Origin: a virus
Taxonomy: Duplodnaviria > Caudoviricetes
Reading direction: 5' to 3' (one strand)
DNA: 55,357 nucleotides
Virus record (IMG/VR): IMGVR_UViG_3300030110_000758
Coordinates: 1 to 55,357 of that record
The position numbers were made by a program, and so were the translations under genes. Under the pieces are notes generated by a model. The model was not told where the DNA came from. It saw only the letters and a list, made by a program, of their open reading frames with translations, and ran no database searches. This document shows positions 1-55,357 of the stretch, in pieces (position 1 is the first letter of the stretch; the number at the start of each line of letters is the position of its first letter).

Positions 1-4
1 AAAA

Positions 5-101
5 GTGGTTAAAGGAAAAAGGAAGGCCTACTAAGATGAAACTTATAGCATTCAAAGGTAAGAAAAGGAATACGTAATGCCTTATGAAATAAAAGATGAT
101 G
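5..101. repeat. Terminal overlap, copy 1 (97 bp exact; circular assembly, unit length 55256)
   Basis: 5-101 is identical to 55261-55357 and falls across the endonuclease I / next gene junction. Confidence 0.95.
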
Positions 102-421
102 AGGTAGCAATACTTTTAAGACCTGCAAGCTTTGACGAAAAAGGAGAATGGACAGGTGAGCTAGAGACAGGCCTAGCTTGTGGTGCTATGAAAAAAACTG
201 GTATAGAAACTATGTCACACTTAGTTCACTTAGCTACTTTAATGGGTACGTTTTTAGAGATGGCTCAAGAAGACGAAGTTTTGTATGAAGCCGTAGCAGA
301 CAGAAGAGATTATCTAGTAAGCCTTGAAAAACAAAATGAAACTCTATATGAAACGGTAGAGGGAACTAATGGTAAAGTTGTTAGACTTACTAGATGGACT
401 GAAACGGAAGGTAATGCATGA
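77..421 (+). CDS. Hypothetical phage protein
   Basis: 114-aa ORF; AAGGA SD; TAATG overlap with the endonuclease stop across the circular junction. Confidence 0.8.
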   Translation: MPYEIKDDEVAILLRPASFDEKGEWTGELETGLACGAMKKTGIETMSHLVHLATLMGTFLEMAQEDEVLYEAVADRRDYLVSLEKQNETLYETVEGTNGKVVRLTRWTETEGNA

Positions 422-651
422 CTGATACTGATCCAGTGAATAAACCTATACATTATAATCAAGCTGGTATAGAGTGCATAGATGCAATAGAAGCTATGAC
501 AGAAAACATGTCAGGATATATAGCACCTCAAGCAGCAAACGTATTAAAATATATGTGGCGCTGTGAATACAAAAATGGTTTAGAAGATATAGACAAAGCA
601 ATATGGTATTTACTAAGGATGAAGAAACGTTGGATGGAGTTTCATAAATGA
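418..651 (+). CDS. DUF3310 family protein (T7 gp1.7 / nucleotide kinase-like)
   Basis: DPVNKPIHY..GIECIDAI..NVLKYMWR..KNGLEDIDKAIWYL motifs. Confidence 0.85.
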   Translation: MTDTDPVNKPIHYNQAGIECIDAIEAMTENMSGYIAPQAANVLKYMWRCEYKNGLEDIDKAIWYLLRMKKRWMEFHK

Positions 652-821
652 TAAAGAAAAAGTTTAGTGTTACATTTGTATTAAATATAGAAGAGGATAA
701 TAATATATTTTCTTCTGTAGAGGAAGCACATGAAGATGATGTGTATGACTTAATACATAACACATTTCACGACATAGATGATGTACAATTAGAAAACTTA
801 AACATTAAAGAAAGGTGGTAA
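648..821 (+). CDS. Small acidic hypothetical protein, 57 aa (not in ORF track)
   Basis: MIKKKFSVTFVLNIEEDNN...NIKERW; ATGA overlap with upstream gene; fills the gap to the RNR. Confidence 0.75.
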   Translation: MIKKKFSVTFVLNIEEDNNIFSSVEEAHEDDVYDLIHNTFHDIDDVQLENLNIKERW

Positions 822-823
822 AT

Positions 824-2722
824 ATGGATAATTATTTACCTACAGATTATCAAAGCTTTATACATAAATCTAGGTATGCAAAATACTTTGATAAGACAGG
901 GAGAGAGTCTTGGGGAGATACAGTAGAAAGGTATATGAACAACGTTATTAGACCATTAGCAGGTGACGATTCATATGTAAACAAACTACGTGATGCTATA
1001 TTAAACTTAGAAGTTATGCCCTCTATGAGAGCTATGATGACAGCAGGTGCTGCACTGAACAGAGACAACACTGCAGGGTACAACTGTAGTTACTTACCCG
1101 TAGATGACCCTAAGTCCTTTGATGAGGCTATGTTCATCCTCCTCTGTGGTACTGGTGTTGGGTTCAGTGTTGAGAGGCAGTACATCAGTAAGCTCCCTGA
1201 AGTCCCTACTCTCTTCGTGAGCGATACCACTATCGTTGTAAAGGACAGCAAGGAGGGATGGGCTAAGTCGTTTAGACAATTGTTGGCACTCCTTTGGGCT
1301 GGCGAGATACCTAAGTGGGATATCTCTCGTGTACGTCCTGCAGGTGCAAGACTTAAAACCTTTGGTGGCAGGGCGTCAGGGCCAGGTCCACTCGTTGATC
1401 TATTTAATTTTTGCATACACACATTTAAACAAGCAGAGCTACGTAAGTTGACCAGCTTAGAGTGTCACGACATTATGTGTAAGATAGGTGAAGTTATTGT
1501 TATGGGTGGCGTAAGACGCAGCGCTATGATATCTTTGAGTAACCTTAGTGATGAACGTATGCGTCACGCTAAAGCAGGTGATTGGTGGGTAAACACAGGA
1601 CATAGAGCACTAGCTAATAACTCTGTAGCGTACACTGAAAAGCCTGAGATGGAAACCTTTATGCGTGAATGGCTTGCGTTAGTTGAGAGTAAATCAGGGG
1701 AGAGAGGAATATTTAATCGTGAAGCATCTAAAAAACAAGCTGCAAAAAATGACAGGCGAGATCCATACTATGACTTTGGAACGAACCCATGTTCTGAGAT
1801 CATACTTAGGCCGTATCAGTTCTGTAATCTTACTGAAGTTGTGGTTAGGTCTACAGATACTATTGAAGATCTTGAACGAAAAGTCCGTATGGCAACAATT
1901 TTGGGAACTATCCAGTCCACCTACACTAAGTTCCCTTACTTGCGGAAAGTGTGGCAAAGAAATACAGAAGAGGAGAGGTTGTTGGGAGTGTCACTAACAG
2001 GCATTATGGACAACAGATTACTCACTAATGAAAATAGAGGTTTAGATAAGACACTGGAGCACCTAAAAGATGTCGCTATTATCACTAATTCTGAATGGTC
2101 TAGCCGTTTGGACATACCCCAAGCTACTGCAATTAGCTGCGTCAAACCGTCAGGGACAGTCTCCCAGTTGGTTGACAGTGCCTCTGGTATACACCCTCGC
2201 CACAGTCCATACTATATCCGTACTGTACGTGGTGATATTAACGATCCTCTCACCAAGTTAATGATGGATCAAGGTATACCTAGTGAGCCTTGTGTTATGA
2301 AACCTGATAGTACAGTAGTGTTTAGTTTTCCTGTTAAGTCGCCAACAAGTGCAGTGACTAGAGATGATATGTCTGCTATAGAACAACTAGAACTATGGCT
2401 CATGTATCAAAGACATTGGTGTGAGCACAAACCTAGTATTACTTGTACAGTTAGAGAACACGAGTGGATGGCTGTAGGTGCATTTGTTTACGAACATTTT
2501 GACGAGATGTCAGGTGTATCTTTTTTACCACACTCTGATCATACTTATCAACAAGCACCATATCAGGATTGCACTAAAGATGAATATAAGTTACTATTAA
2601 GTTCGATGCCAGAAAAGATAGATTGGTCTAAACTTTCTGAGTACGAACAAGAAGACAACACTTTGGGTACGCAAACTCTAGCTTGCACTGGTGATGTGTG
2701 TGAAGTAGTAGACATAACATAA
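824..2722 (+). CDS. nrdJ: Class II (adenosylcobalamin-dependent) ribonucleotide reductase
   Basis: MPSMRA, YNCSY, GTGVGFS, GGVRRSA, TNPCSEI catalytic loop, VKPSGT, C-terminal CTGDVC; no NrdB partner; start moved to ATG 824. Confidence 0.92.
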   Translation: MDNYLPTDYQSFIHKSRYAKYFDKTGRESWGDTVERYMNNVIRPLAGDDSYVNKLRDAILNLEVMPSMRAMMTAGAALNRDNTAGYNCSYLPVDDPKSFDEAMFILLCGTGVGFSVERQYISKLPEVPTLFVSDTTIVVKDSKEGWAKSFRQLLALLWAGEIPKWDISRVRPAGARLKTFGGRASGPGPLVDLFNFCIHTFKQAELRKLTSLECHDIMCKIGEVIVMGGVRRSAMISLSNLSDERMRHAKAGDWWVNTGHRALANNSVAYTEKPEMETFMREWLALVESKSGERGIFNREASKKQAAKNDRRDPYYDFGTNPCSEIILRPYQFCNLTEVVVRSTDTIEDLERKVRMATILGTIQSTYTKFPYLRKVWQRNTEEERLLGVSLTGIMDNRLLTNENRGLDKTLEHLKDVAIITNSEWSSRLDIPQATAISCVKPSGTVSQLVDSASGIHPRHSPYYIRTVRGDINDPLTKLMMDQGIPSEPCVMKPDSTVVFSFPVKSPTSAVTRDDMSAIEQLELWLMYQRHWCEHKPSITCTVREHEWMAVGAFVYEHFDEMSGVSFLPHSDHTYQQAPYQDCTKDEYKLLLSSMPEKIDWSKLSEYEQEDNTLGTQTLACTGDVCEVVDIT

Positions 2723-2734
2723 AGGAGAACGTCT

Positions 2735-2911
2735 ATGGTATTAGAATTTTTAGCGGTGGCAGTAATCGGAATTGGTATTATTCAAGAAGTAATTGTACCT
2801 GTGGGAACTTACACTATTGATGCGGCAGCACCTTACGTTGAACAAGGTATTGATACAGCAAAACCTTACGTTGAAAAAAGTATTGATACTGTAAAAGGCA
2901 TTGTTAATTGA
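2735..2911 (+). CDS. Small membrane-anchored protein with 11-aa repeats, 58 aa (not in ORF track)
   Basis: AAGGAG SD; hydrophobic N-terminus MVLEFLAVAVIGIGII followed by IDAAAPYVEQG/IDTAKPYVEKS/IDTVK. Confidence 0.75.
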   Translation: MVLEFLAVAVIGIGIIQEVIVPVGTYTIDAAAPYVEQGIDTAKPYVEKSIDTVKGIVN

Positions 2912-3099
2912 AGTGGATACTGATATTCATAATGTTCAATAACGGTGTGCACTACGCTCAAAGTCAGCCACAAATGTATAATAATTATGGTCAGTGTAAA
3001 GCTGCGGCTGATGAGTTGAAAGAAAAACTAGATGGTAGTAAACCAAATGATAGTGCATACGTTTTGTCTTTTTGTGTATCGTTACCAACCAATGCCTAA
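2908..3099 (+). CDS. Small exported two-Cys protein (paralog of 38158-38355)
   Basis: TTGA overlap; MKWILIFIMF N-terminus; YxxxxxC...SKP...VLxxCV. Confidence 0.75.
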   Translation: MKWILIFIMFNNGVHYAQSQPQMYNNYGQCKAAADELKEKLDGSKPNDSAYVLSFCVSLPTNA

Positions 3100-3232
3100 A
3101 ACAAACTTAGAAGAGGAGGCAAAAAAGTTTCTTAATCTGAGAAAGAAAGAGACTAATCCAGAGGAGTTGCGTAAAGAGTTAATAGTTATGCTAGAACGTT
3201 TTGTAGAACAGCTAAAAAGGAAGGGGCCGTAG
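3092..3232 (+). CDS. Small hypothetical protein, 46 aa
   Basis: ATG 3092 (MPKTNLEEEAKKF) overlaps the upstream gene end; last gene of the + arm. Confidence 0.6.
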   Translation: MPKTNLEEEAKKFLNLRKKETNPEELRKELIVMLERFVEQLKRKGP

Positions 3233-3244
3233 TGGCCCCTTTTT
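3221..3244 (+). terminator. Intrinsic terminator at the convergence of the two arms (possibly bidirectional)
   Basis: AAGGGGCC-GTAGT-GGCCCCTT followed by further T; A-rich upstream flank. Confidence 0.8.
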
Positions 3245-3247
3245 ACT

Positions 3248-6200
3248 TTAAAAGTTTGTTTCGTCTAAGTATTTTAGATGATCAATGTAAGAGTTATATA
3301 CCTGCAACTCTCTATAACTATAATCTTCTAACTTAGCTGTTACCCCAAACTTATCTCTCATGTATTTCCTAGCTTTAGATTGTTGATCTTTTGAGCCTTT
3401 TGTAGAAGCTTTGTATCTTTGTCTTTGTAAAAAGTTTGTGCCTGATGTAGCATCTAAGTATTCTCTGGTGATATTACGAGCTTTCTTCATAACATCTTTA
3501 ACCATACCTCTTCGCTGTCCTACATCAGCTTTTTTAAATCTAGCACTTTCAACTAGCTTTTGCATTTTAACTTCAAGCATAGGTGCTATAGCTGAGTTAA
3601 ACACCCTATCATATTGGGTCATTTTAGTTCTACTATCTGCAGTCCACGTTTTCATTTCTGCCATAGAATACACTTGTTCTGCTGCAGTTTTACCTCTCTT
3701 TACAGTCAAGCCAAAGATACGAGCAAGCGGGTTAGCATCATACAAGTCTCCTGCACGAGTTGCCACCCTTAGTTTTTCTCCAGTTATGTTATCTGTTTCG
3801 TCAATAAAAGCCTCAAGTATATTATCAAAATACTTAGTAGCTTGTTGAGTAAATACAGCACCACCACGAGCCTGTCTTGGATCTTTAATTGTGTCTGTCT
3901 CAAACATAAAACCTACAGCACGATTAGCTGCATCTAGAGGTCTTGCAAAACCAGCAACTATACCACCACTTGATTTATATATTGCCTCTAGCATAGCAGA
4001 AACATTTGCTTCTGTTCCTCTATCAGAATTAAATATTACATCAAACACATTATAAAGATCATTACCAAACTGTGCATCTCTTGCAAGTTGTCCTACTGCA
4101 AGTTGTTGTGTAATATCTTCTATGTTTTCTCTTCCTACTCTTTCGCCTTTTCTTGCTAAGTTTGCAGCCCTACCAACAGCTAAAAACATAGAGTAAGGAA
4201 ATATATTACGGACATCAACAACCGTACCACCACCTACTTCAACTTCATTGTAGGCTAGTCCCTTTTGCTCCTGTTTTTCTGAGTGCAGTATAGCCATACC
4301 CAATGCTGCTGTGCCTACTATAGAACGTGATAGTGCCTCTTGAGCTTTGATACCCTCTCCTTTTGCAATCCTTGAAGCAGCAGGTAAAAAACTAAGAGGT
4401 GACCATTGATAAGCTGTAGCTACCACGTTATTAAAAAATCTACCAAAAGGTAATATAGTTCCTAAACCTGGTGCGTTTGAAAACTGCTCTACTATTTTAG
4501 CTACACCTGCAAGTGCTTGATCATTTGTAGTGTAATCTTTTGAAAATACAGAACGCATAGTAGTATCTAATGCACCACCTATGACATCATCATCTATTAC
4601 TTCTAAATCTCCCTTTTTTAAAACATCAGTTAGTGTTCTTCCCTCATACTTTAATCTTAAATATTTATCCATCTCTGTCATAAACATAGTAGATTTTGTA
4701 AAACTATCTTGTATACGAACACCAGTAATATCCATGGCAGCTTTAGTAAAGTTTTCTACACCATACTTGCCGTAGATTATGGTGTTGTTTTCATCTATAC
4801 CGTAACGCTTAGAGCTACGCTCAACAGCAGCACCAATAGTTTCGTGCAGTAAACCTTTTACATCTTTATGCTTATTTAAAAAATCCATGTACGCATCATG
4901 TGTAGTAAAAGGATCTAATAAGTTTAGCATTTTTTGTGCTTGTATTTGCTTATACACACCTGCTTTTCTTATAAGCTCTCTACCTTCTTTTGTTTTTTTT
5001 CCACCGTGTAATAGCGTAGCGCTAATAGATAACATACCACCACTTAAAATATCTGATACTGTTTGGCCTACATAAAACTGACCAAAGCCCATAACGTTTG
5101 CTGCAGTGGTTGCAGGTGAAGACACAAGTAAACGTTTCCAAACACTTTGTCCATACGTAAATGGCTTTGCCTTTCTTGCTAATGCACCTTTCTTAAACTC
5201 GCTTTCTAAAGTGTCTCTAACAGCTTTACTATTTAGAGAGTCCGTAAGTATTTCATTACCAGCTACAACACCGCCATCTATAGCGCGTCTAAATTGAGAC
5301 ATAACAGAAAGTGTGCCACCTGCTCTGCTAATCTCTCTAGCCATCACATCTCCTATGTCAACAGCTAGACCATCTAAATCTCCTAAGTGTATGTTAGACA
5401 CATCGTACATAGTTTCTGATAGATCCTGTAAATAATCATCATCCATGTGTCTTATGATGTTAGTTGCCATGTCTGACACGGTTGTATTACGTTTTAGTTT
5501 CATACCGTTGTCAATAAATATTTTCTGTAGCCCACCTTTACCGTCAGCACCAAACAGTATTTCGTGCAGCATACCCTCTGGCATTGCATCGTTACCTAGC
5601 TTGTATGTACCACGCTCTACTTTAGATGCCCAAGAATCTAAGTTTTCTTTCATAAGTTTCTCTGCTTGCTTTTGTGCGGAGTCACTCAAAATCTTAGGAC
5701 CAATAGTTTTCTTTTTAAGTTCTCTAATTCTATTCTCTATAGTTTTTATCTCTGCCTTTGGGGCTTTAGCATCTTTAAGTTTTTTTAATTGATCTTGTAA
5801 ATTATTTATTGCCCTGAGTGGCTGCTCTTTGGCACGAGATGCAGCATTAAGCTCTTTTATACCAGCACCTAATCCTGACGTACCCTCAAACTTTCCAAAG
5901 ACATAGTGCAACCCACCACCGACACCTCCAAGTAAAGTAGAAAATGCAGTGTCAAGAGGATTATATTTATCTTGTGCTCCTACATCGAGATATACATTTT
6001 GTATTGCATCTGCTTGTACACCTGCAAACAAAGCATCGTAAGCAGTAGTATAAGCTACGGCTCTTTTGCCACGTTTTTTAAACTCTTCTTTTATAAAATC
6101 ATCTGCACCTTTAGATGCAGCTTTTGATACAGCTATTCTGTATGCTTCTTTTGCAGCTTGTTCTGACTGCTTTGCTATAGCTTCTTTCTTAGCACTATTA

Positions 6201-6856
6201 GCTATCATCTTTTGCGACATAGCTTCACCAGCTTCTTTTGCAGCTTTCTGTGCAACTTCTTTAGTAGCACCAGATCGTGCAGCTTTCATAGCGGCATTTG
6301 ATGCAGACTTTTTAACTAATGCTCTACTAGATTGATTAATGCCAACAGCCGCAGCTTTACCGTACCCACCAGTAAAAACACCTAAGTAATTTGTAGGATC
6401 AGTAACTGCAGAGTAAACATAGTCTCGCACACCATCTACTGCACCAAAGAAACCATCATTAACAAACACATTACCTAAACTATCATATAACTTATACGCT
6501 TCGTTAGCCGCTTGTTTATCTTCTTCAGACCCACGAGAGACAAACATAACCTCTCCTGCAGTAGATATCGCATTACTATTAAAGTAGCGCATGTGATCCA
6601 CAAAGTCTTCTACTACCTTTTCAGGTTCAGCAGTTTTGTAATTTACGCCTTTACTTCTAGCCATGTAGTTTCTTATTGTGTTAAGGTTTTTAAAGTTATA
6701 TAAATCTTTCTTTTTTAGCCTGTCTCCTTCAGGTATATTGCTTTCGTAATTACTCGCATCAATAGTTGTAGGTCCAGTGGTAGCACCTCTGTCCTTCTTA
6801 AAGTAACCTTCTTGTTGAAGTTTTTTAAACTCATCGTATGTTATAGGTTGTGTCAT
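3248..6856 (-). CDS. Large internal virion / DNA ejection protein
   Basis: 1202 aa, Ala/Lys-rich helical with Gly-rich hydrophobic segments; last gene of the structural arm (T7 gp16-like position). Confidence 0.65.
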   Translation of the reverse strand: MTQPITYDEFKKLQQEGYFKKDRGATTGPTTIDASNYESNIPEGDRLKKKDLYNFKNLNTIRNYMARSKGVNYKTAEPEKVVEDFVDHMRYFNSNAISTAGEVMFVSRGSEEDKQAANEAYKLYDSLGNVFVNDGFFGAVDGVRDYVYSAVTDPTNYLGVFTGGYGKAAAVGINQSSRALVKKSASNAAMKAARSGATKEVAQKAAKEAGEAMSQKMIANSAKKEAIAKQSEQAAKEAYRIAVSKAASKGADDFIKEEFKKRGKRAVAYTTAYDALFAGVQADAIQNVYLDVGAQDKYNPLDTAFSTLLGGVGGGLHYVFGKFEGTSGLGAGIKELNAASRAKEQPLRAINNLQDQLKKLKDAKAPKAEIKTIENRIRELKKKTIGPKILSDSAQKQAEKLMKENLDSWASKVERGTYKLGNDAMPEGMLHEILFGADGKGGLQKIFIDNGMKLKRNTTVSDMATNIIRHMDDDYLQDLSETMYDVSNIHLGDLDGLAVDIGDVMAREISRAGGTLSVMSQFRRAIDGGVVAGNEILTDSLNSKAVRDTLESEFKKGALARKAKPFTYGQSVWKRLLVSSPATTAANVMGFGQFYVGQTVSDILSGGMLSISATLLHGGKKTKEGRELIRKAGVYKQIQAQKMLNLLDPFTTHDAYMDFLNKHKDVKGLLHETIGAAVERSSKRYGIDENNTIIYGKYGVENFTKAAMDITGVRIQDSFTKSTMFMTEMDKYLRLKYEGRTLTDVLKKGDLEVIDDDVIGGALDTTMRSVFSKDYTTNDQALAGVAKIVEQFSNAPGLGTILPFGRFFNNVVATAYQWSPLSFLPAASRIAKGEGIKAQEALSRSIVGTAALGMAILHSEKQEQKGLAYNEVEVGGGTVVDVRNIFPYSMFLAVGRAANLARKGERVGRENIEDITQQLAVGQLARDAQFGNDLYNVFDVIFNSDRGTEANVSAMLEAIYKSSGGIVAGFARPLDAANRAVGFMFETDTIKDPRQARGGAVFTQQATKYFDNILEAFIDETDNITGEKLRVATRAGDLYDANPLARIFGLTVKRGKTAAEQVYSMAEMKTWTADSRTKMTQYDRVFNSAIAPMLEVKMQKLVESARFKKADVGQRRGMVKDVMKKARNITREYLDATSGTNFLQRQRYKASTKGSKDQQSKARKYMRDKFGVTAKLEDYSYRELQVYNSYIDHLKYLDETNF

Positions 6857-7452
6857 GTATATCCACCTAGCCTTTTAAGAGTTGGGCCTTTCACAATAAG
6901 CTTAACCATTTTGGCATAATTAGGATCTGTTGCATAACCAGATTTTCCCAAAGCTTTTATTTGTTCATCTAGTGTTCTAGCTTTTAAAAAATATTTATAT
7001 CTAGGGTTAGTTTGTAAAAACTTTCCATAATCTTTTACACTTTCTTCTAAGCTACTATAAGATCTAAAACTATCCCACATTTTAATTCTTTTATTATTTA
7101 TAACTTCATGTGTAATAAAAGATATACCAGGTTTACCGTGTGCTTTTATACCAAAGAAGCTGTTACCTTTTACTTTAGAACCCCATCCTGTTTCAATAGC
7201 GCTTTGTGCTATTATAATACGTTCATCTATACCTATCTCATCAGATAGTTTTTTTGCTAGGGGTTTTAAAGTAGATACAAACTCTTCCTTAGTTTTAAAA
7301 GGACCAGAGTGTACTGATTGTTCTATTTCATATGCACTATGTGATTCTAATACAGGGGCATGGTCTTTATAACTTACGTCCATCATAAGTCCAGTGCCTG
7401 TAAACAAACCTATACTAAATACTAAAGGATACGTCATTAAGTGTCTTACCAT
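6853..7452 (-). CDS. GH73 (FlgJ-like) glucosaminidase/muramidase, candidate endolysin with N-terminal signal anchor
   Basis: IIAQSAIETGWG, NSFFGIKA, FRSYSSLEESVKDY, GYATDPNYA; hydrophobic N-terminus YPLVFSIGLFTGTGLM. Confidence 0.88.
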   Translation of the reverse strand: MVRHLMTYPLVFSIGLFTGTGLMMDVSYKDHAPVLESHSAYEIEQSVHSGPFKTKEEFVSTLKPLAKKLSDEIGIDERIIIAQSAIETGWGSKVKGNSFFGIKAHGKPGISFITHEVINNKRIKMWDSFRSYSSLEESVKDYGKFLQTNPRYKYFLKARTLDEQIKALGKSGYATDPNYAKMVKLIVKGPTLKRLGGYT

Positions 7453-7474
7453 TTTTTTATACTCGCTCTTATTG

Positions 7475-7503
7475 ACCTTATACTATTTTTATATTTTTGT
7501 CAA
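7475..7503 (-). promoter_or_regulatory. Internal sigma70-like promoter upstream of the GH73 gene
   Basis: TTGACA-N17-TAAGGT filling the 51-bp intergenic gap. Confidence 0.5.
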
Positions 7504-9297
7504 CTAGTTTTCTAAATAGTAATCTACACCTGCTTGACCTCCCTCCATTTCAATAATAGCTTCCATAACTGTATTTACTTTACCCATAGGTATTTTACCA
7601 TCAGGCGGTATTCCTATTTTATTAGATATAAAACTAATGTATGCATCGGTATCATTCTCGCTAGGAGGCGCATACTTAGTAATAAACTCTCTCAAAGTTT
7701 TTCCTCTAGTTTGTGTATCTAATATTATTTGTTTACGTAAAGCGCGTAGTCCAGCTTCTTTAGTTTCAAATTTAGCAAATCCAGCTTCCCCCTCTACTGC
7801 ACCCTTTTGTCCTGCCATTCTTAAATTACCTGGATTATTGTTACGAACAGATAAAGGACCAGCACCTGTAGGCTCTGGACTAAAATCTACATCCTCTGTA
7901 TCTGTTATACTTGATTCTATTTCTATTGGTGCTGCACCTTTTATTGATCCATCAGGATTATGTGTATCCCCAAATAAATTATCCCAGCTTTCTTTAGTTA
8001 GTGATCTAGCTAGTTCAGCTTGAGTATATCTTCCTTTAATGATATCCGCTGCCTCTTTGCCGCCTACGTTAAGTCTCCTAAAAAACGGAGGGTCTTTTTC
8101 TGGTCTTGGCGGTACATCTGTTCTAGGTCTTAACAATTCACCTTCGTCTGCTTGTATAAATGCACTGTCAACTGTTCTAGTTGTACCTGCAGTTATATTA
8201 CCGCCATATGTAATATCTTGTATTGTACCATCTGCTACTAAATCACGAAATACATTTTCAACGTCTGCGTCTAAAATATCCCTACCACCTATCTTACCTG
8301 ATAAAGGCATACCATCTATGTCAAACGTAAACATAACACGTTCACCTGTTTCTGTAGTGCCTTGTGCAGTTGCCCCACCATCTGCTGCCATAGCTCCAAA
8401 TATTTTGTTAGCAGTTTCCATATCAGGTAACACAGTTTTTAATTCATTAAATCTATTTGGAAGAAGAGTTTCTAAACCATACAACTTTCTATCATTTATA
8501 AAATTTATACCATAATCTCTAGTGTATGCTTCTATAATAGGATATAAAGAGTTTTCCATCATCTTTACTGCTGCATCAGGGTCTGTTAACTTTAACTCGT
8601 CATATACATTATCTTCCTGTACTTGTTTTTTTGTTACTGCAATAGCCCTATTAAAATCATCAAGCACATCAGGAGCACTATAAGTTTTTCCTGGGGTAAG
8701 TCTAAAATATGTATTAGGCACTAGACTATTGTACGTATCTTGTGCAGCTAGTTCGTTTAGATCCATGATAGAGTAACCATTGTAACGAGCCTCTCTGTCT
8801 AAATCTGCACGTACTTGATCTTGCAAGCCAAAGCCCAGCGCCTTAGACAAAAAGTTTCTATTAGGATCTTTGATACTTCCTATGTCAGGTTTAGTTAAAC
8901 CATACGTTCGACTTATAAACTCATGCAGTGACATATCACCACCTTCAAATGTATCGGGCATGTCAACAACTGCATCTATTTCTAACTTAGTTAGCCTATC
9001 TTTATTCATACTTTTAGCGGCACTGTCTAGTGCTTCATAAAATTCCAGTATAGTCTCTGGACCATTAGCTACTGCAGCTTTTATTTGCATATCTGTAGCA
9101 CCTAATCTTTTTAAGTTGTTAACAGTAGGCATAAGAGTATTGTTAACAACGCCTAATCTTTTTTGAAACGTGGCTTTACTACGTTCAAATTCTTCCTTTT
9201 GTTTGTCTTCGTATGCTTGTGCTCTCGCAACACGCTCATTAATGTTCTTAGCGGTTTCATTCATAAACCCTGTAGCAAAAGCTTTCCAATTAGCCAT
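7504..9297 (-). CDS. Internal virion protein with C-terminal lysozyme-like domain
   Basis: C-terminal RNNNPGNLR..FAKFET..TKYAPPSENDTDAY..IEMEG, typical of virion-associated muralytic domains. Confidence 0.7.
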   Translation of the reverse strand: MANWKAFATGFMNETAKNINERVARAQAYEDKQKEEFERSKATFQKRLGVVNNTLMPTVNNLKRLGATDMQIKAAVANGPETILEFYEALDSAAKSMNKDRLTKLEIDAVVDMPDTFEGGDMSLHEFISRTYGLTKPDIGSIKDPNRNFLSKALGFGLQDQVRADLDREARYNGYSIMDLNELAAQDTYNSLVPNTYFRLTPGKTYSAPDVLDDFNRAIAVTKKQVQEDNVYDELKLTDPDAAVKMMENSLYPIIEAYTRDYGINFINDRKLYGLETLLPNRFNELKTVLPDMETANKIFGAMAADGGATAQGTTETGERVMFTFDIDGMPLSGKIGGRDILDADVENVFRDLVADGTIQDITYGGNITAGTTRTVDSAFIQADEGELLRPRTDVPPRPEKDPPFFRRLNVGGKEAADIIKGRYTQAELARSLTKESWDNLFGDTHNPDGSIKGAAPIEIESSITDTEDVDFSPEPTGAGPLSVRNNNPGNLRMAGQKGAVEGEAGFAKFETKEAGLRALRKQIILDTQTRGKTLREFITKYAPPSENDTDAYISFISNKIGIPPDGKIPMGKVNTVMEAIIEMEGGQAGVDYYLEN

Positions 9298-9303
9298 AGT
9301 AAT

Positions 9304-9975
9304 TTACCCTCTTGCCATTAGACCACGGCCCTGCACTGCTTGCTCTGGCGGTAGTTCTTCTTGTTGTTGCGATTCTTCTACGTTTGGATTTTGTTCATCT
9401 TCTACGGGTTCATCCATAGGTACATCAGCTTCAGGCTCTTTATCTTCTATGTTCTCTTCAGGTGCAGTATCGGCTGCTTCTGCTCTAGATAAATCGCTTC
9501 TAGTGTATTCTGCCATATCTCTAAGTAACTCTGTACCTTCGTCTACCATGTCTTGTTCTTCTGCTCTATTTATGGCTGCATCAAGTAGCATAGTAACTCT
9601 GGCACGTTCCTTTTGTAACATTTCTTTTTTAGGATCACGATTAGAAAACTTATATTCTATATCGTAGCTATCTGCTACAGCAGCAAAATATTCCATAAGT
9701 GCTGGAGCAATCAATAAACCTACATCTAAACTATGCACACCTTTCATAACACTAGATGTGTAAAGAGCCTCTACTAAGGGTTTAATAGGAACACCTGATT
9801 GTATAGCAACTAGTATATCATCCAGCGTGTCTTGGTTTGAAAGCTGCGTCATATAAAAACTTAGTGATTCCTCTACACTACTAAGTTGTGGAGGACGCTC
9901 CCAAGGACGATCTCCTGTAGCGTGTGTTGCTAAAGAGTTTCCTGGTAGTGCGCCATTAAATACTGATGCTGCCAT
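9304..9975 (-). CDS. Virion-module protein, unknown function
   Basis: 223 aa; PGNSL..PWERPPQ; acidic tail ending GRGLMARG. Confidence 0.7.
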   Translation of the reverse strand: MAASVFNGALPGNSLATHATGDRPWERPPQLSSVEESLSFYMTQLSNQDTLDDILVAIQSGVPIKPLVEALYTSSVMKGVHSLDVGLLIAPALMEYFAAVADSYDIEYKFSNRDPKKEMLQKERARVTMLLDAAINRAEEQDMVDEGTELLRDMAEYTRSDLSRAEAADTAPEENIEDKEPEADVPMDEPVEDEQNPNVEESQQQEELPPEQAVQGRGLMARG

Positions 9976-9984
9976 TTTATTTTC

Positions 9985-10428
9985 CTACTTAGTAAACCCT
10001 GCACCAAAGTACAGTCCTACGATTGCTGATACTATATGTGTGTCTAGCGGTGTAATTACAAAACCTTGTGCCATCTTCCACTGTATTGCTTCATCTGGCC
10101 CAAACAACCAGTTAAACAAACCACCTGTTGCTTCTGTGTAACCTACATAAACACTAACATCAGGATACCACACTGCTACTAGCTTTGGCAAGACAATAAT
10201 GCTAAACACTGCAGATAAAGCTATAAGCCTACGTGTCCAAGCAAAGTGACTGTCCTTCTTACCTGCTTCTCTTGCTGTGTTAACTTGATCTGCCCTGAAC
10301 TGTGCAGTCTGAAGCATCATCTTGTTTTGCTCTTGGCGGTTCTTTATGCTCTGGCCCCAGATGGACATCACTCCACCTAGTATCGTAGAGAAGAGCATGG
10401 TTATAAGTTCTAGTGGTAAGCCTAGCAT
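9985..10428 (-). CDS. Membrane protein, holin-like (3 TM)
   Basis: Three hydrophobic segments, AWTRRLIAL, C-terminal IVGLYFG. Confidence 0.55.
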   Translation of the reverse strand: MLGLPLELITMLFSTILGGVMSIWGQSIKNRQEQNKMMLQTAQFRADQVNTAREAGKKDSHFAWTRRLIALSAVFSIIVLPKLVAVWYPDVSVYVGYTEATGGLFNWLFGPDEAIQWKMAQGFVITPLDTHIVSAIVGLYFGAGFTK

Positions 10429-12146
10429 TATATTTTACCTAAATTAATCTCAAACTTTGTTCCCTCACCTGATTTACTCCCATAAAAAGCTCCTGTATCT
10501 CTAAGCCAACCATACAAACTATAGTCTCCTGTAGCTACCTGTGCTGCTCTACCTGATAAATACTTTATTTTATCATTAGTGGTAGGGTATCTTTCGTTCA
10601 TCTCTTTTGCATTGTTAAAGTTATATTGATCTGTAATTAGTAAGTTTCCATTATTATCTATTCTCCAATTAAACTGTCCTAAAGTTTTTTTAACAGCACC
10701 TTCTTTATCAAACAAAGATAATGGATCAATATTTTCTACCCATCCAACATCTTTTAATCCTTTTGTATAATCTTTATATTCAACCGCACCCATGCGTAAA
10801 AGTTTATTTGTTGTTAATGAACCCACTACACCATCAGGTTCTAAACCAAACTTTTTTTGAAAACTTTTTATAGATTTTTTATCTCCACCTGAAAATCCTA
10901 AGTTTTTTAATTTAGCTTCAACTTGTTTTGGTGTAAGTTTAATGTTACTTGTATCGCCTTTTTCTAGGAGGGTGTTTAATATATTTTCATCTCCTGTTCT
11001 TATAATATTTGCTTTTATTATTGATCTCATAGCATCCAACTCACTGCCCTTAAAAAAAGTTTCTGTTTTTATATCGTCTTCAGAAGTGCCTAATAAATTA
11101 CCTACAAACTGTTTAAAATGTGCTGGTATAACATTAAAAGCATTTACAGCAAAGCCTCCGACTGCTGCAGTTTTAACTCGTTTTTGTTGCTCTGGTGTAA
11201 GTTTAAAATTATCTGATGTAGGTGTTTTTTCCATAAGACCTTTTTGTTTTTTATCTTCCTCTCTTCTAAGATACTCTTGATATCTTAAATCCGTGGATAA
11301 AGCGTCTGCGTCATCTCTACTAAATCCAACTTGCATTTGATCTGGACCTACTTGCGCTGGCTTGTCATATATACTAGGTTGCAATTTTTCTTCTGTTATC
11401 TTAGGTTGAGGACGCACGCTATACAGAGCTTGTTTTGTTAGTGGACCTGCAATGCCATCAACTTTTAAGTTTTTATCTTTTTGAAAAGCTCTAATTGCTT
11501 TTTTTGTAAGTAGACCCATTATACCGTCTTCTTCAAGAGGCTTACCGTCTACTGTTATACCTGCGTTGTTTAAAGCTGCTTGCAAACCTCTGGTAGTATC
11601 TAAATCTGTGTACTCCTGTGAAGCTCTTATAGCTTGAATCTCTTCTATACTTTTAGGTCTAGCTTTAGGTTTTGTAATCTTTTCAAATAAACTTTCTGCT
11701 TGCATAACAATCTCATCCACAGCCGCATCTGATGTTGGAGCAGAGAATACTTTTACTGTAGAGCCATCATCTGAAGCTACAGAGTTTTCTTGTTGAAATT
11801 TATACAAAGGCATGTTGTGTTTTTGTTGCAGTGTATCTGCTGATAAATTTGGATCTATTAAAGTATTTTGCAGAGGTCTTGCTTTTGGGCGTAAAGATAC
11901 ATCTAACTTTGTAGCTTCGTTTAAACCATCTACAAATCTTTTTAGCGCTATATTTCCTGTGCTTGCTGCACCTGTAGCTACACCACCTATAGGTTCTACA
12001 TCCTCTGGTCTTGCTCTTGGACGTACAACACGAGGAGCCATAAGGCCACCTTGATCTGGTTTTGTTTCTGCAACATTTTCTTCAGTATCACCACCAGTTA
12101 TACGATTAATAAAGTTGCGAAATATTTGATCTAGTGAGTTAGCCAT
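10428..12146 (-). CDS. Virion protein with two peptidoglycan-binding (PG_binding_1) domains
   Basis: LQAALN..DGIMGLLTKKAIRAFQK..LKVDGIAGPLT and IKSFQKKFGLEPDGVVGSLT. Confidence 0.75.
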   Translation of the reverse strand: MANSLDQIFRNFINRITGGDTEENVAETKPDQGGLMAPRVVRPRARPEDVEPIGGVATGAASTGNIALKRFVDGLNEATKLDVSLRPKARPLQNTLIDPNLSADTLQQKHNMPLYKFQQENSVASDDGSTVKVFSAPTSDAAVDEIVMQAESLFEKITKPKARPKSIEEIQAIRASQEYTDLDTTRGLQAALNNAGITVDGKPLEEDGIMGLLTKKAIRAFQKDKNLKVDGIAGPLTKQALYSVRPQPKITEEKLQPSIYDKPAQVGPDQMQVGFSRDDADALSTDLRYQEYLRREEDKKQKGLMEKTPTSDNFKLTPEQQKRVKTAAVGGFAVNAFNVIPAHFKQFVGNLLGTSEDDIKTETFFKGSELDAMRSIIKANIIRTGDENILNTLLEKGDTSNIKLTPKQVEAKLKNLGFSGGDKKSIKSFQKKFGLEPDGVVGSLTTNKLLRMGAVEYKDYTKGLKDVGWVENIDPLSLFDKEGAVKKTLGQFNWRIDNNGNLLITDQYNFNNAKEMNERYPTTNDKIKYLSGRAAQVATGDYSLYGWLRDTGAFYGSKSGEGTKFEINLGKI

Positions 12147-12162
12147 AAGTTATTTCCTTACA

Positions 12163-15100
12163 CTACTGCGGCGCTACAAAATTACTTCCAAATACAGATT
12201 TACCTAGTGATGGACCAAATACGTTTAAAACGGAACCTAAAAAACCACCTGCTGCAGACATAAATCCTGTATCTGCGTCACCATCAACTTTTAATTTAGC
12301 TACAACCAACTCTTGATCTCTAGTCATAGCGTTTTCTGCAGTGGTCCACGCAAAGTTCATTAAGTCACGTTCTTGTTGCCATAACTCAGCCAAGCCTTGC
12401 ATAGACAAATTATTAGCCGCCATAACTTCTGTCATGTTAGCTTCGTTAAGTGCCGCTGTATTAGCTGTAGCTATAGATTGTCTCCACGCTGTGTTAGCTT
12501 GTGCTATTACTAATTCATTTTGTGCATTAAACAAATCACGTTGATTATCTAGTTCCGCTTGAAACTTAGTCATAGAGTTTTCTTCACCTGCGTTAAACTG
12601 CTCCATAGCGTTGCTTTGTGCTATATTAAACTGATTAACCTGTGTAGACAAACTATCGAAGAACTGGTTAACTTGGTTGATACTCTCAGCGTTAAACTGT
12701 AGCTGTGCATTTTCTGCAGCTTGATCAGAGAATACACTCTGTACTAGTGACTGTGCTTCAAACATAACAGCTTGTTGTTCGTTATCTAAGTTAGCCATGT
12801 CCATCTGCAGGAACGCCTGTGCTTGTTGTGCTTGTGCTTGTTGTCTGTTATTTAAGTTAGCCATATCTACGTCTGTAAGGGCTGCACAGTCAGCTAAAAG
12901 TTTAGCTTGTGTATTTGACAAATTAGCTAAGTCAACCGTCTGAGTAAGCTGTGCGTTCTGTAAGGCACGAGATTGTTCTGCAGTAAAGTTCATGTTAGCT
13001 ATCTCAGCTATACGCTCTGATTTAATTACTGCTACTTGTTGTTTATTAGATAGCTCCTGCCCTTTCATGGCTGCTTCTATCTGAGCATTAGCTAGTGCAG
13101 TCTGTTGTCTAGCTGACATCTCTTCTGTAGCAATAGTCATCTTGTTACTCATGTTAAAGATGGCAGTTTGCTGCTCGTTGTTTAGCTCTATCTCTCTTTC
13201 AGCAACTTGATTAGCTACATTGAACAAAGCAGTCTGTTGCTTGTTATCTAATACACGCCCTTCCATAGCTGCACTTGCTACAGCATCTTGTATAAACGCT
13301 TGTTGCTTACGTGTAGCATCAGCCATATTAGCTTCAAAGGCTTGTGTGCTTTCTAACACTGCCATCTGTTGTTCATTAGTTAAGTCTTGACCCATCATGG
13401 CAGCTTTAACTTGTAAGTTAGATAGGGCTGTCTGCTGTGCATTAGACAAGTTAGCCATTTCTACTTCTAAGTTTTGCGTTGAGCGTAGTATAGATGTTTG
13501 CTGTCTGTTTGTCAAGTTAATGTCGTTTACTGCAGCATATCGTGCAGCATTAGAGATTGCTACGTTAGCACTAATACTTAGCTCCTGCCCTTGCAAAGAT
13601 GCCTTAAATTGTGCTGTAGCTAGTACAGCTTCTTGCTCATTAGATAAGTTCTTTAGCTGTAAGTTAGCATTATTCATAGAGTTCTGGATACGAACAGCTT
13701 GTTCATTAGACAGATTAGCTAACTCAAAGTTCTGTGCTGCAGCAGCATTAGCTAGAGCTACAGCTTGCTCATTACGAACATTCTCCATGTCCATAGCTTG
13801 AAAGGTAGCTGCATCAGACTGTGCTATAGGTATTGCACTTTCCATAGCCGCCTGTATCATGGCTGCACTAGACATAGAACTAGCACCCATACCACGGGCG
13901 TTCATAGCTGCAGTTACTCTACGTAACGCACCAGCAGCCCATGCGGGTGTTCCATTATTAAACTGCTCCATAAGTTTAGACATCTGACCTTGCACAGTAG
14001 ATGCTGCACTTACTTCTCCTTTAATTGCTTTGGCTGCTAGTTGCTGTGTAAACGTAGCCGTAGCCGCTTTAGCTGTTGCTGCATCGTTTAATGCATCTAG
14101 TGTTTTTGCAGTTACAACAATTTCTTCACTGTTAAGTATTTCATTTACATCAACTACTTCATCTGCTCCTACAGAAGTTTCTTCTGCAGTTACATCAGCT
14201 ACAAACTCAGATTTCTTTTCTTCTGCTGTAGCAAGCTCATTAAATTGAGCAGCATCTTTTACTTTGTTTTCTTCTTGTTTTGCTATTTCAGTAGGAGGTA
14301 AATTATAATCTACTTCTGCAGTTGCTTTAGGTGTTTCATCTTCAAACTTAGCTGGGTCTATTTCTTCTAGATCACCTATTGCAGTTTCTTTTTCTACTTC
14401 TGCAGCTTCCGCTTCTGTGTAACCACCTAATTCAGAAAATAAAGCTGCATTAGGAAACTCTCTTGTATCTTCCTTTAAGTCACCTACAACAGTTCCTGTC
14501 TCGTATGCTTTTCTAACTGAGTCTCCTGCTTTATCGTAAGCTTCTTTTAGTGCTGCAAAACCTTCTGTGTCACCATCTAATCTAGCAGCAGTCATAGCAA
14601 CTTTTAGTTCTTCACGATCTTGATTAATTCGTACTATATCGTCTTCATTAAGAACTATATTATAAGACTCTAATTTAGCTGCATCTGCGTATTTACCTTT
14701 AAGTTGTTCCAAGTCTGTAGGAGTCATCTTAGCCGCTTGCATTTTAGCTTCATCAGATAAAACACCTTCAGCAAAATCTCCTAGTTCATCTATTGCTTTT
14801 ATTTTATCTTCTGATTTAACTGCAGTAAATGTTTCTGCTGTGTCCTTCTTAGCGTCTTGTTCTATTTGTGCTTGTCTACGCTCTAATTTAGCAAAGTAAT
14901 CGTTACGTGTAGCTATATCTGCATCACTAAGACTTGCAACATCTGCTTGAAATAATTCATATCGTATTTCTGGTAAAGGATATTTTTCTCTAAGTTCATC
15001 TTCTGTAAATTTATTAAGATAGGCCATAGTAGCTTTAACAGCAGGGTCATCAGCTTTACCTGCGTCTTGTGCTTGCTTAACTAAAAGTGTAGCTGCAGTT

Positions 15101-16263
15101 GCTACTTGTCCTGTTTCGCTATCTATCAGCTGGTTGTCTTCTACTTTTAAACCGTATATCGTAGGTTGATCTAGTAGCTTACTAGGATTAGTTATAGCTG
15201 TTCCTAAAGCTTCTGCAACGGAAGGTACGTCTTCTATCTTGTATGCAGCTTCTTGTGTTGATACGTTAGCACCAGCTTGTGTTTGTGCTAGTTCTGCATC
15301 TTCTAGTGCCTGTTTATAAGTTACAGGACCGCCAGGATATTTATTTAAAAAGAACTCTGTAAAGGCATCGTTAGGATTGTCAAGACCTGCTTGCATTCTT
15401 AAGTACGCAGTAACATCAGTATTGTCAATCACACCGTCATTGTTAGTATCAAACTTTGATATTTCTTCAGGTGTAAGTGCTGTTTCGTTTACCGTATGAC
15501 TTAAAAGTTTTTCTGCTATTTCAGCACCTGCAGCATCTCTTTCCTCGTCAGTACCGTCAGCTACAGATGTATAATCGTCTCTTCTGTAATAAACATCTTC
15601 AGGATCTTTACCTGACATATCTTGTTGAACTTTAGTTAAGTTACGTGTAGTGTCAGCTAAAGTTTTTTGTGCGTCATCTAATAGTTGTGATGCTTCAGTT
15701 GTCTCTGGTGTTTCTGTGCCTTCTTTAATTACTTGAGAACCTTCAGGTGGATCTGTAGGTGCAGGATCAACAGGGTCTACTGGATCAGGTTGTTCAGGTA
15801 AACCTATTTCTGTAGGATCAACAGGATCTAATACTCGTTCTGGATCACCTATCCTAGATACTTCTCTATAATTTTCACTATCGTTAAATCCTGTAATAAC
15901 ACCGTCCTCAATAGTATAACCTGCATCTTTTAAACGTTGTGTATTTTTTTGCACATTAGTGTCGCCTGTAGGAGTGCCTATAGGAATATTTTTAATATCT
16001 AAATTACCTGCCCTTACAGCATTAAAGGCAGACTCAAAGCTATCATAAGATGTTGCACCACCAGCTTGCATACCTACACCAGATAGAGGTTCACCCTCTA
16101 TTCGTTGTTTAGCTATATCTGTGTACCTGCCTAACTGAGAGGCAGCACGAGGACTAGACGCAAGAAACGCATCCATATCATCCTTTTGCGCTGGGCCTGT
16201 GTAGCCAAACTCTTTAAGGAGTTGATGCGTTTGATCGTTAGTAAAACCTTTAAATCTTTTCAT
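12163..16263 (-). CDS. Long internal virion (ejection) protein with Q/N/A-rich 22-aa repeat coiled coil
   Basis: 1366 aa; acidic N-terminal half; repeated NLSNxQQ with 22-residue period in the C-terminal half; Gly-rich hydrophobic C-terminus. Confidence 0.7.
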   Translation of the reverse strand: MKRFKGFTNDQTHQLLKEFGYTGPAQKDDMDAFLASSPRAASQLGRYTDIAKQRIEGEPLSGVGMQAGGATSYDSFESAFNAVRAGNLDIKNIPIGTPTGDTNVQKNTQRLKDAGYTIEDGVITGFNDSENYREVSRIGDPERVLDPVDPTEIGLPEQPDPVDPVDPAPTDPPEGSQVIKEGTETPETTEASQLLDDAQKTLADTTRNLTKVQQDMSGKDPEDVYYRRDDYTSVADGTDEERDAAGAEIAEKLLSHTVNETALTPEEISKFDTNNDGVIDNTDVTAYLRMQAGLDNPNDAFTEFFLNKYPGGPVTYKQALEDAELAQTQAGANVSTQEAAYKIEDVPSVAEALGTAITNPSKLLDQPTIYGLKVEDNQLIDSETGQVATAATLLVKQAQDAGKADDPAVKATMAYLNKFTEDELREKYPLPEIRYELFQADVASLSDADIATRNDYFAKLERRQAQIEQDAKKDTAETFTAVKSEDKIKAIDELGDFAEGVLSDEAKMQAAKMTPTDLEQLKGKYADAAKLESYNIVLNEDDIVRINQDREELKVAMTAARLDGDTEGFAALKEAYDKAGDSVRKAYETGTVVGDLKEDTREFPNAALFSELGGYTEAEAAEVEKETAIGDLEEIDPAKFEDETPKATAEVDYNLPPTEIAKQEENKVKDAAQFNELATAEEKKSEFVADVTAEETSVGADEVVDVNEILNSEEIVVTAKTLDALNDAATAKAATATFTQQLAAKAIKGEVSAASTVQGQMSKLMEQFNNGTPAWAAGALRRVTAAMNARGMGASSMSSAAMIQAAMESAIPIAQSDAATFQAMDMENVRNEQAVALANAAAAQNFELANLSNEQAVRIQNSMNNANLQLKNLSNEQEAVLATAQFKASLQGQELSISANVAISNAARYAAVNDINLTNRQQTSILRSTQNLEVEMANLSNAQQTALSNLQVKAAMMGQDLTNEQQMAVLESTQAFEANMADATRKQQAFIQDAVASAAMEGRVLDNKQQTALFNVANQVAEREIELNNEQQTAIFNMSNKMTIATEEMSARQQTALANAQIEAAMKGQELSNKQQVAVIKSERIAEIANMNFTAEQSRALQNAQLTQTVDLANLSNTQAKLLADCAALTDVDMANLNNRQQAQAQQAQAFLQMDMANLDNEQQAVMFEAQSLVQSVFSDQAAENAQLQFNAESINQVNQFFDSLSTQVNQFNIAQSNAMEQFNAGEENSMTKFQAELDNQRDLFNAQNELVIAQANTAWRQSIATANTAALNEANMTEVMAANNLSMQGLAELWQQERDLMNFAWTTAENAMTRDQELVVAKLKVDGDADTGFMSAAGGFLGSVLNVFGPSLGKSVFGSNFVAPQ

Positions 16264-16725
16264 CTATCTAGTTCCTATCCAAACAAAACCAAACAATATA
16301 CCTAAACAAACCAAAAAGATTGACAGTCCTGCTGTCCACTCAATAATAGCCCTTTTGATTTCGTATTGTCTGTGTTCATGTTCTTTCTTTTGTTTTCTTA
16401 GATCTGCTTCTATTTCTAGTATCTCCTGCCAGTAGGAGGGACCATATGCTACACAAATAAAATCTTTTAATTCTGCTCTCATAGATGCAGCTTTTTGTTT
16501 TGCTGCAAAGATCTCCATAGCTTGTGCTTCTACACCACCACCTAAAGCTTTATACCAAGGAGGCTGTTGATTTTGTCTTTCTGCAAAATCTAAATCAGCC
16601 ATAGCACCTGCCCATTTTGACAGAGTGCCACCCATGTCCTGCAGGTCTTTGCCTACTTGTATGCCTTTCTTTATGGCATTAAAAGCAGCCGTAGCACCCG
16701 CTATGGCGGTGACAGGATCAATCAT
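16264..16725 (-). CDS. Membrane-anchored coiled-coil protein
   Basis: 153 aa; C-terminal TM WTAGLSIFLVCLGILFGFVWI. Confidence 0.7.
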   Translation of the reverse strand: MIDPVTAIAGATAAFNAIKKGIQVGKDLQDMGGTLSKWAGAMADLDFAERQNQQPPWYKALGGGVEAQAMEIFAAKQKAASMRAELKDFICVAYGPSYWQEILEIEADLRKQKKEHEHRQYEIKRAIIEWTAGLSIFLVCLGILFGFVWIGTR

Positions 16726-16958
16726 CGCCGTTCTATAATTCTATCTAGCTTTGCGTCTAGAGCCTCCAACCTATCTATTATTCTATTCATGTCGCTATTT
16801 GCCTCCACCTTAGTCATGTAGTCACGAGCCATCTCCTCTCGTGTTTTATTTAATAGGACTTGCATACGTTGTGTTTCTGCGTGTTGACTACGGATAACCC
16901 AGCCTACTATACCAAGTAGGCCAGTTAGTCCAGCACTCCAAAGCAACTCCATCTCCAT
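16722..16958 (-). CDS. Small N-anchored coiled-coil protein (possible lysis accessory)
   Basis: N-terminal TM followed by heptad tail RIIDRLEALDAKLDRI. Confidence 0.7.
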   Translation of the reverse strand: MEMELLWSAGLTGLLGIVGWVIRSQHAETQRMQVLLNKTREEMARDYMTKVEANSDMNRIIDRLEALDAKLDRIIERR

Positions 16959-16963
16959 AAGAG

Positions 16964-17236
16964 TTAACTTGTAAAGTTATCAGCAGAAGTTATAGCTGCA
17001 TCAATAACTGTAAAGTCTTTATCTCCCCAATCAGAGTATGTGTCTTTCTGGTATTTGAGATAACCTACACTACGACTTACACGTTCTTTCTTTTCATCGT
17101 GTGTTAAGTCGTATGCAAAGTCTGCTGATGTAGCATCACTGCCCATATTGTGTGTTGCAATTACAGATTTAATTGTATCTGCACCATCATGGCAAGCCTT
17201 GTATGCTTGTTCCATTACTGCTGTTTCTCTAGTCAT
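16964..17236 (-). CDS. Hypothetical protein, tail-fibre module
   Basis: 90-aa ORF overlapping the upstream oxygenase. Confidence 0.7.
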   Translation of the reverse strand: MTRETAVMEQAYKACHDGADTIKSVIATHNMGSDATSADFAYDLTHDEKKERVSRSVGYLKYQKDTYSDWGDKDFTVIDAAITSADNFTS

Positions 17237-17873
17237 TTTTCATTTTTCCTATATTAATATTACCAGATATTGATATTCTTTCACCGTCATCATTGTAAAA
17301 CGGAAAGACCTGATGAAGTAAGCACGAAGGAAACATAACCATATACCCTTCTGCCTGTTTCTCCATATTGTATGCAAAGGTTGACACCCTGCCTAACGTA
17401 TTTGTGTAGCTAAATGCAAAGTTGCTTATGTGGTTGTCTGCATTTGACTCTGCACAAATAGGTAGCTTGCGTTGTTCTTCATAGGACGTAGGTATCTGCA
17501 TCCATATTACAAAGCTATACACACCTGCATGATCATGTGGTGGGTTAAACTCGTTTTGCTTTTGAAAGTTTACCCAGAGGCTTTCTAAGTTAAATGTCTC
17601 ACCTTCTTTCATGGTCAGTCGATAAGGTGACCCATACTCTTGCATGTGTCTCTTTATACAAGCTGGTAGCACCTCACCTACAAAGTCAGTCATTAAGTCA
17701 GAGTTATTATCTAACCTAATAGAAGAACTGATGTTACCTGCTAGTTCAGGCTTCATATCTTCTGGCTTTTCTCTTGCTTCGTTTATTAATGTCCACAAGT
17801 CATCAACTATTTCTTCTGATAGTTTTCCCTCTACCACCCCAATGTTAGGGAAGTTTCTTGCTAGTAGTTCCAT
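17229..17873 (-). CDS. Putative 2OG-Fe(II) oxygenase
   Basis: WVNFQ..NPPHDH..SFVIW..MFPSCLLHQVFPF..RISISGN (HxH, distal H, RxS). Confidence 0.85.
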   Translation of the reverse strand: MELLARNFPNIGVVEGKLSEEIVDDLWTLINEAREKPEDMKPELAGNISSSIRLDNNSDLMTDFVGEVLPACIKRHMQEYGSPYRLTMKEGETFNLESLWVNFQKQNEFNPPHDHAGVYSFVIWMQIPTSYEEQRKLPICAESNADNHISNFAFSYTNTLGRVSTFAYNMEKQAEGYMVMFPSCLLHQVFPFYNDDGERISISGNINIGKMKND

Positions 17874-17876
17874 TGT

Positions 17877-20800
17877 TTATCCTTCTAGTGTTGCTATTCG
17901 TGCTTCTAAAGCATCGTTCTTTGCTGATAGTTCTTGGATTGCTTTTGTAAGAATTGGTATTAGTTCTGATGGAGCAAGTCTTTGTCTTTTCGAACCATCA
18001 CCTTCGCCCTCAGACCACATACGAAATCCATCTTTAATCTCTGCATGATTGTCGATAGCTGTTTTAACTTCTTGTGCGATAAAGCCATGCATTGTTTTAT
18101 CATCACAATTCATTACTCTTTTTTCAGAACCTTCTATGTACGATCTAGAATTAGAAGGAACATCTTTTTCTTTTTTCCATTTAAAAGTTACTGGTCTAAG
18201 ATCGTTTACAAAAGAAAGACCTGCTGTAGATGTTTGAATATCTTCTTTAAATCTTTCATCAGATGGCGCAGTGATAGAAGTTGCACCAAAAGCTATGGAA
18301 CTATCTGTGGCTCCAGTGCCAAAACAAAGAGTGTTGTCTCCATTACCTGTAACATCGTGACCTAAAACAATTTGGTTATCTGAGTCTGTTGCTGATGTGT
18401 GGCTAAAAGAACCTACAATAGTATTCTTAGTTCCATCTTCTGTATCTACACTAAATCCCCCAGCAAGATACCCCACCATCGTATTAAAGCTACCTGATGT
18501 TAAAGATTCACCACATCTAGCACCAATAAGGGTGTTCTGTATACTTGTTGAGACTGCTTTACCTGCTTCAAAACCTACTGCAGTGTTAAAATTATCTACA
18601 TCATTATTTTGCACTTCTAATGCAGAACTACCTATAGCTACGTTTTTTCTACCTGTATCTTCTCCAGTTAAAGCAGACCTGCCCACAGCAACGTTATCAA
18701 AACCTGTGCTAATAGCATCTCCTGCATTAGCACCCATAAGTGTATTGAGTGTGCCTGACGTTATAAGATGACCAGCCTTAAAACCAACAGCAGTATTACT
18801 ATTACCTGTCATAATAGCACCACTACCTGCCTGTGCTCCCACTAAAGTGGTTTGTTCTGTTGTTGTGGCTAATCTACCAGCAATGTGTCCTAGTGCCGTG
18901 TTGTTACCATCAGCTCCTACATCTAAATCCCTAAATGCTTGCATACCAACGGCTGTATTTTGTCCATGAGCATCTTCAGTGCTTAATGCTTGTGTGCCAA
19001 CAGCTACATTTTCTGAACCTGTTGTAAGTGCATCGCCACACTCTGTACCAATAAGAGTGTTGTTTGTAGCTGTTAGAACATTTGCACCTGCGTAGTATCC
19101 AACATAGACATTGTTACTGTTTGTAGCTGTGGCATAATTTTGATTATATCCTGCAAACCTACCTATAGCTGTTGTGCGACTACCAACATCATCAGATGTT
19201 AATGCAGAATAACCAACAGCTACATTATCTTGGCCTGTAGTAAGTTGATGACCTGCTAATGCACCTATAATAGTATTTTGTACACCTGTTGTGATTGAAT
19301 TACCAGCATCATAACCCACCGCAACATTATAACTATTAGTAGCAGTAGTAGTTATGTTTTGAGTTTGTAAAGCACCACTACCAATTGCAACAGTTCGCCT
19401 ACCTAACGTATCTGAACTTAAAGCACTTTCTCCAACTGCCGTGTTTTCAAATGCATCAGTTAAAGCATCCCCTGCAAGACCACCTATTAGGGTGTTAAGT
19501 GTACCTGTTGTGACTGATAGTCCTGCATTTTTACCTATTGCTACGTTGTAAGCATTAGTAGCTGTTGTAAAATTTTGTGAATTTAAAGCATTGTTACCTA
19601 TAGCTACACTTAAACTACCTAAAGTATCAGAGGTTAAAGCATAAGCTCCTAATGCAGTGTTACCACTCGCTGTACTGATAGCATCACCTGCTACATAACC
19701 AACAAATACATTTTCATCACCAGTAGTAATAGCAGTACCAGCTTCATCACCTACAACCGTATTATAGTTACCGCCAGAGAGAATGCTGTTACCTGCGTTT
19801 ACACCTGCACGAAAGTTAGATGTACCTGCTGTGGCAGTAATAATATCTGCACCATCTGCAAAGGTTACGTCAGCAGCAAAGTTTACTGCACCATCTACAT
19901 CTACTACATCAAGATTGGTTGTACCGTCTACGTCTAAGTCAGTAACTACATTAAGATTACCAGCTATAGTGGTTACAGAAGCAGTACCAAAAGCAATGTT
20001 TACATCTACTTCATCTTCAAGACTACCATCTCGTAATATTAAACCAGGAGCCATCTCTCCATCGTGAGAAGCAACTTGAAAATTTAATTTACCACCCTCT
20101 GCTCCATCAGAAGCATCAGAAACTTCTGCACGAATTAACGCAAATTTAGTCTGTTCTTGGGCGTCATTATCAGCAAAAAACTCTATTGTGCCAATATCAT
20201 CGTCATCAGCGCCAGCAGCGCCTTTGTCTTTTACAAAACGAAGTCTCGCAGCATTAGCGTCATTAGTTGTGTCTTTGATAATTATTAAGGGGTCTTCAGC
20301 ATTTGCTGATGTAAAGGTAGCACTATCTCCTGTTACAGTAAGATCACCCACAATGTTTGTAACATCAAGGTTAGTTGTACCGTCTACGTCTATGTCACCC
20401 GAGATGTCTAATGAAGCAAACACAGAAGTGCCTGTGGCTGTAACAGTGCTATTAAACGTAGCGGCACCAGCCGCACTCATATCAAGTGTCAAGGCGGTTA
20501 CGGCTGAACCCCCGTCTGAACCTTTAAATATAATATTTGCATCATCAGTTTGGTTTTGAATATCAAAGTTACCACCCGTAACATTCATTTGAGGGGTAGA
20601 GTCTAACTTAAATTCATATCGTAAATTACCACTACCGTTAAATTTTATATCATCTCCATCAGCATCAAGAATAATATCACCAGCTACGTCAATCGTAAGA
20701 TCACCACTGGACAGGTCTATTTCTGTGCCATCTATGGTGATGTTGTCTGCAACTAGTGATCCACCTGTAATTGCACCTGTAGTAGTAATAGTGCTAGAGC

Positions 20801-22124
20801 CTGTGTCTATTGTACCAAAGCCACTCGTAATGCTACCACTATTTAAAGCACCAACAGTTGTAGCTGCAGTAGTAACTAGGTTAGGCATAGCTGTAATCTC
20901 ATCATCAAAGTATGCAGCTAAATCAGTAACAGCAACCTGCACCATAGTACCGTTGTCATTCATTACTACTCTGTCAGCATCAGCTACAGTAGTAGAAGTG
21001 GCTGAAGTGCCACCGTCAACAATGTTTAACTCTGCTGCTGTAGATGTTACATTAGTACCACCTATGTCTAAGGTAGTCATAGAAACTTCACCAGCTACGG
21101 TCACTACACCATTAGCAAGAGTAATTAAATCTGTATCATCTGTATGACCAATAGTAGTACCATTAATAAGCACATCATCTATATCAAGAGAACCACCAGA
21201 GATTAAACCTGTAGTAGTAATAGTAGATGAACCTGTGTCAATAGTACCAAAGCCTGATGTAATACTACCTGAGTTAAGTGCTCCTACAGTTGTAGCTGCA
21301 GTAGTAACTAGGTTAGGCATTGCAGTTATTTCATCATCAAAGTATGCAGCAAGGTCTGTTACTGCTACCTGCTTCATAGTGCCAGCATCATTAAATACAA
21401 CACGGTCTGCATCTGCTACTGTAGTTGATGTAGCAGAAGTATCACCGTCCATAATGTTTAGCTCTGTTGTCGTAACAGTAGCACCATCAAGTATTTCTAA
21501 CTCTGCCTCAGATATTTCTGCACTACCAATAGTAACAGTACCAGCAAAGGTAACATTAGCACCACTAAATGTCATGGCAGTAGTAGTGCCTGACTTAATG
21601 ATTAAGTTACCTGATGTGTTAGTTAGAGCACCATACTGTGTGCCATCATCTTTTAGTACAACATCTGCACCACCAGCATCTAATGTAATGTCACCACTTG
21701 CATCAACTGTAAATGCTGCTGTGGCAACCTGCACTAATGTATCAGCTACAATGTCAAGCTGTCCATCTGTACTAGAGTTTAAGTAAATAGCTGTATCACG
21801 AAACTGTAGCTTTTCTGTAGAGGCAATAAGTATATCATCAGAGAACTCAAAGTAGTCCTCATCTTCCATCCACTTTAGCACACCATCATTAGTCTCACCG
21901 TCAAAAGTTACAGTAACATCTGTGCCTGATGTCCCTGCACCAAACGTAAGAGTGTTACCTAATAGCTTAGTAATAGGCCCACCTTCTTGAGAAGTACCAT
22001 CGTGCGTATGTCCTGTAGATTCATTAAAGACTGCGATAAGCTGATCAAACTCGTTGTTTGTATCTGCTGCTTGTATTACGTCACCGTCTGTGTAAGATGA
22101 TTGTCTTGTATATGTAGCGCCCAT
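17877..22124 (-). CDS. Tail fibre with YadA-like head repeats and C-terminal intramolecular chaperone (peptidase S74)
   Basis: N-terminal YTRQSS..GHTHDG; many NxAxGxxA repeats; SDERFKEDI..LRPVTFKWK..HGFIAQEV..KAIQEL. Confidence 0.9.
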   Translation of the reverse strand: MGATYTRQSSYTDGDVIQAADTNNEFDQLIAVFNESTGHTHDGTSQEGGPITKLLGNTLTFGAGTSGTDVTVTFDGETNDGVLKWMEDEDYFEFSDDILIASTEKLQFRDTAIYLNSSTDGQLDIVADTLVQVATAAFTVDASGDITLDAGGADVVLKDDGTQYGALTNTSGNLIIKSGTTTAMTFSGANVTFAGTVTIGSAEISEAELEILDGATVTTTELNIMDGDTSATSTTVADADRVVFNDAGTMKQVAVTDLAAYFDDEITAMPNLVTTAATTVGALNSGSITSGFGTIDTGSSTITTTGLISGGSLDIDDVLINGTTIGHTDDTDLITLANGVVTVAGEVSMTTLDIGGTNVTSTAAELNIVDGGTSATSTTVADADRVVMNDNGTMVQVAVTDLAAYFDDEITAMPNLVTTAATTVGALNSGSITSGFGTIDTGSSTITTTGAITGGSLVADNITIDGTEIDLSSGDLTIDVAGDIILDADGDDIKFNGSGNLRYEFKLDSTPQMNVTGGNFDIQNQTDDANIIFKGSDGGSAVTALTLDMSAAGAATFNSTVTATGTSVFASLDISGDIDVDGTTNLDVTNIVGDLTVTGDSATFTSANAEDPLIIIKDTTNDANAARLRFVKDKGAAGADDDDIGTIEFFADNDAQEQTKFALIRAEVSDASDGAEGGKLNFQVASHDGEMAPGLILRDGSLEDEVDVNIAFGTASVTTIAGNLNVVTDLDVDGTTNLDVVDVDGAVNFAADVTFADGADIITATAGTSNFRAGVNAGNSILSGGNYNTVVGDEAGTAITTGDENVFVGYVAGDAISTASGNTALGAYALTSDTLGSLSVAIGNNALNSQNFTTATNAYNVAIGKNAGLSVTTGTLNTLIGGLAGDALTDAFENTAVGESALSSDTLGRRTVAIGSGALQTQNITTTATNSYNVAVGYDAGNSITTGVQNTIIGALAGHQLTTGQDNVAVGYSALTSDDVGSRTTAIGRFAGYNQNYATATNSNNVYVGYYAGANVLTATNNTLIGTECGDALTTGSENVAVGTQALSTEDAHGQNTAVGMQAFRDLDVGADGNNTALGHIAGRLATTTEQTTLVGAQAGSGAIMTGNSNTAVGFKAGHLITSGTLNTLMGANAGDAISTGFDNVAVGRSALTGEDTGRKNVAIGSSALEVQNNDVDNFNTAVGFEAGKAVSTSIQNTLIGARCGESLTSGSFNTMVGYLAGGFSVDTEDGTKNTIVGSFSHTSATDSDNQIVLGHDVTGNGDNTLCFGTGATDSSIAFGATSITAPSDERFKEDIQTSTAGLSFVNDLRPVTFKWKKEKDVPSNSRSYIEGSEKRVMNCDDKTMHGFIAQEVKTAIDNHAEIKDGFRMWSEGEGDGSKRQRLAPSELIPILTKAIQELSAKNDALEARIATLEG
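20775..21464. repeat. In-frame 258-bp duplication in the tail fibre (20775-21032 and 21207-21464)
   Basis: Two 86-aa units 144 aa apart, 81/86 aa identical, with many synonymous differences. Confidence 0.9.
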
Positions 22125-23863
22125 TAACGTCTAGCTCCCACTTGATACTCTAACTGAAAACCCTTCAGTGAGTATGGTGCAGTTACACCATTATCATTTA
22201 CTCTTAATGCAACCGTAAAACCTGATCCTTCTACTGGTTGTCTAACTAACGGTTGTGACGAACCACCATACACAGCGTTTGCTGTTGCTCCTGATACAGC
22301 GTATGTTGCAGTTCCATACTGTGCAGCAACAGAACTTGAGTCTAAAGGATATACTGCAGGTCTTGCTGAGTCAGGCGATTCATTATCGTATCTAACTATT
22401 AAGTCTGCAGCTATAGCGGATTCAGGTTTAAAATTAACGATAACTCTATGCATGTGTTTTCTTATACCTGTATCGCCAAAACCTAAGTCTGGTCCTCTAT
22501 ACTTTCCAAAGATAGTAGTTCCAGCAAAGGTGTTACCTTTTTCTTGCCTATGCACAAAGCCTGTAAAATCTCCATGTAAAACTATTACATCACCCGCTTT
22601 AACAAAAGTATCTGTGCAGGATGGTTTGATACCCTTCACTTCAGAGAACTCAAACCTATCTCCTTTCATAACACATATTACACCTCTTGTCAAGCTGTCA
22701 GATTGTCCATCTTTAGAAAAGAATATTCTGTATTGTGTTTTGTCAGGTATGGTTACACTCTCAAAAAGCGCTGCGTCCTTTATATTTTCATCAAACAAAG
22801 ACTGAACGTTTCTAGTAATCGTACCAAGCTCAACGTCACCAATCCTTGCAGTAGCAGCAACAGTACGCAAACCATCAGGTCCAAGGAATATTAAGTCACC
22901 TGCAAATTCTTGAATAGTATCACCATTAATACAACCAATGTCTCTCGTGACAGGTACAACAGCAAAGTCACTTAGGGAAGATCCTGTAAGATTAAAGATA
23001 CGGTTTTCACAAAAGATAAACAAGTTATCACGAAATACTTTTAGTCCTACAATCGTATCATCTACTTTGATACTCCCAGCACCAGAGCCACTTGAAAAGT
23101 CATCTTCGTCAAATGGTACACTAAATACAAGCTCTTGTGGTGTAGTAGATTTACCAGCATAAAACATATGGTTTTTATAAACAGCTACAAACTTAGAACC
23201 CTCAACTGAACTAGCGGTAACATCTGTTGCACTTAATGATGTGTTAAATACTACAGGATCATTATTACCATCAACAAATATTATCTTGTCATTACCATCA
23301 AAGTTAAATCTTTCAAAGCTGTACTTATCTGCACTAGTACGTCCTGTGTCTCTTTCTGTCCAACTCTCAGATACTATATCATCAACTGAATGTGCTGCTG
23401 CAGTTGTGCTTGATGCAGCACGAGTTACACCCGTAAACGTAGTAGAGGTCACGCCTGTGTAAGTAAATATCTCGTCATTTATTTGCAGTGTGCCACTACT
23501 AGAAAACCCTGTAGTTGTATCTACTGTAATTGTACCAGAACCTGTCATAGCTGTAGTTGAAGCTATAGCTGATGCTAACTCTGTAGATGCAGCACTAAAT
23601 ATCTTTTCTCCTCGTGCAGCTAATACTTTATTAGCAAAGGTAGCTACCATCAAAACTTTTTCAGAAGATGCACTAGTTTGAGGTATTTGCTGGTTTACAA
23701 ACTTAGCGTGTCCATCTATACGCCTGTAACCACCTTGAATATCAGGCTCAAAGTTTTCTAGCTGTAGTGCCTCACCTGGTTGCATAAGAAACGTAGAGCG
23801 ATTTAGGACTAGTCCACCCTCTAAGTTAAACGCTGCAGGAGATGTTTGAGAACTATCTGGCAT
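22124..23863 (-). CDS. Tail nozzle / stabilisation protein (T7 gp12 / P22 gp10-like)
   Basis: 579 aa, beta-rich; GGL near N-terminus; DIGCINGDTIQEFAGDLIFLGPDGLR; lies between adaptor and fibre. Confidence 0.7.
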   Translation of the reverse strand: MPDSSQTSPAAFNLEGGLVLNRSTFLMQPGEALQLENFEPDIQGGYRRIDGHAKFVNQQIPQTSASSEKVLMVATFANKVLAARGEKIFSAASTELASAIASTTAMTGSGTITVDTTTGFSSSGTLQINDEIFTYTGVTSTTFTGVTRAASSTTAAAHSVDDIVSESWTERDTGRTSADKYSFERFNFDGNDKIIFVDGNNDPVVFNTSLSATDVTASSVEGSKFVAVYKNHMFYAGKSTTPQELVFSVPFDEDDFSSGSGAGSIKVDDTIVGLKVFRDNLFIFCENRIFNLTGSSLSDFAVVPVTRDIGCINGDTIQEFAGDLIFLGPDGLRTVAATARIGDVELGTITRNVQSLFDENIKDAALFESVTIPDKTQYRIFFSKDGQSDSLTRGVICVMKGDRFEFSEVKGIKPSCTDTFVKAGDVIVLHGDFTGFVHRQEKGNTFAGTTIFGKYRGPDLGFGDTGIRKHMHRVIVNFKPESAIAADLIVRYDNESPDSARPAVYPLDSSSVAAQYGTATYAVSGATANAVYGGSSQPLVRQPVEGSGFTVALRVNDNGVTAPYSLKGFQLEYQVGARR

Positions 23864-23865
23864 CT

Positions 23866-24801
23866 TTACGAAACTCTAAGAACAGGATTTGAATAGTCTG
23901 TAGGTATATCTATCTTAGTTGATCTGATATAATCGTACTTGTTAATTACAAGTGACTGCATGTTTTTTATGCCTTGATTAAATCTTTCAAAGTTTAGTTG
24001 ATACTGGTTTAGTTCGCCACGATACTGATACACGTAAGCTGTAGCACCATCAACTACAACAGGAGCAAACCTGTCAGGTATAGTTGTTGTATCGCCGTGT
24101 GCTGATAGGTCTGATGGAAATGTAAAGTAATCAAATGTAAGTGTGTATTGTTTATCAGGAAAAGGATATAACAAATAATTATTGTCTAAGGTACGAACAA
24201 TGTACTGTGGTACGCCACCTCTGTCAAACTGTGTTACAGTTACACCACTAGCGTGAGTTGCTGCTGTAGTATTGTTTGCTCCACGAGTACAACCTGTTAT
24301 GTCGTTACCTAATATACCTGTATAAGTAATTTGTTCACCACCTATAAACACTGTGCCAGAACTATCAAAATCTGTAGTTGATGTAAGCGTAAGGGTAGTA
24401 ACAGAAGAAGAGTGTGAACCATTTAGTGTAGTTGATGCTATCTCGTCTTCTTGATTAGCATATTCTTTAGTTATGTACTCGTTGTAGTTTAGTTTAGATA
24501 AGTTATTACCTGAAGCATTAACATCTAAATCTTTCTTTATTCTGGCTGTATTGTAATCTATATACTTTGTGCTGGTAGGTATAGAGTACCTTACAACACC
24601 AGGGGTTAGTGTTTTTGTTTCTGTAGCGTGATTAAAAGGATAACCAAACTCTCTTTGATTTATAAATCTTATAGCTTCGTTAACTGCGTTTTGACATTGT
24701 ACTTGTATGCCTCTAGCACTAGAAAAGTTAGAGGATGTCAACACCACCTCGTTCATCCGTGTAATAACACTATTAGTGAGTGTAAGAAATGTCAACGCCA
24801 T
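23866..24801 (-). CDS. Head-tail adaptor (tail tubular protein A-like)
   Basis: TFLTLTNSVITRMNE..VNEAIRFI..YPF..GVPQY..YPFPDK..IPDRF; position after capsid genes. Confidence 0.75.
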   Translation of the reverse strand: MALTFLTLTNSVITRMNEVVLTSSNFSSARGIQVQCQNAVNEAIRFINQREFGYPFNHATETKTLTPGVVRYSIPTSTKYIDYNTARIKKDLDVNASGNNLSKLNYNEYITKEYANQEDEIASTTLNGSHSSSVTTLTLTSTTDFDSSGTVFIGGEQITYTGILGNDITGCTRGANNTTAATHASGVTVTQFDRGGVPQYIVRTLDNNYLLYPFPDKQYTLTFDYFTFPSDLSAHGDTTTIPDRFAPVVVDGATAYVYQYRGELNQYQLNFERFNQGIKNMQSLVINKYDYIRSTKIDIPTDYSNPVLRVS

Positions 24802-24822
24802 TATAGTACCCTAAGTAAGATG

Positions 24823-24854
24823 TTTAAGGGGCCAGCGCTGGGCCAGCCCCTAAA
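24823..24854 (-). terminator. GC-rich stem-loop after the capsid genes (partial terminator or mRNA stabiliser)
   Basis: Minus strand GGGGCTGGC-CCAGC-GCTGGCCCC; weak U tract. Confidence 0.5.
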
Positions 24855-24858
24855 GTAG

Positions 24859-25398
24859 TTATGCTAGTAGATCACGATCCACTTCTTGAGCAGAGCCACT
24901 CTGTGATACTTCATCCATGAGTATGCAAACTGCAAACACACGAATAATGCCACCAGTAATGGTTCCACTTGATGCATGAATCTCTACATCAAGAGTATCT
25001 GCTGATGCAGTAAATGCTGGTACATTAGCAACAACACCACTTGATAGACCTGCAGGGGGAGTAATATCTCCTACTGAAGCTCCATCTAAGTCGAATGACG
25101 CAGCAAACAAGTCTACGTCTGTTCCTGTAATACCAACGTGCAAAGCAGAGTCAGTAGTAGTGCCTGTCATAGCAGTGACAACTTTGAAACCTGCGTACAG
25201 GACCATAGTGTTTGCAGGAACAGCAATAGCTTCAATGATGTCATTAGCCGCTAGTGCAGTACCACCGTTTTGTAGGATAGCATCTGCGAGATCAATATCG
25301 TTCTGCAGAGTTACCAAGCTGCCACGAAGCTGTTTATTGCCAGTACCGCCATTATTGGAAGTAGAGGCTGAGTTCGTGCTCATAGTAATAGTAGCCAT
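24859..25398 (-). CDS. Capsid decoration / minor capsid protein
   Basis: 179 aa directly after MCP; GGAGG SD; AANDIIEAIAVPANTMV type beta protein. Confidence 0.6.
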   Translation of the reverse strand: MATITMSTNSASTSNNGGTGNKQLRGSLVTLQNDIDLADAILQNGGTALAANDIIEAIAVPANTMVLYAGFKVVTAMTGTTTDSALHVGITGTDVDLFAASFDLDGASVGDITPPAGLSSGVVANVPAFTASADTLDVEIHASSGTITGGIIRVFAVCILMDEVSQSGSAQEVDRDLLA

Positions 25399-25412
25399 AA
25401 TTCAATCCTCCC

Positions 25413-26486
25413 TTACGCTGCGTTATATTTAGCGGTTACAAGTGCTTCAGGCCGCAAGATCTTGCGTCCATACAAATGCATACCTCTGACGATATCAGCA
25501 AAGCTGTCTGGATCACGATACGTTTCCGTCTTGTTGATCTGTTCAGCAGTTGCTACTGCGCTGTCATGTCCAGCAACCAATACACCAAAGTTTGTATTCT
25601 GGTTTGCTGTACCTGTAGTGCCTGGTCCATCACCTACTGCTGGTAGGTTTGATGAAACATACATACGGAAGCCGTGAAAGTTATTAATCACGAGTCCGTT
25701 ACGTAGTCCACCTGACTCACCATAATCGCCATTCATAAAGCGACTATCTTCATCAGAAAGGATTTCCATAAAGACCGGGTCAATTACAAGCCATCTTCCT
25801 TGTGTATCTACTTGCTGTTGATCAAGTAAACGCTTCATGCGAGACACGATCATAGCAGGTGACACAGTTGCAGTCGGTAGGGATGTTGCACCTGGCATAC
25901 GAGCAGTTACTGGAATCGAGTGATCACCAGCAGATGCAGTGGTAATGTTACCAAATGAACTTTTGATCAACTTCATGCTAGATAGCAATTCGTCTGAACC
26001 TGCAGAGAGAACAGCTTTTTCACCACTTGCAGTAGTGTTAGCTGTATCAGCTTTTGCGTGTAGCGCAGACTGCTTGAAACCTGTTAAGTAACCTAGAACT
26101 TCTTGGTCATACTGATCAGCTAAACGATAAGCTGCACGATCAGTGGCAAGCTGCATAAAATTGACGTGGCTGTGTGCTTCTTCGATGTCATCCATCTTAA
26201 AAGCAAAGTAATTGGATTTATCAACAACCAATGTAAAGTCTTCATCGTCAAGGTCTTGCGCTGTTACAGTAGTCCCACGAGTGTAGGATTGCACTGAAAT
26301 TTCAGGCTCCTTGATAATTCTGACCGTATCACCTTGGGCAGCTATCTCCCCAAAATAATCAGAGTTTGTGATATCTCCAACAGTGGCACTCTTGCGGAAC
26401 GCAAGCTGTACCTGTTTGGAATAGATTATGGGGCTAAAATTACCGTTAGGTAAGTTCCCATAACCTGATGCGGATGAAAAAGCCAT
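25413..26486 (-). CDS. Major capsid protein
   Basis: GNFSPIIYSK..GEIAAQGDTVRI..YFAFKMDDIE..ETYRDPDSFADIVRGMHLYG; AGGAGG SD at ATG 26486. Confidence 0.9.
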   Translation of the reverse strand: MAFSSASGYGNLPNGNFSPIIYSKQVQLAFRKSATVGDITNSDYFGEIAAQGDTVRIIKEPEISVQSYTRGTTVTAQDLDDEDFTLVVDKSNYFAFKMDDIEEAHSHVNFMQLATDRAAYRLADQYDQEVLGYLTGFKQSALHAKADTANTTASGEKAVLSAGSDELLSSMKLIKSSFGNITTASAGDHSIPVTARMPGATSLPTATVSPAMIVSRMKRLLDQQQVDTQGRWLVIDPVFMEILSDEDSRFMNGDYGESGGLRNGLVINNFHGFRMYVSSNLPAVGDGPGTTGTANQNTNFGVLVAGHDSAVATAEQINKTETYRDPDSFADIVRGMHLYGRKILRPEALVTAKYNAA

Positions 26487-26695
26487 GATATAATCCTCCT
26501 TAGATGTTTGCTGGCTTATGTGAAGTAAGCCCAAACTTACTTTAAGGGGCTGATGTTTTTAGGGTGCAAGCATACTGATCAGGTTAACTTGGGCCTATAC
26601 TTTATCAGGTAGGTCTTAACTTAATTGTTTGGCTTAGTTTAGTTAGAGTATAAAGGTAGCTAATAGTATCAGGGCTTTACACTCTTGTCTTAACA
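26487..26695 (-). promoter_or_regulatory. Structured 5' leader of the MCP mRNA
   Basis: Hairpins at 26645-26685 and 26542-26619 with CC / C(U)AC internal loops; G-U pairs only on the minus strand. Confidence 0.6.
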
Positions 26696-26700
26696 TACAC

Positions 26701-26729
26701 AGTTATACATATAAATTGTGTATTGTCAA
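26701..26729 (-). promoter_or_regulatory. Promoter for the MCP operon
   Basis: TTGACA-N16-TATAACT. Confidence 0.75.
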
Positions 26730-26736
26730 TACTTTT

Positions 26737-27618
26737 TTAACGTGCAGCACCAGAAATATCGTAAATAAATTTACCACTACGTATTGATTCCATGATTGCA
26801 TCAGAGTTAGCCTCGTATTCTTGGGCTGTCATCCTTTGCACATCTGACTCACGAAAGCTTCCTGATGTGTCGTTAGTTTCTACTTTAGTTGTACGTTTAG
26901 TTTTTACTTCAGAGGCGGCGTCCTTAGTAGACTTACGCTTGCCTTTTACGTCTATACCGTTGTCAATCTTATAAAGATCAATTACACGTACAACTGATTT
27001 AGGGTCATCTTGATTTTCGTACAAGGCATCCTGCACCCACTTGGGTTGTTCTTCTGCCCATTCGTGAAAACTATCACTAGCACGTAACTCATCAAAGTCT
27101 TTATGTATAGAACGTATCTCATCTTCTGCTTTATTACGATACGTTTCTTCAGCTATCTTATCTAATTCTTTTAGTCTAGCATCTGCGTTTTTAAACTTTT
27201 CATTTGCTTTCTTGTCAGCAATAGTCTCTACTATCTGTGCTATTTCAGGGTATTTTTTAGCCCAAGCATCTATGCTTTCTTCACTAGCAGGTGGACGTAC
27301 AGCACCATTTTCTGCAGCTTTATTTAATTTATCTTTAAGTTCTTTTAACTCTTCGTTCTGTTTATTTAAATGGCTGCGTAAATCACTGTACCGTTTTTTA
27401 AACGTTCTCTCTTCTGCAGATAGTGTCTCTTCTTTAACTTCTGAATTGGCCTCTGCCTCTTTGGTATCGGCCTCTTCATCACTGGATGATCCCCCTTCCA
27501 TAAGGGCTTTGAGTTCTGCTTCATCCTGTTCTATACGCTTCTTGTTTGCATTTCTTGTACTTTTTGATTGTACGAATCCTGCATTTTTTGGTGTCTCCAC
27601 TTCTGCTAACTCAGGCAT
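26737..27618 (-). CDS. Capsid scaffolding protein
   Basis: 293 aa, acidic coiled coil FKKRYSDLR; C-terminal MTAQEYE..IMESIRSGK; lies between portal region and MCP. Confidence 0.7.
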   Translation of the reverse strand: MPELAEVETPKNAGFVQSKSTRNANKKRIEQDEAELKALMEGGSSSDEEADTKEAEANSEVKEETLSAEERTFKKRYSDLRSHLNKQNEELKELKDKLNKAAENGAVRPPASEESIDAWAKKYPEIAQIVETIADKKANEKFKNADARLKELDKIAEETYRNKAEDEIRSIHKDFDELRASDSFHEWAEEQPKWVQDALYENQDDPKSVVRVIDLYKIDNGIDVKGKRKSTKDAASEVKTKRTTKVETNDTSGSFRESDVQRMTAQEYEANSDAIMESIRSGKFIYDISGAAR

Positions 27619-27637
27619 ATTGTATCCTTTCTTATAT

Positions 27638-27661
27638 GGGGCCAGCCGTAGCTGGGTAGCC
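27638..27661 (-). promoter_or_regulatory. Leader hairpin of the scaffold gene
   Basis: GG-CTAC-CCAGC-TACG-GCTGG-CC-CC just upstream of the AAAGGA SD. Confidence 0.55.
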
Positions 27662-27667
27662 TTATTG

Positions 27668-29746
27668 TTATTTTACAAACAGTCCTGTTAAGAAAAACTG
27701 TGCTGTACGTAGGTAGTAGTTAAGTGCTGGCTTTACGCCTTTCTTGAGTCCTCTACCGTAGGACACAAAATCTTTAAACTCTTGATAGTGTTCTGCTGCT
27801 TTGCCTTTTTCTATTGCTATGTTACCTGCATGACGATAGCCACGTCTAAACACCTCACCGTACCACTTACCGTGATATGTACGCTCACACCACAGTTCTG
27901 CTTTAGCTTTATCTAGTCTGCTAAACCCACCTGTAGAAATACCGTGTGTAGCTATAACGCAACCTGAATCTTTTTGAGCTTTATCCTCGTCATCTGAACC
28001 ATCGCCAGAGGGTCTAGCTTTTGGTCTTATTTCTCCATCATAAGACGGTTGAGATATTGCTTGACCCTTTCGAAACGGATCAATATTCTCTGCCATAATA
28101 GCGTCTGCTGCAGCTTGCTCTTCAGCAGTTATATTTATTGATGTGCCAGATGATACTGAAGGTGGAAGCAAAGACTCAACGTTAATTCCAAAACCGCCAT
28201 TATCGTCATCATCTTTATATAAAGCTTGATCAAATATAGGAGTACCTGTTGTTTGACCTGTTGGATCTGCTGTTGCACTAATTAAATTAGCGTTGTATTG
28301 AGCTTGAAATAATGTATTGTTACCATCACTAGTTAATTTATTACCTTGATTATCAACTCCAAGTTTTAGTATATTGTTTACAGAATTATTAACCATACCT
28401 GCTTTTTTTACAATACCCTCTTGTGTTTTTTTAATAAGAGCATCTCCTCCTCCAGAACCAAGCAACCTACCTAGCATAGAGTCACCAGCTATACTTAGTA
28501 TACCCTTTTCTATATTACTCATTTCTAATGGGTTTTTACCTTTACCTTTATAAAAATTAGCGTAAGCTTTATAGTCATTTAAAGTATAATCAGATGGATT
28601 TTTATTTCTCCAAGAGTCTTGACCAGTAACTACAGGATCATCATCATCGTCACGAACCTCTTGTTGAGCTTGTTCTTCCACAGGTGTTGCTGCTTTTTCA
28701 CGAAAACCCTCTGGTATCCTACTCATAGGCCTACCATTAAAAAAGAAAATTATTATTGTTTGACCTGTCGTATCATTAATAAAAGTTCGTGATTCAAAGC
28801 CTGTAAATATAGAACCTGTACCACCGTAGCTACCAAATCCACCACCTACAGGTTTAGGTACAGCACCACCTTCTTGCATATTTATGGGTTTATCTTGTCC
28901 CTTTTCATCATCTTCTACTTCAAGCTCATCATCTCTAAAGTAAGACTCCTCACCATCCCTAATACGTTTCCAGCCCTCTGCTGCAGATTTCTGTAACTCT
29001 TCAAAAAACTCTGTGCCGTAATATCTTCTAGTTGCAGCGTTAATCATAAACTCATTAGGACTAGCATTAATAGGTACATCATCACGTACCTCTTCTGGCG
29101 TAGCACCAAGCGGGGCAGTATTACCACTAACAGGATCTTTTGTTTCACTTAGTATAAGATCCATTTCCATTTGCATGGGTTTAGTATTGGGAAGAGAGCC
29201 ACCCTCTGCAAAATCTAATACAAAGCCAGTGTTAGCTGCTATAGGTGCATCTGATTTTAAAAGATCTATATCTGCGTCCATGTAAGCTTTTCCTTTACCT
29301 ATTTTAAAAGTAAGACCTTTTTTACCTGTGGGCGTTTTTTCATACATAAAAGGTCCAATAGGAACAGGATCTTTTTTATCTGTAAAACTTAATTTTAACC
29401 CCTCATACAATCCCTCTTCATTTGAATAAAGATCAAATACTTTTTTATCTGAAAGATCAACATTTCCTATAATTTTACCTTCAGAGTCTTTTAAAGGAGC
29501 ACTAAGGTTTTCATTGCTAATAGATAAAGAATCAGACTCATTCTTGTCATTATCATAATATTTTATAGTAGACGTTGATTGACTATCATTATCGTTTCTA
29601 TCACTACCTGCTAATCTTTGAGATTTTTCGTATGCGCTTTGTATATCAGCAGCTTCTTTTGTATACGTTTTATCGCCAGATAAACTTACTCCTGCCTCTT
29701 GCAAGCTGTCTGCCATTTGTTGATAAGCATCAAACAGATTTGACAT
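27668..29746 (-). CDS. Virion-associated protein, unknown function
   Basis: 692 aa; DPVSGN..EEVRDDVP..NEFMINA..YYG core; FAEGG and MQEGG motifs; C-terminal GCVIAT domain. Confidence 0.7.
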   Translation of the reverse strand: MSNLFDAYQQMADSLQEAGVSLSGDKTYTKEAADIQSAYEKSQRLAGSDRNDNDSQSTSTIKYYDNDKNESDSLSISNENLSAPLKDSEGKIIGNVDLSDKKVFDLYSNEEGLYEGLKLSFTDKKDPVPIGPFMYEKTPTGKKGLTFKIGKGKAYMDADIDLLKSDAPIAANTGFVLDFAEGGSLPNTKPMQMEMDLILSETKDPVSGNTAPLGATPEEVRDDVPINASPNEFMINAATRRYYGTEFFEELQKSAAEGWKRIRDGEESYFRDDELEVEDDEKGQDKPINMQEGGAVPKPVGGGFGSYGGTGSIFTGFESRTFINDTTGQTIIIFFFNGRPMSRIPEGFREKAATPVEEQAQQEVRDDDDDPVVTGQDSWRNKNPSDYTLNDYKAYANFYKGKGKNPLEMSNIEKGILSIAGDSMLGRLLGSGGGDALIKKTQEGIVKKAGMVNNSVNNILKLGVDNQGNKLTSDGNNTLFQAQYNANLISATADPTGQTTGTPIFDQALYKDDDDNGGFGINVESLLPPSVSSGTSINITAEEQAAADAIMAENIDPFRKGQAISQPSYDGEIRPKARPSGDGSDDEDKAQKDSGCVIATHGISTGGFSRLDKAKAELWCERTYHGKWYGEVFRRGYRHAGNIAIEKGKAAEHYQEFKDFVSYGRGLKKGVKPALNYYLRTAQFFLTGLFVK

Positions 29747-29927
29747 TTACTTCATCCCTCAAAAAAGTTAACCTACGTAGCGCAGAGATCTCACCTTGAG
29801 CACGATATATACCTTCCATAGAAGTTTCATGTTCTAACTTTTTCTGTGATACTACTATTTTTGCATTTATGTTTTCTAAGAAAGCATCCCATAAAGGTTT
29901 ATCGTTTACTAGTTTTTTTATTGTCAT
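29730..29927 (-). CDS. Small head-assembly region protein
   Basis: 65 aa, IYRAQGEISALRRL; coupled to the portal stop. Confidence 0.75.
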   Translation of the reverse strand: MTIKKLVNDKPLWDAFLENINAKIVVSQKKLEHETSMEGIYRAQGEISALRRLTFLRDEVNVKSV

Positions 29928-32062
29928 GTTCCAGTAAATCCTTGTTCACCTGGAGTAGGTGCTGTTCCTGTGCCTATGTTGCCACCCCCAGCGCCTGTAG
30001 TATCTTGTACGCCTACTCCTGCTTGCTCTGGTGCTGCACCTGGTGAGGGCGGTGTAGGTGGACCTTGTGGTCCTGCCTCTGGTGGAGCAGGTGGTGGCTG
30101 TTGAAACTTCTTAAGTATTTCTGCTTGTATAGCTGCATCACCCAAGGAGTTAGTAACTTTGTCAGGATCTAAGTCCATGCTCTTAGCTATCTCTCGTATG
30201 ATGTAGTCACTCTTTACAAAAGGCATAAGCGCTGGGTTAGATGCTACACCCATAAATTGCATCAAGCGTTGTGAGCGTACCTCGTTAGCCATTAAACTTT
30301 CTGTGCCTGATGCCTTAACTTCTAGATCACCTTTTATCTCACTGTCAAAATCAAACTGCATATTAAATGAAAAGAAAGCCCTACCTATAGGGCCAATTAA
30401 ATAATCATCTACATTCTTTACAACATTACGTATAGAGCCATTAGCAGCAGACATAAGCATAGAAATACCAGAAGCAGTACGCCCCACACCACTGACGCCA
30501 GTTTGACCATGTGCAAAACTTGGGAACCCCGTACTCTCATCAGCTAATACCCTTGCTTTATCAAACAGTTGCATGTTTTCACCAGCTACATTAGGGAACT
30601 TAGTTCCAAAAATGCCTTGGCCTGGTGCGCCACCTTGTCTACGAAATATCTTGCCAGGATAAACACTTAAGTCCTGCCCAGGAACCAAATTTGTCTCATC
30701 AACTTCAATGATTAAGTTACCAGAAAGTGCAGCATTATCAATAGCCATACGCATAAAACCATTCATTAATGTCTGCGTATCATCCATGTTTTCAGCTATA
30801 CCAACACCAAAGAAGCTATACGGGTTAAGCTCATAGGGTACAGCATAGTAAGGAATACGTGCAGGTTTAAATGGGTTAAGCACTAATCGTAAAACTTTAC
30901 CGTTACATACCCAAGCGTTAACACTAACTTGCTCTGAGTCTTTTAACTCTTTAGGTATAGTTACACCATTTTCTGCAAGTATATCTGTATCTACATAACC
31001 CCAGAACTCTAAAACTTCATATCTATACGGAGCAGAACTATATTGAGAGTCATCCTCCATATCTTGTTCCCAGTATTTCTTCTCGTAAGACTCCCCTAAA
31101 TTAATAGCTTCATCAATAGACTCACCCCTAAAGAATGGTCTAGACTTTAAACCACGCATCTGTGAACGTGTCATACGGTGACGCTCAACTACAAACTCAG
31201 CTTCATCCATGTTGTACGCATCAGGATCAGGATAGAAGTTCCATATAGAAACATGGCTAGTAGAAGGTACAGTCTTAATAGTAGGATTATAATCACCTGA
31301 CTCCATATCCCAATTAGGATACTCTTTGTCAATAGCAAATGGCCCCTTCATTATACCTGTGCCAAAAAGTGCCATTTCAAAAGCTGTGTGACGTAACTGT
31401 TTATTAGCACCACTCTCCTCTAACTGATCGTGTATTTTCTTTTCCATCTTTTTAGCTGCAACCATAGCAGGATGAAATGTAACTGTGCTTTGAGTTGTGC
31501 CTGGGCCTTCTATAACTTTATCGCCCATCTGCTCTAGCTTATCTTCTAGAGGACCAAGACGCTTCATGCGATCATACATTGTCTCGCCAGGTTTTAGTTT
31601 TTCATCAGGATCAAATAAAAACGAAACCCTTGGTTCCTTTCCAAAGGCCGCTGATAATTCTTCTTGTGCTTGCTCTGCGTTAGGATCTATATTAATATGT
31701 ACTGACTCAACTACACCCTCTGGAAGAGTAGTAGGATTTACTGTAAGAGGAAAGCGTGAACTTCCAAACAACACATCTACAATCTGTCCATATGCAGCTA
31801 ATGTTTTAGTTTTAGTGACTTTAACAAACACTCTAGACTTTTCAGTTTCAGTAAACTGCACATCAGGGCCATACAAGCCACGGTAGTTACGATACGCTCT
31901 AAGCCATCTGTTTTCGTCTGTGTATCTTGAGTCTTCTGCACGTTTAAATTTCTCCGTTACAAAGGCAACGACACTACCTGCGTCTAGCTCATCTCCATCT
32001 TGAATAACAGACACTTCATCTGTTTCAAAAAGTTCAGCTTGTTCGTTTTCATTTACTGCCAT
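29924..32062 (-). CDS. Portal protein
   Basis: 712 aa after TerL; ALFGTGIMKGP, IWNFYPDP, FFGVGIAE, RTASGISML; Pro-rich tail. Confidence 0.9.
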   Translation of the reverse strand: MAVNENEQAELFETDEVSVIQDGDELDAGSVVAFVTEKFKRAEDSRYTDENRWLRAYRNYRGLYGPDVQFTETEKSRVFVKVTKTKTLAAYGQIVDVLFGSSRFPLTVNPTTLPEGVVESVHINIDPNAEQAQEELSAAFGKEPRVSFLFDPDEKLKPGETMYDRMKRLGPLEDKLEQMGDKVIEGPGTTQSTVTFHPAMVAAKKMEKKIHDQLEESGANKQLRHTAFEMALFGTGIMKGPFAIDKEYPNWDMESGDYNPTIKTVPSTSHVSIWNFYPDPDAYNMDEAEFVVERHRMTRSQMRGLKSRPFFRGESIDEAINLGESYEKKYWEQDMEDDSQYSSAPYRYEVLEFWGYVDTDILAENGVTIPKELKDSEQVSVNAWVCNGKVLRLVLNPFKPARIPYYAVPYELNPYSFFGVGIAENMDDTQTLMNGFMRMAIDNAALSGNLIIEVDETNLVPGQDLSVYPGKIFRRQGGAPGQGIFGTKFPNVAGENMQLFDKARVLADESTGFPSFAHGQTGVSGVGRTASGISMLMSAANGSIRNVVKNVDDYLIGPIGRAFFSFNMQFDFDSEIKGDLEVKASGTESLMANEVRSQRLMQFMGVASNPALMPFVKSDYIIREIAKSMDLDPDKVTNSLGDAAIQAEILKKFQQPPPAPPEAGPQGPPTPPSPGAAPEQAGVGVQDTTGAGGGNIGTGTAPTPGEQGFTGT

Positions 32063-32064
32063 TA

Positions 32065-33513
32065 TTAGTATCCAAATGTTGCGTCAGAAGCTTGAAACCC
32101 TGAACGTTGTGACACAGGATTAAAATCCCAAAGTGAACTACGTGGCCTTGTCATTATACCGTATCTTAATGCATCGTACAAGTGATCTTCTGCATTTGTA
32201 TCTACGTCTTCGTGGTTCTTTTTATCTACAGGTAAACCAGGAAGTTGTGCTATTGTATTGGTGCAGGAAGAAAAGAATACTAACCTTGGCTCATCAGTAA
32301 ACTCATCTACCTGCAAACGGCGGTGAAGTTCGTTTTTACCTGCAACCCGTGAACCTCTGGAACGATCTGAGGGCCTCCACTTGCATCCCTTTGCGTTCAT
32401 TTGTTCAGCCAAGGACGGTCCTGTGTCTCCACGTTTATGCCACAGGGAACTGTCTAACACGCCGTACCTGATACTACCGTCTTCATTTTCTGCTTCTAGT
32501 ATCATATCCGCTAAATCTGTAGCTGTTACTTTAGAACAATATAACTCTCTATAAACTACAAGTTGTTCGCTTGGCGTGACAGTGAACCACAATACTCCTG
32601 TGAAACTACCATACCCATAATCACAAGCTCTAAATCTAGCCCAGCTACGGGGTATGCTGTATGGTTCTACTACGTGTATCTTTCTATTAAACTCAGGAAA
32701 GGCTGCACCTTCATTTACATCCCAGTTTCCTTCTAATAATTGCTTACGCTGATGTTCAGGTAATGATAAAAGCATAGCTTCATAATCACCACTTTCAGCT
32801 AAATATGGATTATCAAAGAGACTAGCAGGTATGAACCTACGCTTAAACAGGGGTTGACCAGATTTACTATGCCCTTTGGGAAACTTCAACACCTCACTAG
32901 TCTCTATGTCCGTTGCCCAGAACGATGTATTAGGTTTAGCTGGGTCAATGAACATCTTCTTAACCCAAGCGTGTCCCAAACCACCTGGGTTTGTTGTGGC
33001 TCTCATGTACAATCCTAAGTCAGGATTAGCACTACGTAAACGTGACCTCATGTAGTTCCACGCAAACGGAGATGACCACTGTGTAAGTTCGTCAAAAGCC
33101 ACGTAATTAAACGCCTGTCCTTGATATCGCATAACATCGGAGTCTCTGTCAAGGTATGACATCCACAATGTACCACCTCTAGGTGTAGTCCACTGTGACT
33201 TTCTCTCTGACCACTTGATACCAGGTATAGCTTTAGGGTAAAGCTCCTGACTTTTTTGTATTAACTCTCTTAGTTCTTCAGTCGTATGACGTACAAGAAG
33301 ACCACTGAAGTCTGAGTTGTTCATATTTCGTAACGGGTCTGCTAGTGTGGCGTAACTCTTCCCGCCTCCTGCTGCTCCTCCATACAAAACTTCTCGTTCA
33401 CTCGCAGCCAAAAACTCTGTCTGGGGTCCAGGATTAGGCTTAAAGACTACATTCTGTGCTTCTTGTACGTCATATGTGGCAGGTTTAACCTGCGCTGGGC
33501 TTTGTTTCGTCAT
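32065..33513 (-). CDS. terL: Terminase large subunit
   Basis: PQTEFL, Walker A GGAAGGGKS, Walker B VAFDE, ATTNPG, nuclease RACDYG and DHLYDALRY; start moved to ATG 33513 (GAGG SD). Confidence 0.93.
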   Translation of the reverse strand: MTKQSPAQVKPATYDVQEAQNVVFKPNPGPQTEFLAASEREVLYGGAAGGGKSYATLADPLRNMNNSDFSGLLVRHTTEELRELIQKSQELYPKAIPGIKWSERKSQWTTPRGGTLWMSYLDRDSDVMRYQGQAFNYVAFDELTQWSSPFAWNYMRSRLRSANPDLGLYMRATTNPGGLGHAWVKKMFIDPAKPNTSFWATDIETSEVLKFPKGHSKSGQPLFKRRFIPASLFDNPYLAESGDYEAMLLSLPEHQRKQLLEGNWDVNEGAAFPEFNRKIHVVEPYSIPRSWARFRACDYGYGSFTGVLWFTVTPSEQLVVYRELYCSKVTATDLADMILEAENEDGSIRYGVLDSSLWHKRGDTGPSLAEQMNAKGCKWRPSDRSRGSRVAGKNELHRRLQVDEFTDEPRLVFFSSCTNTIAQLPGLPVDKKNHEDVDTNAEDHLYDALRYGIMTRPRSSLWDFNPVSQRSGFQASDATFGY

Positions 33514-33943
33514 CGTCCTCTTCGTAGGTGTAGTATCCAAATCTTTCTTTTTCGAGGATTTCGATCTGACGTAACGTTTTTTCGAGCCGCTTGGCATACT
33601 CGCGTTTAATCGTAGTAAGTCTTTTTCTTTTTCTTTCAACATCTATACGTTTTTTCAACCCATCGTGTGTTATGTTTCTTCCAGATTGCGTAGTTAACCA
33701 AGCCGCAACCTGCCTTAAACTATATTGTTTTACGTGTTTTTTAGCTAGTTCAAGTAACTCTAACTCTTTAGGTATTGGGTTCAGCCAATTATTATCCTCT
33801 GGATCAACCTCATAACCAAAGGGTATATACCGACTTGTTCTTGGTATGCGCTGCCAAAGTTTTACCTTAAAGGGTACTTTAGGCAACATCCAGTATTCAT
33901 GTTGTAAAGGTCGTTCTCTTTTAACTTTGAGCTTCATCATCAT
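33485..33943 (-). CDS. DNA-binding protein resembling the serine-recombinase RD domain
   Basis: IPFGYEVD..LNPIPKELELL..SLRQVAAWLT; start within ATG-ATG-ATG at 33943-33937. Confidence 0.6.
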   Translation of the reverse strand: MMMKLKVKRERPLQHEYWMLPKVPFKVKLWQRIPRTSRYIPFGYEVDPEDNNWLNPIPKELELLELAKKHVKQYSLRQVAAWLTTQSGRNITHDGLKKRIDVERKRKRLTTIKREYAKRLEKTLRQIEILEKERFGYYTYEEDDDETKPSAG

Positions 33944-34295
33944 TTTTAGGTGGCAGTATAAACAATCCACCTGGCGCATCTACGGATACTCGTTCTGTTT
34001 TAACTACACCAGCGCGATCTAGTATCTGTCCTGCAGCCATCATCTTTTCTTTTATGCCTAGCTGGGTAGGATCGTCCAAAGCACTGGCATACGCAACTGC
34101 AGCTTTAGGACCAACTCTTGACATATACGTTTTAGTTGCTTCAAATATCTCATCTTTTAATGCCTCCACTATTGTAGTAGTAGATGAGTTAACATTGTAC
34201 CCTGCTAATTTTTTAGCTTGCACAACATCGCCACCTGCTTCCTCAAAAAGCACTTCTAAGAATCTAGCTTGGTTTTCTGTAAGCTTACGTGTCAT
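33921..34295 (-). CDS. Terminase small subunit (candidate)
   Basis: LTENQARFL..GDVVQAKKLAGY HTH-type start; ILDRAG. Confidence 0.65.
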   Translation of the reverse strand: MTRKLTENQARFLEVLFEEAGGDVVQAKKLAGYNVNSSTTTIVEALKDEIFEATKTYMSRVGPKAAVAYASALDDPTQLGIKEKMMAAGQILDRAGVVKTERVSVDAPGGLFILPPKNDDEAQS

Positions 34296-34540
34296 GTTAC
34301 TTTCCTGTAGGATCTGGTTTTTTTTGCGATCTTCTTAGGTTGAGCCACAAACTGCTTACCTGCCTTAGTGCCTTTTCGTTTAGCTCTGGTTGTAGCGGCG
34401 TACTCAGCATCGCTAAGAGACTTAATAGCTTTAGCAGGTAAATACCGCTCACCAGTTTTAGAACTAGGCTTCCCACTCTTCGTGCGCCAATCTTGCTTTG
34501 TCCATGACTTTAGACTTTTTTGAGATTTTTTTAGGGCCAT
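34292..34540 (-). CDS. Small basic protein (DUF5872-like)
   Basis: QKSLKSWTKQDW..GERYLP; Lys-rich. Confidence 0.75.
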   Translation of the reverse strand: MALKKSQKSLKSWTKQDWRTKSGKPSSKTGERYLPAKAIKSLSDAEYAATTRAKRKGTKAGKQFVAQPKKIAKKTRSYRKVT

Positions 34541-34615
34541 CTAACAACAATCACACTCTGGATTACATTTACGATTTATTAACGAACACCATAGTCTTTT
34601 AAGATATCGTTTCAT
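34541..34615 (-). CDS. 24-aa Cys-rich peptide (not in ORF track)
   Basis: MKRYLKRLWCSLINRKCNPECDCC; ATGA overlap upstream and TAG-ATG junction downstream. Confidence 0.6.
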   Translation of the reverse strand: MKRYLKRLWCSLINRKCNPECDCC

Positions 34616-34791
34616 TTGTATCCTCCCCCTGCTTTTTTGTAGGCAGAGGCCAGCATTTGAGCTTTTCTAGCTGACCACTGCCCCGGTTTACCGCCCTTGC
34701 TCCCTGCTTTTATTCTAGAGAACTGTCGTTTACGCATGGCTGGCTTAGTGTAGTTTCCAGCTTTATTTACTGTAGATTTAGATTTAGCCAT
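34612..34791 (-). CDS. Small basic protein, 59 aa (DUF5872-like; not in ORF track)
   Basis: MAKSKSTVNKAGNYTKP..GGKPGQWSARKAQMLASAYKKAGGGYK; AGGAGG SD. Confidence 0.85.
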   Translation of the reverse strand: MAKSKSTVNKAGNYTKPAMRKRQFSRIKAGSKGGKPGQWSARKAQMLASAYKKAGGGYK

Positions 34792-34803
34792 GCGTAATTC
34801 CTC

Positions 34804-35106
34804 CTATGACAAAACTACACGAACAACTGTACTAGAACTTTCAGCACGTCTATAGTTTAAGATAGTAGAGTTACCTACTGCTTTAGGAACTATAAAACTG
34901 TGTGCTCCTGCAGGTAACTCTATATCGTTATCATCTACATCAGCTTCTGCAGAGCCAAAGTTTATATCTAGCTTGTGACTAGTTTCTATAAACACTACAC
35001 TGGCGTTAGTACAGTCTACGTGTGTTGTATTGGTGTTACTAAGGGTGACAGCAGTTTGTACTGTCCACCCCAAGTTTTCGCCTATTAGACCAACTTGATC
35101 AACCAT
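34804..35106 (-). CDS. Small beta-rich structural-type protein
   Basis: 100 aa; AGGAG SD. Confidence 0.7.
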   Translation of the reverse strand: MVDQVGLIGENLGWTVQTAVTLSNTNTTHVDCTNASVVFIETSHKLDINFGSAEADVDDNDIELPAGAHSFIVPKAVGNSTILNYRRAESSSTVVRVVLS

Positions 35107-35121
35107 TGGTTAACTCCTAAC

Positions 35122-35625
35122 TTATGTAAACGGAGTAACTATCGCACCATCACCAATAGTGTGTCCTGAGACTACCCATTTAGAATCTGTAATACATACG
35201 TACTTAATCATGCCGCCAAGTAGTCGGCCTTTACCGTCTGCATCCATTACAATCTGATGGTCTGCTGCTGCAGGTTTAGAGAAACCACAGTTTTCTACAC
35301 CATCATCTAAGTCATTTACAGTGATATCTGTATCAACCATAGTCAGCACACCTTGCAGTGTATCTGATGCTGAGTCTGCATTGATTGTCAGTGTTCCTGT
35401 AAATGTTGTTCCTATATGAAACTCATACATTAAACCTGCTGCGGCTGTAGGTAGTGTAATAGTAATACCACCTGCACGATTAAGGGTAAAGATTGTACCT
35501 GACTCTGCTGCAGTTACTAGTTTAGTAGAATCAGTAATACTAGTTACTACTTGTTTCATAGTTGTGAAGGTAAGTGGAGATTCGTAAACCTCAATACCTT
35601 CTTGTCTTGTTGCTGTTAGTGACAT
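35122..35625 (-). CDS. Putative capsid spike / decoration protein
   Basis: VTAAESGTIF..ITLPTAAAGLMYEF..KWVVSG motif typical of small virion fibre/spike domains. Confidence 0.55.
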   Translation of the reverse strand: MSLTATRQEGIEVYESPLTFTTMKQVVTSITDSTKLVTAAESGTIFTLNRAGGITITLPTAAAGLMYEFHIGTTFTGTLTINADSASDTLQGVLTMVDTDITVNDLDDGVENCGFSKPAAADHQIVMDADGKGRLLGGMIKYVCITDSKWVVSGHTIGDGAIVTPFT

Positions 35626-36098
35626 TATTTATTCCCCTTATTATAGAACATACCTGATTTACGATAGTCTGTCTTGCCATTGCTTACTAGACCACCACGA
35701 TTTTTAAAACCCATCTTATTACGTACTTCTGTAGGTAGTTTTTTTAAACCTTTACCTTCATCTCCTGCAGGCGGTTCTTTTAGTTTACCACCTTTAAACA
35801 TGCCTTTAGTTGTAGGCATATCTTTTTCTTTATTAGGCGTACCTTGAGGTAATGGTCTTTGTGTTTGTTGTGCGTCCATCATACCTTGTTGACGTTGCAT
35901 ATCAGCAGCCGTAGGATTATACATAGGCTGTATAGGATTAATAATGCCGCCTACTTGTTTATTCTTGCCCATGCTTTTCTCCACTCCCTTTATAGTTCCC
36001 TTATTACGGGAGGCATAAAACACAGCCTCCCCTTCTTTAGGACCATACTGCTCTTTCATAGAGCGCATTATCTTTTTACCTTTTTTAGTTAAAGGCAT
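35625..36098 (-). CDS. Basic low-complexity protein
   Basis: MPLTKKGKKIM..GEAVFYAS; GLKKLPTEVRNKMG; three xxGG motifs. Confidence 0.75.
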   Translation of the reverse strand: MPLTKKGKKIMRSMKEQYGPKEGEAVFYASRNKGTIKGVEKSMGKNKQVGGIINPIQPMYNPTAADMQRQQGMMDAQQTQRPLPQGTPNKEKDMPTTKGMFKGGKLKEPPAGDEGKGLKKLPTEVRNKMGFKNRGGLVSNGKTDYRKSGMFYNKGNK

Positions 36099-36102
36099 AG
36101 CA

Positions 36103-36327
36103 TTACATCTTAGTTAACTTGTAGCCTTTGGCTTTAGCTGCAGAACGCATTTGACTCATAGTCATACCTGTTGCTCCACCCTTGGCATAACCTTTTTTCA
36201 TCTTACCGCCACGAGCCATACCTGGCTTCTTTTTCATGGTCATACCACCTTTAGCCATCTTCTTTTTCTTAGCCATAGCTCCACCACGAGCCATACCTTT
36301 TTTCTTCATCTTTCCATGCATTGCCAT
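36103..36327 (-). CDS. Very basic Lys/Met/Gly-rich protein with four (M/Y)A(K/R)GG repeats
   Basis: MARGG, MAKGG, MARGG, YAKGG; AAGGAG SD. Confidence 0.8.
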   Translation of the reverse strand: MAMHGKMKKKGMARGGAMAKKKKMAKGGMTMKKKPGMARGGKMKKGYAKGGATGMTMSQMRSAAKAKGYKLTKM

Positions 36328-36332
36328 AGCAA

Positions 36333-37013
36333 CTACTCCTTATCACTGTATAGATTGTTAAACACTCGTTGCGTATCCCAAACGTATTCTACGTCTTGCT
36401 TAGAGTGAAATATGTTTTGGTTTGGCCTAAAGTCAGGAGCACCTTCTCCTGTTTCAAACCAAGCGGGGTGAGTTACTCTCACTCTGTTGTTGGGCAACGC
36501 AACTATGTTACCAGTATATTCTCCTGCATCTAACAACTCCAATACATGTGATTGTTTGTGTTGGGCAGGATCATCTGCTACTTCGCTATCTGTATAATCA
36601 ACTGTAAAATAATATTTGCAAGGATAAAACTCATTATCAATCTTTGCTATCCAAGGCGCTGGGGTTGCTCTGTTAAGTACGTAAACAGAGTGATGATGTG
36701 ACATACAATCCCAAGGTTGAGCCATGTACGGTGGTAATTCAGTAGGCCAACCTTCTAACGGAGTATCAGCTACAAGGGCAGTAAGGGGCATTCTAGCCCA
36801 CATAGCTCCTCCGTGAACGTTGAGGTCTTCGTCCGATCCATCGAACTCGCATCCTGTAAATATAACTTGGAAACTGAGAGTCCTGTTGGGCATGGTTGTT
36901 ACTGCTATTACCATGCAGTGGAGAAACTCTCCGTGATATTCTTCTAAGTTCTTTGTGTATTCTCTTCTTACCCATGCTTTAAAATAAGGTATGTTACTTT
37001 GAAGATACGGCAT
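36333..37013 (-). CDS. Hypothetical phage protein
   Basis: 226 aa; VHGGAMWARMP, QPWDC, YYFTVDY, HKQSH, LPNNR. Confidence 0.8.
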   Translation of the reverse strand: MPYLQSNIPYFKAWVRREYTKNLEEYHGEFLHCMVIAVTTMPNRTLSFQVIFTGCEFDGSDEDLNVHGGAMWARMPLTALVADTPLEGWPTELPPYMAQPWDCMSHHHSVYVLNRATPAPWIAKIDNEFYPCKYYFTVDYTDSEVADDPAQHKQSHVLELLDAGEYTGNIVALPNNRVRVTHPAWFETGEGAPDFRPNQNIFHSKQDVEYVWDTQRVFNNLYSDKE

Positions 37014-37296
37014 CTCTTTCCTTTCGCAATCTTTCTTTAGCCTTTTTAGCTATCTGAACAACTTCTGTCTTACCCATTACTTTAGCACGTTGTTCCATAA
37101 CTGTCAAGATCTGAATTTTTCTTGCGAAAGGTTTTCCTGATTTTCGTACTCTTGCAACAGTTTCTCTTGCATCCTTTGTTGTTGCGAACTTTATTGGTAC
37201 AGTATCTTTAGGGTTTTCGTCTGTGTATAACCTACGCCCTGACCCTTTAGGTTTCTTACCTGTGCCTACTTTAGGATCTTTTTTCTTTTTAGTCAT
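36994..37296 (-). CDS. Small basic protein
   Basis: GTGKKPKGSGRRLYTDENP..ILTVMEQRA. Confidence 0.75.
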   Translation of the reverse strand: MTKKKKDPKVGTGKKPKGSGRRLYTDENPKDTVPIKFATTKDARETVARVRKSGKPFARKIQILTVMEQRAKVMGKTEVVQIAKKAKERLRKERDAVSSK

Positions 37297-37553
37297 GCTA
37301 CTACAAAATCTACTATCTGACCAGTAGGAGTACGCAGCTTGTTAGGATCTGGATAGTAAGCAAACTTTTGATTAACTAACTTAAGATCCTCTACTGGTGT
37401 ATTAGGAGTTATTTTAGTTGGCTCTTTTTGAGCATCTATCTTTTCTTCTTCGTTAGCTTTAGTCGATCTGTTCTTATCCCGTGACTCAAATACAATATTA
37501 TCGTGTGTATGAAAAGGCATACTAGGTAAAGGTAGATGACTAATCAAAGTCAT
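37293..37553 (-). CDS. Hypothetical protein
   Basis: 86-aa ORF with ATGA coupling; ends GQIVDFVVA. Confidence 0.65.
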   Translation of the reverse strand: MTLISHLPLPSMPFHTHDNIVFESRDKNRSTKANEEEKIDAQKEPTKITPNTPVEDLKLVNQKFAYYPDPNKLRTPTGQIVDFVVA

Positions 37554-37556
37554 AAG

Positions 37557-37775
37557 TTAAAGTTTCCAAGAACGCAAGTAAAAAGTAAAATTGTTTGGGT
37601 TCCAGCCTTGCTTTACGCAAGCATCTTTCCAAACATTGTACTTTTCTACAGCCACATCTTTAGCTTTTATAAAATCTTCGTAGGCCTTATCAACTTCACC
37701 GTAACGTAAGTTGTTTAGCTCTTGTTGTTTTTCTTCAATCTCTTTTTGAAGTTTTTCTTCTTGTGTCATTTCCAT
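37557..37775 (-). CDS. Hypothetical coiled-coil protein
   Basis: 72-aa ORF in operon. Confidence 0.7.
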   Translation of the reverse strand: MEMTQEEKLQKEIEEKQQELNNLRYGEVDKAYEDFIKAKDVAVEKYNVWKDACVKQGWNPNNFTFYLRSWKL

Positions 37776-37860
37776 TTTTCTTTCTTACCTTATTTTTAAT
37801 CCACATAAAAAGACTACTTAAAGTCAGAGCTGCGGAGACTATGTTTAAGAATGGTCCCAT
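37735..37860 (-). CDS. 41-aa single-TM peptide with basic tail (not in ORF track)
   Basis: MGPFLNIVSAALTLSSLFMWIKNKVRKK...; TAATG overlap with the upstream stop. Confidence 0.45.
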   Translation of the reverse strand: MGPFLNIVSAALTLSSLFMWIKNKVRKKNGNDTRRKTSKRD

Positions 37861-38144
37861 TACCAAGCTTTACATGACCAGTAACGTGCAGTAAACTTGT
37901 CTTTAGCTGTGTCACAGTTGTGTCTAGCTCTAAAGTTCTTACGAGCACCAGGGTTATCTTTACGAATTGGCATATCAGGATCACCAAAGCGTACAACCTT
38001 TACCTGATCACCCTTCTTAGCTAACACGGCTGACTTCTTAGCTTCACCTGATAGGCGTTTTGGTTTGTTATAACCAGGGTATGTTTCACCACGGTACTTT
38101 AACTTACCACTAGGTAGTCGTTCTACATCTTTAGTTGTAGCCAT
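37860..38144 (-). CDS. Small basic protein (DUF6321-like)
   Basis: KVVRFGDP..RKNFRARHNC..ARYWSCKAW; start moved to ATG 38144. Confidence 0.8.
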   Translation of the reverse strand: MATTKDVERLPSGKLKYRGETYPGYNKPKRLSGEAKKSAVLAKKGDQVKVVRFGDPDMPIRKDNPGARKNFRARHNCDTAKDKFTARYWSCKAW

Positions 38145-38157
38145 AGTAGTTAAACTT

Positions 38158-38355
38158 TCAAGTTTGCTTTTCAGGTTTAGGCATTTCCACACATTTACCT
38201 AGTACAAAGGAACTAGGTGTAGGCTTACTAGCGTTTAACACGTTCATTTGTGTAGCTAAACTGGAAACACATGTATCCATTGTAGGGTACAAAACTTGGT
38301 CTGACGCTACTTTATAACCACTATCCATAAACATTACAAATACTATTACAAACAT
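38158..38355 (-). CDS. Small exported two-Cys protein (paralog of 2908-3099)
   Basis: MFVIVFVMF..YPTMDTC..SKP..VLGKCV. Confidence 0.75.
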   Translation of the reverse strand: MFVIVFVMFMDSGYKVASDQVLYPTMDTCVSSLATQMNVLNASKPTPSSFVLGKCVEMPKPEKQT

Positions 38356-38612
38356 TATTCATACTTTCTTTTTCTATCTGGATCTAAAACCTCATTTGAC
38401 TCTAAGTAACCCTCTAAGTACATTGCACGTTCAACATGATCCAGTGTATATTTTTTTCCTGTACGATTATAAATAGCCTCACGAACATAGAACACATCTG
38501 ACTTAGGTATGTGTACTTTGTTTAGAAAACGTGTGTCTTCTGATGCTAAAGCCTCATAAAAGTCTTCAATTACGGACTCACTTGCATATAGTTGTACCTT
38601 TTTTTTGTACAT
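38355..38612 (-). CDS. Hypothetical protein, first gene of the structural arm
   Basis: HIPKSDVFYVREAI..VERAMYLEG. Confidence 0.75.
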   Translation of the reverse strand: MYKKKVQLYASESVIEDFYEALASEDTRFLNKVHIPKSDVFYVREAIYNRTGKKYTLDHVERAMYLEGYLESNEVLDPDRKRKYE

Positions 38613-38638
38613 TGTCAAGTCTTTATTTATAAAAAAGT

Positions 38639-38760
38639 AAAAAAATACTACAAACGTCTAGATGTACATGAGGGAGAGGAGACACAGATGGAGTTTGTAC
38701 TCTCTAAACGCTTGTAGTACTTTAAGTTTAACTACAAGTTATTATTATTATAGTAGTTAT
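38639..38760 (-). ncRNA. Candidate trans-acting antisense sRNA (hairpin with anti-SD / anti-AUG loop)
   Basis: Own promoter (38767-38795); 17-bp stem 38719-38703/38662-38646 with 2 G-U pairs on this strand; 27-nt C/U loop; U7 tail; loop region matches the helicase RBS at 22/25 nt. Confidence 0.65.
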
Positions 38761-38766
38761 GTAATT

Positions 38767-38795
38767 ATAATAGCATGTGTTAAGTTATATGTCAA
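38767..38795 (-). promoter_or_regulatory. sigma70-like promoter (sRNA / structural arm)
   Basis: TTGACA-N17-TATTAT with extended -10 TG. Confidence 0.65.
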
Positions 38796-38908
38796 TAGTT
38801 AATTTATATTTATTTATATTATTAATAGTTTAACTATAAGTTGTACTATCCTATGTCCAATTTCTTATATTTTAACTATAAAGTTTAACTTAGCTGCTAC
38901 TGCTACGC

Positions 38909-38937
38909 AGTTATACATAAAAAAACACCTCTGTCAA
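38909..38937 (-). promoter_or_regulatory. Promoter at the head of the structural arm
   Basis: TTGACA-N16-TATAACT, with the same ATGTATAACTG as the MCP promoter. Confidence 0.7.
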
Positions 38938-39269
38938 GTAGTGACGTTACGTAACTTTACTAATGTTTCTTTAATAATTTACCTTTATAGATAAACACCA
39001 GTATCTGTATACAATATATAGTGTTCTAAAAGTAAAAACCCCGTGTGTTGCAGTGTGTGTATACATATACGCTATACCCCCAGGTGGCCCTCGCCTGACC
39101 CTATGCTGCCCCAATGTCTATTTGCGGCATTTCATAGAGCAAAAACGACACAATAAAACTATAAACAGATACTAAACAAAGTTTTACGCTGCCAAACTAT
39201 TGTTTTTATTACGTTTTATTACAGATAAGGTATCTGTACACGTAGGCTATATAGGAATAATGCGTATTT

Positions 39270-39297
39270 TTGACCAAGTAGTCAGCTTTTCTATAGT
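39270..39297 (+). promoter_or_regulatory. Candidate early promoter upstream of the LexA boxes
   Basis: TTGACC-N16-TATAGT. Confidence 0.5.
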
Positions 39298-39311
39298 GGA
39301 TGCACAACTTA

Positions 39312-39366
39312 GAACGAACCAGGAACAAACGCAGCTTTTAGAACAACACGAGAACATTACAAGTAC
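39312..39366 (+). promoter_or_regulatory. Alphaproteobacterial LexA (SOS) boxes
   Basis: GAAC-N7-GAAC at 39312-39326 and 39341-39355; overlapping GAAC-N7-GTAC at 39352-39366. Confidence 0.7.
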
Positions 39367-39555
39367 ATCCCCCTGCCATGTTGCACAGATATACCCCAAG
39401 CTTTTTTTGCCATTATAATGTATTATCCTTTTGGGCTGATTCGTTTCCAATAGTATAGTTTTTTCTTTCTTTGGTAAAACATCAGCAATCTTACCTCAAA
39501 AGTTTTTTTAAATGTCTTTTATTTCCAATGCTTTATGAGAAAGTTATTTTTTTTC

Positions 39556-39585
39556 TTGCAATCTGTTTTTGCTTATGTCTTAACT
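39556..39585 (+). promoter_or_regulatory. Candidate early promoter
   Basis: TTGCAA-N17-CTTAACT with TG and a T-rich UP region. Confidence 0.45.
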
Positions 39586-39613
39586 TATGGAAAGCAAAAC
39601 GAAAGGAAAACCA

Positions 39614-39820
39614 ATGTTTGACAATGAAATGAGAAAAAATCTAATTAGGTCTCTTATCCGTACCTACTATCAATTTGAGCTTAACGAAGAGCACCACGAG
39701 CCAACTTTTCAAACATATGAAAGACTAGAATTTGAAATGCGTAGATTAATGACGGAAGACGAGTATCAGATATTCTTTGATTGCAATGAATTTCAAGGTG
39801 AGCACTACGCTTTTATTTAA
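39614..39820 (+). CDS. Early hypothetical protein (acidic)
   Basis: AAAGGA SD before ATG 39614 (MFDNEMRKN). Confidence 0.7.
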   Translation: MFDNEMRKNLIRSLIRTYYQFELNEEHHEPTFQTYERLEFEMRRLMTEDEYQIFFDCNEFQGEHYAFI

Positions 39821-39824
39821 TAAC

Positions 39825-39874
39825 TTGACTCTCTCTTCTAGGTGTGCAACGGTACACCTATGACGGAGAGTCAA
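39825..39874 (+). promoter_or_regulatory. RNase III-type processing hairpin
   Basis: 10-bp lower stem, 4x4 internal loop, 9-bp upper stem, AACG tetraloop; no U tract. Confidence 0.5.
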
Positions 39875-39998
39875 ACGCAAAGAGTAGCCCTAGTGCCTCG
39901 ATCCTTTGCTTTGACCGTTACAAGCTCGCAGGTGTGATCTAGTCCTGCATTGGTAAGGTGAGACATATGAGCCACTAAACCACAGACTAAAATAAAAC

Positions 39999-40027
39999 TT
40001 GACTACAGAACGACTAAATGCAAGACT
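39999..40027 (+). promoter_or_regulatory. Candidate early promoter
   Basis: TTGACT-N16-CAAGACT after an A-rich UP element. Confidence 0.4.
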
Positions 40028-40032
40028 GAATA

Positions 40033-40342
40033 CAGAACGAAACAAGCCCTAGAGTAAAGGGAAAGAAAACATAAAAGTATCGTATAGCCAAGCTATTGCA
40101 GAACATCGTGATACAGCTTGGATGCGTTCCAACCTAACGGATTGAGCTTTGTGTAATTTTTCCTAGAACGGTTCTACTCTCGCTGACTAAATGATCCGCT
40201 TAAAGAACGGACTATTGAAGAAACCCGATAGGCGCATTGCGTCTTTGAGCAAGGGTGGATAGCAAATAATTGTTGATGCGATAACGTCAAGCTCAACTCA
40301 AGAACGGTAAAATACATCAGTCCGTCTACAGGATGTCTGTGG
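40033..40342 (+). ncRNA. Candidate structured non-coding RNA / long leader
   Basis: No ORF of 60 aa or more; nested helices CCAAGCT/AGCTTGG, CGGATT/GATCCG, ACGGACT/AGTCCGT, AGGCGC/GCGTCT, TTGAGC/GCTCAA, TTGATG/CGTCAA. Confidence 0.45.
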
Positions 40343-40434
40343 ATGTCTTTTGTTTGGACACAGCCAAGATAACTGCGGCCAACCGCAGCTTATGCTTGAC
40401 ATATGGTTTTGGCTGTGTCTTACTGAATACATCT
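40341..40434 (+). promoter_or_regulatory. Long branched hairpin, RNase III-type site before gene 40453
   Basis: 14-bp stem 40356-40369/40407-40420, lower stem GGATGT/ACATCT, inner CTGCGG/CCGCAG. Confidence 0.5.
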
Positions 40435-40452
40435 AATATGGAGTGAGACACA

Positions 40453-40614
40453 ATGACACTATATACACTACCCCATAAATTCACCGTACATCGTTCTAAA
40501 ATAGATGGAACTAGCTTTGTTCTAATGTGTAACGGTAATTTTGTTTCTTGTGCAGAAACGCTAGATGATATTTTTATCGCCTATGGTAATCAATTGAAAT
40601 ATGCAAAAGGGTAA
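40453..40614 (+). CDS. Early hypothetical protein, 53 aa (not in ORF track)
   Basis: GGAG SD; MTLYTLPHKF...LKYAKG. Confidence 0.65.
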   Translation: MTLYTLPHKFTVHRSKIDGTSFVLMCNGNFVSCAETLDDIFIAYGNQLKYAKG

Positions 40615-40620
40615 GACACA

Positions 40621-41286
40621 ATGGCTTGGACTGTAAAAGCTTCAGTAGAGGAAGCTGGTAAGATATCTCAAGGCAATTCAAAGATGCCAGGCTCTACGTT
40701 TGCTACAGATGCGTTTGCTTGCAAGGTAGGCTCAAAGCTTGCTAAGATTGAGGGTAGTGTATGCAACAAGTGCTACGCTCGTAAGCTTCAAAAGTTACGC
40801 CCTAGTGTAAACCAAGGTTGGACTAAGAACTATCTCAAAGCTACCAAGCTGATTGCAGATAATCCTCAACGTTGGGCTAGTGCCGCAGCTTTTCAGATAT
40901 CGCGCATAGCTGACAAATCTCAGGAGTTCTATCACAGATGGTTTGATAGTGGCGATCTTGACAGTGTAGATATGCTACGTGCTATCGTGCTGGCTGTAGA
41001 GTTGACGCCACATATTAAGCATTGGCTACCTACTCGTGAAGCTAAGATTGTCCAACAATATCGCAAGAAGTATGGCAACGAGCCAAGCAATCTAATTATC
41101 CGTGTGAGTGCTACCATGATAGGTGACAAGCCTATTCGTGGACACGCTAACACGTCAACTGTACACGTCAAGAATACTGACCACTATGGCTATGCTTGCC
41201 CAGCGCCAAAGCAAGATAATAATTGTGGATCGTGTCGTGCTTGCTGGTCACATGACGTACCAAATGTCAGCTACACAAAACATTAA
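40621..41286 (+). CDS. GP88-family protein (putative Fe-S, radical-SAM-like)
   Basis: NSKMPG, C-x13-CxxCYA, RWFDSGD, HWLPTRE, NLIIRVS, CP-x7-CxxCxxCW. Confidence 0.75.
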   Translation: MAWTVKASVEEAGKISQGNSKMPGSTFATDAFACKVGSKLAKIEGSVCNKCYARKLQKLRPSVNQGWTKNYLKATKLIADNPQRWASAAAFQISRIADKSQEFYHRWFDSGDLDSVDMLRAIVLAVELTPHIKHWLPTREAKIVQQYRKKYGNEPSNLIIRVSATMIGDKPIRGHANTSTVHVKNTDHYGYACPAPKQDNNCGSCRACWSHDVPNVSYTKH

Positions 41287-41288
41287 GC

Positions 41289-41318
41289 TTGACACCTAAA
41301 CTAAACTATGATCTAACT
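41289..41318 (+). promoter_or_regulatory. Early promoter
   Basis: TTGACA-N17-TCTAACT with TG. Confidence 0.55.
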
Positions 41319-41346
41319 ATATCGAACACATAAAGGAGATACAACC

Positions 41347-41574
41347 ATGTTCGTACTATTCGCTACTAAGCCTCTTAACGATGGCACAAAAGGCTTTCGC
41401 TTCAACTTCGCAGGTGTCAAGGGTTTGACACGTAAGCGTAAAACCTTAAGCCGTGGCTTCAAGGTCAACACTACCAAGTGTATGACTGGTGTACACTTTG
41501 GCAAGCGTACCATCTACATTGAGCGTAAGCTTAACCGTAAAACAGAGCGTAAGCTTTGCCACTTTGCAGGGTAA
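41347..41574 (+). CDS. Small basic early protein
   Basis: AAGGAG SD; 75 aa. Confidence 0.75.
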   Translation: MFVLFATKPLNDGTKGFRFNFAGVKGLTRKRKTLSRGFKVNTTKCMTGVHFGKRTIYIERKLNRKTERKLCHFAG

Positions 41575-41600
41575 CATTTAGGATATATGGAGACACAGCA

Positions 41601-41978
41601 ATGAAGTTTGACAAACCAACAGCCCGCAAGATTCGTGAAGCCATGCAGGAAGCGTTAGAAAACGCAGGAATACATGGTGTATCTATTAACGTAGGTAACT
41701 GCTCATTCACTGATGGGGAAGCTACCTACAAAGTTAAAGTATTGATTGATGGAGCTAAATCTAGAGATGAGCAAGCCCTTGAACAGATGGCTACACTCAT
41801 GGGATTTGACACAAGTAAGATTGCTACACTGCAAGGCATGATGGTGTCACTTGTAAGCTACAACTCTAGAGCACGTAAGCGTCCTTGGGTAGTACAGGAT
41901 TTAACAACCACACAGAAGTATATTATTGATGATGACACAGCCAAGCGTTTGTTTGGCACAGTAGCAGAGGTATCATAA
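41601..41978 (+). CDS. Early hypothetical protein
   Basis: GGAG SD before ATG 41601; YNSRARKRPW. Confidence 0.75.
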   Translation: MKFDKPTARKIREAMQEALENAGIHGVSINVGNCSFTDGEATYKVKVLIDGAKSRDEQALEQMATLMGFDTSKIATLQGMMVSLVSYNSRARKRPWVVQDLTTTQKYIIDDDTAKRLFGTVAEVS

Positions 41979-41980
41979 CT

Positions 41981-42907
41981 ATGAATGTACTATCACTATT
42001 TGACGGTATGTCATGTGGACAGCTTGCCCTTGAAAGGGCAGGCATCCCAGTAGATAATTATTTCGCAGCGGAGATTGACAAGTATGCAATCAAGGTAGCT
42101 ACAGCTAATTTTCCTGGTACTATTCAGCTTGGTGATGTTACTGCTATAGATCCAGACAAGCTACCCAATATAGATCTACTTATTGGTGGCTCACCGTGTC
42201 AGGGCTTTAGTTTTGCTGGTAAGCAACTTAACTTTGACGATCCACGTAGCAAGTTATTCTGGGAATATGTGCGGCTACTCAAGGCACTCAAGCCTAAGTA
42301 CTTCTTGCTAGAGAACGTGCGTATGAAACAAGAAAGCATGGACGTTATCACAAAAGCGCTGGGCGTAGAGCCTATCTTTATCAATAGCAGTCGTGTCTCT
42401 GCACAAAACAGACAGAGGTATTACTGGACAAATATACCTATGTATGCCTTCCCAGAAGATAAAGGTATTGTATTGTCTGACATACTAGAAAATGGACATG
42501 TTGACCGTGACAAATCACACTGCATTGATGCTAATTACTTCAAGGGCGGCAACCTAAAATCATACTTTGAGAAGCACCGTAGACAGCTAGTGTTTAGTAA
42601 GGATGGCATGTGTCATGTAGGTGACGCAGGTATCAGTGACAAGTATGCATATGTCAACCGTGTGTATCATCCATCAGGTAAAGGCCCATCACTTGTAGCG
42701 TCAGATGGTGGACACCTACAACCTAAAGTATCTAAAGGTACTACTGAGTACAGGAAGCTGACACCTCTAGAGTGTGAGCGTTTACAGACAGTACCTGATG
42801 GCTACACCGACCACGTATCTAATACGCAGCGGTACAAAATGCTTGGCAATGGATGGACAGTTGACGTAGTGTCACATATATTTGGAGGACTAACACAATG
42901 CACATAG
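41981..42907 (+). CDS. DNA cytosine-5 methyltransferase (orphan)
   Basis: LSLFDG, GSPCQGFS, LENV, QNRQR, LTPLECERLQ, LGNGW. Confidence 0.93.
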   Translation: MNVLSLFDGMSCGQLALERAGIPVDNYFAAEIDKYAIKVATANFPGTIQLGDVTAIDPDKLPNIDLLIGGSPCQGFSFAGKQLNFDDPRSKLFWEYVRLLKALKPKYFLLENVRMKQESMDVITKALGVEPIFINSSRVSAQNRQRYYWTNIPMYAFPEDKGIVLSDILENGHVDRDKSHCIDANYFKGGNLKSYFEKHRRQLVFSKDGMCHVGDAGISDKYAYVNRVYHPSGKGPSLVASDGGHLQPKVSKGTTEYRKLTPLECERLQTVPDGYTDHVSNTQRYKMLGNGWTVDVVSHIFGGLTQCT

Positions 42908-43098
42908 CTATATGGAAACAGATGTCAGATGACAAAGAACATCTGTCAATGGTAACTTTCAAAGATAGCAAAGATCTGAGAGAGAGACTATTCTCAGGTG
43001 AGCTACCTAATTTACCTGACAATATTATAGTCACGAACTCTGATGGTTTGGTTATCAGAGAATACGTGATCGGTCTAGAGGAGATAGATATACAATGA
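42898..43098 (+). CDS. Hypothetical protein
   Basis: GGAGG SD; 66 aa. Confidence 0.65.
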   Translation: MHIAIWKQMSDDKEHLSMVTFKDSKDLRERLFSGELPNLPDNIIVTNSDGLVIREYVIGLEEIDIQ

Positions 43099-43430
43099 AA
43101 CTTACAATCAATACAAAAGCTTTTCCTGATGTACCAGTAGAGCACCTCAAAGAAATGCTTGGCATATTGCCTCATTGGGTAGGCGAGTACATCATTTACG
43201 GTACAGACATGGACATCGTAGGTTTTATGACTGAGCGCTATGGCTTTGGTAGCTTGTATCAATTCAAGGGTGACGTACAGTCGGATGGTACATACAGCTA
43301 TCCAGAGGATCCTGACCTGCCATACATAGGTAAGATGAATACACCCAACGGCTACGTGTACTTCTATAAGTACGCTATGCTTGCACTACCCTTGCCTGAT
43401 GGTGAGTACTTCGTAACGAGGATGGACTAA
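43095..43430 (+). CDS. Hypothetical phage protein
   Basis: YGFG..YPEDPDL..ends VTRMD. Confidence 0.8.
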   Translation: MKLTINTKAFPDVPVEHLKEMLGILPHWVGEYIIYGTDMDIVGFMTERYGFGSLYQFKGDVQSDGTYSYPEDPDLPYIGKMNTPNGYVYFYKYAMLALPLPDGEYFVTRMD

Positions 43431-43434
43431 GACT

Positions 43435-43614
43435 ATGCTACTAGTTCTGTCCTCTCCTATATTGGCTTACTTCCTGATGTTATTCAGTGTTGTTATCCTT
43501 ACTCATATAGGAATAGATAGAAAGGATATTGACGCAGCTACACTTACTGCGATATACTTTCAGTGTATATTAATAGTACAACTAATAAGAGCAATTAAGA
43601 AAGGAATAACCTAA
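43435..43614 (+). CDS. Two-TM membrane peptide, 59 aa (not in ORF track)
   Basis: MLLVLSSPILAYFLMLFSVVIL..; TAATG overlap downstream. Confidence 0.55.
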   Translation: MLLVLSSPILAYFLMLFSVVILTHIGIDRKDIDAATLTAIYFQCILIVQLIRAIKKGIT

Positions 43615-43919
43615 TGAATATCGAAGACCAAACAGTAGAAGTAAAAGTATGGGATCACAATGACGCAGTTATCTTTGTGTATGAAAGTACACACGAAAAG
43701 ACAGATGAATTACACGAGGGTGTACCTGTTTGGAAGGGCTATAAAAAAGTTCTTACTGCCATACCTGTAAACTTTTCTTACGGTTCTTTATCTAAAAATG
43801 AACAGCTAGATAAGGTATGCAGAGTAGCTGATGCATTGAGTGAATTGTACTCTGATGATGATTTAAATGAAATAGGCGTGTCTTACTACATCAACCATGA
43901 TCAGTCTGTAAACGGCTAA
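43614..43919 (+). CDS. Hypothetical acidic protein
   Basis: AAGGA SD; 101 aa. Confidence 0.75.
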   Translation: MNIEDQTVEVKVWDHNDAVIFVYESTHEKTDELHEGVPVWKGYKKVLTAIPVNFSYGSLSKNEQLDKVCRVADALSELYSDDDLNEIGVSYYINHDQSVNG

Positions 43920-43936
43920 TATAGGAGACTAAACTA

Positions 43937-44110
43937 ATGACATATAATGATTTACTTATCCCTATCAATGACTACTACAATGATCTGCAGCGGGAGATTG
44001 ATGACGCAGATTGGCTAGGTGATTTAGCTACTGCTGATGCTATGCGTGAAGACATACAGCACGTTAAGCAACTGATTGACAATGGCGAAATGTATTACCC
44101 GCTATGGTAG
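43937..44110 (+). CDS. Small acidic protein, 57 aa (not in ORF track)
   Basis: AGGAG SD; MTYNDLLIP..GEMYYPLW. Confidence 0.75.
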   Translation: MTYNDLLIPINDYYNDLQREIDDADWLGDLATADAMREDIQHVKQLIDNGEMYYPLW

Positions 44111-44196
44111 CTGGATCACAAATAATCTTACCTTTCTTGATAGCTTATGTAGGTGGCTTCATATACTTATACTTGAAAGGTAGTGACGAGGAATAA
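44104..44196 (+). CDS. 30-aa single-TM peptide (not in ORF track)
   Basis: MVAGSQIILPFLIAYVGGFIYLYLKGSDEE; fills the gap between two genes. Confidence 0.5.
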   Translation: MVAGSQIILPFLIAYVGGFIYLYLKGSDEE

Positions 44197-44199
44197 CTT

Positions 44200-44409
44200 A
44201 TGGCCTTGTATATTAAAAGAGTTCTTATCGCCTTCTCAGTATTAGTTAACGTAATACTTGGTGGCACGAACAATCAAACGTTTAGCGCTAGGAATTGGCA
44301 ATGGAAAAGAGAGCATAAGCCTAACTTGGTTTGGCTGCTTGATTTAGTTATAGGGAAAGGACACTGTTCAGAATGTTGGGTTTACTGGAAGACACGCAGG
44401 AGATGGTAA
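44200..44409 (+). CDS. Hypothetical protein
   Basis: NVILGG..QTFSAR..GHC; GAGG SD. Confidence 0.75.
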   Translation: MALYIKRVLIAFSVLVNVILGGTNNQTFSARNWQWKREHKPNLVWLLDLVIGKGHCSECWVYWKTRRRW

Positions 44410-45293
44410 AAGCTAAGACAGTACAACAGCTAGTGTATGCATACTTAAAATCAGATGCGTTCCGCAAGCTAGGCAGAGCATCGAAGATAGACTACTCTGA
44501 TTGCTTAAATATAATAGAAGATGAATTAGGACATATCAGTATCAAATCAGGTTTGACTGTACCTACCATGCAGAAACACTACAACATTTGGCTAGAACGT
44601 GGAGTGCATCGTGCAAACAAGATAGCTGCGATCATGTCTATACTTATTAATTGGTCTACGAAGAATAACTTACGTGTCTTCAACCCTATGAAGTACCTAG
44701 ACAAGACACCTAACCCTGCACGTAAAGTTATATGGGAGCCAAGCCAGGTTAAGATATTCTTGGATACAGCGTACAGCCAGTGGAAGTGGAGATCCGTAGG
44801 CTTGATTGTGCAGATGGCTTACGAGTGGGGTCAGCGTGTAGGTGATATGCGTATGCTGTTGTGGAACGCTATAGATTTAGACAAAGGACGCTGTGATTTC
44901 GAGCAAAGCAAACGAGGTGAGGCAGTGCATTTGCCTATCAGTGATGGCTTGATGCACGTACTGAGACAGCAACACGAAACGTTTAGCTTTCAAGTATTGG
45001 TAGCACCACAGATACAGCCTAGTGATGGAGCGTACAAGCCGTACACTAAGGAGGGTCTTCACGTACACGTCAATGCAATACTCAAGGAAGCTGGACTACC
45101 AAGCCACCTGACAGCTATGGATATGCGCCGTACAGCTATCACTGAGATGGTTGAAGCTGGTGTAGATATAACACAGATCAAACAAGTTAGTGGACACACT
45201 AGCATAAATAGCTTGACTCCGTATATCAAACACACGTATACTGGAGCATCAGAAGCATTAGCCCAGCGCAATGCGTACAAGGATAAAGAGTGA
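44403..45293 (+). CDS. int: Tyrosine recombinase / integrase
   Basis: GQRVGD (R), QSKRG (K), MDMRRT (HxxR variant), SGH, PY; AGGAG SD at ATG 44403. Confidence 0.85.
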   Translation: MVKAKTVQQLVYAYLKSDAFRKLGRASKIDYSDCLNIIEDELGHISIKSGLTVPTMQKHYNIWLERGVHRANKIAAIMSILINWSTKNNLRVFNPMKYLDKTPNPARKVIWEPSQVKIFLDTAYSQWKWRSVGLIVQMAYEWGQRVGDMRMLLWNAIDLDKGRCDFEQSKRGEAVHLPISDGLMHVLRQQHETFSFQVLVAPQIQPSDGAYKPYTKEGLHVHVNAILKEAGLPSHLTAMDMRRTAITEMVEAGVDITQIKQVSGHTSINSLTPYIKHTYTGASEALAQRNAYKDKE

Positions 45294-45925
45294 TGAAATC
45301 TTGTAAAACATGCGGTAAAGATACTGATGAATTATATAAACATCATATAATCCCTATAGCTAATGGAGGTAAAGACAAAAAAGAAAACATTATAGATATA
45401 TGTGTAGATTGTCATAGCATAGCACATGATGTAAGTTTTAAAAGTTCTAAAGGTCCAATTAGAAATGGAATTAAAAAAACAAAAGATGCACATGCTTACT
45501 TCTGTAATCTTGACGATAATTTTTGGTTAGGTTTTTTTGATGATTTAAATTTTGAAAATAACTATCTATATTGTTTTATATGGGGAGGTTTTATGTGTGG
45601 TGAAATATCTGGATCAGATTTGATACGTATGTTAGAAGATAATTTTAAAAAAAGAAAGAACATAATAAACATAAGTGATAAAACCATAAGAGACATTAAA
45701 AGTATATATGAATATCGTAAAGAAGTAGATGCATTTAAAGATAAATTAAAGCAGGAAAAATCTAAAGAAAACTACCCGTCAAATAGAGTATCTAAAGTAG
45801 ACAATAAAAAAATTAAAGAGTTGCTAGATCAGGGTCTAAACAAAGCAGAGGTAGCAAGAACTCTTAACATAAGTAGGATGACGGTTTATAGAGCAATTAA
45901 TATTAAGGATAACAGTGATGGATAA
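45290..45925 (+). CDS. HNH endonuclease with C-terminal resolvase-type HTH
   Basis: CxxC..HHIIP..GG..N..CxxCH; C-terminal GLNKAEVARTLNISRMTVYRA; visibly AT-rich. Confidence 0.8.
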   Translation: MMKSCKTCGKDTDELYKHHIIPIANGGKDKKENIIDICVDCHSIAHDVSFKSSKGPIRNGIKKTKDAHAYFCNLDDNFWLGFFDDLNFENNYLYCFIWGGFMCGEISGSDLIRMLEDNFKKRKNIINISDKTIRDIKSIYEYRKEVDAFKDKLKQEKSKENYPSNRVSKVDNKKIKELLDQGLNKAEVARTLNISRMTVYRAINIKDNSDG

Positions 45926-46733
45926 TTACATAGAGGAAACACTGGATTTAACTGAGGGTGAATCCATACGCAAGGCTTGTCCTAAATGTGGCAGCAAAAA
46001 CACCTTCACTGCACGTAAAGTTGACGGTAGGATTATCTACAACTGTTACAAATTATCGTGCGATCTCAAAGGCATGGTGTCCACAGCTATGACTATGGAA
46101 GAAATGCAGTCTTACTTTAAGAAGCCCCTAATAGAATCACATAATGATAACAACGAGTTAACTACCTTTGTTTATCCAGAACATGTAGTTGATGGTAGCA
46201 CTGTGCAAAACGGACAGATGCGTAGATTTATTATGCGCTGGCCTATACTTAAACATGAGAACTTAATGTATGACGTTAAAAGTAAACGTGTAGTTTTTCC
46301 TATCTATAACGATGGTAGATTGATAGATGCCATAGGCCGTGCATTAGATGGAGCTATACCAAAGTGGTACAGATACGGTGGTATTGGAAGCTTCTACAAA
46401 AGATGTATAGGTAAACCCAACGGTGTATATGTCATAGTCGAAGATGTTATTAGTGCTATCACTGTAGCTAAACGTATGCCAGGAACGACAGGCTTTGCCA
46501 TACTTGGTACTAGCTTGACAGACGATCACCTAGCTGATATAAGTGATAATGCGTCAAGCTGTTTAGTTGCACTTGATCCTGACGCACTAAGTAAAAGTAT
46601 GGAGTTCAGTAAGAAGATACAACTCTGGACTGATTTACCTGCTTGGGTGTTACACGTTGAGGATGACATCAAGTATGAACGTGTGAAAGATATAACTAAT
46701 TTAAGGATTCTGATAGATGGAGCGATTGAATAA
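45918..46733 (+). CDS. DNA primase (Zn finger + TOPRIM)
   Basis: CPKC..CYKLSC, RVVFPI, IGR, PKWYRY, VEDVISA, LGT, LDPDA. Confidence 0.85.
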   Translation: MDNYIEETLDLTEGESIRKACPKCGSKNTFTARKVDGRIIYNCYKLSCDLKGMVSTAMTMEEMQSYFKKPLIESHNDNNELTTFVYPEHVVDGSTVQNGQMRRFIMRWPILKHENLMYDVKSKRVVFPIYNDGRLIDAIGRALDGAIPKWYRYGGIGSFYKRCIGKPNGVYVIVEDVISAITVAKRMPGTTGFAILGTSLTDDHLADISDNASSCLVALDPDALSKSMEFSKKIQLWTDLPAWVLHVEDDIKYERVKDITNLRILIDGAIE

Positions 46734-46863
46734 ACAGAACCCTATGGCTAAAGATTTGCGGCAACCTAAGTATAAGCAGCGAGTTATACCTGATAAGAAG
46801 AAACCTAAACCAGTACGGAAAGAGAAACATAAAGGAGATATACATGCTTACAGAGACAGTTAA
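46717..46863 (+). CDS. ArfA-like basic peptide, 48 aa (not in ORF track)
   Basis: AAGGA SD; NPMAKDLRQPKYKQRVIPDKKKPKPVRKEKH aligns to E. coli ArfA [32 protein letters not shown]. Confidence 0.7.
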   Translation: MERLNKQNPMAKDLRQPKYKQRVIPDKKKPKPVRKEKHKGDIHAYRDS

Positions 46864-47266
46864 TCCAAAGACAGGTAAAAATAGATATTACAAAGACAAT
46901 CCAGAGCATAAGAAAATGTATCAAAGGATTTACTACTGGAAGAATAAAGCTATTAAAAGAATAAATGAATCTCAATTAGACAACGTAAAGAACGGTTACG
47001 TTTATGCAGTGGGTCATCCTAAATTTGATGGTATAAAAATAGGCAGGACACATAACATAGAACAAAGATTGTCTCAACTTAATACAGGTTGTCCTGGTAG
47101 ATTATACTATGTAGTTTATAAAGTGTATCAAGATGATTGTCACGAGGCAGAAAGAAAGGCACACGAATTAGCTAACAACTATGGGGATATATTAAAAGGT
47201 GAGTGGTTTAAGATAACAGAAGAGCAAGCATTAGAAGTATTACAGGAGTTGACACTTGATAACTAA
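46844..47266 (+). CDS. GIY-YIG (T5orf172-type) nuclease domain protein
   Basis: GYVYA..IKIGRT..RLSQLNTG..EAERKAH..GEWF. Confidence 0.85.
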   Translation: MLTETVNPKTGKNRYYKDNPEHKKMYQRIYYWKNKAIKRINESQLDNVKNGYVYAVGHPKFDGIKIGRTHNIEQRLSQLNTGCPGRLYYVVYKVYQDDCHEAERKAHELANNYGDILKGEWFKITEEQALEVLQELTLDN

Positions 47267-47687
47267 GATATTAAATAGGCTACCTGAGTTCTGTTTTAGT
47301 CACTGGCTTTTACGTATACCTTTGTCTATTGTGTTTATACAACAAGGCTTATCTAAACTACCTATTAATATAGAAGATGCTGATTCATTTGGTCTACCTT
47401 ACATCGTTTGGTGGTTCGCTGCGTATGGTGAAATAGGTGCAGGTATAGGGTTAATAGTTAGTGGTATCATAGGGTCAAGCATATGGGATTTTTGGATTAG
47501 AGATATGATGCACCATTGGTCAGATTTACTTACACGTTTCTGTGGTATTACTATTTGTTGTATTATGACAGGAGTGATATGGGTAGGTGAACCCGATAGT
47601 TTAATGGATGTTTTACTATATGATAACTTACATGTTTTTCTTTGGGTAGGTGGTTTATTCTTTGCTTTGAGGGGTAAGCGAGCATGA
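47256..47687 (+). CDS. DoxX family membrane protein
   Basis: WLLRIPLSIVFIQQGLSK..GEIGAGIGL; four TM; TTG start with AGGAG SD. Confidence 0.75.
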   Translation: MITKILNRLPEFCFSHWLLRIPLSIVFIQQGLSKLPINIEDADSFGLPYIVWWFAAYGEIGAGIGLIVSGIIGSSIWDFWIRDMMHHWSDLLTRFCGITICCIMTGVIWVGEPDSLMDVLLYDNLHVFLWVGGLFFALRGKRA

Positions 47688-47845
47688 TGCGAAGAGTTAA
47701 AGATGTAGTGTGTTCTTGGTGCAAGAAAGAGTTTAGCACTAAGGATTACACTTCATGTCCACACTGTAAAGATATGTATCAGTGTGTAAGTTGTGGAGCA
47801 CCAACTAAAAATACATGGTGTAACTTTTGTTTGGAGGAAGAATAA
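47684..47845 (+). CDS. Double zinc-ribbon protein, 53 aa (not in ORF track)
   Basis: CSWC, CPHC, CVSC, CNFC; ATGA overlap. Confidence 0.75.
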   Translation: MMRRVKDVVCSWCKKEFSTKDYTSCPHCKDMYQCVSCGAPTKNTWCNFCLEEE

Positions 47846-48118
47846 ATGAAATGGTTTGTAATGGTATTCTTTTTGTCTTATCATCCTGATGGTACAAGAG
47901 ATACATTTATATTCACTAACCCTACCTATGATGATAGGGAAACTTGCATGGCTACGCTGACAGATAACAACGAAATAGCTAAATACGTAGAGGGTATGAT
48001 GATAACATATAATGGTGTTATTCCTGGTCCAATAGAGAAGGTAAATTGTATTGATGAAAATCAGTTTAATGAGTTACAAAAACTAAGGAATAGGCGAGAA
48101 GGTAAGCATGACACCTAG
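47846..48118 (+). CDS. Small exported two-Cys protein
   Basis: GGAGG SD; MKWFVMVFFL..YDDRETC..VNCI. Confidence 0.75.
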   Translation: MKWFVMVFFLSYHPDGTRDTFIFTNPTYDDRETCMATLTDNNEIAKYVEGMMITYNGVIPGPIEKVNCIDENQFNELQKLRNRREGKHDT

Positions 48119-48323
48119 AGAAGCAGCGCAAATAGAAGCAGAAAAAACTTTTGAGATGTTTACTATGTGGTCTAAAAGAATTACTGTATATGCTATTATA
48201 TTCTTAATGATAGTTGTGTTTGGTTGTAATAGTGGTGTTGAAGTAGGCCCAAATAAAACAGGTTCTCAATATAATGGTGAAGCTTATTCACCTATGAATT
48301 TAAACATAAAGGATACAAGATGA
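48108..48323 (+). CDS. aa3-type cytochrome c oxidase subunit IV-like membrane peptide
   Basis: AEKTFEMFTMWSKRITVYAIIFLMIVVFGCNS resembles the TF-x2-F..TM..NS pattern of Paracoccus subunit IV. Confidence 0.5.
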   Translation: MTPREAAQIEAEKTFEMFTMWSKRITVYAIIFLMIVVFGCNSGVEVGPNKTGSQYNGEAYSPMNLNIKDTR

Positions 48324-48673
48324 GTAAAAAATCTAAGATTGTGCCTTTAAGCATGATTAGTGTTTTTGATTTCTTTAAAGAGGCATGGGTTAGTGTGATG
48401 ACCATAGAGAACTCTCCCTTGCGTCACATCCAGAAGTTAGATCCAAGGGTGGCACATGCAATGTTTCAGATACTGGCATACATGTGGAGTGCAATCTTTG
48501 CGCTGTGGATTAGTAATATACTTTGGTTTAGTATTAGTGCATTAGGTCATGCATTATTAATTGGTGGTATATTTATAACTGCAGGAGTATACAGAGAAGC
48601 CAATAAAAGATCTAATAAAAAACCCACTGACAATGTGACAAGTGGTAGAATGTTTGGTGGTGAACATGATTAA
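48320..48673 (+). CDS. Two-TM membrane protein
   Basis: WVSVM..SPLRHI..QILAYMW..GH..GGEHD. Confidence 0.7.
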   Translation: MSKKSKIVPLSMISVFDFFKEAWVSVMTIENSPLRHIQKLDPRVAHAMFQILAYMWSAIFALWISNILWFSISALGHALLIGGIFITAGVYREANKRSNKKPTDNVTSGRMFGGEHD

Positions 48674-49304
48674 GGCAACATACATAGATCACATGGGTAC
48701 AGATTTGACTGTAGTGAATGTAGCTAGAGTATCCTTTAACAAGCAACATGATGTGTACAAAGAGCAAGAAGACAACAGGCTAATACATTATTTAGCCAAG
48801 CACAAACACATGTCACCCTTTGGGCATTGCTTTGCCAGCTTCCACGTTAAGGCACCAGTGTTTGTAGCTAGGCAGCTAGTTAAGCATAAGTTCCTACGAT
48901 GGAATGAGATTAGCCGTAGGTACGTGGATGATGAGCCTGAGTTTTACTTGCCTAGATGTTGGCGTGGGCGTAGTGAGGATAAAAAGCAAGGGAGCACTGG
49001 CGCGTGGTATGACGATGATCTAGATTTTGTAATTAAGGACGGTCACACAGCTTGTCTAAACTCCTATAAAGATTTGCTTGAGAATGGTGTATGTCCTGAA
49101 CAAGCACGTATGGTACTGCCACAGAGTATGATGACTGAGTGGTACTGGTCAGGTAGCTTAGATGCTTTTGCAGACATGTGTAAGCTACGTTGTGCGTCTG
49201 ACACACAGGTTGAAACACAAGAGGTAGCCAAACAGATCAGTGTTAAGATGCATGAGTTATTTCCTGTGTCTTGGATGGCATTAGCAAAAGAGCAAAGAAA
49301 ATGA
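48666..49304 (+). CDS. thyX: Flavin-dependent thymidylate synthase
   Basis: ARVSF, HMSPF, VARQLVKH..NEISRRY, EQARMVLP; start moved to ATG 48666. Confidence 0.92.
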   Translation: MIKATYIDHMGTDLTVVNVARVSFNKQHDVYKEQEDNRLIHYLAKHKHMSPFGHCFASFHVKAPVFVARQLVKHKFLRWNEISRRYVDDEPEFYLPRCWRGRSEDKKQGSTGAWYDDDLDFVIKDGHTACLNSYKDLLENGVCPEQARMVLPQSMMTEWYWSGSLDAFADMCKLRCASDTQVETQEVAKQISVKMHELFPVSWMALAKEQRK

Positions 49305-49453
49305 GAGGTAATATAAACGGTGCAATCAAGGCGTCAGCTATTGTAGCTTTACTGATAGCTGCACCACCAGTAATGATAGCTATGACGTATGATGAGTATC
49401 CAAAGTACTGTAAGCTATCTATATTGTTACCATGCATAGGAGTTAAGGAGTAG
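49301..49453 (+). CDS. Small membrane peptide
   Basis: ATGA overlap; TM followed by YCKLSILLPC. Confidence 0.6.
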   Translation: MRGNINGAIKASAIVALLIAAPPVMIAMTYDEYPKYCKLSILLPCIGVKE

Positions 49454-49458
49454 AAACT

Positions 49459-49686
49459 ATGAGCGTATGTGGTGAAATAGAAAACTTAGAAGAAGAGATA
49501 CGACAGTATCAACAAAAAATTAGACAGGCCTATGAAAGAATAGATAGGCTCAAAAATATACGTCCCATGTCAGATGATGAAAGACAAAGAGCCATACAAA
49601 AACAAGCTGCAAATAATATTAATGTATCACCTAGAGACATACATCAAGCGTGGTACGATGGAGATGGCAGTGAATTATTTGAGTGA
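49459..49686 (+). CDS. Small coiled-coil protein
   Basis: AAGGAG SD; 75 aa. Confidence 0.7.
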   Translation: MSVCGEIENLEEEIRQYQQKIRQAYERIDRLKNIRPMSDDERQRAIQKQAANNINVSPRDIHQAWYDGDGSELFE

Positions 49687-49697
49687 AGGAGAGACAG

Positions 49698-50918
49698 ATG
49701 GAGTTGGCACTAATAAGAACCTTGATGGACAAGGAGTTCTACGAAAACAATAAAGGTATTCGCACTCCAGATAATTTATTTAGTAAAGATCTACGTGGTA
49801 TAAAAAGAACTTTAGACTACGCTATGGAGACATACGAGAGGAGCATAACACCAGCAGAATTAGAAGGACTATTCTTCACACACAACGTGTTGACTACAGC
49901 TAACAAAGATTCTTACAGAGAGTTGTTCAAGAAGATAAACAAAGCAGAACCTATGTCGTCTGACATTGCACAGGAAGTTATGGGTAATTTGTTTCAGAAG
50001 TTAGTAGGAGAGGAGATAGCTAACTTGGGCGTTAAGTATGTCAACGGTGCAGAGAATACACTGGAGCCTATACGTAAAATAATAGAAGACTATCAAGATG
50101 ATTTCATGCCTAACTTGAAGATTGATTGGGGTGACATATCTATTGACACCTTACTAGAGAAGGCTGACGTACAAGCTAAGTGGAAGTTTAATATACCATC
50201 TCTTCAAAGACGTATAGAGGGTGTGTCAGGTGGTCATTTAGTTTTGGTAGGTGCAAGACCAAATACAGGCAAGACATCTTTCCATGCTTCGATCATAGCT
50301 TCTGAAGATGGGTTTGCTAGGCAGGGTGCTAAGTGTATAGTTCTGTGCAATGAAGAATCCTATGATCGTGTAGGTGCAAGGTATCTAAGTGCTGCATCTA
50401 ACATGTCTATGGATGAAGTTAAAGGTAACTATGCATTAGCTGCAACTAGATACAAACCTGTGCACGATAACATTAAGATCAAGGATAGCACAGGTAAAGA
50501 TATGCGCTGGGTTGAGGCTGTAGTTAAGGCATACCAGCCTGACATTTTGGTGTTGGATATGGGTGACAAGTTTGCTAGTAAGGGTAGTGCCGACTCGCAT
50601 GTGTATCTCAAAGACGCAGCGATACATGCACGTAACATAGCGAAGCAGTATGACTGTGCTATCATCTGGATGTCACAACTGTCTGCTGATGCTGAAGGTA
50701 AAGTTTACGTAGATCAATCTATGATGGAAGGTAGTAAGACAGGCAAGGCAGCAGAGTGTGATTTAATGATCTTGATTTCTAAGAACCCACAAGTGGAGGG
50801 CCAAGATGAACAAGATTCACAAAGACATTTGAACATAGCTAAGAATAAACTACGTGGTGGATGGCATGGTGTTGTACACTGTGAGTTAGACGGTGATAGA
50901 TCAAGGTACACAGTATGA
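49698..50918 (+). CDS. DnaB-like replicative helicase
   Basis: Walker A GARPNTGKT, CNEE, LVLD, MSQL, IAKNK; AAGGAG SD at ATG 49698. Confidence 0.9.
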   Translation: MELALIRTLMDKEFYENNKGIRTPDNLFSKDLRGIKRTLDYAMETYERSITPAELEGLFFTHNVLTTANKDSYRELFKKINKAEPMSSDIAQEVMGNLFQKLVGEEIANLGVKYVNGAENTLEPIRKIIEDYQDDFMPNLKIDWGDISIDTLLEKADVQAKWKFNIPSLQRRIEGVSGGHLVLVGARPNTGKTSFHASIIASEDGFARQGAKCIVLCNEESYDRVGARYLSAASNMSMDEVKGNYALAATRYKPVHDNIKIKDSTGKDMRWVEAVVKAYQPDILVLDMGDKFASKGSADSHVYLKDAAIHARNIAKQYDCAIIWMSQLSADAEGKVYVDQSMMEGSKTGKAAECDLMILISKNPQVEGQDEQDSQRHLNIAKNKLRGGWHGVVHCELDGDRSRYTV

Positions 50919-52957
50919 GAAGAGTCCTTGACGTAGAAAACTCTATCACATTACGTGATGGTAAGATACACAACGATCCTTTTGAGCCATCTAATACGCT
51001 TACACAGGTAGGTGTACTGTGTTTAGACACACAACAAAAATCTTTGCTCTGCTTTGATCACGTTGAAAAGAATGACTCACTAGAAAACAAATGCAGATTA
51101 CAACGATGGCTTGACTCTACAACTTTATTGATAGGACATAACCTTCAGTATGATTTATCTTGGCTGTGGTCTAGCGGGTTTACATATGATGGTGACATAT
51201 ATGATACTATGCTTGCGGAGTATTTACTTTTACGTGGACAAAAGGAACCACTAAGTTTAGAGCAGTGCGCCCAGCGCAGACAGTTAGAATATCAAAAGGA
51301 TGATACTCTTAAGACATATTATAAAAAAGGATACAATACAAATGAGATACCCTTGGGTGAACTTAGCCATTATTTGTCTTGCGATTTGTTTAGCACTGGT
51401 GAGTTGTACAAAGCCATCGAAGAAGACTATCAAGATCCTGCCTCTACCTCCTTACATAACGTCAGAGAAGTTACCTTCCGCACCTGTAAATCCCTTGCCA
51501 GAATGTACATGCGAGGATTCAGGGTGGATACTACCGCCCTCGAACATGTCCGTGATGAGTTCCAACGAGAGCACAATGAGATTGAAGACAGATTGCAAAA
51601 AAAGGTGCGAGAATTAATGGGTGACACACCTATTAACTTGAACTCTCCAGAACAATTATCACAAGTTATATTTGGTAGAAGGGTACACAATAAAAAAGAG
51701 TGGGCTAACTTGTTTGATTACGTAAACACACCAGAGGAGTTTAAAAAAACAGTAGAAAAGAACAGTGACATGATATTAAAAACACACGCTGTCATATGTG
51801 CTAGCTGTGTAGGTAAGGGAAAAGTGTTTAAAGTAAGGAAGGATGGAACAAAGTATGCCAAACCTACTAAATGTAAGGAGTGTGACGGTAAAGGGTATCA
51901 CTTACGAGAACTATCCCACGCTGCAGGATTACAATTTAGCGCACCTAACAAGTCTTGGATTAGTGCAAACGGTTTTAGCACAGGTAAAGACAGACTAGAT
52001 ATGATTAATCACGTTGCAAAGAAAGGTGAAATGAAAGATGCAGAAGAGTTTATCACAGGGGTTAAAAGGTTGTCTGCTGTTAGTAGTTATCTCAGTAGTT
52101 TTGTCGATGGTATTTCCACCTACACTAAGCAAGACGGATTCCTCCATGTCGGTCTTACCCAGCATATCACCAGTACAGGTAGATTTTCTGGACGAAAGCC
52201 CAACATGCAAAACATGCCAAGAGGAGGAACCTTTCCTGTAAAGCGTGTATTTGTTTCGCGCTGGGCTGGCGGTCATATTTTAGAAGCCGACTTTGCCCAG
52301 CTTGAGTTCAGAGCCGCAGCGTTCTTATCACAAGATGAAACAGCTATGCAAGAGATAGAAACAGGGTTTGATGTACACAGTTACACAGCCAAAGTTATTT
52401 CTGATGCAGGGCAACCAACAACTAGGCAAGAGGCAAAGGCTCACACGTTTGCACCTCTCTTTGGGGCTACAGGGTACGGCAGAAGCAATGCAGAAGCAGC
52501 GTACTACAAGCACTTCGTAGAGAAGTACAAGGGTATAGCTAGGTGGCACACTGATTTAGGTGAAGAGGCATTACGCTTTCAAAAGATAACTAACGTGAGT
52601 GGTAGGCAGTACGCTTTCCCTGACGTTATACGCAGAGTAAATGGTAGTGTGTCTCACTTTACTATGATAAAGAACTATCCTGTTCAGGGCTTCGCTACAG
52701 GTGATGTAGTACCGCTTGTGTTGATAGAACTTGATACTAGATTAGAGAAGCTACAGTCAGGTATAGTCAACAGTGTACACGATTCTGTAGTAGTAGATGT
52801 ACACCCAAACGAAAAAGACTACGTGATTGCAATGATAGACACACTTAATAATGATCTTAATAGTATAGTGGAGGAAGCGTATGGAATAAAAATAAACGTT
52901 CCGTTGTTATTAGAAGCTAAAATAGGTAAGAATTGGCTTGACATCAAGGACGTTTAA
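50915..52957 (+). CDS. polA: Family A DNA polymerase with DnaJ-like Zn-finger insert (HMO-2011 type)
   Basis: Exo DVE, HNLQYD, YLSCD; CASCVGKG..CKECDGKG; TGRFS, DFAQLE, RQEAKAHTF, NYPVQG, VHDS. Confidence 0.95.
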   Translation: MRRVLDVENSITLRDGKIHNDPFEPSNTLTQVGVLCLDTQQKSLLCFDHVEKNDSLENKCRLQRWLDSTTLLIGHNLQYDLSWLWSSGFTYDGDIYDTMLAEYLLLRGQKEPLSLEQCAQRRQLEYQKDDTLKTYYKKGYNTNEIPLGELSHYLSCDLFSTGELYKAIEEDYQDPASTSLHNVREVTFRTCKSLARMYMRGFRVDTTALEHVRDEFQREHNEIEDRLQKKVRELMGDTPINLNSPEQLSQVIFGRRVHNKKEWANLFDYVNTPEEFKKTVEKNSDMILKTHAVICASCVGKGKVFKVRKDGTKYAKPTKCKECDGKGYHLRELSHAAGLQFSAPNKSWISANGFSTGKDRLDMINHVAKKGEMKDAEEFITGVKRLSAVSSYLSSFVDGISTYTKQDGFLHVGLTQHITSTGRFSGRKPNMQNMPRGGTFPVKRVFVSRWAGGHILEADFAQLEFRAAAFLSQDETAMQEIETGFDVHSYTAKVISDAGQPTTRQEAKAHTFAPLFGATGYGRSNAEAAYYKHFVEKYKGIARWHTDLGEEALRFQKITNVSGRQYAFPDVIRRVNGSVSHFTMIKNYPVQGFATGDVVPLVLIELDTRLEKLQSGIVNSVHDSVVVDVHPNEKDYVIAMIDTLNNDLNSIVEEAYGIKINVPLLLEAKIGKNWLDIKDV

Positions 52958-52967
52958 TGGTATAACT
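52938..52967 (+). promoter_or_regulatory. Promoter for the SSB-nuclease-RNR operon
   Basis: TTGACA-N17-TATAACT with extended -10 TG. Confidence 0.7.
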
Positions 52968-52998
52968 AAGACTCTTTTAATGTTGAAAGGAAAACAAT

Positions 52999-53844
52999 AT
53001 GAACACACAAGTCGCACTAAGTGTAGAGAACATGAACCTGGCAGATGCTATGGGTTTTGGAAGCTCTGCAGAAAGTAACGGAAGTGGTTCTAGCTTGTGT
53101 AGAATAACATCAACTGTTATACAAGAAGTTACCACTGATAATAAAATTGTATCATCGCCTGTATTTAAAGTTAAAAAAGATGAGGATGTCTTTTACGTTC
53201 GTGAGGTAGAGTTACGTATATTTACACAGAGACAGCGCTGGCAAAAATGGGACAGTGAAAATAGTACATTTCACAAAACTGTTATGTCAACAAATCTAAA
53301 TGCAGATTTAAAAGATACACTAGGAACTTTTAATTTAGGCAGACCTACTGGTTACATAAAAGACTTTAATGGACTGCCTGATTCTACAAAGGATATTATT
53401 CGTAGCGTTAATCGTGTTAAAGTTTACATGGGCATGGCACATTTTATTGATCCTTTTTATGAGGGTGGTGCTCCTGTAGAAGGATACGAAAGCGAAGTTC
53501 CTTTTATAGCTGACGTAAAAAATCGTGAAAGCTTACAGTCCATTGATGGTATAATAAAAAAACTACAAACTAAACGTATACTTCCAGTTGAGCACCTTAT
53601 AAAAGTTAGAGGTGATGTTAGAGCTATGCCTAACGGTAATAAGTATGCAGTCATGCAAGCCTCACTAGGTGAAATGGTTGATCTTTTAGAGTCAGACAAT
53701 GAATCACTAAAAGATTTTGTCGCCTACGTTGAGAATCAAAATGATTACATCTTAAACAAATGGGATGAAACACACGTAAAACAATTAGACGATGAGTCAT
53801 CTAAGATAGTGTCTAATATTGTAGACTTGGAGGACTTTGAATAA
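52999..53844 (+). CDS. Probable ssDNA-binding protein
   Basis: Follows the polymerase; own promoter and AAAGGA SD; acidic aromatic C-terminus DLEDFE. Confidence 0.55.
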   Translation: MNTQVALSVENMNLADAMGFGSSAESNGSGSSLCRITSTVIQEVTTDNKIVSSPVFKVKKDEDVFYVREVELRIFTQRQRWQKWDSENSTFHKTVMSTNLNADLKDTLGTFNLGRPTGYIKDFNGLPDSTKDIIRSVNRVKVYMGMAHFIDPFYEGGAPVEGYESEVPFIADVKNRESLQSIDGIIKKLQTKRILPVEHLIKVRGDVRAMPNGNKYAVMQASLGEMVDLLESDNESLKDFVAYVENQNDYILNKWDETHVKQLDDESSKIVSNIVDLEDFE

Positions 53845-54707
53845 TGCAACACCCTGCTGAACTGTCTGTGCATTCTTACCTGAGAAAATCTATTGATGGT
53901 AAGGCAGGGATGTCACAGGAAGTTATTGACAAGGTAGCTGACGATATTAAACAAGCCCTACATAAACAGTTTAACTCTGAAAAACGAAAGTTCAAAGTTA
54001 GGATGTCAAATGTAGGGCGTCCTAAGTGTCAGCTATGGTTTGATAAGAATAATCCTGAGAAAGCAGAACCTTTACCTGCATCATTTAAGATTAACATGAT
54101 CATAGGTGATATAGTTGAGGCTGTGTTTAAAGGATTGCTTAGAGCATCAGGCACAGAGTTTGAAGATAACGATAACGTGACACTAAAGCTATCAAACAAA
54201 GCAGAGATATCTGGTGAGTACGACATGGTTCTTGATGGTAAGGTAGATGATGTTAAGTCTGCTTCACCTTGGTCATTTACTAATAAGTTTGAAGACTTCC
54301 ACAGCTTAAACAAGGGTGATTCATTTGGTTACGTGTCACAGCTTGTAGGGTACGCTACCGCTGCAGGTAAAGATGTAGGTGGCTGGTGGGTAGTTAACAA
54401 AGGCAACGGTGACTTCAAGTACGTGTCAGCTTCTGAGGCAGACAAAAAAGAAGTGTTAAAAAAGATAGAGGATACCTATGATTACTTAGATAAAAATGAA
54501 CCCTTTGAGCGTTGCTTTGATTCTGAGCCAGAAGTATATCGAGGTAAAACAAGCGGCAATCACAAACTAGCAAAGGTGTGTAGTTTCTGCTCACACAAAA
54601 AGAAATGTTGGCCTACACTTAGAGCCTTACCATCTAAGGTTTACAGTGGAAAGCTAACACCACCAACAGTAGAATATGTAAGTTTATGGAGTGACCAATA
54701 TGACTAA
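53844..54707 (+). CDS. PD-(D/E)XK exonuclease with 1+3 Cys (Cas4/AddB-like)
   Basis: RMSNVGRPKC, GEYD..DDVKS, QLVGY, CSFCSHKKKC. Confidence 0.8.
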   Translation: MQHPAELSVHSYLRKSIDGKAGMSQEVIDKVADDIKQALHKQFNSEKRKFKVRMSNVGRPKCQLWFDKNNPEKAEPLPASFKINMIIGDIVEAVFKGLLRASGTEFEDNDNVTLKLSNKAEISGEYDMVLDGKVDDVKSASPWSFTNKFEDFHSLNKGDSFGYVSQLVGYATAAGKDVGGWWVVNKGNGDFKYVSASEADKKEVLKKIEDTYDYLDKNEPFERCFDSEPEVYRGKTSGNHKLAKVCSFCSHKKKCWPTLRALPSKVYSGKLTPPTVEYVSLWSDQYD

Positions 54708-54912
54708 AGTAGTAATTGATGAAGTAGAATACGATACAGAAGATTTTACAGAAGAGCAAAACAATCTGGTAGGAGAGTTGCAATACAATGCAAACATGCA
54801 ACGCCAGCTTACCTATCAGTTAAGCACACTTAAAACAGTAGGTGATATCTTAGCATCTCGTGTCAAAAAATCATTAACAGAGAACGAGGATGTCACAGAA
54901 GAGGCGTCATAA
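54700..54912 (+). CDS. Small protein (DUF6447-like)
   Basis: MTKVVIDEVEYDTEDFTEEQ; GGAG SD. Confidence 0.65.
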   Translation: MTKVVIDEVEYDTEDFTEEQNNLVGELQYNANMQRQLTYQLSTLKTVGDILASRVKKSLTENEDVTEEAS

Positions 54913-55333
54913 CTCCAAAAGGTATCGCAGTGGGCTAGAACGTGAAGTAGCTGCGTTCCTAAAAGGTAGTCAAACTAGAGTCAGGTATGAGGTTCTAAAG
55001 ATAGAGTGGGAAGACCTACGATACAGAACTTACACGCCTGACTTTATTTTGGATAACGGTATAATAATAGAAACAAAAGGTATCTTTGATAGCGAGGACA
55101 GACGAAAGCACATGGAGATACGTAAGCAACATCCTGAACTGGACATACGATTTGTATTCAGTAACTCTATGGCAAAGCTGTACAAAGGTGCTAAATCAAG
55201 ATACTACAATTGGTGTGACAAGAACGAGTTTCTTTGGGCGCATCGTGTTATACCTGAAGAGTGGTTAAAGGAAAAAGGAAGGCCTACTAAGATGAAACTT
55301 ATAGCATTCAAAGGTAAGAAAAGGAATACGTAA
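54890..55333 (+). CDS. Endonuclease I (T7 gp3-like Holliday junction resolvase)
   Basis: YRSGLE, YTPDF, IETKG, DRRKH, LDIRFVF, IPEEWL. Confidence 0.93.
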   Translation: MSQKRRHNSKRYRSGLEREVAAFLKGSQTRVRYEVLKIEWEDLRYRTYTPDFILDNGIIIETKGIFDSEDRRKHMEIRKQHPELDIRFVFSNSMAKLYKGAKSRYYNWCDKNEFLWAHRVIPEEWLKEKGRPTKMKLIAFKGKKRNT

Positions 55334-55357
55334 TGCCTTATGAAATAAAAGATGATG
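55261..55357. repeat. Terminal overlap, copy 2
   Basis: Identical to 5-101. Confidence 0.95.

Follow-up and report, generated by a model that had tools for sequence, protein, structure and literature searches.

The window, meaning the whole stretch of DNA analysed here, is a complete virus record of 55,357 bp (completeness 100) from an HMO-2011-type podophage. On comparative sequence analysis, its control region contains an RNA element that is real and conserved, with predicted stems that co-vary between lineages. The core of the apical loop stays unpaired in the predicted folds and is a conserved single-stranded seed, anti-Shine-Dalgarno-like in sequence. The element is undescribed and is in no RNA family library. 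Against Rfam, the whole window gave no family at the gathering score, and positions 38000-40000 at E <= 10 gave chance lines only, with no cuckoo/ar14-type family; 11 divergent loci gave none at E <= 1. The main text of the main paper on HMO-2011-type phages is silent on promoters and on non-coding or intergenic elements (PMC9038755), and a 2025 review of phage sRNAs names neither Roseobacter nor alphaproteobacteria (PMC12197685). A full-text literature search (supplements apart) linking HMO-2011 phages with a small RNA, promoter or terminator returned nothing relevant, in agreement with the original prediction, which knew of no earlier description.

The large terminase of the window phage shares 80-83% identity with its counterparts in Roseobacter phages CRP-2 and CRP-603 and 73.5% with the HMO-2011 protein. 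An integrase is encoded by the window phage and likewise by CRP-2 and CRP-603. The RNA unit lies in the A/T-rich divergent control region between the plus and minus arms (Table 1). This region is rich in repeats and inverted repeats, and the linear records of the isolates start and stop inside it. A megablast search with 6 kb around the site against the phage nucleotide collection gave zero matches.

Table 1 Coordinates of the arms, genes and signals discussed in the text
Feature	Position	Strand	Remarks
Minus arm	38612 down to ~3248	-	About a dozen small unknown ORFs first, then terminase, portal and structural genes
Plus (replication) arm	~39260 across record end to 2722	+	Methylase, integrase, primase, thymidylate synthase, helicase, DNA polymerase
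First minus-arm gene, 85 aa	38355..38612	-	No Shine-Dalgarno; starts 28 nt after the U tail; preceded by invariant TTGACA 38613-38618
Promoter-like P3	38586..38623	-	TTGACA, 16 nt, TACAAC; overlies the start of the 85-aa gene
U7 tail (predicted terminator U-tract)	38640..38646	-	A7 on the plus strand
Hairpin 2 (long)	38642..38723	-	21-bp outer and 5-bp inner stem, apical loop; doubles as predicted intrinsic terminator stem
Apical loop	38669..38695	-	27 nt, unpaired, C/U-rich: AACUCCAUCUGUGUCUCCUCUCCCUCA
Hairpin 1 / inverted repeat	38729..38759	-	5' end of the RNA; 7-bp stem, 17-nt A/U-rich loop
Predicted promoter P2 of the RNA	38767..38795	-	-35 TTGACA 38795-38790; 17-nt spacer with TG extended -10; -10 TATTAT 38772-38767
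Promoter-like P1	38910..38937	-	TTGACA-N16-TATAAC; upstream, also reads towards the RNA
Helicase ribosome-binding site and start	49687..49711	+	ATG 49698-49700; 22/25 identical to the loop template; top predicted phage target

Anatomy of the unit in the window

The minus-strand promoter proposed for the RNA, TTGACA-N17-TATTAT, was recovered with a score of 11/12 and a TG extended -10. It is the top promoter-like site within 37500-40500, a region in which the total of such sites is not raised (10 versus 9.3 +/- 2.9 in shuffles), and it places the predicted RNA start near 38760. By sequence the promoter looks constitutive, of the consensus sigma-70 type with an extended -10, and needing no activator. 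Because it is of the consensus host type, the sequence carries no mark of late timing, and the nearest genes downstream are small ORFs of unknown function rather than structural genes; the 'late arm' timing of the original prediction was thus not borne out.

The minus-strand RNA (38765-38630) folded with a minimum free energy of -35.3 kcal/mol (z -5.8), and none of 200 shuffles was as stable. The long stem, the 5-bp inner stem, the loop and the U7 tail were all found as predicted, the outer stem reaching 21 bp through A-U pairs added to the 17 bp first noticed. Hairpin 2 alone reached -30.0 kcal/mol on the minus strand (z -7.3, 0/200 shuffles) versus -19.1 kcal/mol on the plus strand (z -1.8, 11/200), so the argument that its G-U pairs favour the minus strand holds in this genome. 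The stem of -30 kcal/mol followed by U7 makes this a predicted intrinsic terminator. Terminators seldom have a loop as long as its 27 nt, and a simple scan (loop 3-8) did not pick the unit up. The loop reads CUCCUCUCCCUC and does not contain an exact CCUCCUCCC; its conserved core, GUGUCUCCUC, corresponds to 38676-38685 read as the reverse complement. Hairpin 1 could act as a hairpin in the RNA or as an operator in the DNA, and its 3' arm overlaps one copy of a repeated AGTTTAACTAYAAGTT motif. From the promoter, hairpin and U-run signals, the unit is built like a small RNA gene ~115-150 nt long, with its own predicted promoter and terminator.

Coding on the plus strand was considered and rejected: relatives do not retain the 9-codon ORF that follows AGGAGACACAG-ATG, and the complement of the loop has no ATG in the L014 and L022 types.

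The first minus-arm gene has 487 relatives in IMG/VR and is highly conserved (mean column identity 81%). Its 85-aa product matched nothing in PHROGs, Pfam (E <= 1), ESM Atlas or a PDB profile search, and its AlphaFold model is of low confidence (pLDDT 58.2, pTM 0.37). An invariant TTGACAATG directly follows the terminator. The block GTACAACTATAT, 16 bases after the TTGACA of P3, is conserved even at third codon positions, which vary in later codons, and the P3 element is also kept in HMO-2011. P3 resembles a further promoter that overlaps the beginning of the 85-aa gene.

Conservation and co-variation across relatives

To describe the unit in relatives, we took the best 80 of the 487 IMG/VR relatives of the 85-aa gene as the source of loci. 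Those with at least 150 nt upstream, together with the window and CRP-2, gave 79 regions (77 of them IMG/VR loci), of which 65 were distinct. The core GUGUCUCCUC lies in the apical loop of a 19-48-pair hairpin in 60 of these 65 upstream regions. The layout is kept: a promoter, a small hairpin and a long hairpin with the core loop, mostly followed by a U-run, all before the first minus-arm gene. The unit always stands directly upstream of this same gene, 20-48 nt before its ATG. Among the exceptions, L046, L068, L075 and L083 have the C/U motif in another context, and L074 (with its duplicate L079) has a promoter and a plain terminator hairpin without the C/U loop. A promoter of the form TTGACA(<=1 mismatch)-N16-18-TAnnn[T/C], mostly with TGn before the -10, was found in 59 of 61 distinct related regions; it precedes the hairpins and in most cases ends 42-45 nt short of the long one. 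At least five T in the 8 nt after helix 2 were retained in 42/51 distinct related sequences.

Three of the five isolates examined have the unit (CRP-2, CRP-603 and CRP-207), all with Rhodobacteraceae hosts, and the loop of CRP-207 holds the core twice. The loop is absent from the other two, HMO-2011 and CRP-9, and from two IMG/VR lineages, and is hence dispensable. The pattern core-N45-75-TTGACAATG retrieved 55 IMG/VR stretches, nearly all from this phage group. In bacterial sequences, searched for further copies or prophages, the 63 pattern matches came from unrelated phyla and are attributed to chance because none (0/63) fits the RNA model; this pattern tolerated no change in the core and only a set range of gap lengths, and would miss diverged copies.

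Across 41 aligned sequences, loop columns G99 and T100 are invariant and T98, T102, C103, T104, C105 and C106 are at least 90% conserved; several relatives (L058, L077, L078, L080 and L082) have an exact CCUCCUCCC in the loop. The bottom-stem sequences are wholly different between lineages, for example GUACUACAAG, GUGUUACAAC, CGUGCUGCGA and CGUGUGUAGA. When divergent lineages were folded singly, all 12 of 12 gave z scores of -4.1 to -10.4, and none of 200 shuffles matched any of them. These per-lineage folds are independent and free of the model-fit weakness that affects the alignment counts given below.

RNAalifold on a plain MAFFT alignment of the 41 sequences gave 0 pairs because the stems are out of register. 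With an 18-sequence subgroup it recovered 20 pairs, and compensatory changes were seen at 10 of these. The subgroup was then used to build a covariance model, which found the element on the expected strand and at the expected place in 55/65 sources, and also gave three weak reverse-strand matches, which are included in the 54 distinct rows of the model-aligned set. In that alignment 93% of cells are paired versus 22-48% in slid controls, all 20 of 20 pairs are changed on both sides and 253 cells are compensatory versus 70 +/- 7 in shuffled sets (0/500), counts that overstate the case because the model shaped the alignment and the rows share ancestry. Hairpin 1 behaves alike in the same alignment, with 5/5 pairs changed on both sides and 91% of cells paired.

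The minus sense is favoured by the pattern of pairing in relatives. Cells with G-U outnumber those with A-C in both helices (helix 2, 70:20; helix 1, 27:7), and hairpin 2 is steadier in the minus sense in 33/44 distinct sequences (p 8e-4). Over 140-nt regions the strand asymmetry is weak (35/65, p 0.057).

Predicted pairing with the helicase start and other sites

The template of the loop, 38677-38701, is identical to the helicase ribosome-binding site and start at 22 of 25 positions, and at 18 of 19 inside the loop, over a distance of 11 kb. This match, the centre of the original prediction, is above chance: BLAST with a 231-nt query against the phage's own genome found the pair at E 4.9e-4. 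The shorter matches listed with it at 41589, 41334, 40445, 40614 and 46715 exist as written. When the loop was paired with each start region (-30 to +15) of 80 crudely called starts in the window, the helicase start ranked 1/80 at -37.2 kcal/mol, as had been expected of it, and the runner-up reached -24.4 kcal/mol. The best targets of 500 shuffled loops averaged -20.9 +/- 2.3 kcal/mol with none reaching the helicase value, and co-folding the whole RNA with the helicase leader gained -17.7 kcal/mol versus -2.1 +/- 1.1 for shuffled loops (0/100); both controls overstate specificity because shuffling keeps the composition and destroys the contiguous CUCCUC. To offset this bias, a cross-loop matrix and helicase ranks based on all loops and on Shine-Dalgarno strength were added.

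The comparison covered the window, nine related contigs and CRP-2, each in full. Gene calls were home-made and some starts are wrong; the helicase start of G007 was miscalled and hence is unranked, and G008 was left out of the cross-loop matrix for its ill-defined loop (58 nt). With each genome's own loop, the helicase ranked 1, 11, 2, 32, 27, 15, 5, 1, 2 and 4, that is, fifth or better in 6/10 genomes, the rank in the window being counted without an ORF antisense to the RNA itself. The poor ranks include G003 (32/85), G004 (27/100) and G005 (15/87). Averaged over all ten loops, the helicase ranks were 1/90, 10/87, 3/73, 7/85, 28/100, 9/87, 1/90, 1/68, 1/80 and 2/81 (top three in 6/10 genomes), and by generic Shine-Dalgarno strength the ranks in the same genomes were 24, 21, 2, 11, 42, 28, 4, 15, 3 and 25. 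The all-loop rank is thus better than the Shine-Dalgarno-strength rank in 9/10 genomes, G002 being the exception, in a set of related genomes and orthologous genes whose counts are not independent.

The long match itself is confined to a narrow lineage. Only a 98% relative has the identical helicase 25-mer. In a 90% relative, whose loop is the same, another sequence precedes the helicase gene, and the helicase ranks 11/87 at -20.4 kcal/mol. What recurs is a 9-11 nt match between the core and a helicase site of the form GAGGAGACAC, found in G006, G010 and CRP-2, with 8 nt in G008.

Candidate sites are more frequent on the replication arm. Starts with GGAG followed by ACAC make up 12/221 on this arm versus 0/108 on the RNA's own arm, and start regions with GAGAC, AGACAC or GACACA are about four times commoner there (53/475 versus 12/444), in pooled counts that are not independent since the genomes are related and the genes orthologous. 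The bias of the latter motifs has the same direction in 9/11 genomes and is individually significant in one only. GGAGACA-type sites stand at the starts of the 75-aa, 111-aa and 125-aa genes. In the window, mean pairing energies of replication-arm and structural-arm starts did not differ significantly (-14.1 versus -12.5 kcal/mol, p 0.18). The first eight minus-arm genes, which are without Shine-Dalgarno sites, pair worst with the loop (-5.0 to -11.2 kcal/mol).

Evidence that loops and targets are tuned to each other was sought across relatives, and the co-variation of loop and helicase site that the original prediction called for did not appear. Cognate loops had no advantage over non-cognate loops on the starts of their own genomes (permutations at least as extreme, 2081/5000; 4254/5000 without the window). 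For the relatives, the best own target mostly failed to beat shuffled loops, with 13, 30, 27, 76, 8, 18, 45, 10 and 58 of 100 shuffles at least as good. The exception was G007 (0/100), and only because its top match falls in a false ORF on the strand opposite the RNA.

Candidate roles and comparison with known systems

We tentatively favour a trans-acting anti-Shine-Dalgarno RNA that would dampen strong starts of the GAGGAGACAC type, with the helicase as its best candidate target; on the present sequence comparisons this reading is plausible and well short of assured. Host sigma-70 RNA polymerase would make a non-coding RNA of ~115-120 nt from the strong promoter of the divergent region, and the long hairpin, as the RNA's own terminator, would end it 28 nt short of the first minus-arm gene. 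The loop would be the working part, pairing with ribosome-binding sites of the type GAGGAGACAC(..AUG). Most such sites would belong to the replication arm, with the helicase start the best candidate in this genome and in several other lineages, and 30S subunits would be kept from binding there, so that less protein is made. The core hardly goes beyond an extended anti-Shine-Dalgarno sequence, and for this reason the RNA probably dampens strong phage (possibly host) starts broadly and by degrees rather than acting as a single-target co-evolving switch. Terminator read-through may also feed the downstream genes, which, being without Shine-Dalgarno sites, would themselves be immune to the RNA. 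Of the multi-target translational switch first proposed, the conserved unit, the anti-Shine-Dalgarno loop, the rank of the helicase and the replication-arm bias are supported; co-variation between loop and target is not, and the long match is lineage-specific.

A more specific form of this trans-acting reading is possible and rather doubtful. The units would then form a cuckoo-like family of anti-Shine-Dalgarno riboregulators of abundant marine roseophages, constitutively made, which throttle the phage's own replication genes, the helicase first, and perhaps tap a host stress regulon of the CcsR type.

A cis-acting leader or attenuator, which the original prediction did not consider, is a serious alternative because only 28 nt separate the unit from the first minus-arm gene behind it; we consider it unlikely on balance. 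The terminator would halt most polymerases before the minus-arm genes under controlled read-through, the C/U loop would bind a phage or host factor or the polymerase, and the short RNA would be a by-product. The constant position of the unit just upstream of the same gene, 20-48 nt before the ATG, fits such a role, and the L074/L079 lineage, which keeps a promoter and plain terminator without the C/U loop, suggests that termination itself matters. The layout also equals that of the lambda-type late promoter and terminator (pR'-tR'), whose short transcript (6S RNA or StxS) can itself act in trans; both systems place a strong promoter and, at once, an intrinsic terminator ahead of a long operon (PMC7547250). 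In the window, however, no Q-type antiterminator was recognised among 40 proteins compared with PHROGs, the downstream genes are not late, and the loop has anti-Shine-Dalgarno chemistry. The same comparison recognised no antiterminator or repressor of any other kind, a weak point against attenuation since most of the small proteins have no family; one weak 'Q-like' PHROG line falls inside the DNA polymerase. P3, conserved at synonymous sites, follows the terminator, and the downstream genes may therefore not need read-through; should P3 be a promoter, it would separate the RNA unit from the genes that follow, a point in favour of an autonomous RNA. HMO-2011 has the gene and an upstream consensus promoter but no comparable terminator hairpin, and termination does not need a 20-30 nt loop with an anti-Shine-Dalgarno core.

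Quite unlikely, in our estimate, is a host-directed RNA that mimics host sRNAs of the cuckoo/CcsR type or sponges a host RNA-binding protein, reprogramming translation or stress regulation, with the helicase match incidental. A hairpin with a U-tail, as in the phage unit, is a usual 3' end of chaperone-bound sRNAs. The lack of co-variation between loops and phage targets would fit a target outside the phage, and the carrier isolates infect Rhodobacteraceae, a family whose cuckoo RNAs bear CCUCCUCCC loops (PMC8034643); the exact motif recurs in the several phage loops named above. Against this stand the lack of a match to any Rfam family, alphaproteobacterial ones included, in the window or, at E <= 1, in 11 divergent loci, the single C/U loop, a neighbouring gene that is not DUF1127, and the lack of a bacterial-genome copy (0/63 pattern matches fit the RNA model). 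The trans, cis and host-directed roles are not mutually exclusive. A DNA-level element, in which the inverted repeat with its polypurine/polypyrimidine centre acts as a cruciform, origin, packaging or protein-binding site, would suit the A/T-rich, repeat-dense setting in which isolate records begin and end, and is highly improbable given the ~3.5 to 1 excess of G-U over A-C, the steadier minus-sense hairpin, an upstream promoter and downstream U-run conserved on the minus strand only, and stems that change freely while pairing is kept, where protein-binding DNA repeats usually keep their sequence.

Among published systems, the unit resembles cuckoo/CcsR RNAs and the c4 RNA of phage P1 by mechanism, and lacks the defining features of both. 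Cuckoo/CcsR RNAs of Rhodobacteraceae have C/U-rich anti-Shine-Dalgarno hairpin loops, and they are defined by at least two hairpins, each with a CCUCCUCCC loop (PMC8034643). The phage unit shares with cuckoo/CcsR/NfeR RNAs (ar14-type in Rfam) the C/U-rich anti-Shine-Dalgarno hairpin loop, the Rhodobacteraceae setting and a position 5' of a gene for a small protein, which cuckoo RNAs sometimes occupy (PMC8034643). It differs from that definition in having one C/U loop instead of two or more (PMC8034643), and the core GUGUCUCCUC instead of CCUCCUCCC, which only some relatives of the window carry exactly. Unlike cuckoo RNAs, it is phage-borne, sets its loop on a very long terminator stem of 19-48 pairs and has no covariance-model match; unlike in the CIN1 subgroup, its 85-aa neighbour is not a DUF1127 protein (no Pfam match at E <= 1).

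The loop of P1 c4 RNA pairs around a ribosome-binding site and blocks translation (PMC12197685, PMC8198154). Like c4 of P1/P7, the unit would be a phage-encoded small RNA made from an operon leader within a control region, with a loop that pairs with ribosome sites. The c4 target lies downstream in its own operon, whereas the candidates in the window lie on the opposite arm, 11 kb away. The genes downstream of the unit are without Shine-Dalgarno sites and pair poorly, and the window phage also carries an integrase; models were compared via Rfam only. The P4 CI RNA is comparable to the P1/P7 c4 immunity RNA.

A likeness of function only, across unrelated organisms, extends to two further systems. 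The C-rich-loop sRNAs RsaE/RoxS of Firmicutes repress translation via the Shine-Dalgarno regions of many mRNAs, and T4 RegA/RegB, which are proteins, turn down early genes through GGAG sites.

HMO-2011-type phages are among the most abundant viruses of the surface ocean, and the papers on them cover gene content and biogeography. A conserved control-region RNA would be the first regulatory element defined for this group, and direct testing is possible because three cultured phage-host pairs carry the unit (CRP-2, CRP-603 and CRP-207). Even if it is a leader terminator only, it would still be a new RNA motif for the family libraries. If it acts on ribosome-binding sites, the theme of alphaproteobacterial anti-Shine-Dalgarno sRNAs would extend to phages, and the RNA would offer a handle on the balance between replication, late growth and, an integrase being present, possible lysogeny. 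If the riboregulator reading is true, the element would do with RNA what proteins do in early-gene shut-off, or would be a counterpart of temperate-phage RNA immunity, in a phage group in which no regulator of any kind is known.

Promoter-like elements around the predicted small RNA

The start of the 85-aa gene, the first minus-arm gene downstream of the predicted minus-strand small RNA, was compared among 61 distinct sequences. TTGACAATG was invariant at the gene start, and in the block GTACAACTATAT at +15 to +26 of the gene the third codon positions were conserved too. The element spanning these blocks looks like a promoter, and transcripts from it would begin within the 85-aa gene. On the plus strand of the window, TTGACAATG recurs at positions 39618 and 44076.

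Two other promoter-like sites have a common flank (..TATGTATAACTG..) and possibly represent a second promoter class. The site at 38910-38937 lies upstream of the promoter of the small RNA, and that at 26700-26729 immediately precedes a predicted gene (26486-25413). No recognisable Shine-Dalgarno sequence was found in the first eight minus-arm genes (36975-38612, minus strand); such a sequence is present in most of the later genes of the arm and in most plus-arm genes.

Coordinates of features in the window
Feature	Position	Strand	Remark
Promoter-like element, TTGACA-N16-TACAAC	38586-38623	-	conserved blocks at 85-aa gene start
Promoter-like site, TTGACA-N16-TATAAC	38910-38937	-	common flank
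Promoter-like site, TTGACA-N16-TATAAC	26700-26729	-	common flank
Motif AGTTTAACTAYAAGTT, four copies	38724-38740, 38826-38842, 38868-38881, 38881-38890		divergent region
G/C-rich block (CCCCGTGTG...GGTGGCCCTCGCCTGACCC)	39036-39101		surroundings A/T-rich
Tyrosine integrase	44373-45293		PHROG 1, E 2.4e-32

Repeats and G/C-rich block in the divergent region

Many relatives have similar 'TAGTTAAAC' repeats upstream of the small RNA promoter, and these and the AGTTTAACTAYAAGTT copies between the two arms of the window are probably operator sites. In hairpin 1, the first hairpin of the small RNA unit, the 3' arm coincides in part with a AGTTTAACTAYAAGTT copy, so this hairpin may be a DNA site instead of an RNA hairpin. 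The G/C-rich block is common to the window, CRP-1, CRP-2, and CRP-345 and falls within the intergenic region that holds both ends of the linear isolate records; its fold was unremarkable (z -1.9 and -1.4).

Variants in relatives and lifestyle

In CRP-207 (L247), upstream of gp76, the anti-Shine-Dalgarno-like core is present twice in the apical loop, as GUGUCUCCUC and AUGUCUCCUC, 13 nt apart. In the related contig G007, the outstanding predicted partner of the contig's own loop is not the helicase but the DNA polymerase start (contig 7723-9765), at -35.2 kcal/mol, with the next partner at -24.6. In HMO-2011 (L245 9180-9400, minus strand), the homologous first gene is preceded by a perfect TTGACA-N17-TATAAT, and a CACTTAAGTG-type palindrome occurs three times where the window has the C/U-loop hairpin. 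The 58.6-kb contig G004 probably overlaps itself, as a circular or terminally redundant assembly, because the same 155-aa gene lies close to each end (693-1160 and 56032-56502).

No repressor was recognised among the proteins of the window phage. It may be temperate, given its tyrosine integrase gene.

Follow-up and report, generated by a model that had tools for sequence, protein, structure and literature searches.

Does the short open reading frame between the primase gene and a homing-endonuclease-like gene of this phage encode a ribosome rescue factor of the ArfA type? An earlier reading, made from the letters of the window only (the whole stretch of 55,357 nucleotides that was analysed), had claimed an ArfA-like peptide at this place, and the frame and its translation were found exactly as given there, with 48 amino acids and a TAA stop. 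The features of the locus are listed in Table 1.

Table 1. Features at and around the peptide gene (positions in the window)
Feature	Position	Strand	Remarks
DNA primase gene	45915..46733	+	PHROG 47 DNA primase, E 6e-18; last 17 nt inside the peptide gene
Shine-Dalgarno-like AAGGA	46703..46707	+	9 nt 5' of the ATG of the peptide gene; read from the sequence
ArfA-like peptide gene	46717..46863	+	48 aa, TAA stop included; ORF and translation; DUF7230-type
Codons N8-V23 (NPMAKDLRQPKYKQRV)	46738..46785	+	aligns with ArfA residues 14-29
Codons I24-G40 (IPDKKKPKPVRKEKHKG), basic tail	46786..46836	+	aligns with ArfA residues 30-47
AAGGAG of the T5orf172/MUG113 gene	46832-46837	+	lies within the peptide gene
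T5orf172/MUG113 gene (GIY-YIG-type homing-endonuclease-like)	46844..47266	+	Pfam PF13455 2e-16, PF10544 9e-15

With merely 48 codons and an overlap on both sides (17 nt with the end of the primase gene and 20 nt with the start of the downstream T5orf172/MUG113 ORF), the frame could be taken for no gene, just a chance opening where the primase and homing-endonuclease genes overlap. However, at least 479 viral contigs carry a relative, the family falls into 291 clusters at 50% identity, and the window peptide has 79 close homologs. Among the relatives of the gene, substitutions at codon positions 1, 2 and 3 number 110, 110 and 584, so third positions predominate, and the codon differences among 53 distinct relatives are 483 synonymous versus 169 non-synonymous. 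Moreover, the peptide is better conserved at related loci (73-100% identity) than the adjacent primase (only 44-96%), and the gene has a Shine-Dalgarno-like site of its own. The contig count, the conservation relative to the primase and the substitution pattern refute a chance frame, which keeps practically no probability, and the peptide gene is under purifying selection. Since N8-P9, located 5' of the internal M10, are kept among the relatives, translation starts before M10. The conserved frame is not that of the antisense ORF at 46696..46845.

As for its expression, the gene differs from that of E. coli ArfA, which has a truncated non-stop mRNA, an RNase III hairpin and a hydrophobic C-terminal extension, all of which are absent here. 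No stable RNA structure was found at the gene (fold z-score 0.31), no Rfam family matches it, and its surroundings show no excess of promoter-like or terminator-like sites. The ordinary stop and the lack of a hairpin mean that there is no regulation through non-stop mRNA. In one run of an oligo-dT RNA library, a contig of 205 nt from a relative covers 46738-46902 with 19 differences and a depth of 2.7; this is too little for a claim of transcription and may come from DNA carry-over.

The homology to ArfA depends on how it is searched for, and the E. coli ArfA sequence used for comparison was taken from NC_000913. The Pfam model of ArfA (PF03889, gathering cut-off 25.5 bits) does not match the peptide at E<=10, matches 0 of 80 close homologs and finds no candidate in a six-frame scan of the whole record; an NCBIfam scan of the peptide gave nothing. 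Neither phmmer with the peptide nor hmmsearch with A1, the profile of its close relatives, matched ArfA in the PDB, and hhalign gave A1 a probability of 3% against E. coli ArfA or the ArfA alignment. An enterobacterial ArfA HMM gave 7.9 bits to the peptide and 6.8 to its reversed sequence, and among about 2000 shuffles 1 reached 7.9. By BLASTP, it shares 14 of 34 residues with E. coli ArfA over one gap (pairwise E 7e-5). A homolog search started from E. coli ArfA had only close enterobacterial sequences among the matches listed, and these were used for alignment A3.

The broader, second-round family profile (A2) behaves differently from A1. Searched against 177,635 distinct PDB sequences at E<=10, it matched ArfA chains only (6 of 6, best E 3e-5), and hhalign gave it a probability of 81.8% (E 1.1e-5) against 32 enterobacterial ArfAs. 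When the 7 KGKGS-like bridge rows were taken out, E. coli ArfA still reached 25.2 bits (E 1.4e-4), while 0 of 2000 shuffles exceeded 10 bits and the reversed sequence scored 0.9. In addition, A1 run over 1.84 billion proteins found four members (P0255, P0279, P0298 and P0300, E 3e-6 to 4e-5) that score 31.1-41.5 bits with PF03889, above its gathering score. Another match, P0221 (645 aa, with profile matches in 9 stretches), was set aside as a repeat protein whose match is probably spurious or unrelated. Within the window, the peptide gene is the sole copy, with 73 bits for A2. The homology to experimentally characterised ArfA is statistically supported via A2, and A1 alone falls short. The name 'ArfA-like' is therefore sound in the sense of remote homology, carried by the PDB search and hhalign with A2 and by the four Pfam-passing members, and fails in the direct Pfam, NCBIfam, PDB and A1 tests; the HMM comparison with ArfA that the sequence-only reading had proposed came out in the same divided way, positive in hhalign with A2 and negative with PF03889 and with A1. 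The gene is real and strongly conserved, and iterated profiles show its product to be a distant homolog of ArfA.

Residue by residue, the alignment to E. coli ArfA given in the earlier reading was reproduced, in the pairs N14/N8, L20/L14, P23/P17, F25/Y19, R26/K20, Q27/Q21, R28/R22, V29/V23, K33-K34/K27-K28 and R41-K-x-K-H45/R34-K-E-K-H38. The losses named with it were also right: in the BLASTP alignment, A18 pairs with K12, and a gap and K-P-K stand at the place of GKGS; the frame ends with an ordinary TAA and has no hydrophobic tail. Both E. coli ArfA (YhdL; PF03889; PDB 5H5U, 5MDV and 5U4I, among others) and the window peptide are small and share N-x-x-x-x-x-L-x-x-P-x-[FY]-[RK]-Q-R-V, K-K, R-K-x-K-H and a basic C-terminal half, but the window peptide is phage-borne, unmatched by PF03889 and without KGKGS. 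The core that contacts the A site and RF2 is kept (P17, Y19, K20, Q21, R22 and V23 for ArfA P23, F25 and R26-V29), as are K27-K29, R34-K35 and K37-H38. The basic tail (K27-29, K31, R34, K35, K37, H38, K39) includes the KH motif described in PMC8012679, reaches about ArfA residue 47 and has KKKPKP at the position of KGKGS. Among 150 family representatives, KH occurs in 85 and a KGKGS-type tail in 5, by a crude regex sorting in which 101 fell into 'other'. Compared with ArfA, the N-terminal minidomain is shortened by about 6 residues, and its hydrophobic residues (ArfA I11, A18, L19, L24) are not kept, K12, D13 and K18 replacing A18, L19 and L24; one position before K12, A11 is an invariant alanine.

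In ArfA, the segment 14-29 occupies the A site and decoding centre and forms a beta-strand paired with RF2 (PMC5378476, PMC6299226), and residues 31-48 occupy the empty mRNA channel (PMC5378476), where no individual tail residue is essential according to PMC6299226. Considering these structures, we favour as moderately probable that the peptide, a minimal and divergent member of the ArfA superfamily, rescues non-stop ribosomes with the help of a release factor, and that the phage would thereby free ribosomes stuck on broken messages; that it binds ribosomes, which release factor it uses and how the phage profits are inferred from homology. When a ribosome has stalled at the 3' end of a truncated message, the Lys/Arg-rich C-terminal half I24-G40 would thread into its vacant mRNA channel, and the N-terminal half N8-V23 would occupy the A site, with P17 (ArfA P23) at the decoding-centre adenines. 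Y19-K-Q-R-V23 (ArfA F25-V29) would extend the beta-sheet in domain 2 of RF2 and place its aromatic residue in the V198/F217 pocket. RF2, thus held open, would hydrolyse peptidyl-tRNA with no stop codon present, and the ribosome would be recycled. As the gene has an ordinary stop and no regulatory hairpin, the peptide would be made with the translation of the replication module and would not be subject to the tmRNA-dependent repression that holds E. coli ArfA in check, and the likely benefit is that ribosomes stay available as host and phage mRNAs are cut and degraded in infection. In favour of this reading, RF2 of three alphaproteobacterial genomes that carry such a peptide keeps W319, F217 and V/I198, and RF1 there does not; against it, ArfA-RF2 pairs are reported as species-specific (PMC8012679). 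A complex prediction from the aligned peptide and RF2_ROSDO scored 0.20 against a mark of 0.32, which speaks neither for nor against the pairing.

The residues that differ are those with which ArfA activates RF2. ArfA A18T binds RF2 without release, the activation of RF2 being lost, and L19 and L24 belong to the three hydrophobic-patch residues that contact RF2 W319 (PMC5378476), so that two of the three are gone in the window peptide (D13 and K18). These changes, together with the proline-rich KKKPKP, which was seen neither at any of 46 cellular genome loci nor in any of 20 sampled alphaproteobacterial genomes with a match, would suit a mimic that binds the ribosome and plugs the empty mRNA channel with its basic tail, does not activate a release factor and perhaps holds RF2 compact and inactive like A18T; it would block the access of host ArfA, ArfB or tmRNA or shut down host translation. 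We consider such a mimic quite unlikely, since the same K/D/K substitutions occur in chromosomal Pelagibacteraceae peptides, which stand among housekeeping genes and are unlikely inhibitors, and since the N-terminal half, unneeded for a mere channel plug, is conserved at least as much as the tail.

Pelagibacteraceae chromosomes encode peptides of 35 aa, two of which pass the PF03889 cut-off (28.1 and 31.0 bits), flanked by dapB, an HhH-GPD repair gene, a pfkB-family kinase gene and YkuD. The chromosomal peptides of 35-40 aa from Pelagibacteraceae and other marine Alphaproteobacteria share with the window peptide IAKDLR-x-PKY-x-x-R-[VI] (13 of 25 identities) and a minimal N-terminus; unlike it, they are cellular and syntenic, have KGKGSF and end in a K/R run without KH. 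Since they share K12, D13 and K18, these residues are typical of the lineage and not phage-specific disabling changes. Among the copies in alphaproteobacterial genomes, the E. coli-like PLFRQRV grades continuously into the marine PKYKQRV.

Phage ArfAs are already in print, and the family already stands in Pfam as DUF7230, so the idea has less novelty than the sequence-only reading implied. PMC12753301 gives gp30 of Pelagibacter phage HTVC027P as a phage ArfA with high expression during infection. It is identical to the window peptide at 12 of 21 residues (pairwise E 3e-7) and scores 19.4 bits with PF03889 in a six-frame scan, below the cut-off. Both are small, phage-encoded, linked to an alphaproteobacterial host (a probable one for the window peptide) and carry NP-x-AK-[DE]-[LV]-R-x-PKYK, whereas gp30 keeps KGRGSF, lacks the R-K-E-K-H-K-G end and has an N-terminal extension of 25 residues; its gene adjoins the small terminase gene and that of the window peptide the primase gene. 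ArfT (Francisella) and BrfA (Bacillus) are likewise short and release-factor-dependent, and their basic tail is presumed to bind the vacant mRNA channel. The KH motif is common to BrfA and the window peptide (PMC8012679), and ArfT, which works with RF1 or RF2, has no hydrophobic residue at the F25 position (PMC6299226), where the window peptide has Y19; the likeness to ArfT and BrfA noted here is one of descriptions.

The best curated match of the peptide is Pfam DUF7230 (PF23876; 22 bits, E 1.8e-4, below the gathering cut-off of 27), which spans peptide residues 5-41 and model positions 2-35 of 42. The same model matches 69 of 80 close homologs at E<=10, many of which have a precomputed PF23876 label, and the top ESM Atlas clusters carry DUF7230. 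By this sub-threshold profile match, the window peptide would be a borderline, peripheral member of a family without assigned function; in the literature, no paper naming DUF7230 and no experiment on any of its members was found.

The miss by the curated ArfA models, the content of basic residues (about 40% of the 48 aa), the site in the replication module with translational coupling to the primase, and the existence of fused relatives and of relatives with the N-terminal motif and an acidic tail (HTVC115P gp18) would all fit a basic peptide that has nothing to do with release factors and acts in nucleic-acid binding, replication chaperoning or a ribosome role other than rescue. The acidic-tail relative indicates that the N-terminal motif can act in other settings. 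In 61 of 80 related viral contigs, the gene immediately before that of the peptide is the primase gene, but this linkage is lost outside this phage group: members of the family are placed after primase, before thyX or beside terS (HTVC027P), and in CRP-9 and CRP-212 among the structural genes, and this varying placement counts against a role tied to the primase. The relatives in CRP-9, CRP-212 and HMO-2011 are ORFs without annotation. The T5orf172/MUG113 neighbour is variable too, being present at 52 of 80 related loci with 28-86% identity. Furthermore, the most conserved residues (A11, K18 and Y19 invariant and P17 nearly so among close relatives; P17 and Y19 90-100% conserved across the family) lie in the segment that contacts the A site and RF2, not in a generic basic tail, and the PDB set in which ArfA alone matched contains numerous basic proteins that bind nucleic acids. 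A role unrelated to release factors is thus improbable in our view, and there is only a small chance that the ArfA resemblance would reflect nothing but distant common ancestry.

If the peptide is ArfA-like in action, as in the favoured reading of a rescue factor, DUF7230 gains a testable function, and ArfA-type rescue extends to marine Alphaproteobacteria including SAR11, and to their phages. A survey of 15,259 genomes found arfA in 0 of 2,376 Alphaproteobacteria (PMC11633108), and a review describes ArfA as confined to some beta- and gamma-proteobacteria (PMC8012679). It would also mean that abundant ocean phages put resources into the recycling of ribosomes, a stage of host takeover so far without experimental study, and that the forms of 35-48 residues are the smallest ArfA-like factors, which would make them useful for finding the contacts truly required to open RF2. 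A bolder assumption, rather doubtful for now, is that the KKKPKP peptide is a phage-only derivative of an unrecognised alphaproteobacterial mini-ArfA, readjusted so as to be made constitutively and to out-compete tmRNA-SmpB on non-stop ribosomes, that is, an A-site factor for counter-defence or takeover that is widespread in abundant marine phages. If so, phage nascent chains would be released untagged, and translation would survive defences that cut mRNA or tRNA.

For the carrier of the gene, megablast of 45900-47300 against cultured phages gave no match, and tblastn of the peptide against phages gave just 4 partial weak matches, probably because the low-complexity filter of BLAST masks the lysine-rich half; the same masking was seen with a Pelagibacteraceae peptide as query. 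The phage is an HMO-2011-type marine podovirus with hosts probably among the Alphaproteobacteria, of which the Rhodobacteraceae are the likely host family.

The ORF that the sequence-only reading had placed after the primase is present in the window (a complete virus record of 55,357 bp), and its translation is identical to the one proposed there. It is a real gene. An AAGGA site lies 9 nt 5' of the start codon (ATG). The ORF shares 17 nt with the end of the primase ORF and 20 nt with the beginning of the T5orf172/MUG113 ORF. A word-indexed search returned 79 homologs of 26-84 aa, whose alignment (A1) has the core motif NPMAKDLRQPKYKQ[QR]VIPDKKKPKP-x-RKEKHKG with A11, K18, Y19, K27-K29 and R34 invariant, and relatives are encoded on 479 IMG/VR contigs. 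Across the 80 best loci the peptide is 73-100% identical, compared with values down to 44-96% for the primase, and in 61 of them it directly follows the primase; in a second group of loci it stands immediately 5' of thyX, and no primase homolog is detectable. When the gene is compared with 53 distinct relatives, differences at codon positions 1/2/3 number 110/110/584, with 483 synonymous versus 169 non-synonymous codon changes, counts that are phylogenetically non-independent. The chance that this ORF is not a gene is negligible.

Features of the window around the ArfA-like gene and elsewhere in the record
Feature	Position	Strand	Basis or remark
Window peptide ORF	46717..46863	+	direct translation
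Primase ORF	45915..46733	+	PHROG 47 DNA primase
T5orf172/MUG113 (GIY-YIG-like) gene	46844..47266	+	domain match
HNH endonuclease with C-terminal HTH	45290-45925	+	between integrase-like gene and primase
Tyrosine-recombinase ('phage integrase') gene	44373-45293	+	inside replication module
DoxX-like membrane protein gene	47256-47687	+	
C-5 cytosine DNA methylase gene	41981-42907	+	
2OG-Fe(II) oxygenase gene	17229-17873	-	

The T5orf172/MUG113 gene occurs in 52 of the 80 related loci, at just 28-86% identity and variable distance. Several metagenome contigs aligned to the region depart from the window sequence just past 46833-46840, and the summed contig depth is highest at 46746-46839, a pattern consistent with a conserved island that gives way to a variable insertion; this gene is probably a mobile element inserted at a site that adjoins the conserved peptide gene. 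The HNH endonuclease is probably a mobile homing endonuclease, because only 2 of the 80 loci have one, and the tyrosine-recombinase gene is conserved in 54 of the 80 and likewise in the phages HMO-2011 and CRP-2. The peptide gene ends in an ordinary stop codon and encodes no hydrophobic tail, both as read from the sequence alone, and neither a stable RNA structure (z-score 0.31) nor an Rfam match was found at it; thus the E. coli-style non-stop-mRNA control is absent. The window helicase shares 74% identity with its counterpart in Roseobacter phages CRP-2 and CRP-603, and 60% with the helicase of Puniceispirillum phage HMO-2011. The gene set also agrees with that of the CRP-2/HMO-2011 group: class II ribonucleotide reductase, family A DNA polymerase, DnaB, ThyX, endonuclease I, and SU10-like portal and adaptor. 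Because of this kinship and gene set, the host is probably a marine alphaproteobacterium. No tRNA or tmRNA genes were found in the window.

With the E. coli ArfA sequence taken from NC_000913, BLASTP aligned 14 identities in 34 positions with 1 gap (pairwise E 7e-5), reproducing residue for residue the alignment given in the sequence-only reading. Every direct model-based test for ArfA came out negative: Pfam ArfA (PF03889) did not match the window peptide at E<=10 and matched 0 of its 80 close homologs, the NCBIfam scan gave no match, neither the peptide nor A1 retrieved an ArfA from the PDB, hhalign of A1 against ArfA gave 3% probability, and an HMM of 32 enterobacterial ArfAs scored the peptide at 7.9 bits versus 6.8 for its reversed form. 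The only Pfam match was DUF7230 (22 bits, below the 27-bit cut-off), which matches 69 of the 80 close homologs. Thus the ArfA-like claim failed these direct profile checks, whereas it stood in the iterated ones. The A1 profile, searched over 1.84 billion representatives, retrieved 291 proteins at E<=1e-3, among them four proteins (P0255, P0279, P0298 and P0300; E 3e-6 to 4e-5) which carry KGKGS[YW] and exceed the Pfam ArfA gathering score (31.1-41.5 bits vs 25.5). A second-round profile, A2, built from 133 of the 291, was searched against 177,635 distinct PDB sequences and gave 6 matches at E<=10, every one an ArfA (best E 3e-5). After removal of its 7 KGKGS-like rows it scored E. coli ArfA at 25.2 bits (E 1.4e-4 at PDB size), while 0 of 2000 ArfA shuffles exceeded 10 bits and reversed ArfA reached 0.9 bits. 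In hhalign, A2 matched the enterobacterial ArfA alignment A3 at 81.8% probability (E 1.1e-5). In the ESM Atlas, DUF7230 clusters rank first (0.95) and an ArfA cluster ranks 22 (0.90), which is a lead only. We conclude from these profile comparisons that the window peptide is a remote ArfA homolog within the DUF7230 branch.

Relatives are also encoded at 46 loci in bacterial genomes, many of them as 35-40-aa Pelagibacteraceae peptides of the pattern MKKKN-x-IAKDLR-x-PKY-x-x-R-[VI]-[VI]-K-x-KKGKGSFKRKKK. Of 401 alphaproteobacterial genomes sampled evenly, 20 had a family match, with peptides ranging from an E. coli-like form to the marine 'DLRTPKYKQRV'. This sits oddly with PMC11633108, where arfA is given for 0 of 2,376 Alphaproteobacteria, and with PMC8012679, where ArfA is described as confined to some beta- and gamma-proteobacteria. 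Pelagibacteraceae peptides at several loci (L132:3001-3108, L133:3001-3108, also L117, L119 and L127-L130) combine IAKDLR-x-PKY with KGKGSF and are placed among housekeeping genes in conserved synteny; those of L132 and L133 lie above the Pfam ArfA cut-off (28.1 and 31.0 bits) and have in common the neighbours dapB, YkuD, a pfkB-family kinase gene, an HhH-GPD repair gene and a response-regulator-like gene.

According to PMC5378476 and PMC6299226, the empty mRNA channel is filled by ArfA residues 31-48 and the A site is occupied by residues 21-30; P23 packs against A1492 and A1493; the segment around F25 adds a strand to the RF2 beta-4/beta-5 sheet, F25 itself being seated in the V198/F217 pocket; W319 of the RF2 switch loop is bound by L19, L24 and F25; and A18 lies within the core of the N-terminal minidomain. 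Through its KH motif ArfA has conserved contacts with the channel (PMC8012679). The window peptide keeps P17, Y19, K20-Q21-R22-V23, K27-K29, R34-K35 and K37-H38 (its own numbering), and its tail extends to about the equivalent of ArfA residue 47, where the shortest active truncation reported in PMC5378476 also ends. Its N-terminus is shorter, L19 and L24 are replaced by D13 and K18, and the two replacements already noticed by eye are seen: KKKPKP stands in place of KGKGS, and K12 in place of A18, with the invariant A11 one position earlier. The K/D/K substitutions also occur in the chromosomal Pelagibacteraceae peptides and are therefore lineage-typical; at the level of sequence it is the tail that sets the phage form apart, and KKKPKP is absent from all 46 genome loci and from the 20 sampled genomes with a match. 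The RF2 of three alphaproteobacterial genomes with a relative keeps W319, F217 and V/I198, which RF1 lacks; RF2 proteins in general have these residues, which makes the observation no more than permissive. On balance we lean towards the window peptide being a release-factor-dependent rescue factor. Against this counts that all direct model-based tests were negative, that the RF2-activating residues are those that differ and that ArfA-RF2 pairs are reportedly species-specific (PMC8012679); a mimic which binds the ribosome and does not activate seems an unlikely reading. It also counts against a rescue factor that relatives join the N-terminal motif to acidic tails or larger proteins, and a basic peptide with an unrelated role is similarly improbable.

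Phage-encoded ArfAs as an idea are not new and have been annotated in print. Gp30 of Pelagiphage HTVC027P, hypothetical in its GenBank entry, contains NPVAKEVRTPKYKSQIIKPKKGRGSFKR and matches the window peptide at 12 of 21 positions; PMC12753301 describes it as an ArfA that contains a PF03889 domain and reaches high expression 3 h and again 12-15 h into infection. G10 of Citromicrobium phage RXM is likewise called ArfA (PMC8953757), and literature searches on ArfA and phages yielded annotation-level mentions of these two only. A tblastn search with E. coli ArfA matched 17 phage-collection records, 3 of which carry the annotation alternative ribosome-rescue factor. Within the searches made, it appears to be new that the abundant DUF7230-type peptide belongs with ArfA, that the KKKPKP variant is specific to phages, and that the peptide's closest relatives in cells are mini-ArfAs of marine Alphaproteobacteria that have gone unrecognised; no paper naming DUF7230 or PF23876 was found in the literature search.

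Several phages contain unannotated frames of this kind. In Roseobacter phage CRP-212 (MZ892988.1; L002:2477-2614) a 41-45-codon ArfA-like ORF with KGKGSY (PF03889 29.8 bits) is nested completely in gp38, at its acidic 3' end and in a different frame; it may represent an overlapping gene or arise by frameshifting. The metagenomic protein P0280 has a peptide of this type fused in frame at the C-terminus of a gp38-like protein. Roseobacter phage CRP-9 (MW514246.1; L003:2474-2629) has a 51-codon open frame with a full-length family match (E 3e-13) and no ATG 5' of the motif, overlapping in another frame the 5' part of gp53, which precedes the coat protein gene, and P0242 joins the family motif in frame to a gp53-like protein. 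In HMO-2011 (GU557055.1; L087:203-388), the group's type phage, a small ORF matching the family (E 1.6e-5) lies between phage1322_01 and _02, and no such gene follows the primase, a place taken in CRP-2 by an unrelated 56-aa ORF. The 645-aa metagenomic protein P0221 consists of about 10 copies of a 61-residue repeat; its 9 matching stretches in the A1 search (E 2.6e-9) are due to a short 'DVRNPGYR' segment, and it was set aside as probably unrelated. Gp18 of Pelagibacter phage HTVC115P (L004:2492-2752) keeps the N-terminal NP-x-AK-x-LR-x-PKYK, with a long acidic C-terminal region replacing the basic tail, as do the proteins P0252, P0292, P0305, P0310, P0313 and P0337, and the function of these acidic-tail proteins is probably different.
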